A model generated the notes under the pieces. It did not search any database. It had not been told where the DNA came from and saw nothing but the letters and a program-made list of their open reading frames with translations. From contig NW_024704743.1 in NCBI RefSeq assembly GCF_018977255.1, positions 1,116,001 to 1,180,000 on the forward strand: a DNA stretch of 64,000 bases. Direction: 5' to 3'. How positions within the stretch are numbered: the first letter of the stretch is position 1; the number at the start of each line of letters is the position of its first letter. A program made the translations under genes and the position numbers. Below, one piece after another: positions 1 to 64,000 of this stretch. Source of the DNA: Callorhinchus milii. Its lineage: Eukaryota.

Positions 1-319
1 AGAGCTTTTTATTTATTCACTATTAATGATTATTATTATTAATCATTCAGACAGAACTGAATTCAAGTTATATGTTGTTCTCCTTGTTGTTCATATTATT
101 AATTTTTATTGGTGCACGAAACAACACTGTTTAATTAAAGCTGTGCAAATCTCTGTGCCAAGGTCAAACACCACTGTGTTGTTATATCTGGGGGGAGGAG
201 GGTTAAAAATTATTGAAATTAATTAGACCCTAGAGGAAGTACAGTATTGCTAGTTTGTACAGATTAATTGCTGCAGTTTTCATATGATAATAATCCTTAC
301 ACTTGGTATAGCCCCCTTT

Positions 320-585
320 TCACCAGTTCCGGCCTCCTGCATGTCCCTCGCACCCTCCGCTCCACCATTGGAGGTCGTGCATTCAGCCCCAAAACTCTGC
401 AACACTCTCCCTCAATCCCTCCGCCTCGTACCCTCTCTCAAATCCCACCTGAAACCCTTCCTTTTTGACCGTGCTTACAGTCACCTCCCCACCCCGGCTC
501 GGAGTCAGGCTCCGCCACTGTTAAGCGCTCTGAGACGCCACCCTGCGTGGTGGGCGCTGTTTAAGTGCAAGTTGTCGTTGATTCA
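320..585 (+). mobile_element. L2-clade LINE 3' fragment
   Basis: Encodes SSGLLHVPRTLRSTIGGRAFS..LKSHLKPFLF, which matches the C-terminus of the L2 element at 30110-33160. Confidence 0.75.
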
Positions 586-589
586 TGTT

Positions 590-953
590 ACGAGTTATAC
601 TGTAAAGAGCGTTTTGTAGGCTAATGCAGCAGCCAATTTGCGCACAGGAACACCCCACGAACAGCCACAAAGCGATTGACCAATTTTATTCTGGGGAATT
701 GTTGGCCTGGATACCAGGGGAACCCTCGTTCTCTTTTCGAATCGCGCCGTGGGATCTTTAACCCGCAGCTGCTCAGATGGGACAGGGCCTCGGTTTAACA
801 TCTCACCCGAAAGACGGAACTTCCAATAATGCAGCACAACCCCAACACTGCATTTCAATGTTAGTATAGACTATATGAGTTCCAAGTCCCGATATGGGGC
901 TTGAACCTATAGCTTCTGACTCAGAGGCGAGAGCACTACCAACTGAGCCAGGG
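590..953 (-). mobile_element. tRNA-headed Deu-domain SINE (SacSINE/AmnSINE-like)
   Basis: Head TGGCTCAGTTGGTAGTGCTCTCGCCTCTGAGTCAGAAG..GGTTCAAG, central GAGATGTTAAACCGAGGCCC, then TGCGCAAATTGGCTGC. Related copies lie near 22760, 23040, 44100, 55470 and 63490. Confidence 0.7.
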
Positions 954-1462
954 TTAGAGGCAATCCAATCATCTCAGTCATGTTTTGACAACAACTAGAC
1001 ACACCAGGGGTTAATGTTGCCAGACAATTTTCAAAATGTGGAAAAAATATCCAAACTTAGACCGGATGGACTAGAAGCCTGATTCTGTGTACATTTCATA
1101 AAAATATAAACCTTCAGCACAAAGGGTCAGTCCAGACTACTGTAATGTAATAAACATTTGATATACAATACAAATTTATATAGCACCTTTAACGTCGAGA
1201 GGCCAACTCAAAACTCTTCACAGGATATTCTTTGAATAGAACGAATGACTGTATTTTGTGGGCGATCTCAGCAGCCAATTTGCACACAATGTCCCACATA
1301 CAGCCATGAAATAAATGAACCAATTTTATCTGGGGGGATTGTTGGTCAGGTCACCGGGTGACTCTGCCTTGTTCATACACTGAAACAGTGATTCCCAAAA
1401 GCCACACTTGAACAACAACACTGTTTCGTTTTTACTGCTTGAAAGTAACGGCTACTCCTTAC

Positions 1463-1809
1463 CTATTTTATACCTATGTCTGTGGTAGTCCTGGATATCT
1501 CCTTGCTGACTTTCCGGCACAATATCCAATGGATTTTCAAGTTTGTCCAGCACCAGTCGCCACCCCATAGCTTCAGTGCGGGGATCAGGCGTACAGGTGA
1601 CCACCTTCCTTGGGTCCACTTCCAAGGCACCACCAGCTTCCTTTGACTGTTTGGAGGGGAGTACTGACCACAGCGACAGGTGTGGACAGGGGGCCAAGTC
1701 CACTTTCCTTCGTATTTTATAAACCTTTAAATGCTTCTGAAGAGCCTCGAGCATTGCAACGTCGCATTCCAAGAGGACAGCTGGCTCTTCGTCTTGGTTT
1801 TTGTGCAAC
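1463..1809 (-). CDS. IBA57: IBA57 coding exon 2 (exon 3 lies left of the window)
   Basis: Acceptor ctag|G at 1810/1809 joins exon 1 in frame (YR-LHKNQDEE). Contains LLECD, HLKVYKIRRKV, DPRTEAMGWRL and DYHRHRYKIG. Donor G|GTAAGG at 1463/1462. Confidence 0.93.
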
Positions 1810-2145
1810 CTAGCGTGCGGAGGAACAGAGCATCAGGTTTCTAAGAACCGATCAGAGTGGATTTGCCGCCAGGACATGGGTATCAAACCTGCATAAACAT
1901 ACGATTCTCTTCAGCGCACGTACACCCGATTCACAAGTTGCAAAATTCCACAAAGGCATTCCTTTTTTTTAAAAAAATAATATTTGGGAACGTAGGTTAG
2001 GGCCGCCCAACTGCCGAGGGCTTTGGGCTCGCAAAGGAATCTGAATGGGAGTTGATTGGTGCTATTGAGGTCAATTTTACACCCAATTGATATTTTTTCA
2101 CTGTATTGATTAAAAACTAAACATGGAGAAATAATACATACACAG

Positions 2146-2729
2146 ACCCCCTCAGGACACACACACACTCACAGGCACCCCAGGGGACACACACACACAC
2201 ACACACACACAGAGACACCCCAGGACACACACACAGGCACCCAAGGGGACACACACACAGACAGACACCCCAGGGGACACAGACACCCCAGGGGACACAC
2301 AGACACCCCAGGGACACACAGACACCCAGGACACAGACACCCCAGGGGACACACACACACACACAGACACCCCAGGGGGCACACACACAGACACCCCAGG
2401 GGACACACAGACACCCCAGGGGACACACACACAGACACCCCAGGGGACACACACACAGACACCCCAGGGGACACACACACACACAGACACCCCAGGGGAC
2501 ACACAGACACCCCAGGGGACACACACACAGACACCCCAGGGGACACACAGACACCCCAGGGGGCACACACACAGACACCCCAGGGGACACACACACACAC
2601 AGACACCCCAGGGGACACACACACAGACACCCCAGGGGACACACAGACACCCCAGGGGACACAGACACCCCAGGGGACACACACACACACAGACACCCCA
2701 GGGACACACACACAGACACACACACACAC
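2146..2729. repeat. Minisatellite (CA)n-GACACCCCAGGGGA in IBA57 intron 1
   Basis: Many tandem units of cagacaccccaggggac separated by variable CA runs. Confidence 0.95.
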
Positions 2730-3079
2730 CTGTACATGATGGAGTCGAACACGCTCCTCCCCTGCACGTTCAGCAGGTGACAGTAAAGAGCCGCGGCGGT
2801 GCCGCCGCTCAGCAGCAGCTCCACGTCGTTGGTCACCAGGCCCTGCAGGAAGCTGGCGGTGTCGCGGCCCCCGAGGCCCAGCAGCGCGCGGTGGGCCAGA
2901 GCGTAGCAGCGATAGCGGGGGGACGCGGCCTCGGGCTCCGGCCCCGCGGCGGCGGCGGCGGCGGCGGCGGAAGAGCGGCGGGCGGGTGAAGGCGGCGGCG
3001 GCGGCGGCATCAGCAGCAGTAGCAGCCGCCGCCGGTGCGCCGCCAACCCCGGGCCGCGCCTCAGCTGCAGCGGCAACAT
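2730..3079 (-). CDS. IBA57: IBA57 (mitochondrial Fe-S cluster assembly factor), coding exon 1
   Basis: ATG at 3079. An Arg-rich, acid-poor N-terminus resembles a mitochondrial transit peptide. It is followed by the GcvT/YgfZ-like segment RALLGLGGRDTASFLQGLVTND..LLNVQGRSVFDSIMY. Donor AG|GT at 2730/2729 (phase 2). Confidence 0.93.
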
Positions 3080-3660
3080 TCCCTTCTCTCCTCTGCGCCC
3101 GTTTTTTTTTCCCCTTCAGTTAAAACTTTTCCTCACAGGAGCCGCCGCCATCATCTTCTTCTTCAGCCAAACTCCCGCCAACAAACAAGGAGCCGCCGAG
3201 TCGGGGGGGAAAGATGGCCCCGCGGCTCTCCGCTCGCTCGCGCTCTCTGTGACGGTGACAGCGCCACCTGTTGGTTGGAGGTCCGCGGGTAACACGCCCC
3301 TCCGCCTGCAGCGCCACCCGTTGGTTGGAGGTCCGCGGGTAACACGCCCCTCCGCTGCAGCGCCACCTGTTGGTGTAACGAGCTCCTCGGTCACAGCGCC
3401 GCCTGTTGGTGCAGGTCCGTGTGTGCAATAATACAACTGCACCCAATTACAACAATAATAATAATAATAATAATAATCATTACAATAATAACTCTGGCAT
3501 TTGACACAGCGCCTGATCGGGGCTTCAACACGTCTCAAAGCGCTTCACGGGATACGCCGTAAAGCGAATTGGCCGTGTGTTTTGCGGGCGCAACGCGGCA
3601 GCCGATCGCGCGCAGCAGCGTGTCCCCCCCCTCCCCCCCTCCCCCCCCTCCCCCTCCGCG
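2770..3660 (-). promoter_or_regulatory. CpG island / IBA57 promoter with four CTCF-like motifs
   Basis: High CpG density around the ATG. CAGCGCC(A/G)CC(T/C)GTTGG occurs at 3259, 3309, 3358 and 3394. Confidence 0.65.
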
Positions 3661-5596
3661 GACAGCCGCGGGTTGAGTGACCCGATCGTTAAAATATTTT
3701 TTTCATCATAGTTTTTAGATTAAGAATCTTAGGGATTCTTGACCCCAGGAAAGTGAACCGCCAATCGACGAACAAGCGGGTTCCTGCTTACCTAAGGTTT
3801 CGCTCCCCCCCCCCCCCACCCCCCACCCCCCACCCCCCACCCCCCCACCCACCCCCCACCCCCACCCCCCACCCCGCCCGCCCGCCGGGGAATTGAACCC
3901 GGGTCCACTCGCCTGCGAAAGTTGTCGTCGCAATAGTAAGCAGTTAATCCCGCGAAGCGCTTTGAGATGTTTCAGCGATGAGGCTTTACTTCACACGGAT
4001 GGTTATTTTCATCCGTACATTTGCAATAGATATTTCGTAATAATTATAATAACACTCCCGGCATTTGACACACACAGCGCCGCATCACGTCTTCTGGACG
4101 TCTCAAAGCGCTTCGCGGGATACACTGTACAGTGAATTGACTGTGTGTTTTGTGGGGGAGAACAGTGGCTTATGATCCGCCGTGCGAGCTTGCAGGTCAG
4201 TGAGTTGTTCTGTATTGCGAGTTATTTCAGTTGCCACGAGGGGTCACACTCGATCCTGACCGGATGGCATCGTCTAAATTTTTTTTCTTTACATTTTGGA
4301 TGAATATGACACAAGTGGAATAGTAAAGGGGAGACAGTAACAACAAAATGACGTCTGTGCAGCGCCGTTCACGTCGGGAGAACGTCCCAAGGCCCTGGAC
4401 AGTCAGTGTTTCGGACCCGGGGCGGGGCGGGCGGGGCGGGCGGGGCGGGGGGTTGGGATTGAGTCGGAAGGAACGGGGAAACGGAATTAGATTGCGCAGA
4501 TCTAGTGATCACACACAAGCGCTGGCGAGGCTCTATTCGCCAAATGTTTTCCTTCTGAGCTGCAATGTCTACCACAACCTGTGTTTGGACATGTGGAGTC
4601 CTGCAGCTCAGTGGTTGGAGCGCTCGCCCGGCAAGCGAGGCACCCGGGGTCAATTCCTCGGGCACGTTTCCTTGCTCCACACGCCTGATAATAATCCCTC
4701 CAAAAAACAAAACGGTAATAAATTGGTCATTTTCAATCCACGGCTGTTCTTGGGGGGACGCTGCTGCGCGCAATCGGCCGCCGCGTTTCGCCCACAAAAT
4801 ATACGGTCAATTCACTTTACGGTCTATTCTGCGAAGCGCTTTGAGACGTCGAGGAGGCGTGAAAGGCGCTACATGAATTGCAAGGATTATTATTGTATTA
4901 TTATTAGAGATAGCGCCCCTGCACGCAGACAGAAGGGAGTTTCTCTCTCTCCTGGTGTCTGGCCAACAATTCCCCCAAATAAGATTGGTCGCTCGCTCCG
5001 TGGCTGTTTGTAGGGCGTTGCAACCGAATGTTTCCTCGCGATAACATTACGATAACATTACGCTTCTCAGTAGAATCCCGAGAAAGCTTCGACAAGCCTC
5101 AATTGCACGGCGCAGCACGTATTTTCGCCCGCAAAATAGCGCCAATGCCGGGCTTACTAAGCGAATAAGCAAATAAGACGTTTGTTTACTAAGAGAACAC
5201 AGAAAAGCATCGCGCACTGTCCGTCCCCTGGGAGCTGCGCCAATGCTAAATTTACTCGACCGACTCACAGACGAAGCTTTTGTGCTCTGTTTTCCTCCCA
5301 CTCACACAAATTCCCGAGTGGCGGTGTGCGCGGGTTTCCAGATAAGGCTGTGTGGACAGAGCTGGCGTTTGCCCTCCGTGTCCGCGCCGGCTTTTTTTTG
5401 AAAGTGCGATCGACTCAAACCCCTCCGCTCAGCTTTTTCCGAAACCCCCCGCAAATGATTCCTCTTTAGATATTGAACCAGTTCCCCCCCCCCCCCTCGC
5501 CCCCGACACACCACGCAGCCCGAAACCGCCTCCTCTCCCCCCCCCCCCACCCCCCACCCAATGGTAACGAGACACAAGTCCGCTTTTTGTAGTAAG

Positions 5597-5602
5597 TTTA
5601 TT
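5597..5602 (-). terminator. Candidate GJC2 polyadenylation signal
   Basis: AATAAA on the minus strand in non-repeat sequence, about 5 kb downstream of the GJC2 stop. Confidence 0.35.
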
Positions 5603-8600
5603 AAAAGGTATTCAAGATGTACAATGGCAAGAGGCAGTTAAAGTGAAAACTGTGATGAAACTGACCAATATTCTGCCCTCGAGCTGCTTCATAATGATGA
5701 GGCCTCCGAGCCTGGACCCTTTAACCCACCCCCACTCCCACCCGCCCGCCACCACACACACACACACACACACACTCGCACGCACATCCTCCGGGACAAG
5801 ATGAAGGAACCACTATTCATGTGTTACATGTGTTTGACACGGTTGTTGCTGGGATTGCTTAATCAGTCGGGCGGGTGTGAAACCCATCACCAAGTCAGAC
5901 TGAACGTTCCTCGTGCGTCCGTCACCCGCCCGTGGAAATTTTCCCCGCGTCTGGAATGAAATGCGCCCCCTCTCTCTCTCTCTCTCTCTCTCCCTGGAGG
6001 GATACACCCCGCTCACCTAATTCCAGTGAATAATAGGCACAGCTTGGTTAAAAAAAAAGGCCGGGGCTTAGAATATGTGCGTCAACCTGTTAAACTCACA
6101 CAACTTGCCATTGAGAGCAACTGTTTGGCAATCTTATTATGCAGTGTGGCGTAAGGAAACTTGCCTCAGGTTTCACCCCGTCGGGGAATTGAACCCAGGT
6201 CCTGCTCGCTACGGGACTCAGTGGGATGTAACTCCGAGCATTGGGGAGAAGGGAGAGGGAGGAAGAGAAGCCCAGTCGAAGACTAGACTTGCAGACACGT
6301 ATAGAGAGCGAGCGGGGGGGGGGTGGTGGTGCGGGGGTGGGAGAGAATCAAGGCAGGGGGTCTGAGGGAGGAATTTGCAGAGGTTAAGTTAGGTGAAGGT
6401 TAGGCCACCGAATAGTGTTAGTATGAAACAGGCACATGGGATCTGGTTTTAACATCTCACCGACTGCGGTGGTGGTGGTGGTGGTGGGGGTGTGGATGAG
6501 TGGGTGTAATATTTTGCCCAGAACACTCACAGTAGTGAGGTCTCCTTGTGCCCTTGCAATTGGAACCACAATAACCACCTCGATACAGCGGGTGAGCATC
6601 TCACAGTGCAACTGCTTCCTGGCCCAAAGCATTCGATACCAGTTTGGCTAAACCTGACCCGAGTTGGAACGCGAAGGTGGCTTTCCATCCCAACTTCAAG
6701 TCCCGTGTAAAAATGGATCAACAAACCAAACCCCTCAACGGATGTCAGAAAGAGACGCTCGGAAAAAAGGAAACAGAAAGACCAGGTTGGACGTAGTCAA
6801 TCATGCTTCCTGAGGCCTGAAATTCCACCTTATCTTAGCCTTTAGGATCGGCCGGGTGTCTGACACCCATCTCTGTCCTCGACAGTCTCCAAACCGACCA
6901 CCTGAGAGCTTCTCATCCGCACGGTTTCCGTTTTGTTTGGTCCAAGACCATACAACACAACATACAGTTTAACACAACATACAGTTTATACAGCACCCTT
7001 CACGTCGGGAGGACCTCTCAAAAGCGCTTCATAGTACTTGGTGGGCACCCGCGATGGGGGGGGGTGGTTGGGAGTCAAGGGGAACGGGGAGGGTAAAGGT
7101 AGAATACTTCCAGGTTGGAAGCACAGTCCAAGGTGCTTAACAATCCTGGTTTGGCATCTTTGGCAATGCAATTCGGAATCGCGCCCCCACTCCCCTCTGT
7201 ACCGGTCTCCAGCCCCCGGTTCCTGAGCCAGGAGGGGCCGCAGTGTCCCAGGGCACTCACGGCTGATGGCAGCACAGCCCGGCCCTGGCTCATCCATCGG
7301 CAGGAACTGGAAGGGCCGACCAGTCACTGGGGGCCGGGAATCCTCCCCCTCAGCTCCTGTTAACCCCACAGCCAAAGCCCCAACTAACTAACTAACGGGG
7401 AGGGTGGTCCTAGCTGGACAAGCAGCGGGAAAGCTTGGCCAGCACTCGAAGGGCAACAAAAAGCAGGGTCAAGGAGGTACAAAATGAAGATGTGGAGGAA
7501 TCGAGTGGAGTTGCTATGGATTTCCAGAGAAAAGAGTCGACTTCAGACCGAAACACCATTTTGTCTTGAGGCTCACGGTGGCCCGGAATTGTACACGGGA
7601 TTTAAATTCAGTCTTAATTTAGATTTTAGTCTTAATTTAGAAGCCATCCCTTTTTTTCAAGAACCAGGAGGGAGGTGGGGTGGGGCAGGGGTGGGGAATG
7701 GGGAAACGGTTTCCATATTAAGTACGAATTTCCTTAATTCTGTGCCATCTTAAACGTTAAGACATAATAATAATAATCATAATAATAATAATAATAAAGG
7801 GGCCATCAATATAAAACAGTCACAAATAGATCAAATAGGGGAGTTAGACGTAATTTCTTCACACAGAGAGTAGTGGGAATGTGGAACGAGGAGTAATTGA
7901 GGCAAATAGCACAGATGTATTGAAGGGGAAGCTCGATAGGTCCATGAGGGAGAAAGGAGGAGAAGGTTAGGCTTGAAGGCTTAGTTGAGGAAGGGCAGGA
8001 GGAGGCTCGTGTGGAGCATAAACACCGGCACAGACCAGTTGGGCCGAGTGGCCCGTTTCCGTGCTGTATATTCTAATGTATAATAATAATAATAATAATA
8101 CCACATCTCATCCAAAGGACGTTATGCCTGACAAGTGCAGGGCTCTCCCAGCGTTTGTGCCGGAGCATCAGCCTGGGACGAAGAGCTCGAAGCCTACGGG
8201 GGCGGCAGTACTTGAACCGGCAACGTCTGACTCACGCCGGCGCCCGGTTAACTAACACCAGGTGCAATTTCAGACTGACGCAAGTTGCTTTTTTTTTTAC
8301 ACACGCGCACGCGCACACAAGAGATCGAGAACCCGGCCGGTAAGCGCGACCCAGCGGAAAATACTCCGGGTCTTTTCCCACCGTAAATAAAGTACGGCAG
8401 TCGTTTCGGATGGCAGGAGAAGCTCGCTCCGACTATTGTTCGACCAGAGAAGTTGACGTCGGGGGGGAACCGAGTTCTCGATCGGCTTCAGGTTAAGGCA
8501 CGTTTGAGAAAGTTATTTTATTTTTTTTCATTTAATTTTCGCCCTTTCGAGTGCAAAGAGAAAAAAGCCTGTGGTTCTACTTGCTCTAAATCTATATGTA

Positions 8601-10631
8601 TGTATATATATTATATATACGTACGTATAACACAAACCCGGTCAAGCTCACAGACCCTGTCCCGATTTAGATCTGCGTTTGAAAAAGAAAATGAAACGGA
8701 ATAACACAACCAACGTGCGCCGCCAGCTGTCCAGTTTGGGCTGAGAGAAAATAACTTGCCTTTTTACGAGGCCGAAATGGTTCAACGAACCTCGCCGGTG
8801 ACTGCCGACAATCGTAGCGACCGAGCCCCGGCTCGTCCCTCGTCCCTTACGTTCCACAATCGGTGGCCGCGCTTTCAGCCACGGCGCCCCCCCCCCCCCA
8901 CCCCCACCCCCGAAACTCTGGAACGCTCTCCTCTCTATCCCTCGCCGGCTCTGGGGCCGCTGCCCTAGGTGGGGGGGATGGGGGGGGGAGGGGGCTGGAG
9001 GGGAGGCCCGGGCGCTGTTGTTGTTGTTGTTGTGTAGTTGGGAGGCAAGCGAGGCAACCGGGAACTTACTCCGGGAAGTTCCGGCTCTCTTCTCACTCTT
9101 TGTCTTACAAGTCCACCACGACCAGACCTCGGTTCGTGTGAACCATCTGAAAGATGGCAGCGAGCTCAACTCCTGCTCCCCCACCTTCCCCCCCACCCCA
9201 CACCCCACCTCCCAATTGGGGTTGGCTTAGTCTACGCGCCCAAGACCCCACATATGGGGCTCAGACCCACCTTCTGACCCCAGAGGTGAGAGTGACGCCA
9301 ACAGCGACCAAACAGAAGTTCAGGTCCTCGTCAAGCTTTGATCCCTTAGGATCCCTGGGAACTCTTAGGACCTTGGAGCTAAGGCTGCTTAGAAACCCAC
9401 GTAGAGAAGGGTGTGAGGATATAATAATAATAATAATAACCATAATAATATTAATCCTAGCATTTTTTTTATATAGCGCCTTATCACGTCGTTCACACTT
9501 ACAAATCGCTTCACTGTAAAGTGAATTGACAAGTGTATTTTCAGGCGAAACGTGGAGTGTGCGACCAAATTTATTGCTGGGGGGTGCGATTGTTGGCTAG
9601 GACACCGGGTGTGGGGCCGGGGGGGTGGGTGGGTGGGTGGGTGGGTGGGGGGGCTGGGAGGGAAGGGAGAAAAAGACGCCTTTGCTTTTCGAGAAGGGAC
9701 AGGAGGGAGAGCGAGAGAGGGAGGGAGGGAGGGAGGGAGGAGGAAGACAGGGGGTGGAGGGAAATTGAATCCAGTAGATAAAAACAGAGGAACATCCCAC
9801 CCCCCAACCACCCCACCACCGCCCTCCCACCCTCTCCAGCCTCGCGTAACGTGATGCCTGGAAGCTGGGGAGCAATGTAGTGTGTGATTAGTTTCCGATG
9901 CAGTCTTTCACAGCTCAGTCACCATTAAATCCGTCAGCTTTTAGAGGGGTGGGGGGTGGGGGGGGGGGTTCAATAGACCTTTTTCTCTCCCAACAGCGTT
10001 GACAAAGACAGGGCAATCCTGTGCGGCTTCAACTCAGCGACAGCGACCGAAGGATTGTGAGCCGTTGAAATGCTCCTCATTTTCTTCGCTGATGTGCTAA
10101 TTATCACCTGCGACAATACTGTATCACTTGCAAGTTCTTCCCCCCCCCCCACCCACCCACCGCCCCTTCCAACTTCCCCCACCCCCTCCACTTTCCTCTT
10201 TTTTTTTACCGCTGATTGAGCCAAATATATCCGAGAGAGAGAGAGAGAGAAAGCCTTAAACAAAGACAATTGTAAACTTTAGTTCCTGATAGGACAGAGG
10301 TCAAATAAATAATAATAATAATCATAATAATAATCCTTGCGTTCGACGTAGCGCCTTATCACGTCGTTGAGACGCCTCAAACGCTTCGGAGTAAGGTGAA
10401 TCGTCTGCGTATTTTGTGGGCGAAACGCGGGAGCCGATTGTGCACGGCAGCGTCCCCACAAACAGCCGTGGATTGATGTGACCAAATTATTATTATTATT
10501 ATTATTATTATTATTTGGTGGGGAGGGAGGGAGGGAGGGAGGGAGGGAGGGTGTGGGGGAAAGAGATTTTTATGATCAACTCCTACTGGGACAGACCTCG
10601 AATCCTCAGATCCTCGTAGGACAAACATGGT

Positions 10632-11936
10632 TCAGATCCACACTGATGGCTTCCCGTCCCCGGATTTGCTGCTGGAGCTCCCTTTGTCAGAGCCGGGTTT
10701 GGGTTTGGCTCCCTGCTTCTCCTGGGCTGCGTTGACCCGGTTCTGCTCCGCCACTGAGCCCCCAGAGCCTGGACTGCCCGCCCTGCATTTCTGCCCGTTC
10801 CCCCGGCTGTTGTAAGTCTGAAAGGCCACGTCCAGCCGTTCCTGTGCCTCCCTCAGGTGGCTGTGCAGCCTGGCCAGGTCTGGGGGCACATTGTCGTCCG
10901 GGCTGGTGCACGGAACTTCCTGAGCCACGTTGCCCAGGACTTGTTTGTGGGCCAGCAGGCCGTTGGGGACCTTGCTGCCCGTCACGTTGGGTTTGACCAC
11001 CATGTTGTATCCGGGCGGCGAGGCTGGGATGTTCCGAGGGAAAGGGTACGGGAAGGGGCGGGCGCTGGTCCTGCCTCGCCTCCTCCGGCTCCTGATCACG
11101 TCCCTGACCGTCCCCATACCCAGGTGGACCATCTCTCCCAGGTTGAGCAGGAGGCAGAGGCAGCTCACCACGTACATGACGATGAGAAAGACCGTCTTCT
11201 CTGTCGGTCGCGACACGAAGCAGTCCACGGTGTGGGGGCACGGCTGCCGGGTGCACACGTAGGAGGGGTGCACCTCAAAGCCGTACAGGAGGTACTGTCC
11301 CACTAGGAAGCCCACCTCAAACAGGGCCCTGCAGATCAACTGGAAGACGTACATCCTCATCAGTCCTTCCTGCCTGATTCTGCGCCTCCCATCGTGCCTC
11401 TGTGGCCTCCCCACTCCCCTCCCCTCCCTCTCCTTCTCCCTCGCCACCTCCTCGTACATCATGGGCTCCTCCTCGTCTTCTTCCTCCCCTTCCCCCGTCC
11501 TCTCCGGCCCGCGCAGGTTCTGCCAACGGACGCCAGGAGGCGCCCTCCTCTTCCTGAAGAACCTCAGCCTCCTCTCCATCTCCATCTCCTCTTCCTCCCG
11601 ATCCTCTTCCTCGGAGGAGGAAGTCCGAGCAACCTTGTGGATGGCGTAGCCCAGGTACATGACGGACGGGGTGGAGATGAGGATGATCTGGAAGACCCAG
11701 AACCTCACGTGGGAGAGAGGAGCGAAGGCATCGTAGCAGACGTTCTCACAACCCGGCTGCTTGGTGTTGCACACGAACTTGCTCTGCTCGTCCGAGTAAA
11801 TGGATTCCCCACCGACAGCCGTCAGCACGATACGAAAGACGATAAGCACCGAGAGCCAGATCTTGCCCACGAAGGTGGAGTGGTTGTGGATTTCTTCGAG
11901 AAGACGGGTTAGAAAGGCCCAGCTCATATTTGACAT
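10632..11936 (-). CDS. GJC2: Gap junction gamma-2 protein (connexin 47-like), single coding exon, 434 aa
   Basis: N-terminus [25 protein letters not shown]. Extracellular Cys motifs [12 protein letters not shown] and [13 protein letters not shown]-terminus [12 protein letters not shown]. Splice acceptor ttctcttccag at 11957. Lies next to IBA57, as GJC2 does in human. Confidence 0.93.
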
Positions 11937-12113
11937 AAGTCCTGCTCAACTGGCACCTGGAAGAGAACGAGGGGCCTCTGTTAGGTTTGAGGTGATCATA
12001 ATAATAATAATGCAGTCCGTCTGTCACTTCTGGAGGGTTGTCCCAATGCGCTTCACAGGATACACTGTAAAGTTGGATGACTGTTTCGTGGGCGAATTAT
12101 AACGACCCTTACA

Positions 12114-12700
12114 ATGAGAGAAACCGAGAAGATACAGAGGAGGGCAACCAGAATGATTGAGGGAATGGAGGGACTGGACTGTGAGGAGCCACTCAGTAAA
12201 TTGGACATGTTCACGCTGGAAAAGAGGAGATTGAGAGGCGACATGATTGCTGTCTTTAAGATTGTAAAGAGGCGAAACAATCTGGATCATGACGGGCTGT
12301 TCCAACTTGTCCAGTTGGAAACCAGAGGCCACGGCCGGCGATGGAAGGGGGTGAATTCAGAACGAATCTACGCAAGTTCTATTTCAGTGAACGAACCTGT
12401 GGAACAGGCTCCCTCGGGAGACGGTTGAAGCAGGAAATGTTGATTCTTTCAAACACAGCTCAGATTAGATTTATTTTTAGGAAATAACATGATGGGATAC
12501 AGTACAGAGGGGGAGTTTGGGACATATGTGCAGGCGACTGCCAGGAAGGCGGAAGGTGAATTAGATGGTTATGTGGAGGAGACCAAAGGCTTAGTTGAGA
12601 AAGAGTAGGAGAGGCTCATGTGGAGCAAAAACACCGGCATAGACCGGTTAAGCCGAGGGACCTGTTTCAGTGCTGTATAATCTAACGTATTCGAGATGGA
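12114..12700 (+). mobile_element. CR1-type LINE 3' fragment(s)
   Basis: Encodes EKIQRRATRMIEGMEGL..LEKRRLRGDMIAVFKI..TRGH, typical of the CR1 ORF2 C-terminus. Confidence 0.85.
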
Positions 12701-12949
12701 CCTTGGTCTTTTCTCGTCCAGCATGTCTTATGTTCTTAGAATAATAATAATTTGACCCAGCGCCTTTTCACGTCGTTGGTCGCGTTGCGTCATTTTTGGC
12801 GAGAAGTTTCGATGCTCCGGGGTCGGGCGAACTGCTACCCTGCGCTCTCGCTGGACGTGATCGAGATGGCGGAGACAGAAGATTGGAACAGCTGGTGCGA
12901 GCAGGAGCTGTCAAAGGGAATCTTTCACTCCACACCATTCTCTCTCCCT

Positions 12950-12988
<39 letters not shown>

Positions 12989-13126
12989 CAGAGCTGGTAA
13001 ACTGCAAAGATCTGCATAATCACCAGGTGATTACATGTCGGGAACATTACTTCCCAGCCATTAACCACGAGGTGCAGTCAATTCCGCACGGATTGCATCG
13101 CAGTGGGGCCATCTGACTTGCTCTCG

Positions 13127-13160
<34 letters not shown>

Positions 13161-13477
13161 CATTCCAACAATATCTCCTGGACTTCCAGGTGTAGGTCGG
13201 AAGGCCTGGAATACTCAGCTTGGGTTTGGGAGGCTTTTAAGCAAAGGTGATGGGTTTCCGCACGTGTCAGACTGACCAAAGGTCAATGCGTCCAGATATA
13301 TTGCAACCAGATAAGACATGGACAGTCACTACGCTTTACAGGGTCTCCTGTGAAGCGCTTTTGAGACGTCTCGAAGACGTGATCAGGCGCGATAGCAAAT
13401 GCGAGGATTATTATTATTATTATTACCTCTGTCACGGTGCTTATGGTCAACTCGCCCTACTCTCTAATGTTTTTAAA

Positions 13478-13794
13478 ATAATAATAATAATCCTCGCCTT
13501 TGATAGAGCGCTTTTCACGTCGGAAGGACGTCCCAAAGCGCTTCACAGAACACACTGTAAAGTCAATTGACTGTATATTTGTGGGCGAACGCGGCGGCCA
13601 ATTGCGCACAGCAATGTCCCACAAACAGTCGTGGATCGAAAATGACCAATTTATTATTGTTTTTGGTTTTGGAGGGATTATTATTAGGCTCTGTGTGGAG
13701 TAAGGAAACTTGCCCCGAGGTTTCGCCCTCTGCCTGGAATTGAACTCAGGTCTCTCGCTCGCAAAGCGAGTGCTCTGACCACTGAGCTACAGGA
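13478..13794 (-). mobile_element. Young tRNA-Ala-headed SINE copy
   Basis: Very similar to the copy at 26331-26660. Confidence 0.9.
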
Positions 13795-14952
13795 AGGTGG
13801 AAGACCTTCTGGCTCTGAGGCTGCCTTGGCGGGTCGGGCTGACAGCCAAACCACAATAGGTTGGAAGGAACGGTTTTAGGGAACGCCGCACGTGTTTTGC
13901 CACGTGTTTATCCGGCGAATGAATGTCCCGTGTTCCCTGTGCGCTGAGCGGCCCAGCCCTGCCGGCAAACCAAAGAGCCACGGAAATCTATGCCACAGCA
14001 GGAGGTCGTTCGACCCATTCCATCCGCATCAGCGTTTCTTTGCTCCTTCAACAGAGTCACCCAAACCGGTCCCAATTCCCTGCCTCTCGCCCCCCCCCGT
14101 GTCCTCTTGATGCCCTCCACGTTGACGTAAAGTCCTCAGTCTCCCCGGCACGAAACACGCAGTCAATTCACTCGACAGTATATTCGACCGCGGAGGCGCT
14201 TTGAGCCGTCTCGATGACGCTGTATCAAACGCGGGGATTATTATTATTAACCTCTCCCCCCTCTCGACAGGCCATGTCCCCTTCCTCCCCCCCCCCCCCC
14301 CCCACCCCCCGTCCGTCCGCTCCACTCTCAGGGGGTCAGGCCTTTAGCCTTTCCACTCCCACCCTCTGGGACGCCACCCCGGAGCCCCTCTCAGCCTCGC
14401 CTTCGGGTGCAAACCCTCAACTGTCCCGCCCTCGGGACTGCCCTTCCGGCTATATAAGTGTTGCCGTTGTTGTCTACTGCCCTCTTTGAAGGCCGAGATG
14501 GATTCCGTCTCAATTGCTGACTGGGCGTTCCATACCCTCGACGGGCCATGCGTTGTGATAACGTTTCTCCTAACCTCCCCATTTAATAATAATAATAATA
14601 ATAATCCTTGCATTTGATATAGCGCTTTTCACGTCGGGAGAGGACGTCCCGAAGCGCTTCACGGAACGCACTGTAAAGTGAATTGACCGTATATTTGTGG
14701 GCGGACGCGGCGGCCGATTGCGCACAGCAATGTCCCACAAACAGTCGTGGATCGAAAATGACCAATTTATTATTGTTTCGGGTTTGGAGGGATTATTTAC
14801 TGGTTTACTAATTATTTTGACTCGATGCCCTCTGGTCACTGACTGACTCCCTGACAGTGGGAATAATTTCTCCCCGTTGACTCTGTCCAAACGCCTCGTC
14901 ATTTTAATGTCCTCTATCAGGTCACCCCTCAACCTTGTGTGTTCCAGCGAAT

Positions 14953-15420
14953 ACACACACGGAAACCACAGGCAGAGACATACATGCACACGGGCAGAGA
15001 GACACACGCACACACACAGGCAGAGAGACACACGCACACACACAGGCAGAGAGACACACGCACACACACAGGCAGAGAGATACATGCACACACACAGGCA
15101 GAGAGACACACACACACACACAGGCAGAGAGATACACGCACAAACACAGGCAGAGAGACACACGCACACACACAGGCAGAGAGACACACGCACACACACA
15201 GGCAGAGAGACACACGCACACACACAGGCAGAGAGACACACGCACACACACAGGCAGAGAGACACACACACACACACAGGCAGAGAGATACATGCACACG
15301 GGCAGAGAGACACACGCACACACACAGGCAGAGAGACACACTCACACACACAGGCAGAGAGACACACATACAAACACAGGCAGAGAGACACACACACGCA
15401 CACACACACACACACACAGG
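14953..15420. repeat. Minisatellite ACAGGCAGAGAGACACACGCACACAC
   Basis: About 26-bp units in tandem. Confidence 0.95.
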
Positions 15421-16988
15421 GTTAGCGATAGGTACAGACAGCGTTAGAGAGAGACGCACATAAACACAAACACACACACACACAACAACAAATTACATTT
15501 GTATAGCGCCTTTCGCGTCGGGAGGACATCCCAAGAGTTAAGAGACACACACACAGAGTTAGAGAGAGAAAGAGAGAGAGACACACATACACACACACAC
15601 ACACACACACAGCGTTAGAGAAACGCACACACACACAACACACACCAACACAGGGTTTGGGCTCCGACTTAAAACCAAAGTTGTTGGTGTTGGATTCAGC
15701 GAAGGCGCCGGTAGTGCGGAGATCAATATATTCCTTTTATATCGCGTGTAAGTCAGCCCGGCCTCCTCCTCCTATTCCTTTTCGACTATCGAACAGAGAG
15801 GCAGATCCCTGAGATTCTGCCATGAGCCTGAACGCCGTTCCCCTACAGACCTATATTTAGTACGAGGTTACGGACTGACTGACTGACTGCAGTGGAGACC
15901 GTTGCACATCTGTTACCCTTTTCTCCAAGTCCCTCGCTGCCCCGCGTTGCGGTTTCATATCGACATGACGCGCAGTCCAACAATCTCTCCGCACATCAGC
16001 TACAGATGACAACACTTCTCTCCCGCCCCAAACCCAGACCCGACCCGACCCGACCCGACCCGGTCTCTCCATTTTCCAGAGCAGCAATAACAAAAATAAT
16101 AATAATAATAATGATGATGATGATGATGATGATAATAATGATCCTGGCATTTGACACAGCGCCTCGTCACGTCGTCGAGACGTCTCGAAGCGCTTCACGG
16201 GACGGGACACGCTGCAGAGTGGATGGATCGACCTGCGTTATTTTGTGGGCGAAACGCGGCAGCCAATTGCGCACACAGCAGAGTCCCCGCAAACGGCCGT
16301 GGATCGAGCGACCAAATTCCTTAGGGTTAGGGTTAATTTCGTTATTACCCCCCACCCCCCCCACCCACCTTCCCCCGGAAAAGCGATCCGCCAATCGACT
16401 GACAACCTACTGACTGCTGAGTAAACAGAGGCGTATGTGTGTGTGCGTGTGTGTGTATGGAGTAAGGAAACTCGGCTAAGTTTCTCGCCCTGACCCGGGA
16501 ATCGAACCGGGTGGGTGGGGAGAGATGGGGGGCTACTGCGCGTGGGTAAGAGGAGGGTAAGAGCGGGGCGGTAGGGAGAAGAGACGAGTGGGGGGGACGG
16601 GGGGGGACAGGGGGGGCCGAGGGGTCCGTCAGACGAGGAGATACGAACACGATTCCGCATCGGAAATTGCCGTTGCTGTAACGGGTCGGGGTTGGGGTTG
16701 GGGTTGGGGGTGGGGGTGGGTGGTGGGTGGTGTGGGTGGAGGGGGAGTGGGCGGTGGGGGGAGTGGGTGGGGGGGGCTTGTGGCGGGATGGGGGAGAGGG
16801 AGAGACGGAAATTAACAAGGCACAGAGAAACCCAGCGCTGCCTGCGGTGTGAGTTGCTGACAGCTGGACCTGGGGACGGCGTTCTATTAATAGTCAGTGC
16901 GACTGTTTCACAATGAATTTGCCGAAGAGAATCAATTCCAGTCACACGCATCTGTGGCCGCCCGTCCCAATGGGCCGCGCGCGCTCTC

Positions 16989-17019
<31 letters not shown>

Positions 17020-20000
17020 GCTCGCTCGCTCGCTAGAACAAGGACCACCACCACCACCACCACCACGACAATAATTAATTGTTCCTCCGCAGCGCCTCGA
17101 GACGTCTCAAAGAGCTTCGCCGGACGGCTGTGCCGTTAAAGCGGGACCGACTCGCGCGTTTCGAGGGCGAAACGGGGCAAAGCAAACCTGCACGGAAGCC
17201 TCCCCGCCCCCCGCCTCACCCCCCCCCCCCACCCCGCCGCCACACAAACAGCCGCGAAGCATATTCTGCGAAGCGCTTTGAGAGACGCCTCGAAGGCGCG
17301 ATAACGCGCGGCTATATGGAGCACGAGGATCGTTAGTTATTGTACATTCTTCAACTGACTCTGGCTACGCTGCTCTGAATTCCACACTCCCCCCCCACCC
17401 ACCACTGCCCCAACCTCCCACCGCCCCAACCTCCCACCGCCCCAACCTCCCACCGCCCCAACCTCCCACCGCCCAGCGAAATGTTCTTCATTTCACTCCT
17501 AAACGGTTCAGCCACGAGTTGCAGACGAGGAACGATAACTTGGTCGCTCCGGCCCGCGGCTGTCCGCGGCCGTGCGCAAATCGGTTGCCGCGTTTCCGCC
17601 CACAAAATATACAGCCAATTCACCTTACAGTGTGTATATCCTGTGAAGAAGCCCCTTTGAGACGTCTCGATGACCCGATCAGGCGCTGGGTCAAATGCCA
17701 GGAGTATTATTATTAATATTATTACTTGATGACCTCGAGCCCTGAAATTCTCTCGTCAGAGGAAACAGCGGTTTGCAATTCCGCCGCTCAAATCCCCCTT
17801 CAGAATCGCATCCACCTAATCGTTACAGACGGCGTTGACGTTCGAAGCTGTTTCCCTTTCCAGACAAGAAAAGAAACGGCCCCACAGTCGAAACCGGATC
17901 CCGTTCGAAATTTTGCTCGGAAAATGCCGGGTCAAACGGAACGATCCCCTAAGCATCTCACGCGCTGAAATAAAAAAAAAATGAAAGGAGACCTGAAGGC
18001 CGGGACCCCGGGCAATTGCAAAACCCCGGGGAGCGAGTGAAGACGTTTCGCGAAGCCGAAGGGGAAAAGACTGAGACAATCTGAGCTCGAGTTGGGAGCC
18101 GCGTCGAGCAAACGTCAACGGAGCTTTATCGTAGCTGCCGCGAAATCCGCGACCCTCGGGGAGTGGGGTGGGGGGGGGGGGGGGGGTTCGATCTTAAACG
18201 ACGCGATCGATACCAACCGTGAGATAACACACAATAATCGCACTTAAACTTAAGACTACCCGCCCGGGAGCAGCCACTTAGCAATGGAGTTAACGTACGA
18301 GCGCACAAAGAACCAATCTCTGACTACCGCTCACTAACAGTCAGGGTATTTACCTTTGTCGTCATCGGGTAGAAAAATGGCCAACGCGAGCGCGCAATCG
18401 ATGTGACTGGGGCCTCACTTATGGTTCAATGGAAATCGTCCTCCGAGCGACGCCATCGGGAGGCAAACAGCGCACCTTCCTCTCCGCTCACAGAGAGAGA
18501 GAGCGAGAGAGAGAGTCAGTTGCCCCACCAGATTGTTGCGACCGATGCTCGAGTCAGACTCGGTGGCATCGGAAGTATCAAAGCCGTGAAAATGCATTTT
18601 AAAAAATTGCATTTAAAGGGTGTTACTCAATCAAACGAGTTCGACCGAGTCCCCCCCCCACCCCCACCCCCTCACACCCTCCCCGAGCGCAATTGGCAAT
18701 TACCAACTTTAACGCTGGCTGATGCTTTTTTAGCGCACAGCATAAACTTTACGGAACTTATTGTAAACGACGGACGGGCGCCGGGAACCGAGGGGTCGCC
18801 CGTGACAACTAGGTTCCCGCTTACGGCTCGGTAACGAGAGGCGTGCGGAGTAGGGAGACGTTGGGTTAGGTTTCTCCCCGGTACCGAGGCGAGCGCTCTG
18901 CCCACTGCACTACAGGACTCCCCCCCCCCCCCTCCAGATGCTCGTGATAAACCTTCCGTCTAATAATCCTTTCGTTTGAGACAGCACCTTTCAAATTGGG
19001 GGTGGGGGGGGGTTGGAGATGTCTCTCCCAATGTCCTGGTAAGATGGTTAGATAAGATAAGTCACTCTCCCGTTTAAGTCCATCCCCAGTGAAACGCTTT
19101 CAGACGCGTCGAAAAAAAACACCACCATAAGCTGCTGTTCCAAATGGAAGGGTTACTCTCGATGGGGTATATAGCACCTTTCACGTCAGGAAGATGTCTC
19201 AAAGCGCTTCGCAGGATTTACTGCGAAGTGCAGTGACTGTCTGCGTGTTTTTTAATGTGTGCGGGTTGGGGGGGGGGTGGGGAGGGGGGCGTTGGGGTGA
19301 ACAGTGACAAATGATGCTGCAAAAAAAGATAATAATAATAATAATCTTTGCATTCGACACAGCGCCTCATCGCGCCTTCGAGACGTCTAAAAAGCGCTTC
19401 ACGGGATGCGCTGGAGAGCGCAGCGGCTGTATGTTTTGCGGGCGAAATGGGAAGCGTAACTTCGGGGCGAATGGTTATTCCTGCGCTGATGGCAATGCTG
19501 TGCGCATGTGCCCATCTGTCACACCGTAGCGTCTCTCGTTCGCTCAGGCGGTCTGCGTGCGCGGCTCTGCGACTGTGGCGCTCGCGCGGGCGCGCGGGCG
19601 CGTGCGTGTGCGTGTGCGCGCGTATCAGCTTCGCTTTGTTCGGCATTCCTTCTCGCTGTGCCTTTTCGCTTCGGCAAGTCACGCACTTCAGCGCCAGATG
19701 GGGAAAAGGAGCGATGAATGAGTCGCGGGTCGTTTAAAGAGGATGTGGAACCAGGGGAAAGGGGGGGGGGGGGGGGGGAGAGGGAGATAGAAGGAGAACC
19801 TGTCATGAAATAAGCGTTTGGTGCAACTCCTTTCGTGTTGGGGGGGGGTGAGGACGTCGCAATGCGCTTCGCGGCGCAAAACTGTAAAGCGTAGTGACTG
19901 TGTCTTTGGTGGAGCCCTGCAGCTCAGCGGTCGGAGCGCTCGCTTCGCAAGCGAGAGGACCCGGGCACGATTCCCGGGCGGGGCGAAACCTCGGGCGGGT

Positions 20001-20720
20001 TTCCTCACTCCGCACGCCACGGCTTGCCCAGCGGTAAGTCGGAATCCAGCCGTTGTTGGTCGATTGGCGGATGGCTTTCCGGGCGTAATAATCCCCCAAT
20101 TTTTAAAAAAAGAAGTAATAAACTCGGTCACTCAATCCCCGGCTGTCTGCGGGGACGCTGCTGTGCGCGATTGGCTGGCGGGTTTCGCCCGCAAAAAATA
20201 CACAGTCGCTACACTTCACAGTGAGTCCTGCGAAGGGCTCTGAGACGTCTCGAAGACGACGCGATAAGGCGCCGGGTCGAATTATTATGATTATTATTAT
20301 TATTACTATTATTATTACAGACTCCGACACAGAGGAACATTGTGACAGAGTCCGCAGCGAAGGAGGAGAGAGGACAATTCTGCGCGACAGCCTGGCTCAG
20401 TGGTAGCGCCCGCGCTCTCTCTCTTTTTCTCTCTCTCCCCCGACACAAATGGTCATTCACTCCGCGGCCGTTTGTGGGACTCTGCGGGTGAGTAAACTTT
20501 GCCGACCGCGTTTCGGGCGGGAAATAAATCGTGACCGCCCTTCACGGCTACACCGCGCAGCGCCTTTGAGACGTCTCGACGGCGCGATACAGCCCCGTGT
20601 CACAACGCAAAGATTATTATATTAATATTATTATTATTATTATTATTAGAGAGAGAGAGAGAGAGAAATGGCATTGAACAGGAGCGAATCCGGACACTTG
20701 CTCTTTAAGCGGTCACTTAC

Positions 20721-21040
20721 CTTCACGGTTTTTGCGCGGGTGCGTGTGTGTGTAAAAAAAAAAATAGATGAACGTCGTTCGCCCGATTCCCCAGGTGGGT
20801 CTTCCGCCCTCGTGCCCTCCGCCCCCTTTCACCGTCGCCTCCGCCGTGCCCTCCTGCGCCTCGTCCGCATCGGAGCTTCCAGCTGCAAGAGGGGAGAAAG
20901 CGCGGCGTGAACCGGACTTGTGCGAAGGAACGGTCGGCGGTGCGGTCGGCGGTGCGGTGCGGTGCACAAGTCCAACTCCGCACCAGTCGCACAATGGAGA
21001 GTCTGAAATCTCCACCTCCGTAATGGCCTCATTGTTCCTC
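20721..21040 (-). promoter_or_regulatory. Probable GJC2 non-coding first exon/promoter with SOX motifs
   Basis: Strong donor AAG|GTAAGT at 20721/20720 in CpG-rich unique sequence. SOX-type ACAATG at 20991 and CATTGTT at 21030. Confidence 0.45.
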
Positions 21041-21195
21041 GGAAAAGAATCCAGGACTTTTTTTTGTGCTCTCTCTCTGTCTTTCTCTCTCTCTCTCGTT
21101 CTCTCTCTCTCTCTCTCTCTCTCTGTCTCCGTTTTTTTTTCCTGAATCGGGGGTTTTGTTCCCAATTCCATTGAAGAAAAGATTAAGACAGAGAG

Positions 21196-21230
<35 letters not shown>

Positions 21231-24200
21231 AAGAATTCAGATTCACGGCATCACGTGACTGCGCTCAAATCGTACCGCACGGGGATAGCAATTCCTCGAC
21301 CGCGACCCCCCACCACCCCCCCACGAGCCCACCCCCCACCCCCCACCCACCGCCCCCCACATTACTCCATCCCGGCCCGTCCTGTCCTCAAACCAGACAC
21401 GATCAGTTTACAACTGAACATTGGCTCCATTTCCTTTACAAACCCAACCCTCCATCTTCAGTCGGGGCTAAACTTCAGGCAAGTTTCCTTACTCCACACT
21501 CACGCACTCACACGCACTCACACACACGCTCACACGCACTCACACACGCGCGCACACACTCACACGCACTCACACACACACTCACACGCACTCACCCACA
21601 CGCACACGCACTCACGCACACTCATGCGCACGCTCACGCCACTATTCACTTCGCAGTAAGTAGGAACCCGGTTGTTGGTCGATTGGCGGATCGCTTTCCT
21701 GGGGATAATAATCCCTCTCCCCCCGCCCCCACCCCCCCCCGAAAAAATGTGGTCGCTCAACCCACGGCTGTTTGTGGGGACGCCGCTGCGTGCAATTCGC
21801 TGCCCCCGTTTTGCACCACAAAGCGCACAGTCACTAAAGGTTACAGTCTGTCCTGTGAGGCGCCTTGAGACCATCTCAACAGTGTGACACGGCGCTGTGT
21901 CAAACGCAAAAATTATCACTAATTGTTATTACTTTTATAATATCGAAGCTCCGAGTTGAGGTTAGGGATGTTTTGGTTTGGCCCAACCGGGTGCCTGACA
22001 CGAGCGGAAACCCCTTCACCGCGATTAAGACGTACCCAGGGGGTAACTGCTGGAATCTAAGCGCCTAAAACTGAATAGTTTGCCATCGAAAGCGCTCTCC
22101 CCGTCGCTTGTCCAGCGACGACCACCCTACCCGCCAGGACTTTGGCTTGTAGGGTTAACAGGAGCTTGACTGGATGACGGGGGATAAATGTGTACTTGTT
22201 CGCATCCCTCCCTCTCTTTCTCACTCTCTCTCACTCTCTCTCGCTCTCTCTGGGTCTCTCCACTCACTCACTCACTCACTCACTCAGTTTCGCGAAAGGG
22301 CAGAAAAACATTTCTTCGAAACCCCCACTCCCTCGCTGACACCAGCGATTTTGCCGCTGCTGGTTGGTCTCCTAAGTCCTGCCTACGAAGAAATGCAGGA
22401 AAAATGTGACCTTAACGTAAGCAGTGCTCACAAAGCTCTCCGGGTTCGTCCCAAACCCCCGACAGGAGCACAATGTGACGATTGATTGGGCCTCTCGGAA
22501 GCACAGAAATAAAACAGTCGCGAAATCTCACTCTTGTCCCTTGTCTTGGCTCCCTTCAACGGGCCAATCTCGACAGAGGCGGGTGGGCTGCCCTCTCTGT
22601 TCCCAACCGCTCAAACCCTGGCCGGGGGTCTCAAAACCACAGCGGGTGTGAGTTGTGGTCCGTCTGGTGTCAACCGCGGCACCAACAATTCCTAAGACCA
22701 GGACGGACGGTGCAGTCAGACCCCATTATATCACAGGGACTCACTGGGTGGGGTGTCAGCCTGTCTCAGCGGGTAGCTCTCTCTCGCCTCTGAGTCAAGC
22801 CCCCACCCTCCCAACCCCACCCTACCCCCCCCCCCACACACACACTCCCCACTTCGGGACTTGGAATCCCACAGTCTAAGCTGACGCTCCATTGCAGCGC
22901 TGGGGGAGGTGTGTGTGTGTGTGTGTTGCAGTGTCGGAGACGCAGTCCTTCGATTGAGACGTTAAAGCCGAGGTTCGGGTGGATATTGGTCAAAGTGGTG
23001 GTGGGGGGGTGGTGGTGTGGGCTGGGGCTTGATCCCCCCCAACCTTCTGACTCAGAGGCGAGGGAGGGCTGCCCACTGAGCCAGGCTGACAGCTTGTCCA
23101 ACAGTTTGTCCAGTGAGTAGGACAGCGTTGGGGTTTTCAAGAGGAAATCAACTACGTTGTGAGACGGTGGCGGAGATGGGGTTTGGGGTTTGGGGTTTGG
23201 GGTGGGGGGAAGGGAAGGGAATGGAGATAGCAAGTGATGGTATGTAGCAAATAGGGTGGAGCTGGTGGGGGGGGGGGGGGTGTTGTTTCATTGAAGGTGC
23301 CGTCCTTTGAATAAGATATTATCCCAAGTTCCCGACTGTGCCCTGTACCCTCCTCGTCGTCCATGCCATCAGTCACCCCCCACCCCCCTTTCCCTCCCCT
23401 CTCTTCTCCCCCCCCCTTGACCTCAGCTCGGGTCCGAAATGCTGTACACTGTCCAGGACCTTGGGACGTCCCCCGACGTGAAAGGCGCTGTACAAATATA
23501 ACCTTGTTGTTGTTGTTGTTGTTGTTCAGGTAGACATTAAAGATTTTGAGGTGCTATTCAAGAAGAGAAGGGAGTTTTTCTCTCTTTCTCTCTCTGTCTC
23601 TCTCTGTCTCTCTCTCGCTCTTTCGCTCTCTCTCTCCCAGTGTCCTGGCCAACAATTTCCCCAAATGCTTGTGGGACATTGCTGCGCTGCCACATTTCAC
23701 CTACAAATATAGTCGCAGTAAACACTGTGAAGCGCCTTTGGACTGTCCTCCCTGTGCGAAAGGCGCTGCACCAATCACAAGGATTATTCATTTAATTATG
23801 ATTAATTTTCTGACTCCGAATTGGCAGCAATGGGTTCAGAGTTGGGACGTGGACCTCACCCAATCTGAGATGACACGTCATCGCGCTGCTGTGTGTGTGG
23901 GGTGGGGGGCGGGGGGGGGGAATGCTGCACTATCGAGAGATGCTGTCCCTCGGAGTAGATGTCAAACTGAGGTCCCGTCTGCCTATTATTAAGCGATAAT
24001 GACAATAATAATCCTTGCCGTTGATACAGCGCCTTATCACGGCTTCGAGACGTCTCAAAGCGCTTCCACGGGATAAAGCAAATTGACTGGATGTTTTGTG
24101 GGCGGAACGGGTGCGATGGGGCCGCACAAAAATACCCAGTCAGTCAGTTCGCTTGACAGTATATTCCGTGAGGCGCTTTGAGACGTCTCGACGACGTGAT

Positions 24201-26330
24201 GATGAGGCGCTGCGTCGCACCCGACGATTGTTATCACTGCACGATCCGCCTGTCTGTCTGTCTGTCTGTCTATCCGCCCGTTACCTTTGCTGCACAAAAT
24301 GAATCCCCTTTCACCGTGAGGACGACGATATTATTTTTTTGGGGGGGGAGGGAAGAAGAGGGGATGGGAGGAGGGAAGGAAAGCAGTAACACAACTTGCA
24401 AACCCGGCACCACAGTACCCGTTAAAGCCGCAGACGCTGCTGCACGCGGCACCGGGTGCATCGGAGTCGAGGAGGGAAACGGACGTGAAATTCACACCCA
24501 AGCGATGCATCCCACAGAACGGGGGCAGAAACTTTGCGGTTAAAGGCTGGCTTTTACCTGGGTCACAGCGGGGAGACGCACAAGGCAGATACTCCCCCCG
24601 TCTCGCTCGGTCCGGCACCGCTATTTCGCCTGCGTGACTCGCCGGTCTTTCACTTCGCCCCCTCTCCATCTCCGTCCAAACGTCCGGCGTCCATCACACG
24701 CGTTCTTCTTTCCCCCTTTCTTGCTCCTTCTCTCTGCGCAGCCCCCCACCCCCTCACCACCACCAATTCCCCCAACTCCCCCCACCTCCCCCCCCCCCAC
24801 CACCCCCACCCACCACCCCCACCTCCCACCACCACCACCTCCACACCACCTCTTCACACCGCAAACAAAACTTGTCGGAGAGAGGCGGAGGGAGGGAGAA
24901 GAAAACAGAGAGAAGGTTAAGGCAAAAAAAAAACTCTTCCACCCCCACCCCCCCACCCCCTCACCCCCTCACCACCCCTTAAAATAAAAATCCCTGTCTT
25001 TTATCTTTCGGCAAATTAAAATCTCCACCGAAATCCGCAAACAACCAGGTCAAAAATAAAGCTCCCGCCGTACAATAACCGGCGAGAGACGAGAGTGTAA
25101 AAGGAACGTGTGTAGGAATCTATCCCCCCCCACCCCCTCTCCCCCCCTCTCTCTCTCACACACACACACACACACATTGATCGCAAAGCTGTGTGTTATT
25201 ATTAATGCTTCCACTAACTTTAAAATCCTCCCCCTTTTCTCCTCTCGGATTAGTTGCCGTGTCGTTTCCTCTGGGCTTAAGGGGGAGTCGATTCATCGGA
25301 GCAAAAAGCCTGTGACGGCAGTCCTGCTCCCAACTCCCTTGAGAGTATCACACTCTCCAAATAAAGTCACTGAATCATCGCCATCGACATAATGATACAG
25401 ACCGATACACAACTGCCTCAGGAAACAAGGACTCCTCGCGCCCTAAACATTCTCCACATGGGATAATGAACCCTCTTCCTGGCTTTCTGGCCACTCATCA
25501 TCCTCCCCATCATCATCATCATAATAATAATAATAATAATTAATAGTTTGGGACAGGGCATGTGCCAACGACTGGCAGGATGGCGGAAGGCGAACTCGGG
25601 CTTCTTTCGTCTTCTGTTCTTAAAGTCACAGCCCTTCACGTCGCCAATAAAGCCTACGTCCCCTCAGCATTGCTGTCCCCGTTAAAAATGCTTAACGAAA
25701 GCAATGTCCCTTCAACGTGGCTAATAAAGGCAATTTCCCTTTAAACTGCCAACGAAGATAGTGTCCCTTCAATCCGATTTATCTGAATGATGCCTGTGAT
25801 TCCTGGAGACGTACCGTCCTGAAACGGGGAAGGTATTGATTCACAGTGCGCAATACATTTACATTTATTTATTCGGTATTAATAACAAACAAACAAACAA
25901 ACAAACAAACGTTCAAACAAACAAACAAACAAGTAAAGAAATTAATAATCCTTGCTTTTGACCCGGCGCCTTATCGCGTCTTCGAGACGTCTCACTGACA
26001 CACTGCAAAGTGTAGTGACTGTGTGTTTTGCGGGCCAAACGCGGCAGCCGATCGCGCACAGCAGCGTCCCCGCACTCTCAAGCAGCCGTGGATTGAGTGA
26101 CCACATTTTAATTTTTGGGAGAGATTATTACCCCTCGGAAGCGGGTTCCCAATTACTGTTAGGGAACTTGCCGAAGGCTTCACCCCACCCGGGAATCGAA
26201 CCCGGGTCCTCTCGCTTGCGAGGCGAGCGCCTTAACCAATACACTGCGGGACTATCAGTTACCCCAAGTCTTGGCTCTCGCCATTGACTTAATAACACAT
26301 TAATACGTATAATTATTATATGATACAGGT

Positions 26331-26660
26331 GGAGTCCTGTAGCTCAGTGGTTAGAGCACTCGCTTTGCAAGTGAGAGACCTGAGTTCAATTCCAGGCAGA
26401 GGGCGAAACCTCGGGCAAGTTTCCTTACTCCACACAGAGCCTAATAATAATCCCTCCAAAACCAAAAACAATAATAAATTGGTCATTTTCAATCTACGAC
26501 TGTTTGTGGGACATTGCTGTGCGCAATTGGCTGCCGCGTTCGCCCACAAATATACAGTCAACTCACTTTACAGTGTGTTCTGTGAAGCGCTTCGGGACGT
26601 CCTCCCGACGTGAAAAGCGCTCTATCAAACGCGAGGATTATTATTATTATTATTACTATG
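26331..26660 (+). mobile_element. Full-length SINE: tRNA-Ala(TGC)-derived head, Deu-like body, L2-derived tail, (TTA)n end
   Basis: A box TAGCTCAGTGG (26340), anticodon arm CTCGC-TTTGCAA-GTGAG and B box GTTCAATTCC (26384). Body TGTTTGTGGGACATTGCTGTGCGCAATTGGCTGCCGCG. The tail is shared with the L2 element. Dozens of full or partial copies occur across the window. Confidence 0.9.
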
Positions 26661-27489
26661 CGATTATTATTATTATTATCATTATGATCATACGTATGAG
26701 AGTGGTGTGTGTGTGTGTGTGTGTGCATGTCGGGGGCCACACAGAGCAGCCAGTTTGCTTGCCCTGTAATTGTTCGCTGGCGAACAAAACCTGCCTTTAT
26801 CCAGCGTCGTTTCACGACCCAGAGCGCTGCGAAGGAAGGCCGTATAAAAGAGAAATTAGGCCCACGTCCCAGTCACTTGTCAGCACAGGCGCGACTTGAT
26901 CCACAAGAAGAAGCGATGCTTCAGTTTCCCCCCCCGGTCATGAGAGCTAAAACCTGCTGACAGAGCCGTGCCTGCCATTTCCACTCCGAGCCGTTCACAT
27001 TCCCAGCTGCGCGTCCGTCCCCACTCAATGCTGTTTTGTATTTGTTGTCCGTGCAAATGTTTTGCCGCGGACACCGATTGCTTTGTTCTGCGCGCGTCTC
27101 GGGTGTGCGCGCGCGCGCGGGTGTGGGTGCACGCGCGCGCGTGTGTTTGTGGGTGCGCGCGTTTGCGTGCGTGTGCGTCTGTGTGCGCGTGTGTGTGCAC
27201 GTGCGTGCGTGTGCCTGTGTGTGCGCGCGCGTGTGTATGCACGTGCGTGGGTGTGCGCGCGTGCATGTACCTGTGCACATGCACCCCCCCCCCCCCCCCC
27301 CACCCCCACACCACCACCACCCCCCCCTCCAACCGGCCGGATGCTGCGTTGGGGGGGGACGAGAGGCCGGAACCTGATGGGCAAAGTGGTCCTCCTCACC
27401 CCAACTGATCTCGTGAAACAATTTCTTGCGGATGCCCAAGGTCAACTCCGATCGAGCGAGGTCGGGCTGAGCAATACAATCCTCCTCAC

Positions 27490-27827
27490 GCACACAGTCA
27501 CGCAGTCACGCACACACACGCGCACACGCACAGTCACACACACAGCCACGCAGTCACACAACACACACACACACACAGTCACGCAGTCACGCAGTCACAC
27601 GCACACAGTCACGCAGTCACACACACACACACACACAGTCACGCAGTCACACACACACACACACACAGTTACGCAGTCACACACGCGCACAGTCACACAG
27701 TCACACACACAGTCACGCACACACACACACACAGTTACGCAGTCACACACACACACACACACAGTCACCAGTCACACCACAGTCACACAGTCCTCACACA
27801 CCACAGTCACCACCACACACACACAGT

Positions 27828-27872
<45 letters not shown>

Positions 27873-27905
27873 CACACAGTCACACACACACACACACACA
27901 CACAC
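27490..27905. repeat. (CA)n/CAGTCA compound microsatellite
   Basis: Direct inspection. Confidence 0.9.
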
Positions 27906-30109
27906 GTGCTGTCACAATACCCACTGTCACAGGATATCAATAATCTTTGCATTTGACACAGCGCCTTATCGGGTCTTCCGAACGTCGTCGAAACGTCTCA
28001 AAGGGCTTCACAGAACGTTGGCTGCAAAGTGCATCGACCTGTGTATTTTGCGGGAGAAAGGATTGGGTCTGATTTATGGTAATGTCCAGGAAAATAACTG
28101 CTTCACAAGAACGTCAGGAGAAGCGAGGGCTCCCTGCAGGTTTCCTGAGGTTGGGATGCCTCCACCCTTGCCTTTGCCGGGAGCGAAACCTGTGCCATAA
28201 TGCGTGATCCAGACCCGGATAAAGCAGTGTGAAAAGGCTGAGCCCTGATCTCTCACACCTCTCGGAACGATTCCGATAAGAAAACAAAGAAGGAGCGGCC
28301 ACATTTCCGCCGATTGGACGAGTCACTACCAAAGCGGCCGCAGATTGAGGATTGCATGGGCTTAACGTCTCATCCCGAAGGACGGCACCTCTGACAACTC
28401 AGCCCTCGCTGGCCCCCGGGCGCTGTATCGGAGCATCACCCTACAGCAACGACTTGTATTTACGTCGGGCCAGTGGGGGACACGTCTCAGAGCTGCCCAC
28501 GGTGGTGTGGTTGGACACTCAGCAAGGGGGAAGGGGGAAAATGGGGAGGTGACCATAGCGGTAGGTTCCAACATGGGGTTTGAAGATAATAAACAATCGT
28601 GGATTTGAGTGACCAAATTAGGATTTTTTTTTCAAGGGAAGGTGAGAGCGCGAGAGAGCGATCCGCCAAGTCGGCTAACAACCGGGTTCCTACTTACTGC
28701 TGGTGAACAGCGGCGTGTGCAGTAAGGAAACTTGTCTAAGCTTTCGCCCCGGCCCGGGAAGCCATCCCGGGTAAAGCTCACTTACCTTATCAAACGACGC
28801 CATGGGATCTTTAACGTCCACCTGGACAGGCAGATGGGTCTAAAGCCTCGTCATGAAAGGACGGCACCTCCGGCAATGCAACGCTCCCCACAGCATTGGA
28901 TTGGAGGGTCAGACCAGCGTTGGACCGCATGAGTTTCAAGACCCAATATGGAGTGTAAGTCATATGCGTTCCAAGTGAAACATGAATGAACGGGGAGTAG
29001 AGGTGATGGAGTGGGGGGGGGGGGGGGGGGGGGGGTTCGGTGGTGGTGGGGGGTGGGGGATGGAGAGGGAGGAGGTGGCATTTACAAGGGAATTAGATAA
29101 GCACATGGACAAGTGACAGAAACAGAGCTGGGAATTGGGATTAGGATAGAGGAACAAACTCCGACACTAATACAATGGACCGAATGACCTTCCTCTTCCT
29201 CCTCCTCCTCCTGTGCCGTAGCTGTCTGACCCGGAGAGCAGGAGAATCAGAGGCGCTTTAAAATAAAAGGAAAGGATGCAGGAAACGCACAGCGAGGGTC
29301 CCGTTCGTCCCACCTCTGAAGGCGGGAGAAGCCATTAACCTCTCCCTCATGCGCGACCCGTCATCAGACCTGAGCATTCCTCCGCTCTGTTCAGGACCCG
29401 CTCCCGCTCACAGCTGCCAGCTGACCCGCCAGACACACGCTGGCTTTACGACAGGTTACCCCACCGCCTGTGATAACACTGGTCACCAGTCCCGCAGCTC
29501 ACAGTGTTCCGGTATCAATCATTGGAAGTCCTGTAGCTCAGCGGTGAGAGCGCTCGCCTCGCCAAGGGAGAGGTCCTGGGCTCGATTCCCAGGCCAGGTC
29601 AGGGCGGACACACGCGCACACGCCTCTGTTTACCCAACGCTAAGTAGGAACCGAGTGTCGGATCGCTTTTCAGGGGCGAATAAATCCTTCCAAAAAAAAA
29701 AATAACGATAAAATAATAACGATGACGATCACTTCAACCCAAGGGCCGTTTGTGGGGGACGCCGCTGTGCGCAATCGGCTGCCGCGGTTCGCCCTCAAAA
29801 TATACAGTCAGTTCACTTTACGGTGTGGCCTGTGAAGCGCTTTGAGACGTCTCAAAGACGTGATCAGGCGCTGCATCAAATGCCGGGATTATTATCATTA
29901 TTATTTCTGGGAGAGAAAGGACACGACTGTTTGTAGGGGACATTGCGCTGTTCCAAATGGGCTCCCGTGCCTGCCTACCTACAAAACACATAGTCACTAC
30001 ACGTTATATCAATGCACTGTACAGGGTGTCCACAAAATTCTGTTACCCCCATATCCGTGTTTTTCCCCTACAGCACACGACCAACAACCGAAACACATGG
30101 AAGAATGAT

Positions 30110-33100
30110 GACAACAACAACAACAACAACAACAAGATTCCATTTATTGAGCGCCTTTCACGTCGGGAGGACGTCCCAAGGCGCTGTACAGTTGGGTCAG
30201 GACCCGAGCAGGGGGGAAATGGTCAGGGTGAGGGGAGGGAAGGGAGGGAGCGAGGAGGGGGTAGAGAGTCGAGAGGAGAGCTGAAGGTACGGTCAAAGAG
30301 AAAGGTCTTGAGACCGGCCTTGAAGGAGGAAAGGGAGGAAGCGGCGAAGGCACTGGGGGATAGAGTTCCAGAGCCTCGGGGCTGAGAGGCTGAAGGCCCG
30401 GCCACCGATGGTAGGGCGATTGGGGCGGGGGACGTGGAGCAGACCGGAGCCGGAGGGACGGAGGGTACGGGCAGGTAGGTAGGGGGATAGTAGGTCGGAG
30501 AGGTAGGAGGGAGCGAGGCCGTGAATGGCCTTGTAGGTGAGGATGAGGATCTTGAAATCAATCCTCTGGGGGATGGGGAGCCAGTGGAGGCGAGCGAGGG
30601 TGAGGGTGAGGGCGAGGGTGAGGGCGAGGGTGAGGGCGAGGGTGGGTGTGGTGTGGTCGCGGTGTCTGGTGCGGGACAGTACACGAGCTGCAGAGTTCTG
30701 AATGACCTGCAGTGTGGAGGGAGGGCCGGGAAGGCCGAAGAGGAGAGAGTTCCCATAGTCCAGCCTTGAGGTGATAAAGGCGTGGACCAGGGTTTCAGCC
30801 GCGTGAGGGGTGAGGTAGTGCCGTAGTCTGGCGATGTTCCGGAGGTGATGTTCCGGTTGTGGTGCGGATATGGGGGAGAAAGGACGGCTCAGGGTCGAGG
30901 GGAACCCCGAGGTTCCTGATGGCTTTGAGAGGTGGAGAGTGCGGAGCTGATGGTGTCAGCGCCTGAGGTGCGGAGGCGCTGACGTGAGCCAATCAGGAGG
31001 GCCTCGGTTTTTCGCACGTTGAGCTGAAGAAAGTTGTCTCTCGTCCAGGACTCGATGTCGGACAGGCAGCTGTCAGGACATCGGTGGTCGTGGAGTTGAG
31101 GGTAGAGGAGGAAAGGTAGAGTTGGGTGTCATCCGCATACATGTGGAAGTTAACCCCATGTCTGCGGATGATGTCACCAAGGGGGAGCATATAGAGGGTG
31201 AAGAGGAGGGGACCGAGGACAGAGCCCTGAGGGACACCGCACGAGACAGTGCGGGGGGGAGGAAAACCATTCGTGGAGACAAAGTGAAGACGGTGGGAGA
31301 GGTACGACCTAAACCACTCAAGGACAGTGCCTTGAAGGTTGAGGTGGGAGGACAAGCGGTGGAGGAGGATAGCGTGGTCGACCGTATCGAATGCTGCCGA
31401 TAGGTCGAGGAGGACGAGGAGGCAGAGGGAGCCCTGGTCACAGATGGTCAGGATGTCATTGGTGACCTTGACCAGGGCAGTTTCTGTGCTATGGGCAGCA
31501 CGGAAACCCGACTGAAGGGGTTCGAATAGTGAATGGGTGGAGAGGAAAGAGCGCAGCTGGGAGGCGACAACTCTTTCCAGGACCTTGGAGAGGAAGGGGA
31601 GGTTGGAGATGGGCCGGTAGCTTGATAGCTGCGACGCATCAAGGGAGGGTTTTTTTAAGGTGGGAGTGATGGTGGCAGTTTTTAAGGAATGGGGACAGAG
31701 CCAGAGGAGAGGGACAGGTTGACGATGTCTGTGATATGTGGGGCAAGAAAGTGGAGCTGGGAGATAAGGAGTGGAGTGGGGATGGGGTCAAGGGAGCAGG
31801 TGGTTGGTTTCAGGGATAGGATGAGTTCTGTGACAGAGGGTGGGGAAACGGGTACGAAGGTGTGTAGGGGAGGATGGGTAGGAGTCGGAGTGTGGGAGGG
31901 AAGGGGTGGGTGGTGGGTGGATGTTGGAGGGGAAGTGACCGCGGAGCGGATTCCCTTGATCTTGGATTCAAGGAAATCCAGCATCTCCTCGCAGTGAAGG
32001 TTGGAGGAGATGACCTGCGCGGGGTGGCGGGGGGGACGGAGGAGTCGGGATGTGGTAGAGAACAGTAGCCTGGGGTTGTTCTTCGCCTCCAGGATTATCC
32101 TGGAGTAGAAGGACGACTTGGCCGAGGCTAGAGTGGAGCGGTAGATTTTGAGGAGGTCCAGCCAGATTTGTCGGTGGACCGTTAGGCCAGATTTGACAGG
32201 TGCGTTCAGCAGCCCGCACCTGGCTTTCAGTGAGCGGAGGTGGGTGGTGAACCAGGGGGAGGAGCGAGAGTAGGAGACAGTACGGGAGGTGATGGGGGCA
32301 AGAGTGTCGAGTGTGGAGGAGAGGGTATTGTGGAGGAGGGAGAGAGGAGAAGAGGGGTCGGTGAGGGTTGAAGGCCAGAGGGAGAGGAGTTCAGAGGACT
32401 CCAAGGCAGCGGTTAGGGATTGTGGGGGTAACTTCTTCCAAGGGCGGTAGAAGATGGTGGTGGGTCTGGTGGAGGTGGGTGGAGGTGGTGAAGGAGATGA
32501 AGTGGTGGTCGAGATGGCCTTGTCGGTGATAGTGACATCCGAGACACTGAGGCCCCGGGTGATCACCAAGTCGAGTGGGTGGCCGTGACTGTGAGTGGGG
32601 GAGTTGATGTGGAGGGAGAGGTTGAGTGAGGAGAGCAGGGAAGAGAAGTCAGAGGAGATGGAGCAGGAGGGGGTGAAGTGCAGGTTAAAGTCGCCCAGGA
32701 TGATGAGGCGATCAGAGATGTGAGGAGTGTTGAAATGTCAGAGATGAAGGTGGGGGAGGTTTTAGGGGCCGGTAGAGGAGGAGGATTTTAAGTGAGAGGA
32801 AGGAGGGGTGGGAGAGGGTGAGGTGCTCAAAAGAGGGGAAAGAGCCAGTGGAGTAGGGGGATAGGGCAAGTGGTGTCCTTGAGATAAGGGCAACACCACC
32901 GCCACGGCGGTTGGGGCGGGGGATGTGGTGGGAGGTGTAGCCGGGTGGCGTGGCCTCCGTGAGGGGGAAGGTGTCGCCTGGGGTGAGCCAGGTTTCTGTT
33001 AAGGCCATAATGTCAACGCTCTCATCAAGGATGAGATCGTTGATGACCAGGGCCTTGTTGCAGAGGGAGCGGACATTTTGCAGTCCGATGTGGAGGGAGC

Positions 33101-33160
33101 GGTTGACAGAAGGGTGTGTGGGAGGGGAGGGGGGTCCAGGTTGTGAGGCAGGGGTGGGGG
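30110..33160 (-). mobile_element. L2-clade LINE with near-complete, frameshifted ORF2 (APE endonuclease + reverse transcriptase)
   Basis: Endonuclease motifs LQNVRSLCNK and [21 protein letters not shown] motifs [13 protein letters not shown] and [10 protein letters not shown]. Ends in a (TTG)n tail near 30110-30133. The reading frame is split over several ORFs. Confidence 0.93.
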
Positions 33161-33279
33161 ATGGGGATGAGGGAGGAGAGGTGGGCTCCCCGGGTCTGTG
33201 TCCGGGGTGGCTGGCGAGTGTGGTGGGGAATGGGGCAGTCGGTGCGGCCGCTGCCGGACAGCCAACGCCGAGTGCCGCG

Positions 33280-33682
33280 GTGAGCCCTGGGTGGGTGGGA
33301 GTGGGGGGGTTGGGGGGGGCTCTGAGCCCTGGGTGGGTGGGAGTGGGGGGGGTTTGGGGGGGTCTCTGAGCCCTGGGTGGGTGGGTTGGGGGGGGGCTCT
33401 GAGCCCTGGGGGGGGTGGGCTCTGAGCCCTGGGTGGGTGGGTTTGGGGGGGGGGGTGGGTGGGGGGGGCTCTGAGCCCTGGGTGGGTGGGAGTGGGGGAG
33501 TTGGGGGGGGGTCTCTGAGCCCTGGGTGGGTGGGTTGGGGGGGGGGCTCTGAGCCCTGGGTGGGTGCCCTGGGGGGGGTGGGCTCTGAGCCCTGGGTGGG
33601 GTGGGGTGGGGGGGGGTGCCCTGGGGGGGGGGCTCTGAGCCCTGGGTGGGTGGGTTGGGGGGGGGGGGGGGGCTCTGAGCCT
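33280..33682. repeat. G-rich minisatellite GGGCTCTGAGCCCTGGGTGGGT at the 5' end of the L2 element
   Basis: About a dozen variable units with poly-G runs. Confidence 0.9.
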
Positions 33683-34286
33683 TGATCACTAAGAGCAACA
33701 CCTACGGGCTAATTTACTTCCTCTCGCGAGTCAGTTCCCTTGTGGGTGGCTTGTAATCACACCTCCTGTTGTCTTCCTTGGTTCCCTTCTTCAGCAGCTG
33801 AAGATTCTTTCAGATTCAACCAAGTTTAACGAAGCTTGTGGGTCGGGCTGGTTCCATCATGGACCAGTCATGGATTGAGTGACCGGGTTATTATTCCTCT
33901 GTTTTTTTGAAAGTTGTGTGTGTGTGTCTACGAGTACGCACGCGTACACTGTGTGTGTCCGTGCAGCACGCGTGTAATTGTAGGCAGGTGAATGTAGAGG
34001 ATATGTCTATGTGGGTGTGTCTCGAGTGAATCCAATAGAACGCACAGCACAGAAAGAGGCCATTCGGTCCAACTGGTCTACGACGGTGTTTATGCTCCAC
34101 ATGAGCCTCCTCCTGCCCTTCCTCAACTAAGCCTTCAAGCCTAACCTTCTATTCCTTTCTCCCTCACGTACCTGTTTAGCTTTTCCGTAAATACATCTAT
34201 GCTGTATGAGTGTACGGCGTATATGTGGGTGTGTTGACGAGTTCTCTGTAATAACATAGAAGAGGATCAAACATCATTAAAGAGCA

Positions 34287-34292
34287 TTTATT
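34287..34292 (-). terminator. Candidate CYP8B1 poly(A) signal
   Basis: AATAAA about 1 kb after the stop; a second one lies near 34330. Confidence 0.5.
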
Positions 34293-35263
34293 GAGAACCA
34301 CACCGTTTGGTTTAAGCAAGCCAGGACCATTTATTTCATCTCAAGACTCTGAACGTGTCGAATAGCGTGGCGAGCCGGGCTGAACGAATGGAGAGCTCAC
34401 TGAGGAGTTAAGCGTAGAGTGTTGTAGCCTCGGTCGGAAACCTTTAGGTCATCGCTCGGCTGGCTCTCCAGTGCAGGAGCAACAACATCAGCAACAGCAA
34501 CAAATGGAGTACCGTTGAGGAGGAGGTGTGTGGAGTCAAGTGTCGTCTTGTGCACTCGAATGAGACATTCATAAAACTGAGGTCTTTGGGACCAGTACTT
34601 GTTGCATTCCACATAGACTTAAAACAATGCCCTCCTTTCTGGTCCCCCCCCCCCCCCACCCCCCCGAGTTGAAATGCTCCAACTCCCTCATCACCCAACT
34701 GCCTCGTTATCTCCCTCCCAGCAGAACGATTCCAAATGTAACCCAGCCTCGCAAAGCAAATTCATCCAACTCCCTCTTTACCTGTCCGATCTTCTCCTGC
34801 CCTTCTACTCCGTCGCTTGCTGGTGATGTTGTCGCACGTTTTGGGAAAACCGTTCCGCGATGGGATTCGGAAAGCGTTAAGGGGTTCATTCGTATCCTAC
34901 ACACAGATCCGTTGCTCTTCGATGAACCTTTGTGGTGCAAAGCGGTCTGACAAGTAATGTGGAGGAATATGGAAGCATAGGAATGGTGGCCAAAGAAACA
35001 GCCGTCGTAGTGCACGATTAAAAAGTTATCTGGGGAAGGGATTTGCGGCCAGACGACTCGCTTCTCTGTATTTTTTCGAACAGCATCAGCGGATCTTTAT
35101 CGCGGCCGAGCAACCGCAACCAGGTTGGCCTCTTGGCTTTTAAAAATATAGAGCTTCGAGAAAGCTGGGAAGTGTGCCGAAAAAAGACTTTGCCGTGCGA
35201 TCGAGCAGAAAGCGAGCGGAAAAAGGACCGGGGGGAAAAAAAAATAACGTAAATGGACCCGGG

Positions 35264-36490
35264 TTAGAATCTGAAGCGATATCGGAACTGTACCTCCCGG
35301 GTGGGCTGCATGGCCCCAAAACCCCAACGCTTGCAGTCGATCTCGGGGATCTCCTCGTCGGGATTCACCAGCTCGATGTCAAAGAGGCTTAACATCAGGA
35401 AGATAAACTGCTTGAGCTCGTTCATGGCAAAGAACCTGCCGGGGCACATACTGACCCCGGACCCCCACGGCATGTTGTAATAGTTGACCTTCTGCCCGCC
35501 TTTGTAAAAGAGGGTCTTCTTGGTCCCGTCCGGGTTCAGGAAACGGTCGTACCTGAAGGTGCCGGGCTCCGGGTGGATCTCGGGGTTAATGTGGGCGGAG
35601 AGGTAAGGGAACAGAGCCAGTCGGTCGCCCTTCCTCAAAGCGTACTCCCTCCCGTCCGCCATCTTCAGCATCATGGCCTTGACCACGGAACGGATCAGGA
35701 CGGGGGCAGTCGTCAGCCGCAGGTTCTCATCGATGGCGCTGTCCAGAGTGGGCAACCCGAGCTGTATGTCCTTGGCCAGCTTGCCCAGATTGAGTTCAGT
35801 CCCAGGTTCCTGCCCCGACTCCCTCACCAACTGGTCCACCTCAGCCCGCACTGCGCGCAAGGCTTCGGGGTGCTTGAGCAGGAAGAGGAGCAGCCAGAAC
35901 GAGGAGGGTCCTGTGTTTCCCTGGGAAGCCCAGAGCAGAATAAACATGTATCTGTTCTGCATGATGTGGTCCACTCCATACTCGTCCATCTGCCGCTGAC
36001 GCTCTTCGATCCAGGAGCTGATATTCACCTTGGTGTACATCTTCTTGATTGAGAGCAAGTCCCAGAAAAAACTCTTGAGCCTCTTGGCTTGCAGCCACTG
36101 CTTGGGGGATTCTATGGAATAGGCCAGGATCGGGAAGAGCTGGTCGTACTTCCTGAACTGGGTGAAGAGCTCCTCCGAGCCTATAATGTCCGCCTCCTTG
36201 GCGGACTGCTCCCCCTGCTCGTCGGTTGCCTCCACCCCGAACAGGGCCAGGTAGCCGGCTCTGAACAACAGGTTGTAGGAGTACTCGAACAGCCCGGCCA
36301 CTTGCCATTCGCCCTGCGCCCCCTGGCCCACCTTGGAGAGCATCAGGTTCTGCAGGTGCTTCAGCATTGACTTGCTCAAGCCTGTCAACCCGTCTCCCAT
36401 CAGGTGCTTGTTGCTGAGAATTTTCAGGAGCTGGTTGTCGTTCTCCAAAGCGTGGTAGTTAAAGACAGTGGCCACTAGCTGTTTGGCGAA
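35264..36490 (-). CDS. CYP8B1: Sterol 12-alpha-hydroxylase CYP8B1; intronless here, 5' part missing in the assembly gap
   Basis: I-helix LWASQGNTGP, ExxR motif (ENLR), FRYDRF and heme motif PWGSGVSMCPGRFFA; ends RWGFGAMQP..RYRFRF. The frame stays open up to the Ns, so roughly 90-100 N-terminal residues are not visible. Confidence 0.93.
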   Translation of the reverse strand, partial: FAKQLVATVFNYHALENDNQLLKILSNKHLMGDGLTGLSKSMLKHLQNLMLSKVGQGAQGEWQVAGLFEYSYNLLFRAGYLALFGVEATDEQGEQSAKEADIIGSEELFTQFRKYDQLFPILAYSIESPKQWLQAKRLKSFFWDLLSIKKMYTKVNISSWIEERQRQMDEYGVDHIMQNRYMFILLWASQGNTGPSSFWLLLFLLKHPEALRAVRAEVDQLVRESGQEPGTELNLGKLAKDIQLGLPTLDSAIDENLRLTTAPVLIRSVVKAMMLKMADGREYALRKGDRLALFPYLSAHINPEIHPEPGTFRYDRFLNPDGTKKTLFYKGGQKVNYYNMPWGSGVSMCPGRFFAMNELKQFIFLMLSLFDIELVNPDEEIPEIDCKRWGFGAMQPTREVQFRYRFRF

Positions 36491-36515
36491 NNNNNNNNNN
36501 NNNNNNNNNNNNNNN
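36491..36515. other. Assembly gap (25 N)
   Basis: N run. The real gap must be longer because the CYP8B1 5' CDS does not appear beyond it. Confidence 0.97.
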
Positions 36516-37533
36516 AAGATAAAGCCTTATAATATCAAAAATAATATCAAAAGTATAACATCTTTCGCCATCGTTAGCAATAATCCCGGCATCTGACATA
36601 GCGGTTAGGTAACCCATAGAGTCTAAGATGACGTTCCATTGCAGCGCTGGGGTGGGGGTGAACTATATCGTTGGAGGTGCCATCGTCGGTGTGAGTGGTC
36701 AAACTGAGATCCCGCCTGTACCTGTCACCCAGTGCGTAGAGCCCTCTAACCAATTCCGACGCCGTGTTTGTTCAAGTGGACGTTATTCGAAAAGAGAAGG
36801 GAGTTTTTCTCTCTCTCTCTCTCTCTCTCCGGTGTCTTGGCCAACAATCCCCCAGATAAAATTGGTCGCTCGCTCCGAGGCTGTTTGTGGGACATTGCCG
36901 TGCGCAAACTGGCTGCTGCTGTTTTGCCCACAGAATAGTCAATCCACTCTACAGCGTATCCCGTGAAATGTTTTCAGACGACTTGATGACGCGGTGAGGC
37001 GCTCTATCGAATGCAAGGATTGCAAGGATTAATCCCTCTCCGGGTGGAGGGATTGTAACAACCCAGAGAGTTTCACACCCTTGTTTTAGAGTGTGAACAG
37101 AGGCCTTGGCTTTATGTCCAGAGCAATAGTGTGCAGTTCTGGTTGCCATACAGTGATTATAATAGTAATCTTTAAATGTAATATTACGCCTTTCGTGCCT
37201 CAAAGCACTTCACAGGATTTTGTAGGTAATTGAGAGAGCGAAAGGACCTGGGTTCGATCCCCGGGCGAAACGTTGGCCAAGTTTCCTAGAAGGAGGTTGT
37301 GATCTAAAAGAGGGGGAAGAAGGGGGCAAGGCGGAGGCTTTGGGGGGTGAGAGCGTTCCAAAGCTTCATTTGGGCTCTATTGCGGCACGAGGTCGAAATC
37401 CTTGAGGAGTCGATGAACGCAAACGTTTCCCCGTAGCCTTATGATCTATTGCAGGGTGATGCACCCCCTTCACACACATTCATTTCAAGAAGGGAACCCA
37501 GTCTGTTCCCTCCTGATCAAACCACAAGTCGCC

Positions 37534-37568
<35 letters not shown>

Positions 37569-38441
37569 TCCTTGCTATTAATGCAGCGCCTGAGCACGTC
37601 TTTGTGGCGTCTCGAAGCGCTTCACAGGATATACGGTAAAGTGTAATGACTGCGTATTTTGTGGGCAAAACGCAGCAGCCGATTGAGCACAGCGGCGTCT
37701 CACAGAAGGTCGTGGGTTGCGTGACCCAATTTGTTTTTGAGGAATTATTATCCTGGAAAGCAATCTACTGATCGACTAACAACTGTTGATAAAATGTGTA
37801 TGAATAAGTCACCAAAGAGTAAATATTTTTTCAATGTGTAAGGTACACATGCAGTGATGACCTTGCAATCAGTGAGATAATAATAATAATAATCCTTGCA
37901 TTTGATACGGCGCCTTATCACGTCTTCGAGAGACGTCTCAAAGCGCTTCACAGAATAGACTGTAAAGTGAATTGACTGTATTTTGTGGGCGAAATTTCTC
38001 TGGAGTTCTCGGTCTCACTGGGGTTACTCCGTGCCGATGGCTACAATAATTAACCTGTCGTGGAGCAAGAGTTCCAGAGTCTGATTCAGCAGTAAATACT
38101 TCACTGACGTCCCTGTCCTTTCAGCATTTTACAAGATTATTCTCGGTCGTGCTGCTTTCACTGGAAATTCACCCAATGCTTTGTGAACACGGTCACCCGA
38201 GAATTTCAGAACTTTTTTTTCAATCACGAGGTGGTAATGCACCTGCCGGCCCGTGACAACAACAACTTGGATCTATATGGCGTCCTCCACGCCGGACGGC
38301 ATCTCAGAGACAAATCCTGTGACATCCATGAGAGAAAACTGAAGGGTTTTGCCCACAAGGAAAGGCGTTCGCTTTAATAAATACACAGTCACAAGATCGG
38401 TTTTGCACAAAGAAGGCCCCTTGGTCCATCTGAATCCACTT

Positions 38442-38982
38442 CCAACAACAACAACAACAAGATTTCATTTATAGTGCGCCTTTCATGTCGGGAGGCCGTC
38501 CCAAGGCGCTGGACAGTTGGGTCGGGACCCGAGCATTGGGGGGGGGAATGGTCAGGGTGAGGGGAGGGAAGGGAGGGGGTGAGGAGGGGGTAGAGAGTCG
38601 AGAGAGGAGCTGAAGGCACGATCAAGGAGAAAGGTCTTGAGACCGGCCTTGAAGGAGGAAAGGGAGGAGGCGGCGACGGCACTGGGGATAGAGTTCCAGA
38701 GCCTCGGAGCTGAGAGGCTGAAGGCCACCGATGGTAGGGCGGTTGGGGCGGGGGATGTGGAGCAGACCGGAGCCAGAGGAACGGAGGGTACGGGCGGGTA
38801 GGTAGGGGGATAGTAGGTCAGAGAGGTAGGAGGGAGCGAGGCCGTGAATGGCCTTGTGGGTGAGGATGAGGATCTTGAATTTGATCCTCTGAGGGATGGG
38901 GAGCCAGTGGAGGCGAGCGAGGGCGAGGGTGGGAGTGATGTGGTCGCGAAGCCTGGTGCGGAACAGAGACACGAGCCCTGCA
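38442..38982 (-). mobile_element. 5'-truncated L2 copy
   Basis: Closely matches 30110-30690 (DHITPTLALARLHWLPIPQRIKFKILILT). Similar fragments lie at about 40870-41240, 49835-50243 and 60240-60610. Confidence 0.88.
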
Positions 38983-39284
38983 AACTTGTCCTCCTCAAAA
39001 AATGATCTATTTCTCTCTTGATAAGCTGTTGTCAGAATGGATTCCAGAACCAAAGAACTCAGATAGGATACGGTGATAAGGCACGACATCAAAACACGGA
39101 GTGTTTCGTATATAATTCTGAACGTTCATTTGCAAAGGCGTTTCACATGGTAATGTTATCAAGATCTTTAACATACGACCTTCTGGCTGAAATAAAATAC
39201 ACAGTCACTACACTTTACGGTCTATCCTGTGAAACGCTTTGAGGCGACTCGAAGACGTGATAAGGCGCCATATCAAATGTAAGG

Positions 39285-39328
<44 letters not shown>

Positions 39329-39460
39329 GACGGCCGCTATAAGAATATAAATGTAAATGGTAATCCATTGTAAGTAAAACTCACTGCATTTCAAGAAAGA
39401 GTTCCTTAAACCCAGAATGTTTTTCCTCTTTAAGGAATGCTGCAGGGAATGTCTTGCTGA

Positions 39461-39491
<31 letters not shown>

Positions 39492-42400
39492 TACACGTGT
39501 ATAGCGCCTTTCACGTCAGGAGGACATCCCAAGGCGCTGGACAGAGTACAGCACTTCAGACCCCAGCTGGGGTGGGAGAGGAAGGGAGGGGGAGGGGGAT
39601 GGCCGATGGCATGGTTGAAGAGGAGGGTCCTGAGGCAGGGCCTGAAGGAGGCTAAGGACCCGACCACCAATGGTGGAGCGGTGGGACGAACAGGAGGCCG
39701 GAGGGAGTCGAGCAGAGGCAGCGGCTGGGGGAGTGGGGAGAAGTAGCTCAGGGGTGGAACAAGCGAAGGTTAAGTGGAGTTTGATGGTTGAGTTTGGAAC
39801 AGAAGCTGTTTGTAAATGGAAAGTCACCTCATGTGCATTACATTACAGGGAGATTGCAACATGATCTGTGTCCTCTCAGTTGCGTGATCTCTCTTCGACC
39901 GGGTCAAGCTCTTTGAACTGTGCTCCGCGCTGCGAGTTAGATATTAATAATACCGGTTACGTTTGACGCGGGGCCTTTCATCTCAGGAGAAAGGTTATCA
40001 CGGGTCAGTGAGTTTCTGTGTCACGGACTCCTGACCCTGGGGAGAGGCGGCGGGGAGGTAAGCAGGATTTCCTTAGTGATGAACAGGCTCCAAGGTGACT
40101 TGCTTAGCAACGGAGGTTCAGAATGGTCTCTAGTCTGGCGAGAACCAAAGGCTTGGGAGACCCCAAAACAGACAAGGCTTGGCGGATGGGGGGGGAGGGG
40201 GGCGTGGGGTGGGAGGGGGGAAACCCCAGAATGTGCGTTGGTAACTGCTGGAGTCTGATCAGCTGCAACCACAGGGTTTGCCATTGAGAGCACTGACTGG
40301 CAAGCTTTCCCGCTGCTTGTCCAGCCTGGACAACCCTACCCTACCCTACCCTACCCTACCCTACCCTACCCGTTAGGGCATTGGTAGCCAACCTTTTCGG
40401 TCAGCCGACCCAATACATTTTTCTCTGTTGAGTTTTTCTTCGTAGAAGATCGGGCCATGTGGCTATCGCTGATCAGCGGCTGCTGGTAACAAGGCGATGA
40501 CTTGCCTGGCCTGGTTCGGCAAAGTTGGCTCTTCAGAGGGGAGCAACTGCACCAATGTGATGTTCAATGCGGAAATTTTAACCAAAACGTTTGCCTACCA
40601 CTGTGTTAGGATTTTGGCTTACAGGGTTATATTTCAACACTCAACTAACTTGAAGCTAAGACACAAGGCGCCCCCTGTAATGCACCGACAGAATGCGCCT
40701 TCTTGTTAATCTCTTACGCAGTAGCCCTGACCCTTACAAGGTGGCGAATTGAGAGACATAAACACAAGTCGTGGGGGGAATGTGGGTGGGGCTGTGGGGG
40801 TGGGAACCCATTATTGATGTTGATTAAACCTCTGACCCCAATAAGGGTTTGTCAATGTAAGTTCTCGGCAAATTAACGAAAACTACAGAAAGCGGATGAG
40901 AAAAAAGGGAGGGGAGGGGACTGGGGGGGGTGGCCGATGGCCTGGTCGAAGAAGAGGGTCTTAAGGCGGGACTTGAAGGAGGCTAAGGAGGGGGCGAGGC
41001 GGAGTGACTGGGGGATGGAATTCCAGAGGTTGGGGGCAAAGTGGCTGAAGGCTCTCCCGCCAATGGTGGGGCGGGTGGGTCGGGGGACGTGGAGCAGCCC
41101 GGAGTCGGATGAGCGGAGGGAGCGGGAGGGTTGGTAGCGGGTTAGGAGGTCGCAGAGGTAGGGTGGGGCGAGGCCACGGAGGGCTTTGTAGGTGAGGACC
41201 AGGATCTTGAACTGGATCCTCTGAAGGATAGGGAGCCAGTGTATAATTTGTATGTAATATATAATATAGAATAATTCGGAACGAGCAAATTCCAAGCACA
41301 AAATTCCAGCCTAGAATTCTTTCCCTCCCTGTGAGACATTGCCCATGAAAAGTCCTCACGTGGGTCTGAGTCTGGAGGTTGTTTCCAGGCCAAATTGAGG
41401 AGCTTAGCCTGAATTTAAGAAACTTCCACCATTCAGCACACTCTTAAATGTTTTGAGGGCTTTGGCAGGCTTAAGACCAGGTGGAATTGACCGAGTATGG
41501 TTTACGGTTGACATTGACGCATCCCGAAGACTTCACAAGTAATTACTGTCCAGTGTAGCGACTGCACCTCCCGTAATCCGTCGCATTAGGTGGGTATTCT
41601 GGAAGGATTACTCATCGCGTTGTTGAGACTTCCCGACGCGCTTCGCAGGATATACAGAATACTATTGCTACTACTCTGAACTGAATTGATTGTAGGTTTT
41701 GTGGGCGAAACACGGCAGCCGATTGCGCACAGCCGCGTCCCCCACAAACAGCCGTGGACTGAGCTATTGATTTTTTTTCGGAGGGATTATTATCCACGGG
41801 AAAAAATCAATCAATCGAAGGAGCAGCCTAGATAATAAAAATAATATTAATAATAATTGCATTTGATACAGCGCCATCATGGTCGGAAGGATGTACTGTA
41901 CAGTGTATTGACTGTGTATTTCGGGACCTCACGAAGCTTTTCGCCCGTTCTAGGTCCTTGTATTCTTTTCAGGTCTTTACATAACTGCCTTGATTTCACC
42001 TCGTTGTTGGACCTCGTGCAGAAATCAGAGCAACTTTAAGCCGTTGCTTGATTGCCACCGGGTGGCTGCCATCTGGAACTACGGCAGCAATTATACAGTG
42101 AGTTTTGTGACAATAACCCTTACGTGCAATCAAAGCATCTAATCACATCGTCAAGACGTTTCCAGCCCAGAGACCTGAGAACTACAGACAGTCCTCCGAG
42201 TAGCCCCCAACCATAGGACCTGTTGCTCACCCCCTCCAAAGAATATTCCCACTTGCCGCCCAGAGTGAAGGGTCATAGGTGATTGGCGATTTATTGCTGC
42301 TTGATCGCAGAATAAAACGGCACCTGCCATTTCCTCCTTACACAGAGTAATCACAGACGGCCCGACAAGCTCCGGTCGATAAAAATAGCCGCGTGTTTGT

Positions 42401-42967
42401 CCTGAGACTCGGACCCGCTCTCTCTCTCTCTCTCTCTCTTTCTCCTCCTTACGAGCACTCTGTTCATTGTGTGTGTGTGTGTGTGTGTGCGTGTGTGTCG
42501 GCTGAATGCAACACAAGGTCCTGAGGTCCATTCAACCTCGTTCTCGTGGTAAGAATCCCCTGCTTCTCAATCATCCCATTGTGGCGTCCAGCTGCTTCTT
42601 AAATGAGCCCAGTGTCCTGGCTATAACCCCCATTCCCCTTCCTGGTCACCCGCTTCGGCTGTTGATTTCCTTCTGTGGCAAATACTGCCACAACAATGGT
42701 GTGTGTTGTGTCGTGCACATCCAACACGCGTCTGGTCCCCGCAGTCACCACGCCGGTAGCCTTGCTAAAGTGTAAAGCATTGTGTTTTTATTTGAATACA
42801 GTAGAGGACCCACTTCCTACGAGGAAGGCCCACCACGACAAAGCAAGAGCTCGCACTCGATCCAGCTCCTTTCACGTGGGATGGACATCTTGAAGCGGCT
42901 CGCAGGGTGCTGGGATCAGGAAGCAGGGAGGAAAGGAAGGGGATTTTAAGGGTGTTGTGTTATGATT

Positions 42968-42998
<31 letters not shown>

Positions 42999-45695
42999 AA
43001 ATAATCCTTGGATTTGAGGCAGCGCCTTATCGCGTCGTCGAGACGTCCTCAAAGCGCTTCACAGGATGAGTCAGATTTTGCGGGCGAAAACGCGGCAGCC
43101 AATTGCGCACAGCAGTGTCCCCACAAACAGCCCTGGATTGAGCGACCAAATTATTATAATTTTTTTGTTGAAGGCTTTATTACTCCCAGAAAGCGATCCG
43201 CCGATCGCTTAGCAACTGTTTACTGTTAGGTAAACAGAGTAAGGAAACTTGCCCAAGGCTTCGCCCTGCCCCCCCGGGAAACCAAACCCAGGTCGTCTCA
43301 TTTTGCGAGGCGCGTGCTCTAACCACTTGTGCTACAGGACTCCGCAGTGTTGACTCAGAGAACGGTCAAACCGGGAACTGAGTGAGGGCTGTGAGCTGGG
43401 AGAGCTTCGCTGAGCGAAGGGGGCTTGTGGGTTGACACGTTTGGTGATAAACTTCCCAGTTCTCTTTTCAAACAGCGCCGTAGGATCTTTAACACCCTCC
43501 CGAACAGGCAAGACTGGACCCCGATTTAACGTCTCATTCAAAGGACGGCACTGCGTGTGTACGTGTGTCTCTCTCTCTCTCTCTCTCTCTCGCTCTCTTG
43601 TCTCTCAACGACATGATAAGGCGCTATAACGTTTCACCTGAAAAGACTGTTGGAATATCGAAAGCAATATAAGCAAGCAACACGTACAATAAAATGGCAT
43701 TCACTGACTTGCACTGAACTGCAGTAACATGCCTTGACCTGGAGTTCACTCTGTTATAATAATCATTACCATACAATACAATACAATACAATACAAATGT
43801 CCATTTATACAGCACCTTTCAGGTCGGGAGGATGTCCCAAGGCACTTCACAACAATGGTTTAGCACCTGAACTGGGGGTTTGGTGGGGGTGGGTAGGATG
43901 TGGGACACGAAGCAGGCCATTGCCCGTTGAGCGAAGGGAGCAGCCGGGTTTGATACTCCACCTTTCACGTCACGTCTCAAAGCGCATCACGAGATTTCAC
44001 TGTAACGTGGCTGCGTGTTTTGTGGGAAATCATGACAGCCAATTTGAGGACATTTTTGCGTGTGTGGGTGGTGGGTGGGGGCGGGGGGGGGGTTTGGGGG
44101 GTGGAGAGGACCTTGGTTTAATGTCTCATGTGAAGGACGGCACCTCCGACAATGCAGGTCACCCCCAGCACTGTACCGGAGGGTCATCTTAGACCGTGTG
44201 GGCTTGAAGCTCCGATGTGGGGCTCGAACCTCTGACTCAGTGGTGACTAAGAGTCAGGGTGCTTGCGGCAGTCTGTGGCAACGGAGACTTCCTCATAGTG
44301 AGTCCAAAACCCTGAGCCTGATGCAAAACAGACTCTTAAAAAAAAACCAAGAAAAAAAACCAAAAGCCAAGAAAAATTCTCCAACTGCTGCAGATTGAGG
44401 ACCGAACGGTGCCCTCTAAGCATTTGCAGCAGCAGCATTTGCACAGGGCATAAAACACTGGTCAGATTGGGGTGAGAGGAGCGAGTTGTGAACCGTGATC
44501 TGTCAAGCCAGAAGCTCTTCCATCGTGAAAAGGGGCATTGGCGGAGTCCCTGCGGCTCAGCGGTTAGAGCGCTCGCCTCGCAAGCGAGAGGACCCGGCTT
44601 CGATTCCCGGGCAGGTCAAAATGGAGGATTGGCGGATGGCTTTTCGGGGGTAATAACCCTTCAGGAAAAAAAGATAACAAATCGGTCACTCAATCCACGA
44701 CTGCGCGCAAGTGCGCGACTGCCGGGTCTCGCCCACAAAACAGACAGTCACTTCGCTTGACAGTATATCCGGTGAAGCGCTTTGAAACGTCTCACAGACA
44801 CGATAAGGCGCTGTGTCAAATGCAAAGGATTGTTGTTATTGTCATTATTATCCCAGAGGGGACCTTATAGCGGTGTAGAAAACGTTAAATTGCATTGAAA
44901 AAGAATCACAGAACAATACTTTATAATAATAATAATAATAATCCTTGCATTTGATACAGCGCCTTCTCACCTCGTCAAGACGTCTCAAAGCGGTTGGTGA
45001 ATAGCCTGAGTATTTTGTGGGCGAAACACTTGAGACGGCAGAATAGGAGGAGAGCATGGATTTAGAGTTGCAAAGTGCAGTTACAGGACAGACATCAGGA
45101 AGTTTTCAAGTTGTGGTGGTGGTGGTGGTGGTGGTGGTTGTTGTTGTTGTTTTCCTTTACACAGAGGGTAATTAACGACCGGCACAGGTTGCCAGGGACG
45201 GGGGTGGTTGAGGCCAGGAGACTGGGACTCGTTTACAAATAAATCGCTCGATGCAGTGATGGAAAGACAGAAGAGTGCGCATTTTTTTTTATCTGAACCA
45301 ATCTTGGATTTCTATGTGTCCCACAGTCGGACGTGGTTTGAGTGACCAATGTTATTTTCCATTCTGGTTTTTGTTTTGGAGGGAGCATTACCCCTGGAAA
45401 AGCCATCTCCGCCAATCCACTAACAACTTACCGCTAGATATACAGAGCCCGTGCGGAAACGTAACCTGACGTTCCGCCCCCCCCACCCGCCCGGGAATCG
45501 AACGCGGGTCCTCTCGCTTGCGAGGCGAGCGCAACTTAACCGCTGCACTAACAGGACTCGGAAACAAATCAGAGACGTAGCGGGAGGAGGAGGCTCTTTC
45601 GCCCATCGGGGTGGTTTGGGTATTTTGGAGGAATTGGGAGCTGGCGATAATACTGAATTAGTTTCCAATACCGTGTCCCCAATGGCTCTCCCGTC

Positions 45696-46811
45696 CTAAA
45701 CCACAGTCATCTCCACTTCAGAGTACAAGCCATAGTGCTGCTTGCTGGTTTCACTGCGTTCGGCTGCAGGTGCTGTGACCCCGACTTCTGCCTTGCACCC
45801 GCTCGCCCGCGACACCTTCATCAAGAAGTTCTTCAGGTGCCTCCTGAATCTCTCGTTCACGAAGGCGTAGAGGAGCGGATTGATGCAGCAGTGGGTGAAG
45901 GCCATGGACTCGGTCACTTGCATGGCGTAGTCCAGCCGCTTGCTGAACCGGCAGCCGGTGATCAGGCCCAGATCCTCCAGAGAGTGAAGGAGAAGCACGA
46001 TGTTGTAGGGGAACCACAGGACAAAGAAGATGATGACCAGGGCCACCACCAGCTTGAGGGCCTTGTCCTTCCTGAAGGACCTGGACCTGAGCAGGACCTG
46101 GGTGATGCGGGTGTGGAAGAAGATCATGGCGAGGAACGGGATGACGAACGCTATGACGTTGACCTGCAGCTTGACGGTGGTCTTCGAGATCAACTGCGGC
46201 TGGTCCCCGTAGTGCTCGAGGCAGGTCCAGCGTCCGTCCACCTTCTGCGACTCGCTGTAGAAGAGCTCGGGGCCCGAGAGGACGGCGGAGAACAGCCAGA
46301 CGGCGGCGCTCACGACTACGCTCTTCGGCACCGTGCTGAGGTTCTTCAGCGAGACGGTGTGGACGATCTGCAGGTACATGCCGAAGCTCATGCAGGTGAT
46401 GAAGAAGATGCTGCTGTAGAAGTTCACGCTGTACAGGGCGCTGACCACCTTGCACATGGGGCTCCCGAACACCCACTCGTGAGCCACGTACACAGCCCAG
46501 AAGGGGAGGGAGGCCGCAAACAGGAAGTCGGAGATGGCCAGGTTCAGTAGGTAGACGTCCGTCATGGTGGTGAGTTTGATGTACTTGATCAGCACCAGCC
46601 CCAGGAGGCTGTTCCCCAATGCCCCAAAGGTAAACACCAGGACGTAGAGCACGGGAAGGAAGACCTTCCCGAAGGCCCTCACCTCGTCCTTTGCGCACAC
46701 CAGGTAGGGAGAGAAGTCGTAGTCCGTGTAGTTGTAATCCTCCTCGGGGAAGGCTGAGCCGTTGAGCGGGCTGGCGGGAGGGCCGCCCAGAACCAGGCCG
46801 GTGTCTGCCAT
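45696..46811 (-). CDS. ACKR2: Atypical chemokine receptor 2 (D6-like), 371 aa, single coding exon
   Basis: Seven-TM chemokine-receptor motifs CAKDEVRAFGKVFLP, TDVYLLNLAISD, WFPYN and HCCINPLLYAF. DRYLAIV is replaced by GMYLQIV. Acceptor ccctctctcag at 46830 and ATG at 46811. Lies next to CYP8B1, as in human. Confidence 0.82.
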   Translation of the reverse strand: MADTGLVLGGPPASPLNGSAFPEEDYNYTDYDFSPYLVCAKDEVRAFGKVFLPVLYVLVFTFGALGNSLLGLVLIKYIKLTTMTDVYLLNLAISDFLFAASLPFWAVYVAHEWVFGSPMCKVVSALYSVNFYSSIFFITCMSFGMYLQIVHTVSLKNLSTVPKSVVVSAAVWLFSAVLSGPELFYSESQKVDGRWTCLEHYGDQPQLISKTTVKLQVNVIAFVIPFLAMIFFHTRITQVLLRSRSFRKDKALKLVVALVIIFFVLWFPYNIVLLLHSLEDLGLITGCRFSKRLDYAMQVTESMAFTHCCINPLLYAFVNERFRRHLKNFLMKVSRASGCKAEVGVTAPAAERSETSKQHYGLYSEVEMTVV

Positions 46812-48259
46812 CTCCACGCGCGCTGGTCTCTGAGAGAGGGAACGGGAGCGCACGGTTACAAAACAGTGCCAATCCTCGCGTTTGACCCACCGTCCTGCCT
46901 GTAACCCGGGTTTGACCAGCTTAAAAATATATGGCGTCCCTGTAGCTCAGTGGTTGGAGCTCTGTAATTACCGAGCAGTCATTAGGAACCCGGCTGTTAG
47001 TCGATTGGCGACTGTCTGCGGGGACGCTGCTGTGCGCAATTGGCTGGCGCGGTTCGCCCACAAAATATACAGTCGCTTCACTTTATAGTGCATTCCGTGA
47101 AGCGCTTCGAGACATCTGGAAGATGTGATAAGACGCTATATCAAACGTAAGGATTATTATTATTATTATTATTATTATATGTATGTGCCGTTTGCCCACA
47201 AAATGTACAGTCAATCCGTCTTACAGTGTATTCTGTGAAGCGCTTTGAGGCGTCTCAACCGCACGATACGGCGCTGTATCAAACGCGAGGTCTGGAGTTG
47301 CAAAGGATAACTTTTTGAGGGTGGAAGCTTTTCAGTTATCAACGACTGGAGCAGGGAGGGGCGCCAGGAAAGGTGGTCGAGACCAGGACACTGGGACTCA
47401 TTTAACCAGCAGGTACACGCCGTGATCGGAGGGGTGGGGGTGGGCGGGAGGGGGGGGGGGGGCGGAGGGTGGGACAGCAAGGAGGTGGGTGTTTTGGAGG
47501 TGATGAGATCAGAGGAACCGAAGGGCCTTCTTGTGATCTTGTGGTCGACTCGATTGTGTCGTTCTTTCGCCAAGCAAGTCACCTCGGAGGAGACCCCACT
47601 TACCTCCCCCCTCTCCCCACCACCCCTCCCTTTACCCCCCCTCCCCCCCACCCCCCCTCCCCACCCTCTCTCCTTCCGAAGGAGGAAGCACAGTCAGGGG
47701 AAGGAAACCACAAGTGAATGGCCTGCTCTGCCTTCGAGGTCACACGTTGAGCAGCTGTTCTTCGCTGCGCTAATTTGTGAGCGTTGGGAGGAAAGGTCAC
47801 AATAGTAACGGTGGTCGGAGGAAACGGAACAATCGACTCGGGTTGTGCGAACCTCCGAAGCAAACAGCTCACTTGCACCTGTAGGTGTGAAAGGCCCTGT
47901 TTGTTCTCTCTGCTCATTCGGAACCACCGCAGATGTGGTCGACTTGTTGTCTTGGCTTCACTGGCTCAGTGAACGGCGAGACAACACGGCCAATGGCCTT
48001 CCCCTGCGTTCCCTTAATAATAACAGCCGAGTCTTGTGCTCACAGCCTTCGGGCTCACACTGTGGGGTGCGGGTGCGGGTGCGGGTGGGTGTGTGGGGGT
48101 GGAGGGGTAACACATGTTAAAGCGTCAAAGCCTCGGTGACAATAAAACAGAACGTCGTTTCTCCCGGCCACCGTTTCCGCACAGCAGATCCCCTTACCTT
48201 AAGTCTCCCCTGCGATAATCTCTCCTCTTTAGTTCCAGTCAGTTAGCAAAATGTTTTTC

Positions 48260-48290
<31 letters not shown>

Positions 48291-50242
48291 TTCTCCCTCT
48301 CCCTCTCTCTCTCTCTCTCTCTTCGCCAAGGTGGAAAAAAATACTAAATAATTGGCCGTCTCCATTGGATATTGGGACTTACTTGAAAGTTGGAAAAACC
48401 TTATTCGTTCTGCGTTCCAGGTTCCCACCAACAATTTATTTGGCCAGGAGAATCTGCGTTTTATTTTACTGTCACAGGAGCTTCGAACACTTTAACATGC
48501 GCTACCCCCGCCTGCCCCCCCCCCCCACCACCACCCCACCCCCACACACCCACACACCCCCGAAGGCTGTGAGCACAAAATTCAGACGGGCGGCTTGACA
48601 ACTTTCTGACCCAGAGGTGAGAGCACGACAACCTGAGGCAAACAGTGAAGGACTGTGCGAATAATAATAATAATAATAATAATAATCATAATATAATCAT
48701 CCTCGTTGACACGTCTCAAAGCGCTTCACGGAATTATATAGTGAAGTGAAGTGACTGTGTAAGGACTGAGTAATTGACCTGTATTGAATGCAGTATATTG
48801 CTGTGTGACCAGAATCTTTGCTTTCATTGTGGAAGAAGACAAATACGTGGTGGGGAAAGGGGTGGAGTACTTGCCTCGTGCCTCGCAAAGTAGTTGCGTT
48901 GACCAACGCTTGAATTTCAAAGAATGGGGATTCCTCAAAAAAAGGAAATGTCGCCCACAAAGAAAGCTAAAAATACAAGGAACTACATCTGCATTGTCAG
49001 CTGTACAGCGCCTGGACACTATCCTGTGCGAAGGTCACTTTCTAATAATAATAATAATAATAATAACGTACAAATGCAAGTTGTTGTGAACGCTGTAGCG
49101 CGGGAGGACAGAGAAAGGAATGGAACAGGAGGAGGCCATTCAGCTCCTCAAGCCTGTTCCACCATTCTATTAGATCACGGCTGATCTGCGCCTCAAATGC
49201 GGTCCAACTGTGGCAGCCGATTGCGCACATCAGTGTCCCACAAACAGTCTTGGATTGAGTGACCAAATTATTATTTTTTTTTTGAAGGGGTTATTACCCC
49301 TGGAAGACCGCGATCTGCCGGTTGGTTGATGAACAACCCGGTTCCTACCTACTGCCGGCGTGCGGAGCACGGAAAATTCACTGAGGTTTCGCCCCGCACG
49401 GAAACCGAACCCAGATCCTCTCGCTTGCGAGGTGAGCGCTCTAACCAATGCACTGCAGGATTCTCAAGGGCTTTTCAACCGGGCTTTGAGAAGACCCATG
49501 AGAGAAATGGCATCCCTTTTCGTTTGTTGACAGAGCGTGAGTTTTAAAAGACCCTGGTCTCAGTGCGAGGCATGTCCCACGTGCGCCAGAGCCTACCGGG
49601 TCTTATCTTAAGAACGCACAAGGTAGGGGAGAGCAGAGCTCGAATTATTGCTTATCTTCGTGCGTCCATAAAGATTTGGTGCACTGCAGTGTCAGTGGAA
49701 ACGTTTGCGGGACAACGCTGTTTGCCTCGGCCCTCAAATATACATACAGTCACTGAACTTTACATGTAAATCCTGTGGGGCGCTTTGAGACGTTTTGGTA
49801 AGTGCTAATGTGATAAGACGCTGTAAGGATTATTAACACAACAACAAAATTACATTTGTACAGCGCCTTTCATGTCGGGAGGACGTCCCAAGGCGCTGGG
49901 CAATCAGTGTTTCGGACCTGAGCTTGGGGTCGGGATCGGGGAGAGTGGAGGGCATGGGGGGGGGTGGGAAAAGGAGGGTGGACAGGAGGATCTTGAAGGA
50001 GGCAAGGGAGGGGGTGAGGTGGAGGGACTGCGGGATGGAGCTCCAGAGGTTAGGGGCGGGGGTGAGCGAGGCGAGGGATGTCAAGCAGCTAGAGCCCGTT
50101 GAGCGAAGGGAGGGCGGAGGTTGGTAGGGGGTTAGGAGGTCACAGAGGTGGTGGGGAGCGAGGCCATGGAGGGCTTTGGAGGTGAGGACCAGGATCTTGA
50201 ACTGTATCCTCTGTGTGATGGGAAGCCAGTGGAGTCGGTTGA

Positions 50243-50278
<36 letters not shown>

Positions 50279-50649
50279 CCTTGCATTTGATACAGCGCTT
50301 TTCACATCTTCGAGACGTCTCAAAGCGCTTCACAGGATTCACTGTAAAGCGAATCGACGGTATATTTTGTGGGCGAAACGCGGCGGCCGACTGGGCACAG
50401 CAGCGTCCCCACAAACAGCCGTGGATTGAGCGACCGAGTTATTATTGTTCTGTAGGAATTATTACTCCCCGGAGAAGCGATCCGACAATCGACAGGGCTC
50501 TAACCACCAAGATAAGTAGATAACACCACACTGCACGCGCTAACAACGTCAGTCCTGCCCGGCTCGGCCGATCTTCCCGGATGTTCCCGAGCGCGTGCGC
50601 GTAACTGACGGTGCGGAGAGTTAAAGGGACTTTGACTGCTTCTGACTTC

Positions 50650-50940
50650 TTACCCTCAGGTCGACGCTGCCCGGACACGGCGGCTGTGTCGTTTTGCCCG
50701 TCGGGTTTGGTACCTCACGGCGGTGCTGCGTCGCTGCTACGCGGTGGGTGAGTGCTCTGTGGGACGTTACCCACGCAAAGGAGTGTCGGTGTAATCTACT
50801 GTTGTCAATAGAATTTAAACACAAATTGTTATCGGGCTGTGCTCTGCCGCAGCTCTTCTGAGAAGCTGTCGGCAGCGCGAGCCCTTTATATCGCATACAC
50901 TTCCTTTCGGCGCCGCACAATGACAACAAATGACTTCCTT
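50650..50940 (-). promoter_or_regulatory. Candidate ACKR2 promoter / non-coding exon
   Basis: TATAAA at 50885-50890 (minus), two ETS-type AGGAAGT motifs (50899, 50933), CpG-rich sequence and several possible GT donors downstream. Confidence 0.45.
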
Positions 50941-51586
50941 AGTTACAAGGCTTCCTCCCCGCGGCTCAGATACTTGGAGGAGTGGGGTGGGGTGGGGTTG
51001 GGGGGGTTGGCGAGGGTTGGGGTGGGGGGGGTGTGTGGGTGGGGGGGAGGAGATAGGCCGGCGTGTAAGTGATTAGCAGATGCCTACGCACCCATTCTGT
51101 TCCACGTGAAGTCCTGGAGCTCAGTGGTTAGAGAGCTCGCCTCGCAAGCGAGAGTTTGGGTTCGATTCCCGGGGCAGGTCGGTCGGGGGGGGGGGGCGAA
51201 ACCTTACGTAAGTTTCCTTACTCCACACACGCGCCGCTGTTTGCCCAACGGTAAGTAGGAACCCGGTTGCTAGTCGATTATCGGGTCGCTTTCCCGGTGG
51301 GGGGGGGTAACGATTCCTTCAAAAATAATAATAATAATTTGTTCGCTGAATCCCACGACTGTTTGTGAGACACTGCTGCGCGCAATCGACTGCTGCATTT
51401 GCCCCCAAAATATCCAGTCAATTCGCTTTAACACTACAATACAATAAAATAATCCTCGCATTTGATATAGAGCCTTATCGGGTCTTCGAGACGTCTCAAA
51501 GCCCTTCACAGGATATACTGCCGAGCGAATCGACTGTGCATTTTGTGGGCGAGACAGCAGATTCTCCAAAAAGAAGCAGAGAAAAA

Positions 51587-51914
51587 AATAATAATAATAA
51601 TAATAATCCTTGCATTTGATATAGCGCTTTTCACGTCGGGAGGACGTCCCAAAGCGCTTCACAGAACACACTGTAAAGTGAATTGACTGTATATTTGTGG
51701 GCGAACGCAGCAGCCAATTGCGCACAGCAATGTCCCACAAACAGTCGTAGATTGAAAAATGACCAATTTATTATTGTTTTGTTTTTTTGGAGGATTATTA
51801 TTAGGCTCTGTGTGGAGTAAGGAAACTTGCCCAAGGTTTCGCCCTCTGCCTGGAATTGAACTCAGGTCTCTCGCTTGCAAAGCGAGTGCTCTAACCACTG
51901 AGCTACAGGACTCC
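51587..51914 (-). mobile_element. Young full-length tRNA-Ala-headed SINE
   Basis: Near-identical to 26331-26660. Confidence 0.9.
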
Positions 51915-52201
51915 ACTAATGCTGAAACGCTGTGGATAATGCTGGGGTCTGACTCTCTCTGGTCTCGGTGGCGGTTCCTCGGTCTTGTGCATTTCCTCTG
52001 CCGATTCCTGTTCCGATTCTGTCGTGAGCGAACACTTCCTGGAGACGTGCAAGGATTCGTAAGGAGGAAGCAGCTTTCGAGCAGCTGCGGGGGTTGTGGG
52101 TTTCAGTGGCTTCTGTTCAGTAAAACTCAGCCCCGCGAGATCACAATTGATTTGGGCGGAGAAGGCTCTTCATCCAATCCTTCCAAAACACCGAGCCCTC
52201 C

Positions 52202-52202
<1 letters not shown>

Positions 52203-52242
<40 letters not shown>

Positions 52243-52321
52243 CATCATAATCATAATAATCATAATAATCATAATAATCATAATAATCATAATAATCATA
52301 ATAATCATAATCATAATAATC

Positions 52322-52384
<63 letters not shown>

Positions 52385-52390
52385 TTAATA
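52203..52390. repeat. (AAT/CAT)n microsatellite (expanded SINE tail)
   Basis: Direct inspection. Confidence 0.9.
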
Positions 52391-52524
52391 GCCCTTTGCA
52401 TTTGATATAGCGCCTTAGCACATCTTCGAGTCATCTCAAAGTGCTTTGCGGCTTCGCAGTAAACTTTGTGGCGTTTACCTGAACTGTATGCATTGCTCAA
52501 ACTGTGGTCTGACCAGGACACTCT

Positions 52525-52561
<37 letters not shown>

Positions 52562-52579
52562 GATTACCTTTGCGTAGCG

Positions 52580-54180
52580 CCTGATGACATAGAATCATAG
52601 AATCGTAGAACTATACAGCACTGAAGGAGGCCATTCGGCCCATCGTGTCTGTGCCGCTCTTTGAAAAGAGCTATTCAAATCAACCCCACTCCCCCTGCGC
52701 TCTCCCCATAGCCCCGATCAACCCCACTCCCCCCCGCTCTCTCCCCATAGCCCCGATCAACCCCACTCCCTCCGCTCTCTCCCCATAGCCCCGATCAACC
52801 CCACTCCCTCCGCTCTCTCCCCATAGCCCTGCAAACTTATCCTCCCCAAATAATTATCTACTTCTCTCTTAAAAGTGGTTGTGGAATCGGCTCCCACAAC
52901 TCGCTGTGTGAAATAATTTCTCCTCACCCTCCCCTCTGTTTCTTTTAACAACTGAGGTGCGGCGAGTGTTTCCTTCCTCATTGGGCCAGAAATATACTGA
53001 TCCAGAAAGTCCTCCTGCACACATTTCAAGATCCTTGCCCCCCCCTCAACCCCCCCCACCCACCTCCCCTTGCCCTTTACACTGTTATTTTGCCAGTCTA
53101 TGTCAGGATAATTGAAGTCCCCCATTATCACTACTCTATTGGTTTTGATTCTTTCTGAAATCTGTCGCAGATTTGCTCATCCATCTCCTTCCCACTATTT
53201 GGTGGTCTATAGTGTACACTTAATAATAATAATAATAATAATAATCCTTGCATTTGATATAGGGCTTCTCACGTCTTCTCGACGTCTCAAAGCGCTTCCC
53301 AGAATACGCTGCAAAGTGAATTGACTGTATATTTGTGGGCGAAACGCAGCAGCCAAGAAACAAGAAAAAGGAGCTGTCGACAGAGTAAACGGCTCCTTTT
53401 CTGCTCCTTAACTCTAACCCTATAGATTGTGTTTTTGGACCCTCTAAGCACACCCTTTCTAGGGCTGTAACCGTGTCTTGAATCGATATTGCCAACCCCT
53501 CCCCTCACTCCTCCTTTTTTTTTCCCCCATCCCTATCCCTCCTGAATCCGTTGAGGCCGGGAATATTCAGCTCCCATTCCTGCCCTTGTTTGAGCCAGGT
53601 CTCCGTCGTTGCCACTGCATCCTAGCCCCACGTGGCAACCTGGGCCGCAGCTCCCCAACCTCGTTGGCCGCACTCCGTGCGTTTACGCCCAAGACCGACT
53701 GAGTCTGTTCTGCATTTCTCCCTCGTCTAATCCCCCCTTTTTTTTCTGGATTGCTCCTCATTGCATTGCTATTCGTCTCTCCCAGCCCTCTGTGTAACTC
53801 GTCTGTCCCCTTGCTATCCTGATTCCCTTTGCCGCTCGAAATTTGTTTAAACCCTTCCCCTTTCCTCGAGCAGCGGGAGGCGCTTCCTACACATGCGTCT
53901 CTCCCGGGCGCACGAAGCATCCTGGAGTTCCCACACATTGTGCTTGCGACCGGTCTCAGCTGCCCCTGCCCTATTCCCAGACATGTTTTATATTATTTTA
54001 ATGTAACTGATATATTTTGTAATTACGCACCTCTTTCCCCCCCGCGCCCTGCACCGAATTCCCACTCTCACCAAATTCCACCTCACTCGGTTCCCTCCTC
54101 ACGCTGCTGGGCTCTCTGCTCACCCTGTCACATCTGGGGATCCGACTTTAACTGGTTTGGGAATATATTTGGAGTCTTGT
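52580..54180 (-). mobile_element. Degenerate, internally deleted CR1 LINE interrupted by a SINE (about 53221-53355)
   Basis: Endonuclease remnants NARSAANEVGEL and IMGDFNYPDIDW, plus CR1 3'-end-like RRNYFTQRVV. A tandem unit of about 39 bp lies at 52680-52830. Confidence 0.8.
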
Positions 54181-55734
54181 GAACTATTGTGGGGTGGGTC
54201 TCCGTCACTCACTACACCTCAACAAGCGCTCGGTAGCTGCTTCCTGCTTACTGATTCTGCCTCAGGTCTAGACTGTGGTTTTTTTTTTGGTTCTTGTGCA
54301 TTTCCTCTGCCGACTCGCGGACGGGTTTTATTATGAGAATAATCTTTGCACTTGATATAGCGCCTTATCACGACTTTGAGACGCCTCGAAGTGCTTCGCA
54401 GAATAAATTGAATTGACTGTATACGTTTTGTGAGTGAAACGCGGCAGCCAATTGCACACAGCAGTGCCCACCCCCACCCCACACCCACAAACAGTTGCGG
54501 ATTGAGTGACCAAATAATTATTTCAGGGAATTATTACCCCCGGGAAAGCGATCGGCCAATCGACTAACAACCGGGTCCTCTCGCTTGCGAGGCGAGCGCT
54601 CTAACCAAAACGCTGCAGGACTCCACATTATTATGAATGAACACATCCTGAAGTTGTTATCACTGAAGCGCAGGCAGATTCGGATGCACTGCATATTAAG
54701 AGCTCCAGCTGCTGGACACGTAGAAACATAACAAGTTCAACGAGCTTTGCTGCAAAAGAAATGAAATCTGCTTTCAATGGTAACATGAGGCGAACGCACC
54801 ACAACTTACACTGAGCTTTCACGTCCCGAGCGCGATGCTTGTCAGACTTCGAGCGCTGAAGTTTGCCCATAATGTGTAAGCCAAATCGAGGGACACGTAC
54901 GCAGCATATACAATCCACGACGGTTTGTGGGGCACCGCTGTGCGCAATCGGCTGCCACGTTTCACCCACAAAATACAGTCGCTACCCTTTACAGCATATC
55001 CCGTGAAGCACTTTGAGCCGTTCTCGAAGGCGTGACCAGGCGCTGTATGAAATGCAGGGGCGGGCTATATCATTATTATACTCGACAATTGCTGATGCTG
55101 GCAGTGACTGGAGAAGCGTGTTGGATTAACGGCTGTGTTTGTTTCCCTGACGAGCCGATCTGTTTCACAAGGTGACGTTGTTCTTGCTCAGGTTGTTGCC
55201 GAATTCACGACAGGGCAACTTCGGCCCCAGGGATTCCGGCAAAGTGATGGCAAGGCCTGGGAGAACCCCAGCGTGCAAAGTAGGGGTGAGGCAGAGGGCT
55301 TGAGCCAGGGAGCTCCTGCGGGGAGGGAGGGAGGGAGTCAGAGGGACCGAGACTTGAGCGGTCCCGACGCTGCGATAAGGCGCTGCGTCAAACGCAAGGA
55401 TGATTATTAATACTGTATTGGTAAACACGTTGCAAGCATCTCAGATGCTCTGATACAGGCGTGTCGGACTGGTAGCACTCTCGCTCCGAGACGGGAGGTT
55501 ATGGGTTCAAACCGCCACCTCAGCGACTTTGAGCTCACGGTCCAGGCTGACGCTCTGAGAGACGTCAGAGAGAGAGAGAGAGGGAGGGAGAGAGGGAGGG
55601 AGGGAGTGCTGCATTGTCCAGAGGCGCTATCTTTTGGATGAGACATGAAACCAAGCTCCCCATCTGTGCCTGTTCAGGTGGATGTGAAAGATTTCCGCAT
55701 CGCTTAGGGGGAGAAGAGAAGGGAAGTCGCCGGG

Positions 55735-56080
55735 AGCACTCGGCAGGTCAGGCAGCATCTACGGAGAAAGGAAAGCGAGTCAACGTTACGGGTCCACGAC
55801 TGTTCATCAGAACTGGGACATGTTGGGAGGGAGAGGCTTATTTTAAGGGCGAACAGTGAGGAAGGAGGAGGCAGGACAAGGGAAAGCAAAGGAGAAAATG
55901 GAGTAGAAGACAGGCAATGATGGGTTTTGATGATGCAAAACAAAGTGGGGGGGGGGGAAAAAAAATGCAACGAAACAGGCAGACCAGAGAGAGAAAAGGT
56001 GATGGGGTAACGGTCACAGAAGAGGGGGTGGGGGTGGGGGGGGGGTGAAGGTGAGCTGTTATGGTCTGAAACCATTATTG
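55735..56080. mobile_element. Possible Penelope-like element terminal fragment
   Basis: GCAGGTCAGGCAGCATCT.CGGAGAAAG..GAGTCAACGTT resembles, from memory only, an abundant shark repeat terminus. Confidence 0.35.
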
Positions 56081-56930
56081 AAATCATTTCAATAATTTCC
56101 CTCGTGTTTTCCCTGCCCCTCAACAAAAAAAATAGTGGGTAATTTAACAACAACTTGCACTTATGCGGCCCCCCTCACACAGCGTAGTGTCCCCGAGTGC
56201 TGAACGTCGCTGATAGCAATCGGAGTGAAGCGTTTCGAGACTTTGAACGTGTAAAATCACTTCTTTCTTTGCGCTGTGTTCTGTGAAGCGCAGACCTCTG
56301 AACAAAGTGTTAAAGGCTCTGTACCCAATGTAAGGATTATTATCGCATTATTATTATTATTCGCCGCATAGCATTTGAATTAACGACTTCCGCTTGTTAC
56401 AGCCCCGGATAATGGATAAGAAAAAACTTAATGGATAAGCTGGTTAATCAGTGACGTTCATCGCTTCGACTGCGAACACTCCATTAACAAGTCCACGGTA
56501 TCTCGTACGGCACTTAAGCCAAAGCGTTTAGCGCCGCGGGTCGTCTTCCCGAGGTGAAAGGCGCTTTGCAAATATAATTTTGTTGCTCGTTTGTTGCTTA
56601 AGAAAATCTAAACACAACTTTTTTTTTTCAAAGCATCATTTGCTGAGGCTTTTATTCACTGACAACAAATCAACAAGGTATGAGGACGAGGAGGAGGACG
56701 AGGAGGAGGACGAGGAGGAGGAGGAGGAGTGGGAGTCCCACGGAGGATTGGGGGGGGTTGGGGAGACAGTCTCACAGTGAGGATAGAAGACGAGACAGGA
56801 CTTGGGGTGCAGTGTTTGTTTGTTCATGGTAGTCAAGACTCTACTCTTGATCCCTCGGGAGGAGAGGAAGACATGTGTTGGGTCCAAAATGTGTCTTGTT
56901 GTCCATTGCTCTCAATGTTCTGGCTGTTGT

Positions 56931-57062
56931 TTACGGTTGTAGCGGCCTCCGTTTTCCACTTCGTCGTCGGCGGTGATGGCGGTGATGGCGGCGATGTCCT
57001 CGCTTTTTCCCAAGTTTCCGTCCCTTTCCTGATTTCCTCCTGTGGGAACGACCCCTCGCCAT
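56931..57062 (-). CDS. Protamine-like sperm nuclear basic protein, copy A (43 aa)
   Basis: MARGRSHRRKSGKGRKLGKKRGHRRHHRHHRRRRSGKRRPLQP*. Start context atcATGG, TATAAAAA at 57115-57122, AATAAA at 56651-56656. Confidence 0.75.
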   Translation of the reverse strand: MARGRSHRRKSGKGRKLGKKRGHRRHHRHHRRRRSGKRRPLQP

Positions 57063-57089
57063 GATTCAGCTTCAACCGTGTCTCTTGAC

Positions 57090-57260
57090 TGCTGTTTGAG
57101 GGAAACCTCTGACCTTTTTATACTGATGCCCGGGTTGGGGCGTCCACGCTCCCATTGTGATGTGGGGGCCATTTATTTGGTCAACCGTGACCTTATAAGG
57201 TGCTCGTCCCTGTCCAAGCTATCGCCCACGGTTACAATTCATGACCTTATAAGGCCAAGC
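57090..57260 (-). promoter_or_regulatory. Promoter of protamine-like copy A
   Basis: TATA box 32 nt upstream of an Inr-like gcAGTC (57090). TGACCTTATAAGG occurs twice (57188 and 57242). Confidence 0.65.
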
Positions 57261-58380
57261 CTTGACTTTTTTTTAACAACGATCCCGGCATTTGATACGG
57301 GCGCCTTATCCCGTCTTCGCGACGTCTCAAAGCGCTTCACAGAATGTACCGTAAAGCGAATCGACTTTGTGTTTTGTGGGCGAAACGCGGCGGCCGGTTG
57401 CGCACAGCAGCGTCCCCCCCACCCCCCCAAACAGCCGTGCATTGAGCGACCAAATTATTATTATTATTATTATTTTTTGAAGGGATTAGTACGCCCAGAA
57501 AAACGGATCCGCCAATCGAATAACAACCGGGTTCCGAATTACTGCTCGGTAAACAGAGGTGTGTGGAGTAAGGAAACCTGCCCAACATTTCCCCCCCTGC
57601 CCGGGGATCGAACCCGGGTCTCTCGGTTGCTTGCAGGACACTGCTCGGTGCGATTGGCTACCAACGTTTCGCCCACAAAATATAGTCAAACATACTCTGA
57701 AGCACTTTGAGACCTCTCAACCACACGATAAGGCGCTTTTATCAAACACAATAATTATTATATCGTTCCCCCGAAGGGTCACAGTCACCACACTAAATAA
57801 TAATAAAGGGTGGTGCAAACAGATCCAGTAACAGAATTAGATAGGTACTTGAAAAGAAAACATTTACAGGGGTACGGGGAAAGAGCGGGGGAGTGGGACT
57901 GATTGGGTAGATCTTCCAAAGAGCCGACATAGGCACATTGGCTCAAATGGCCTCCTGTACCTCCCTTGTTTAGCCCAGTTAATGCAGAAGAAATTCCACC
58001 ACATTGATTTATTACCGGCGATCATTAACATCTCATTAACAAATCTACAGTATCTCATCTGGTGTTTAAGTCAAATGTCTTAAGAAACTGTAAACACACA
58101 TTGTTTTTTCAAGCATCATTTGCTGAGGCTTTTATTCACTGACAACAAATCAACAAGGTATGAGGAGGAGTAGTGGACACGAGGGTCCCACGGAGGATTG
58201 GGGGGGGTTGGGGAGACAGTCTCACAGTGAGGATAGAAGACGAGACAGGACTTGGGGTGCAGTGTTTGTTTGTTCATGGTAGTCAAGACTCTACTCTTGA
58301 TCCCTCGGGAGGAGAGGAAGACATGTGTTGGGTCCAAAATGTGTCTTGTTGTCCATTGCTCTCAATGTTCTGGCTGTTGT

Positions 58381-58512
58381 TTACGGTTGTAGCGGCCTCC
58401 GTTTCCCACTTCGTCGTCGGCGGTGATGGCGGTGATGGCGGCGATGTCCTCGCTTTTTCCCAAGTTTCCGTCCCTTTCCTGATTTCCTCCTGTGGGAACG
58501 ACCCCTCGCCAT
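58381..58512 (-). CDS. Protamine-like sperm nuclear basic protein, copy B (43 aa, same protein as A)
   Basis: Same ORF with one synonymous change (Gly GGA to GGG). TATAAAAAA at 58563-58571, AATAAA at 58131-58136. Confidence 0.75.
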   Translation of the reverse strand: MARGRSHRRKSGKGRKLGKKRGHRRHHRHHRRRRSGKRRPLQP

Positions 58513-58539
58513 GATTCAGCTTCAACCGTGTCTCTTGAC

Positions 58540-58665
58540 TGCCGGTGGCGTTGTGGAGCAGCTTTTTTATACCGATGTGTGACCCGTCCGCTTCGCTTTG
58601 TGATGCATTGGGGCCATTGTGCGTCAGTCAGTCATGACCCGCGTCATGCCCTGACCCAATAGCAA
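58540..58665 (-). promoter_or_regulatory. Promoter of protamine-like copy B
   Basis: TATA box 31 nt upstream of gcAGTC (58540). CCAAT at 58607-58611 and half-CRE TGACG at 58622 and 58642. Confidence 0.65.
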
Positions 58666-58969
58666 AGTGCGGAAATATTTGCCAAATATTGAGGGGCGTT
58701 TGATAAATTTTATGGAAAGTCGCAGAGAAATTTGGTGAATTTCTGCCGAAAATGATGACGGGTTGATCGGTGCTACTGACAAGACTCATTTTGTGAAATG
58801 ACCCGGATCGATATATCAGTAGATTTCCTGACCGTGTCGATATGTTTAAGATATTAAAAATTGTTAATTTTGAATAGTACAGCACTTACCGAGAGCTCAG
58901 TTTAGGCCGGGCGCCGAGCAAACGGACGGCATTAGAGTGTTTTATTATTATAATGTTATAATACACCAT

Positions 58970-59935
58970 TTATATTAACTATTTGGACTCGGGGATCGAA
59001 GGTACATTTTCAAAACTTGCGGATGACACCAAATTGGAGGGGGCGAGGAGGACTGCAACAAATTACAAGACATCAACAAACTTCCTGAGTGGCCATTTAA
59101 TTGGCAAACGAATTTCAATGTAGATAAGCGTGAGGTGGTACATTTTTGGTAGGAGGAAGAAGGAGATCACATACTGCCCGGAAAATAAGAATCTAAGCGG
59201 GATAGAGGAGCAAAGGGTAATCTAGGGGTACAGATACACAAATCGCTAAAGGTAGCGACGCAGGTTAATAAGGCCATATAACAAAGCAAACCAAGTGTTG
59301 GGTTCATTTCTAGCGGGATAGAAATGTGGGGGTTCATTTCTAGAAGAATAGAAATGAAATGCAGGGAAGTTATGCTAAACGTATACTTGGTTAGACCACA
59401 CTTGGAGCACTGTGTATAGTTCTGGTCCCCATATTATATAGAAAGGATATAGAGGCACTGAGGAAGGTGCAAAGGAGGTTTACAAGGATGCTTTGGAACT
59501 GCAAGGTCATACCTATCAGGAAAAGCTGAACAACCTTGGACTCTTTCCTCTTGAACAGAGGTGGGTAAGGGGTGGGTGACCTAATAGAGGTCATTAAAAA
59601 TACGAAAGGTTTTGATAGGGTAGACATAGGGAAGATGTTTCCTCCTGTGGGGCAGACCAAAACCAGAAGCCATCAATGCAAAATAGTCAAAATAGGTAAG
59701 TCAGAAGAAACATCTTTACATCTTCAGTGGTGGGTATGTGGAACTCGCTACCACAAGGAGTAATTGAGGCAAGCAGCATAGATGTTTACGGGGTAGCGAG
59801 ATACGTACATAAGGGAGAAGGGAATAGAAGGTTAGGCTTGAAGGCTTAGTTGAGGAAGGGCAGGAGGGGGCTCATGTGGAGCGTAAACACCGGCATAGAA
59901 TGGCCTGTTTCTGTGCTGCATATTCTGTGTAATTC
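58970..59935 (+). mobile_element. CR1 LINE 3' part (RT C-terminus and 3' UTR), degenerate
   Basis: AAACTTGCGGATGACACCAAATTG (KxADDTKL), GTTAGACCACACTTGGAG (VRPHLE) and GDLIEVIK. The 3' UTR is shared with 7830-8075 and 34035-34200. Confidence 0.85.
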
Positions 59936-60864
59936 TACGTGAAATACCTTATCGAATCCCTTCATCGTCTTAAACACCTCAACCAAATCACCCCTCAACC
60001 TTCCAAACTCAAGGGAATACAATCCAAGCTTACGCCGCCTTTCCTCGTAGCTTAACCCTTTTCAGGGTCTGGTTCGAGTTCACCGTGTTTCTTTTTCCCT
60101 TTCTGTTTCAGGGCCCCTCAGGAGCAGCGGGTGGGGGTGACAGGGACCTTTCTTTCTTTCAGGTACGGGCCACTGCGAAGGGAGACGTGGGCAAGGAGAT
60201 TGGGTTACAGGTCAAGATTTCTTTTCTTTTTGGACCATTCTTCCGGTCGGAGAGGAAGGTTTTCAGGCGGGACTTGAAAGAGGGGAGAGAGGAGCGATTG
60301 AGGGAGAGCGTTCCAGAACGTCGGGGCAGTAGCGGCGGAGAGCGCCACCTCCGACGGTGGGGCGGAGGGGCCGAGGGACGAGCAGGAGCCGGGGGCCAGT
60401 CGAGCGGAGGCGCTGACCGGGTGGTGGATTGGGGGGAGTGAGGAGGTCGGAAAGGACAGGACAGGACAGGGAGGGGAGACCGGAGAGCAGAGCGTTGGAG
60501 GGGTAATCCAGGCGCGAGGTGACAAGCGCAATGCACGAGCGTTTCGGCTGCGTTTGGGGTGAGGTACGAGCGGTGGACGGGCAATGTGGCGGAGGTGGGA
60601 GAAGGCGGGCGGTCCCGGTCGGGGTCTCAGGTTTACCTCACAGTAATAAATCCCTTCAAAAAAAAATAATAATAATAATAATGATAATAATTTGGTCACT
60701 TCAAACCACGACTGTTTGTGGGGACGTCGCTGAACGCGATGGGCGGTTCGTCCACAAAGTGCCGTCACTACGCTCGACAGCGTATCCCGTGAAGCGCTTT
60801 GAAACGTCGCATCTCGAAGACGTGATGAGGCTCTGTCTCAAATGCAAAGATTGTCATTATTATA

Positions 60865-61182
60865 TAATAATAATCATAATAATAATAATAATCCTCGCGT
60901 TTGATATAGCGCTTTTCACGTCGGGAGGACGTCCCAAAGCGCTTCACAGAACACACTGTAAAGTGAATTGACTGTATATTTGTGGGCGAACGCGGCAGCC
61001 AATTGCGCACAGCAATGTCCCACAAACAGTCGTAGATTGAAAATGACCAATTTATTATTGTTTTGGTTTTGGAGGGAATATTATTAGGCTCTGTGTGGAG
61101 TAAGGAAACTTGCCCAAGGTTTCGCCCTCTCAGGTCTCTCACTTGCAAAGCGAGTGCTCTAACCACTGAGCTACAGGACTCC
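60865..61182 (-). mobile_element. Young SINE copy with a short deletion removing the B box
   Basis: Matches 51587-51914 except for the missing segment GCCTGGAATTGAACT. Confidence 0.88.
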
Positions 61183-61185
61183 ACT

Positions 61186-61990
61186 ATATTATTATTATAT
61201 TATATTATTATTACTAATATTACCACATTACTATATTATAGATTTTTATATTATTACTCTATTATTATATTATTATCACTATTATATCATTATTCTATAA
61301 TTACTATATTATTATGTCCTATTATAACATATATTATTGTTATAATTATTCTATTATTATATTATGATTATATTATCATACTATTATATTATATTATATA
61401 TTATTATATGATTATATTATTACACCATATTATTATAATGATAAATGATTATATTATTATACCATATTATTATGATATATGATTATATTATTATATTATA
61501 GTATTATGTTATTATATTATTATTCTATGATTGTATTATTATTATATTATTACATGATATATTACATGATATATTATTATATTATTATTATATGGGACGT
61601 CGTCCCGACATGAAAGGCGCTATACAAATGTAATCCTGTTGTTGTTGTTGTTGTTGTATATGATTATATGATATATTATAATTATTATATTATGTATTAT
61701 TATATGATTGTATCATTATATTATGATTATTATATTATTATATAATGATTACATGGTTATATGTGATTAGTATGTGTTTATATATGAATATTTTATGGGA
61801 ATATATGATTAGTATATGGTTATATATGAATATTATGTGATTATATATGATTTAATGATTATATATGATATTATATGGTTATGTGTGATTTAATATGATT
61901 GTTATATGGTTATATGATTATTAAATGATTAGATTATTATATGATTATAGTACCTATGATTATTAAATGATTATTATATGACTATTATAT
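61186..61990. repeat. AT-rich degenerate (TAT/TATGAT)n tract containing a short L2 tail
   Basis: Direct inspection; L2 tail at about 61594-61655. Confidence 0.9.
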
Positions 61991-62059
61991 GTCTGTGTGT
62001 GTGAGTGTGTGAGTGCTGTTGGTGTGTGTGTGTGTGTGTGTGTGAGATGTGCTGTCGGT

Positions 62060-62584
62060 GCCCTGAGGCGCGGTCCCGGTACCGTCTCTCTCTCTCTCTG
62101 TGTTTCTGCTCTGTCGTCGCCTTTAAATATTTAAAAAAAAACCGTCAAAACCGTTCGCTGCTCACGCGCAGGACAGCCAGAGGCGGGAGGGGGGCGGGGC
62201 GGAGGGAACCCGCCCAATCGGGCGTGAAACCCGCCTACTCGGGCGTTAATAACATGAAAAAAAACCGCCCGTTTCGTTTCCGGCGTCAAAGCCCCGCCCA
62301 ATCCGGCAACCTGCGCGGTGACGTCAGCGCCGGCGGCGGCGGCGGGTGGGCGGGGCGGGCTGTTGCGCGGGCGGGTGGGCGGGGCGGGGCGGGGCGGGCT
62401 GTTGCGCCACGCGCACGTGACTGTGGGCGGGCACTGGTGACGTCTGAGAGTCGGCGCGCGGGCGGGCCGGCCTGGGCGTGACGTCAGCGTGGGCTGGTCT
62501 GGTCCGTGCGGCTGCGCTCAGTCATCGACCGACACCGACACCGACAGCAGCGGCGCCTCAATCCTCCCGGCGGAGCGGGTGAGT
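62060..62584 (+). promoter_or_regulatory. CpG-island promoter and non-coding first exon of a plus-strand gene (HIGD1A expected by synteny)
   Basis: GC boxes, CCAAT (62214, 62298), full CREs TGACGTCA (62319, 62479), CACGTG (62414) and donor GG|GTGAGT at 62578/62579. No ATG in the exon and no coding exon seen, so the gene identity is inference. Confidence 0.7.
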
Positions 62585-62589
62585 GACAC

Positions 62590-62743
62590 ACACATCGACA
62601 CAGACAGACAGACAGACAGACAGACAGAGAGACACACAGAGAGAGAGAGAGAGAGAGACACAGAGAGAGACAGACAGAGAGAGAGAGATAGTGACAGAGA
62701 GAGACAGACAGACAGACAGAGAGAGAGATAGTGACAGACAGAG

Positions 62744-62790
<47 letters not shown>

Positions 62791-62822
62791 GAGAGAGAGA
62801 GACAGACAGACAGAGAGATAGT

Positions 62823-62856
<34 letters not shown>

Positions 62857-62926
62857 GACAGACAGAGAGATAGTGACAGACAGACAGAGAGAGAGACAGA
62901 GTGAGAGAGACAGACAGAGAGATAGT

Positions 62927-62960
<34 letters not shown>

Positions 62961-63072
62961 GACAGACAGAGAGAGAGATAGTGACAGACAGACAGAGAGA
63001 GAGAGACAGAGAGAGAGAGACAGAGAGAGAGAGAGACAGAGAGAGAGACAGACAGACAGACAGAGAGATAGT

Positions 63073-63106
<34 letters not shown>

Positions 63107-63128
63107 GACAGACAGACAGAGAGATAGT

Positions 63129-63162
<34 letters not shown>

Positions 63163-63237
63163 GACAGATAGACAGAGAGATAGTGACACAGACAGAGAGA
63201 GAGAGACAGATAGACAGAGAGATAGTGACAGACAGAC

Positions 63238-63270
<33 letters not shown>

Positions 63271-63285
63271 GACAGAGAGAGACAC
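62590..63285. repeat. (GACA/GA)n compound repeat with GATAGTGACA units
   Basis: Direct inspection. Confidence 0.95.
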
Positions 63286-64000
63286 GATGGTGTTTGAGTG
63301 TGAGGAGGGTGACCCAGTGCCTGTGTGTGTGTGTGTGTGTGTGTCTGACCTCAGCTGCTGTGTGTCCCTTAAAGGTGAGGTCACCCCTCCCAGAGCCCCC
63401 CCCACCCCCCCCCCACCCCACCCCCCCCACACACACACACACCCGGGGGTTTAGGTTCAGGCCCTTCTCTCTGTCAGGGTGACCGTCAGCCTCAATATCA
63501 CCCCCACCTCTTGAGTCTGAAGGTTGTGGGTTCAAGACCCCCCCCCCACCCCCACCCCTCCCCCCCCCCCCCCCTCCCCTCGGCATAGGGCGGAGGGGGT
63601 CCTGTTGAGATGACACGGTCTTAAGCGAAGTCTGGACTTTTGAGTTCACGCGATCCTAAGGGAAACTTCTGAGTTTAATTGAGCGCCTCATCGTGTGTGG
63701 TCGAGGCGTCTCAAAGCGGGGGAGCAGTGCTCCCTACGGTTAGACCCCCAGCAGTTACCCCAACGCCACCCTCCGGGCTCCCCCGCCCACCCTCCCACCC
63801 CCGAGCCTTGGCTCTCGCCAAGCTGCGCCCGGTCATTTTGAGATGCCCTCCCGGCGTGACGGGCGCGGGCCATCACACCCGAGGATCGTTGTGGCGATGG
63901 GTTGGAACGGCTTCCTTCGTTGGTGGTAAATTTCTACGGGTCACCTGCAAAGAGACAGTCACCGCCTTTTGTAGGAAAGATATTTTGACGGGAAAAGGCG

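What the first reader, a model, noticed from the sequence alone, without database searches (positions are those of the whole stretch)
56630..58665. Hidden tandem pair of intronless protamine-like genes encoding a 43-aa Arg/Lys/His-rich protein
Seen: two minus-strand units 1450 bp apart, each running TATA box, Inr-like CAGT about 31 nt later, short 5' UTR, atcATGG, 132-nt ORF, 250-280-nt 3' UTR, AATAAA and a GT-rich downstream tract. The peptide MARGRSHRRKSGKGRKLGKKRGHRRHHRHHRRRRSGKRRPLQP has 15 Arg, 6 Lys, 6 His and no Asp, Glu or Cys. The ORF track misses it (<60 aa) and shows only the wrong frames. Known: small, TATA-driven, usually intronless fish genes with MAR- starts, Arg clusters and RS phosphorylation sites are typical of protamines. 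Inference: this is a sperm nuclear basic protein locus, possibly unannotated. The RRHHRHH His cluster could bind Zn2+. A cationic antimicrobial peptide is an alternative, but there is no signal peptide.
Basis: partly seen in the sequence, partly recalled or inferred. Interest (0 to 1): 0.88.

Follow-up and report, generated by a model that had tools for sequence, protein, structure and literature searches.

The report
Hidden protamine-like gene family, cartilaginous fish
The two tiny genes are real members of an overlooked family of eight single-exon genes for small, very basic, histidine-rich proteins that most likely pack DNA in this cartilaginous fish's sperm, though expression in testis has not been shown.

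Summary
Observation confirmed. Two minus-strand units 1450 bp apart each carry a TATA box, a Kozak ATG, a 43-codon ORF and AATAAA, and encode the same protein. They belong to a family of 8 intact genes plus 1 fragment, all on contig C2 of a 992-Mb genome. The protein is under constraint. The basic-residue count is kept (simulation P≤0.006), 43 of 56 exchanges involving a basic residue are Arg/Lys/His swaps (about 20% expected), and ORF indels keep frame while UTR indels do not. Promoters pair A~G and B~F, but gene bodies pair A=B and F=G, which points to block duplication followed by gene conversion. All 8 promoters carry a Sox-type ACAAT near the TATA box. Best reading: a sperm nuclear basic protein (0.8), either a protamine (about 0.55) or a spermatid transition-type protein (about 0.25). 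Against a plain 'protamine' label: Arg is only 29-35%, Pfam protamine models do not hit, no homolog was found, and the locus lies outside the conserved SOCS1-RMI2 interval. Expression, tissue and Zn binding are untested.

The parts
58381..58512 (-). Copy A ORF, 43 aa, R/K/H-rich, Cys-free, His cluster at residues 24-30
58565..58571 (-). Copy A TATA box, 59 nt before the ATG; present 51-60 nt before the ATG in 8 of 8 intact copies
58616..58646 (-). Copy A proximal promoter: ACAATGG (Sox-type, 58620) and two TGACG half-CRE-like words (58646, 58626); factor labels are inferred
58513..58541 (-). Copy A predicted start site (CAGT) and 5' UTR; start site not mapped
   Evidence: inference
58131..58380 (-). 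Copy A 3' UTR ending in the conserved block TTGTTGATTTGTT..GTGAATAAAA; AATAAA at 58136-58131
56931..57062 (-). Copy B ORF, same 43-aa protein, one synonymous difference from copy A
57116..57122 (-). Copy B TATA box, 60 nt before the ATG
57154..57202 (-). Copy B proximal promoter: CACCTTATAAGGTCA (57202-57188) and ACAATGG (57158); promoter type shared with paralog F
56651..56930 (-). Copy B 3' UTR with an expanded TCC/TCG repeat; AATAAA at 56656-56651
58079..58542 (-). Tract shared with copy B (57092-56597; 92% over 496 columns including the repeat gap); probable gene-conversion tract
57274..57936 (.). Spacer made of the window's common interspersed repeat and a further high-copy repeat piece

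Best explanation
A family of short, single-exon, TATA-driven genes for a sperm nuclear basic protein of about 5.3 kDa and net charge near +21. Inferred mechanism: the genes are switched on in haploid spermatids through Sox-type (SOX30-like) and CRE-like promoter elements. The disordered protein enters the nucleus, its Arg/Lys patches neutralise DNA phosphates as histones are displaced, and Ser in RS/KS sites is phosphorylated to control deposition. With no Cys it cannot form disulfides, so the His cluster may add pH-dependent charge or Zn2+ bridges. Several copies kept alike by gene conversion supply the large dose needed. Shown here: gene anatomy, copy number, constraint on basic composition, mosaic ancestry, conserved promoter words. 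Inferred: tissue, timing, DNA binding, phosphorylation, metal binding. Within this reading, mature-sperm protamine is about 0.55 and spermatid intermediate protein about 0.25.
For: Eight intact copies keep TATA, Kozak ATG, open frame and AATAAA although the ORFs are only 58-79% identical between subfamilies. None has D, E or C; R+K+H is 51-65%. Random mutation of copy A to the observed distance keeps the basic count in 0, 0.04, 0.08 and 0.6% of 5000 runs (versus H, C, D, F). 43 of 56 exchanges that involve a basic residue are basic-to-basic, against about 20% expected (pairs not independent). ORF indels are net multiples of 3 in 10 of 10 pairwise alignments; 3' UTR indels include non-multiples in 6 of 6. 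ACAAT lies within 60 nt upstream of TATAAAA in 8 of 8 gene promoters versus 2 of 26 other TATAAAA sites in the sequence scanned (paralogs not independent). ACAAT is the SOX30 ChIP motif in mouse testis (PMC8136829, passages), and SOX30 is listed in a catshark testis proteome (PMC13052469, passage). TATA and CRE/half-CRE elements are described in mouse protamine promoters (PMC2690471, passages). The size fits 3-10 kDa (PMC13251019). Basic anchoring patches plus Ser sites fit the vertebrate protamine plan (PMC8799248), and His up to 20% occurs in protamine 2 (PMC5175393). GRAVY is -2.6 with no apolar run over 2 residues in 7 of 8 copies, so there is no signal peptide.
Against: Arg is 29-35% and the longest Arg run is 2-4, against up to 70-80% Arg quoted for protamines. 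No Pfam protamine model matches (the PF00260 genome search rang nowhere, controls included). No homolog was found in any protein search. The genes are not in the SOCS1-RMI2 interval. pN/pS below 1 is not specific to this frame: sense+2, anti1 and anti2 also give 0.4-0.9. ACAAT is common to all Sox factors and CACCTTATAAGGTCA is not enriched genome-wide (6 hits versus 5 for the control), so the promoter does not prove testis use.
Confidence: 0.8

Rival explanations
1. A leaderless cationic host-defence peptide, released without the secretory route and acting on microbial membranes or DNA, with His giving pH or metal dependence.
For: Small, charge about +21, His-rich, multicopy and diverging quickly. 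His-rich cationic defence peptides exist (recalled, no call).
Against: No signal or pro-region; the hydrophobic share is 0.09-0.14 in 7 of 8 copies, so no amphipathic face is possible. The TATA box sits 51-60 nt before the ATG, which leaves no room for a leader exon.
Confidence: 0.05
2. A somatic basic microprotein: a chromatin or nucleolar condenser in another terminally differentiating cell, or a His-rich structural or metal-binding component of skin or egg case.
For: Strong TATA single-exon genes in several copies also typify terminal-differentiation structural genes (general knowledge). ACAAT binds any Sox factor. Tissue is untested.
Against: No Cys, almost no aromatic residues and no Gly/Tyr repeats for cross-linking, and no export signal. 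Selection keeps charge rather than sequence, which fits DNA neutralisation best.
Confidence: 0.1
3. A non-coding or silent low-copy duplicated unit whose basic ORF is incidental, or whose real product is read in another frame.
For: No transcript is shown. Other frames also give pN/pS under 1, and antisense frame a1 is open in 8 of 8 copies. The 3' UTR end is as conserved as the ORF.
Against: Frame-keeping indels are confined to the ATG-stop interval; the 5' and 3' UTRs have 1-, 2-, 4-, 5- and 8-nt gaps. Sense+1 and sense+2 have stops in copy C. All signals lie on the strand of the basic ORF. No Rfam match is near threshold (2 hits at E 0.8-0.9, outside the units). Only 9 places occur in 992 Mb.
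Confidence: 0.05

Closest known systems
Vertebrate protamines (P-type sperm nuclear basic proteins): teleost protamines, avian galline, mammalian PRM1
   Same: 3-10 kDa, very basic, no acidic residues, MAR- start, RS sites, TATA promoter with CRE-like words. Intronless multicopy genes as in trout and chicken (recalled, no call).
   Different: Arg only 29-35%, with 10-16% Lys and 12-19% His; short Arg runs; no PF00260 match; not in the SOCS1-RMI2 interval.
Mammalian protamine 2 (His-rich, Zn-binding)
   Same: His content in the same range (up to 20% in Prm2, PMC5175393).
   Different: No Cys, whereas Prm2 binds Zn through Cys in that review; no precursor extension; no intron; different locus.
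Chondrichthyan sperm proteins: ratfish Hydrolagus colliei R1-R3 and dogfish scylliorhinines Z1-Z3/S4 with intermediates S1/S2 (names and properties recalled; primary papers not held)
   Same: Same animal group. A Cys-free, Lys-containing protamine of about 48 residues (R3) is recalled for ratfish; I recall that PF08188 (48 positions) is built on it.
   Different: PF08188 does not score any of 5 family proteins, and its 7 genome hits are under the cut-off with no gene anatomy. The known sequences could not be fetched, so homology is untested beyond that profile.
Transition proteins (TNP1/TNP2) and protamine-like (PL) proteins
   Same: Mixed Arg+Lys composition, less Arg than protamines (PMC5175393; PMC11607694). 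Insect SNBPs with Lys and His exist (PMC12216123).
   Different: Shorter than 50 aa in 7 of 8 copies; intronless and multicopy, whereas TNP genes are single-copy with one intron; no winged-helix domain; no Pfam hit.

Membership tests
Protamine (P-type SNBP) | Small, 3-10 kDa | tested here: met
   5.3-6.3 kDa; range from PMC13251019
Protamine (P-type SNBP) | Highly Arg-rich with Arg clusters | tested here: inconclusive
   Arg 29-35%, longest run 4 in A/B, 2-3 in the others; the low end of the class
Protamine (P-type SNBP) | Ser/Thr phosphorylation sites beside basic patches | tested here: met
   1-3 RS/SR dipeptides in 8 of 8 copies; phosphorylation itself not tested
Protamine (P-type SNBP) | Expressed only in post-meiotic spermatids | not testable with these tools
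   Runs come without tissue labels and as contigs only
Protamine (P-type SNBP) | Major protein of mature sperm nuclei that condenses DNA | not testable with these tools
   Needs mass spectrometry and a DNA-condensation assay
Amniote PRM1/PRM2/TNP2 cluster | Match to Pfam Protamine_P1 (PF00260) or related models | tested here: not met
   No protamine family for 5 of 5 proteins at E up to 10
Amniote PRM1/PRM2/TNP2 cluster | Position between SOCS1 and RMI2 (order recalled) | tested here: not met
   RMI2 and a SOCS1-like SH2 gene lie 31 kb apart on C16; in 100 kb scanned there, 4 basic ORFs passed the filter and none has a TATA box; the unit has no BLASTN hit. The family is on C2.
Pfam Protamine_3 (PF08188) | Score of at least 25 bits | tested here: not met
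   No hit for 5 of 5 proteins; 0 of 15 genome candidates over the cut-off
Protamine-like (PL, histone H1-derived) | Winged-helix domain or a long precursor | tested here: not met
   43-51 aa, ATG 51-60 nt after the TATA box, no domain
Transition/intermediate spermatid proteins | Present in elongating spermatids, absent from mature sperm | not testable with these tools
   Needs staged-cyst proteomics
Secreted antimicrobial peptide | Signal peptide and amphipathic mature peptide | tested here: not met
   GRAVY -1.7 to -2.6, longest apolar run 2-4
Transposable or dispersed repeat | High copy number, transposon coding remnants | tested here: not met
   The same 9 places are returned by three different DNA queries (9 of 9 candidates scored each time, counts are lower bounds)

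The most novel reading that the evidence does not exclude
An independently arisen protamine lineage of chimaeras, unrelated by locus or sequence to amniote and teleost protamines, in which a His cluster replaces cysteine disulfides as a reversible Zn2+- or pH-controlled cross-link of sperm chromatin. It is wired to the same SOX30/CRE spermatid programme and kept uniform by gene conversion under divergent promoters.
Probability: 0.2. Interest if true: 0.7.

Novelty: new variant of a known kind. Interest (0 to 1): 0.45.

Why it matters
Whether vertebrate protamines arose once or many times is an old question, and fish SNBP types are sporadically distributed (PMC11607694, passage). As far as I recall, chondrichthyan sperm proteins are known mainly from protein chemistry and a few cDNAs. 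A mapped gene family with promoters and a position (between an ACKR-like receptor gene and a HIG1-domain gene, away from the intact SOCS1-RMI2 interval) makes orthology testable by synteny across sharks, rays and chimaeras. It also gives a Cys-free, His-clustered model for testing metal- or pH-based sperm chromatin locking, and shows that a whole family of short low-complexity genes seems to be missed by annotation. If it proves to be the known ratfish Cys-free protamine's counterpart, it is a useful annotation, not a surprise.

Tried and rejected
Expression: no RNA holder was listed on record (9 of 12 rows hold part of the stretch, kinds are guesses, no tissue given). I laid 4 of the 12 runs on window 57750-59000, copy A only; all are contigs. 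X1 covers the gene and also 330 nt upstream of the TATA box, so it looks DNA-like. X2 (58316-58526) and X3 (58394-58554) have short contigs in the unit, but they were found by it, and X3 starts 13 nt upstream of the CAGT. None of this counts for or against expression. X6 has one 1122-nt contig running unbroken over copy A's promoter and body with 6 other letters, and shows no separate contig for copy B's body, so the reads do not confirm copy B independently; X1 and X2 carry copy B's synonymous letter at 58405. Homolog searches: none with copy A, H or C (only lengths of 23-90 aa searched). The two alignment searches, one of them for longer proteins, timed out, so longer precursor forms in that collection were not examined. 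A profile of 5 proteins against 1.84 billion representatives gave 0 hits at E≤0.001. The ESM Atlas gave only hits under 0.8. Low complexity weakens all of these blanks. dN/dS (0.10-0.70 between non-identical proteins) was rejected as frame-specific proof. The CACCTTATAAGGTCA scan gave 6 hits: 4 at family genes and 2 (L029, L031) with no gene seen in the 900 nt read downstream. The ACAAT-TATA pattern gave 163 hits versus 78 for the control, too common to find new genes. PF08188 hits L032-L038 and protein hit L025 are chance. Assembly artefact for copy B was considered and judged unlikely, because its promoter matches paralog F's, 1.8 Mb away. A splice-acceptor reading of the CAG at the start of the shared tract was judged unlikely because a TATA box lies 30 nt upstream. 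Pfam was run on 150 of 368 flanking ORFs (window 46.9-64 kb and the next 30 kb); the 216 around the other copies and 2 more were not scanned. No structure prediction was run, since the peptide is expected to be disordered.

Full report
Observation. The minus strand holds two units exactly as described. The ORFs at 58512-58381 (A) and 57062-56931 (B) encode the same 43 residues (15 R, 6 K, 6 H, no D/E/C) and differ by one synonymous base. Each has TATAAAA 59-60 nt before a Kozak ATG, CAGT 30-31 nt after the TATA, and AATAAA 244 or 274 nt after the stop. Of 376 ATG ORFs of 25 aa or more in the window, they are the two richest in R+K. Near-identity begins at the CAGT and ends shortly after the polyA signal; the promoters and flanks differ.

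Setting. The genome has 992 Mb in 1762 contigs. The window carries a connexin, a cytochrome P450 and a 7TM receptor ORF, and a HIG1-domain exon lies about 10 kb beyond copy A. From recalled human gene order these are GJC2-, CYP8B1-, ACKR2- and HIGD1A-like, so the pair sits between the last two. That the animal is a cartilaginous fish, probably a chimaera, rests on two earlier scan notes (not checked by me) and on a genome size close to the roughly 910 Mb given for elephant shark (PMC3466250).

A family, not just a pair. Three DNA queries return the same 9 places, all on C2. Eight are intact: A and B; C at 2.49 Mb (51 aa); D and E, an inverted pair at 2.92 Mb (45 aa); G and F, a tandem pair at 2.98 Mb (43 aa); and H at 82.8 Mb (43 aa). 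The ninth, at 110.3 Mb, keeps only the 3' UTR and flank. Every intact copy has TATA, Kozak ATG, an open basic frame with a His cluster and the same polyA block. Copies carry promoter and downstream flank, so they spread as DNA, not as retrocopies.

Constraint. ORF identity between subfamilies is 58-79%, yet no copy has D, E, C or an internal stop. When copy A is mutated at random to the observed distance, it keeps as many basic residues as the paralog in at most 0.6% of 5000 runs for each of four comparisons. Of 87 amino-acid differences in six pairs, 56 involve a basic residue and 43 of these are R/K/H swaps, against about 20% expected (pairs share ancestry). ORF indels are net multiples of three in 10 of 10 alignments, while 3' UTR indels include other lengths in 6 of 6. 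dN/dS is under 1, but so is pN/pS in three of the five other frames, so I do not rely on it. The frame is fixed by the ATG, the indels and the stops that copy C has in both other sense frames. Selection keeps charge rather than sequence, as expected of a non-specific nucleic-acid neutraliser.

Mosaic history. In the 28 nt from the TATA box, B matches F at 93% but A at only 57%, while A matches G (and D/E) at 86%. Further upstream, A is closest to G (64% versus 44-53%) and B to F (62% versus 52-57%). The ORFs pair the other way: A-B 99%, F-G 99%, A-F 79%. In both tandem pairs the A/G-type promoter lies upstream. The simplest account is an old two-gene block that duplicated, followed by conversion of the transcribed bodies within each pair. 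This also makes an assembly artefact for B unlikely, though reads did not confirm B.

Promoter. ACAAT lies within 60 nt upstream of the TATA box in 8 of 8 genes and at 2 of 26 other TATAAAA sites in the sequence scanned; CTTATAAGG occurs in 6 of 8, and A and G have TGAC words instead. ACAAT is the top SOX30 motif in mouse testis but is shared by all Sox proteins (PMC8136829, passages). CRE and half-CRE elements are described for mouse protamine promoters (PMC2690471, passages). This fits a spermatid gene and does not prove it.

Mechanism, and what is inferred. A disordered 5.3-kDa peptide of charge about +21, rising to about +24 at pH 6, with no apolar stretch, made from several homogenised TATA genes, is best read as a sperm nuclear basic protein (0.8). 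It would neutralise and condense DNA as histones leave, with RS/KS serines as phospho-switches, as described for PRM1 (PMC8799248, passages). Tissue, DNA binding, phosphorylation and Zn binding are all inferred. Arg at 29-35% with short runs is low for a protamine and leaves a transition-type role open (PMC5175393, passages).

Comparison with known families. It works like a protamine, but membership of a named family fails where I could test it. No Pfam protamine model hits. No homolog appears in the protein collections, and 0 of 5 distinct proteins are held there exactly (1 of 3 control ORFs was). The SOCS1-RMI2 linkage that frames the amniote cluster (recalled) is present on C16, with no TATA-driven basic ORF in the 100 kb scanned; a gene split by an early intron could be missed. 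One weak lead: two of the seven sub-threshold PF08188 hits place G-F-(L/I) at profile positions 38-40, and copy C has GFL at 41-43. The family may therefore be a diverged counterpart of the Cys-free ratfish protamine that I recall underlies that profile; this is untested.

Literature seen. Ten full-text searches listed no paper describing these genes, but the library lacks most subscription journals, where the chondrichthyan sperm-protein work appeared. I saw only its titles in reference lists. Read as passages: PMC13251019, PMC11607694, PMC8136829, PMC13052469, PMC12216123, PMC2690471, PMC8799248, PMC5175393, and PMC3466250 (abstract and passages; its supplements were unreadable, and could bear on testis expression). 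Of PMC2112839 I saw a reference-list passage only.

Verdict. [quoted passage not shown] It is a new variant of a known kind, interest 0.45.

Noticed in passing
L009:4859-5014 (-), C2 2.49 Mb: Copy C lost the usual stop and has a 13-residue apolar tail (51 aa); it is the most divergent intact member.
   Followed up: partly
L010:3901-4879 and 7791-8756: Copies D and E form a 980-bp inverted duplication (96%) with identical ORFs; a second 1-kb inverted duplication (94%) lies just beyond.
   Followed up: partly
L015:5047-5302 (-), C2 110.3 Mb: Fragment with 3' UTR and flank only. The ORF is replaced by repeat-like sequence, and a GATGTGGT-type repeat like that upstream of copies C, D, E and H lies further 5'.
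   Followed up: partly
window 58110-58100 and the same place in all copies: An A-rich run about 20 nt after AATAAA is shared by all copies. It may be the cleavage site or the trace of an old poly(A) tail if the founder gene was a retrocopy.
   Followed up: no
window 58131-58160 and 56651-56680: The U/G-rich block just before AATAAA is nearly invariant in 9 of 9 places, more than the ORF; a candidate translational-delay element.
   Followed up: no
window 57188-57202 and about 57243-57257: The promoter word CCTTATAAGG is palindromic and ends in an AGGTCA nuclear-receptor-type half-site (label recalled); it is present twice in copies B and F.
   Followed up: partly
window 10632-11936, 35264-36400, 45696-46811 (all -), start near 3079 (-): Long single ORFs for a connexin, a cytochrome P450 and a 7TM receptor, and an IBA57-like first exon (recalled likeness; no Pfam hit).
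   Followed up: partly
window-wide, e.g. 24007-24066, 51584-51794: A 60-240-nt interspersed repeat (SINE-like) occurs at least 18 times in the window and beside most family copies.
   Followed up: no
L075:6556-7176 (-) and L069, C16: A SOCS1-like SH2 gene 31 kb from RMI2, the linkage that frames the amniote protamine cluster; the SOCS-box family search did not list it.
   Followed up: yes
L018:1699-2133 (+): Exon with a weak DUF4618 match (E 1.6e-6, under the cut-off) about 27 kb beyond copy A.
   Followed up: no
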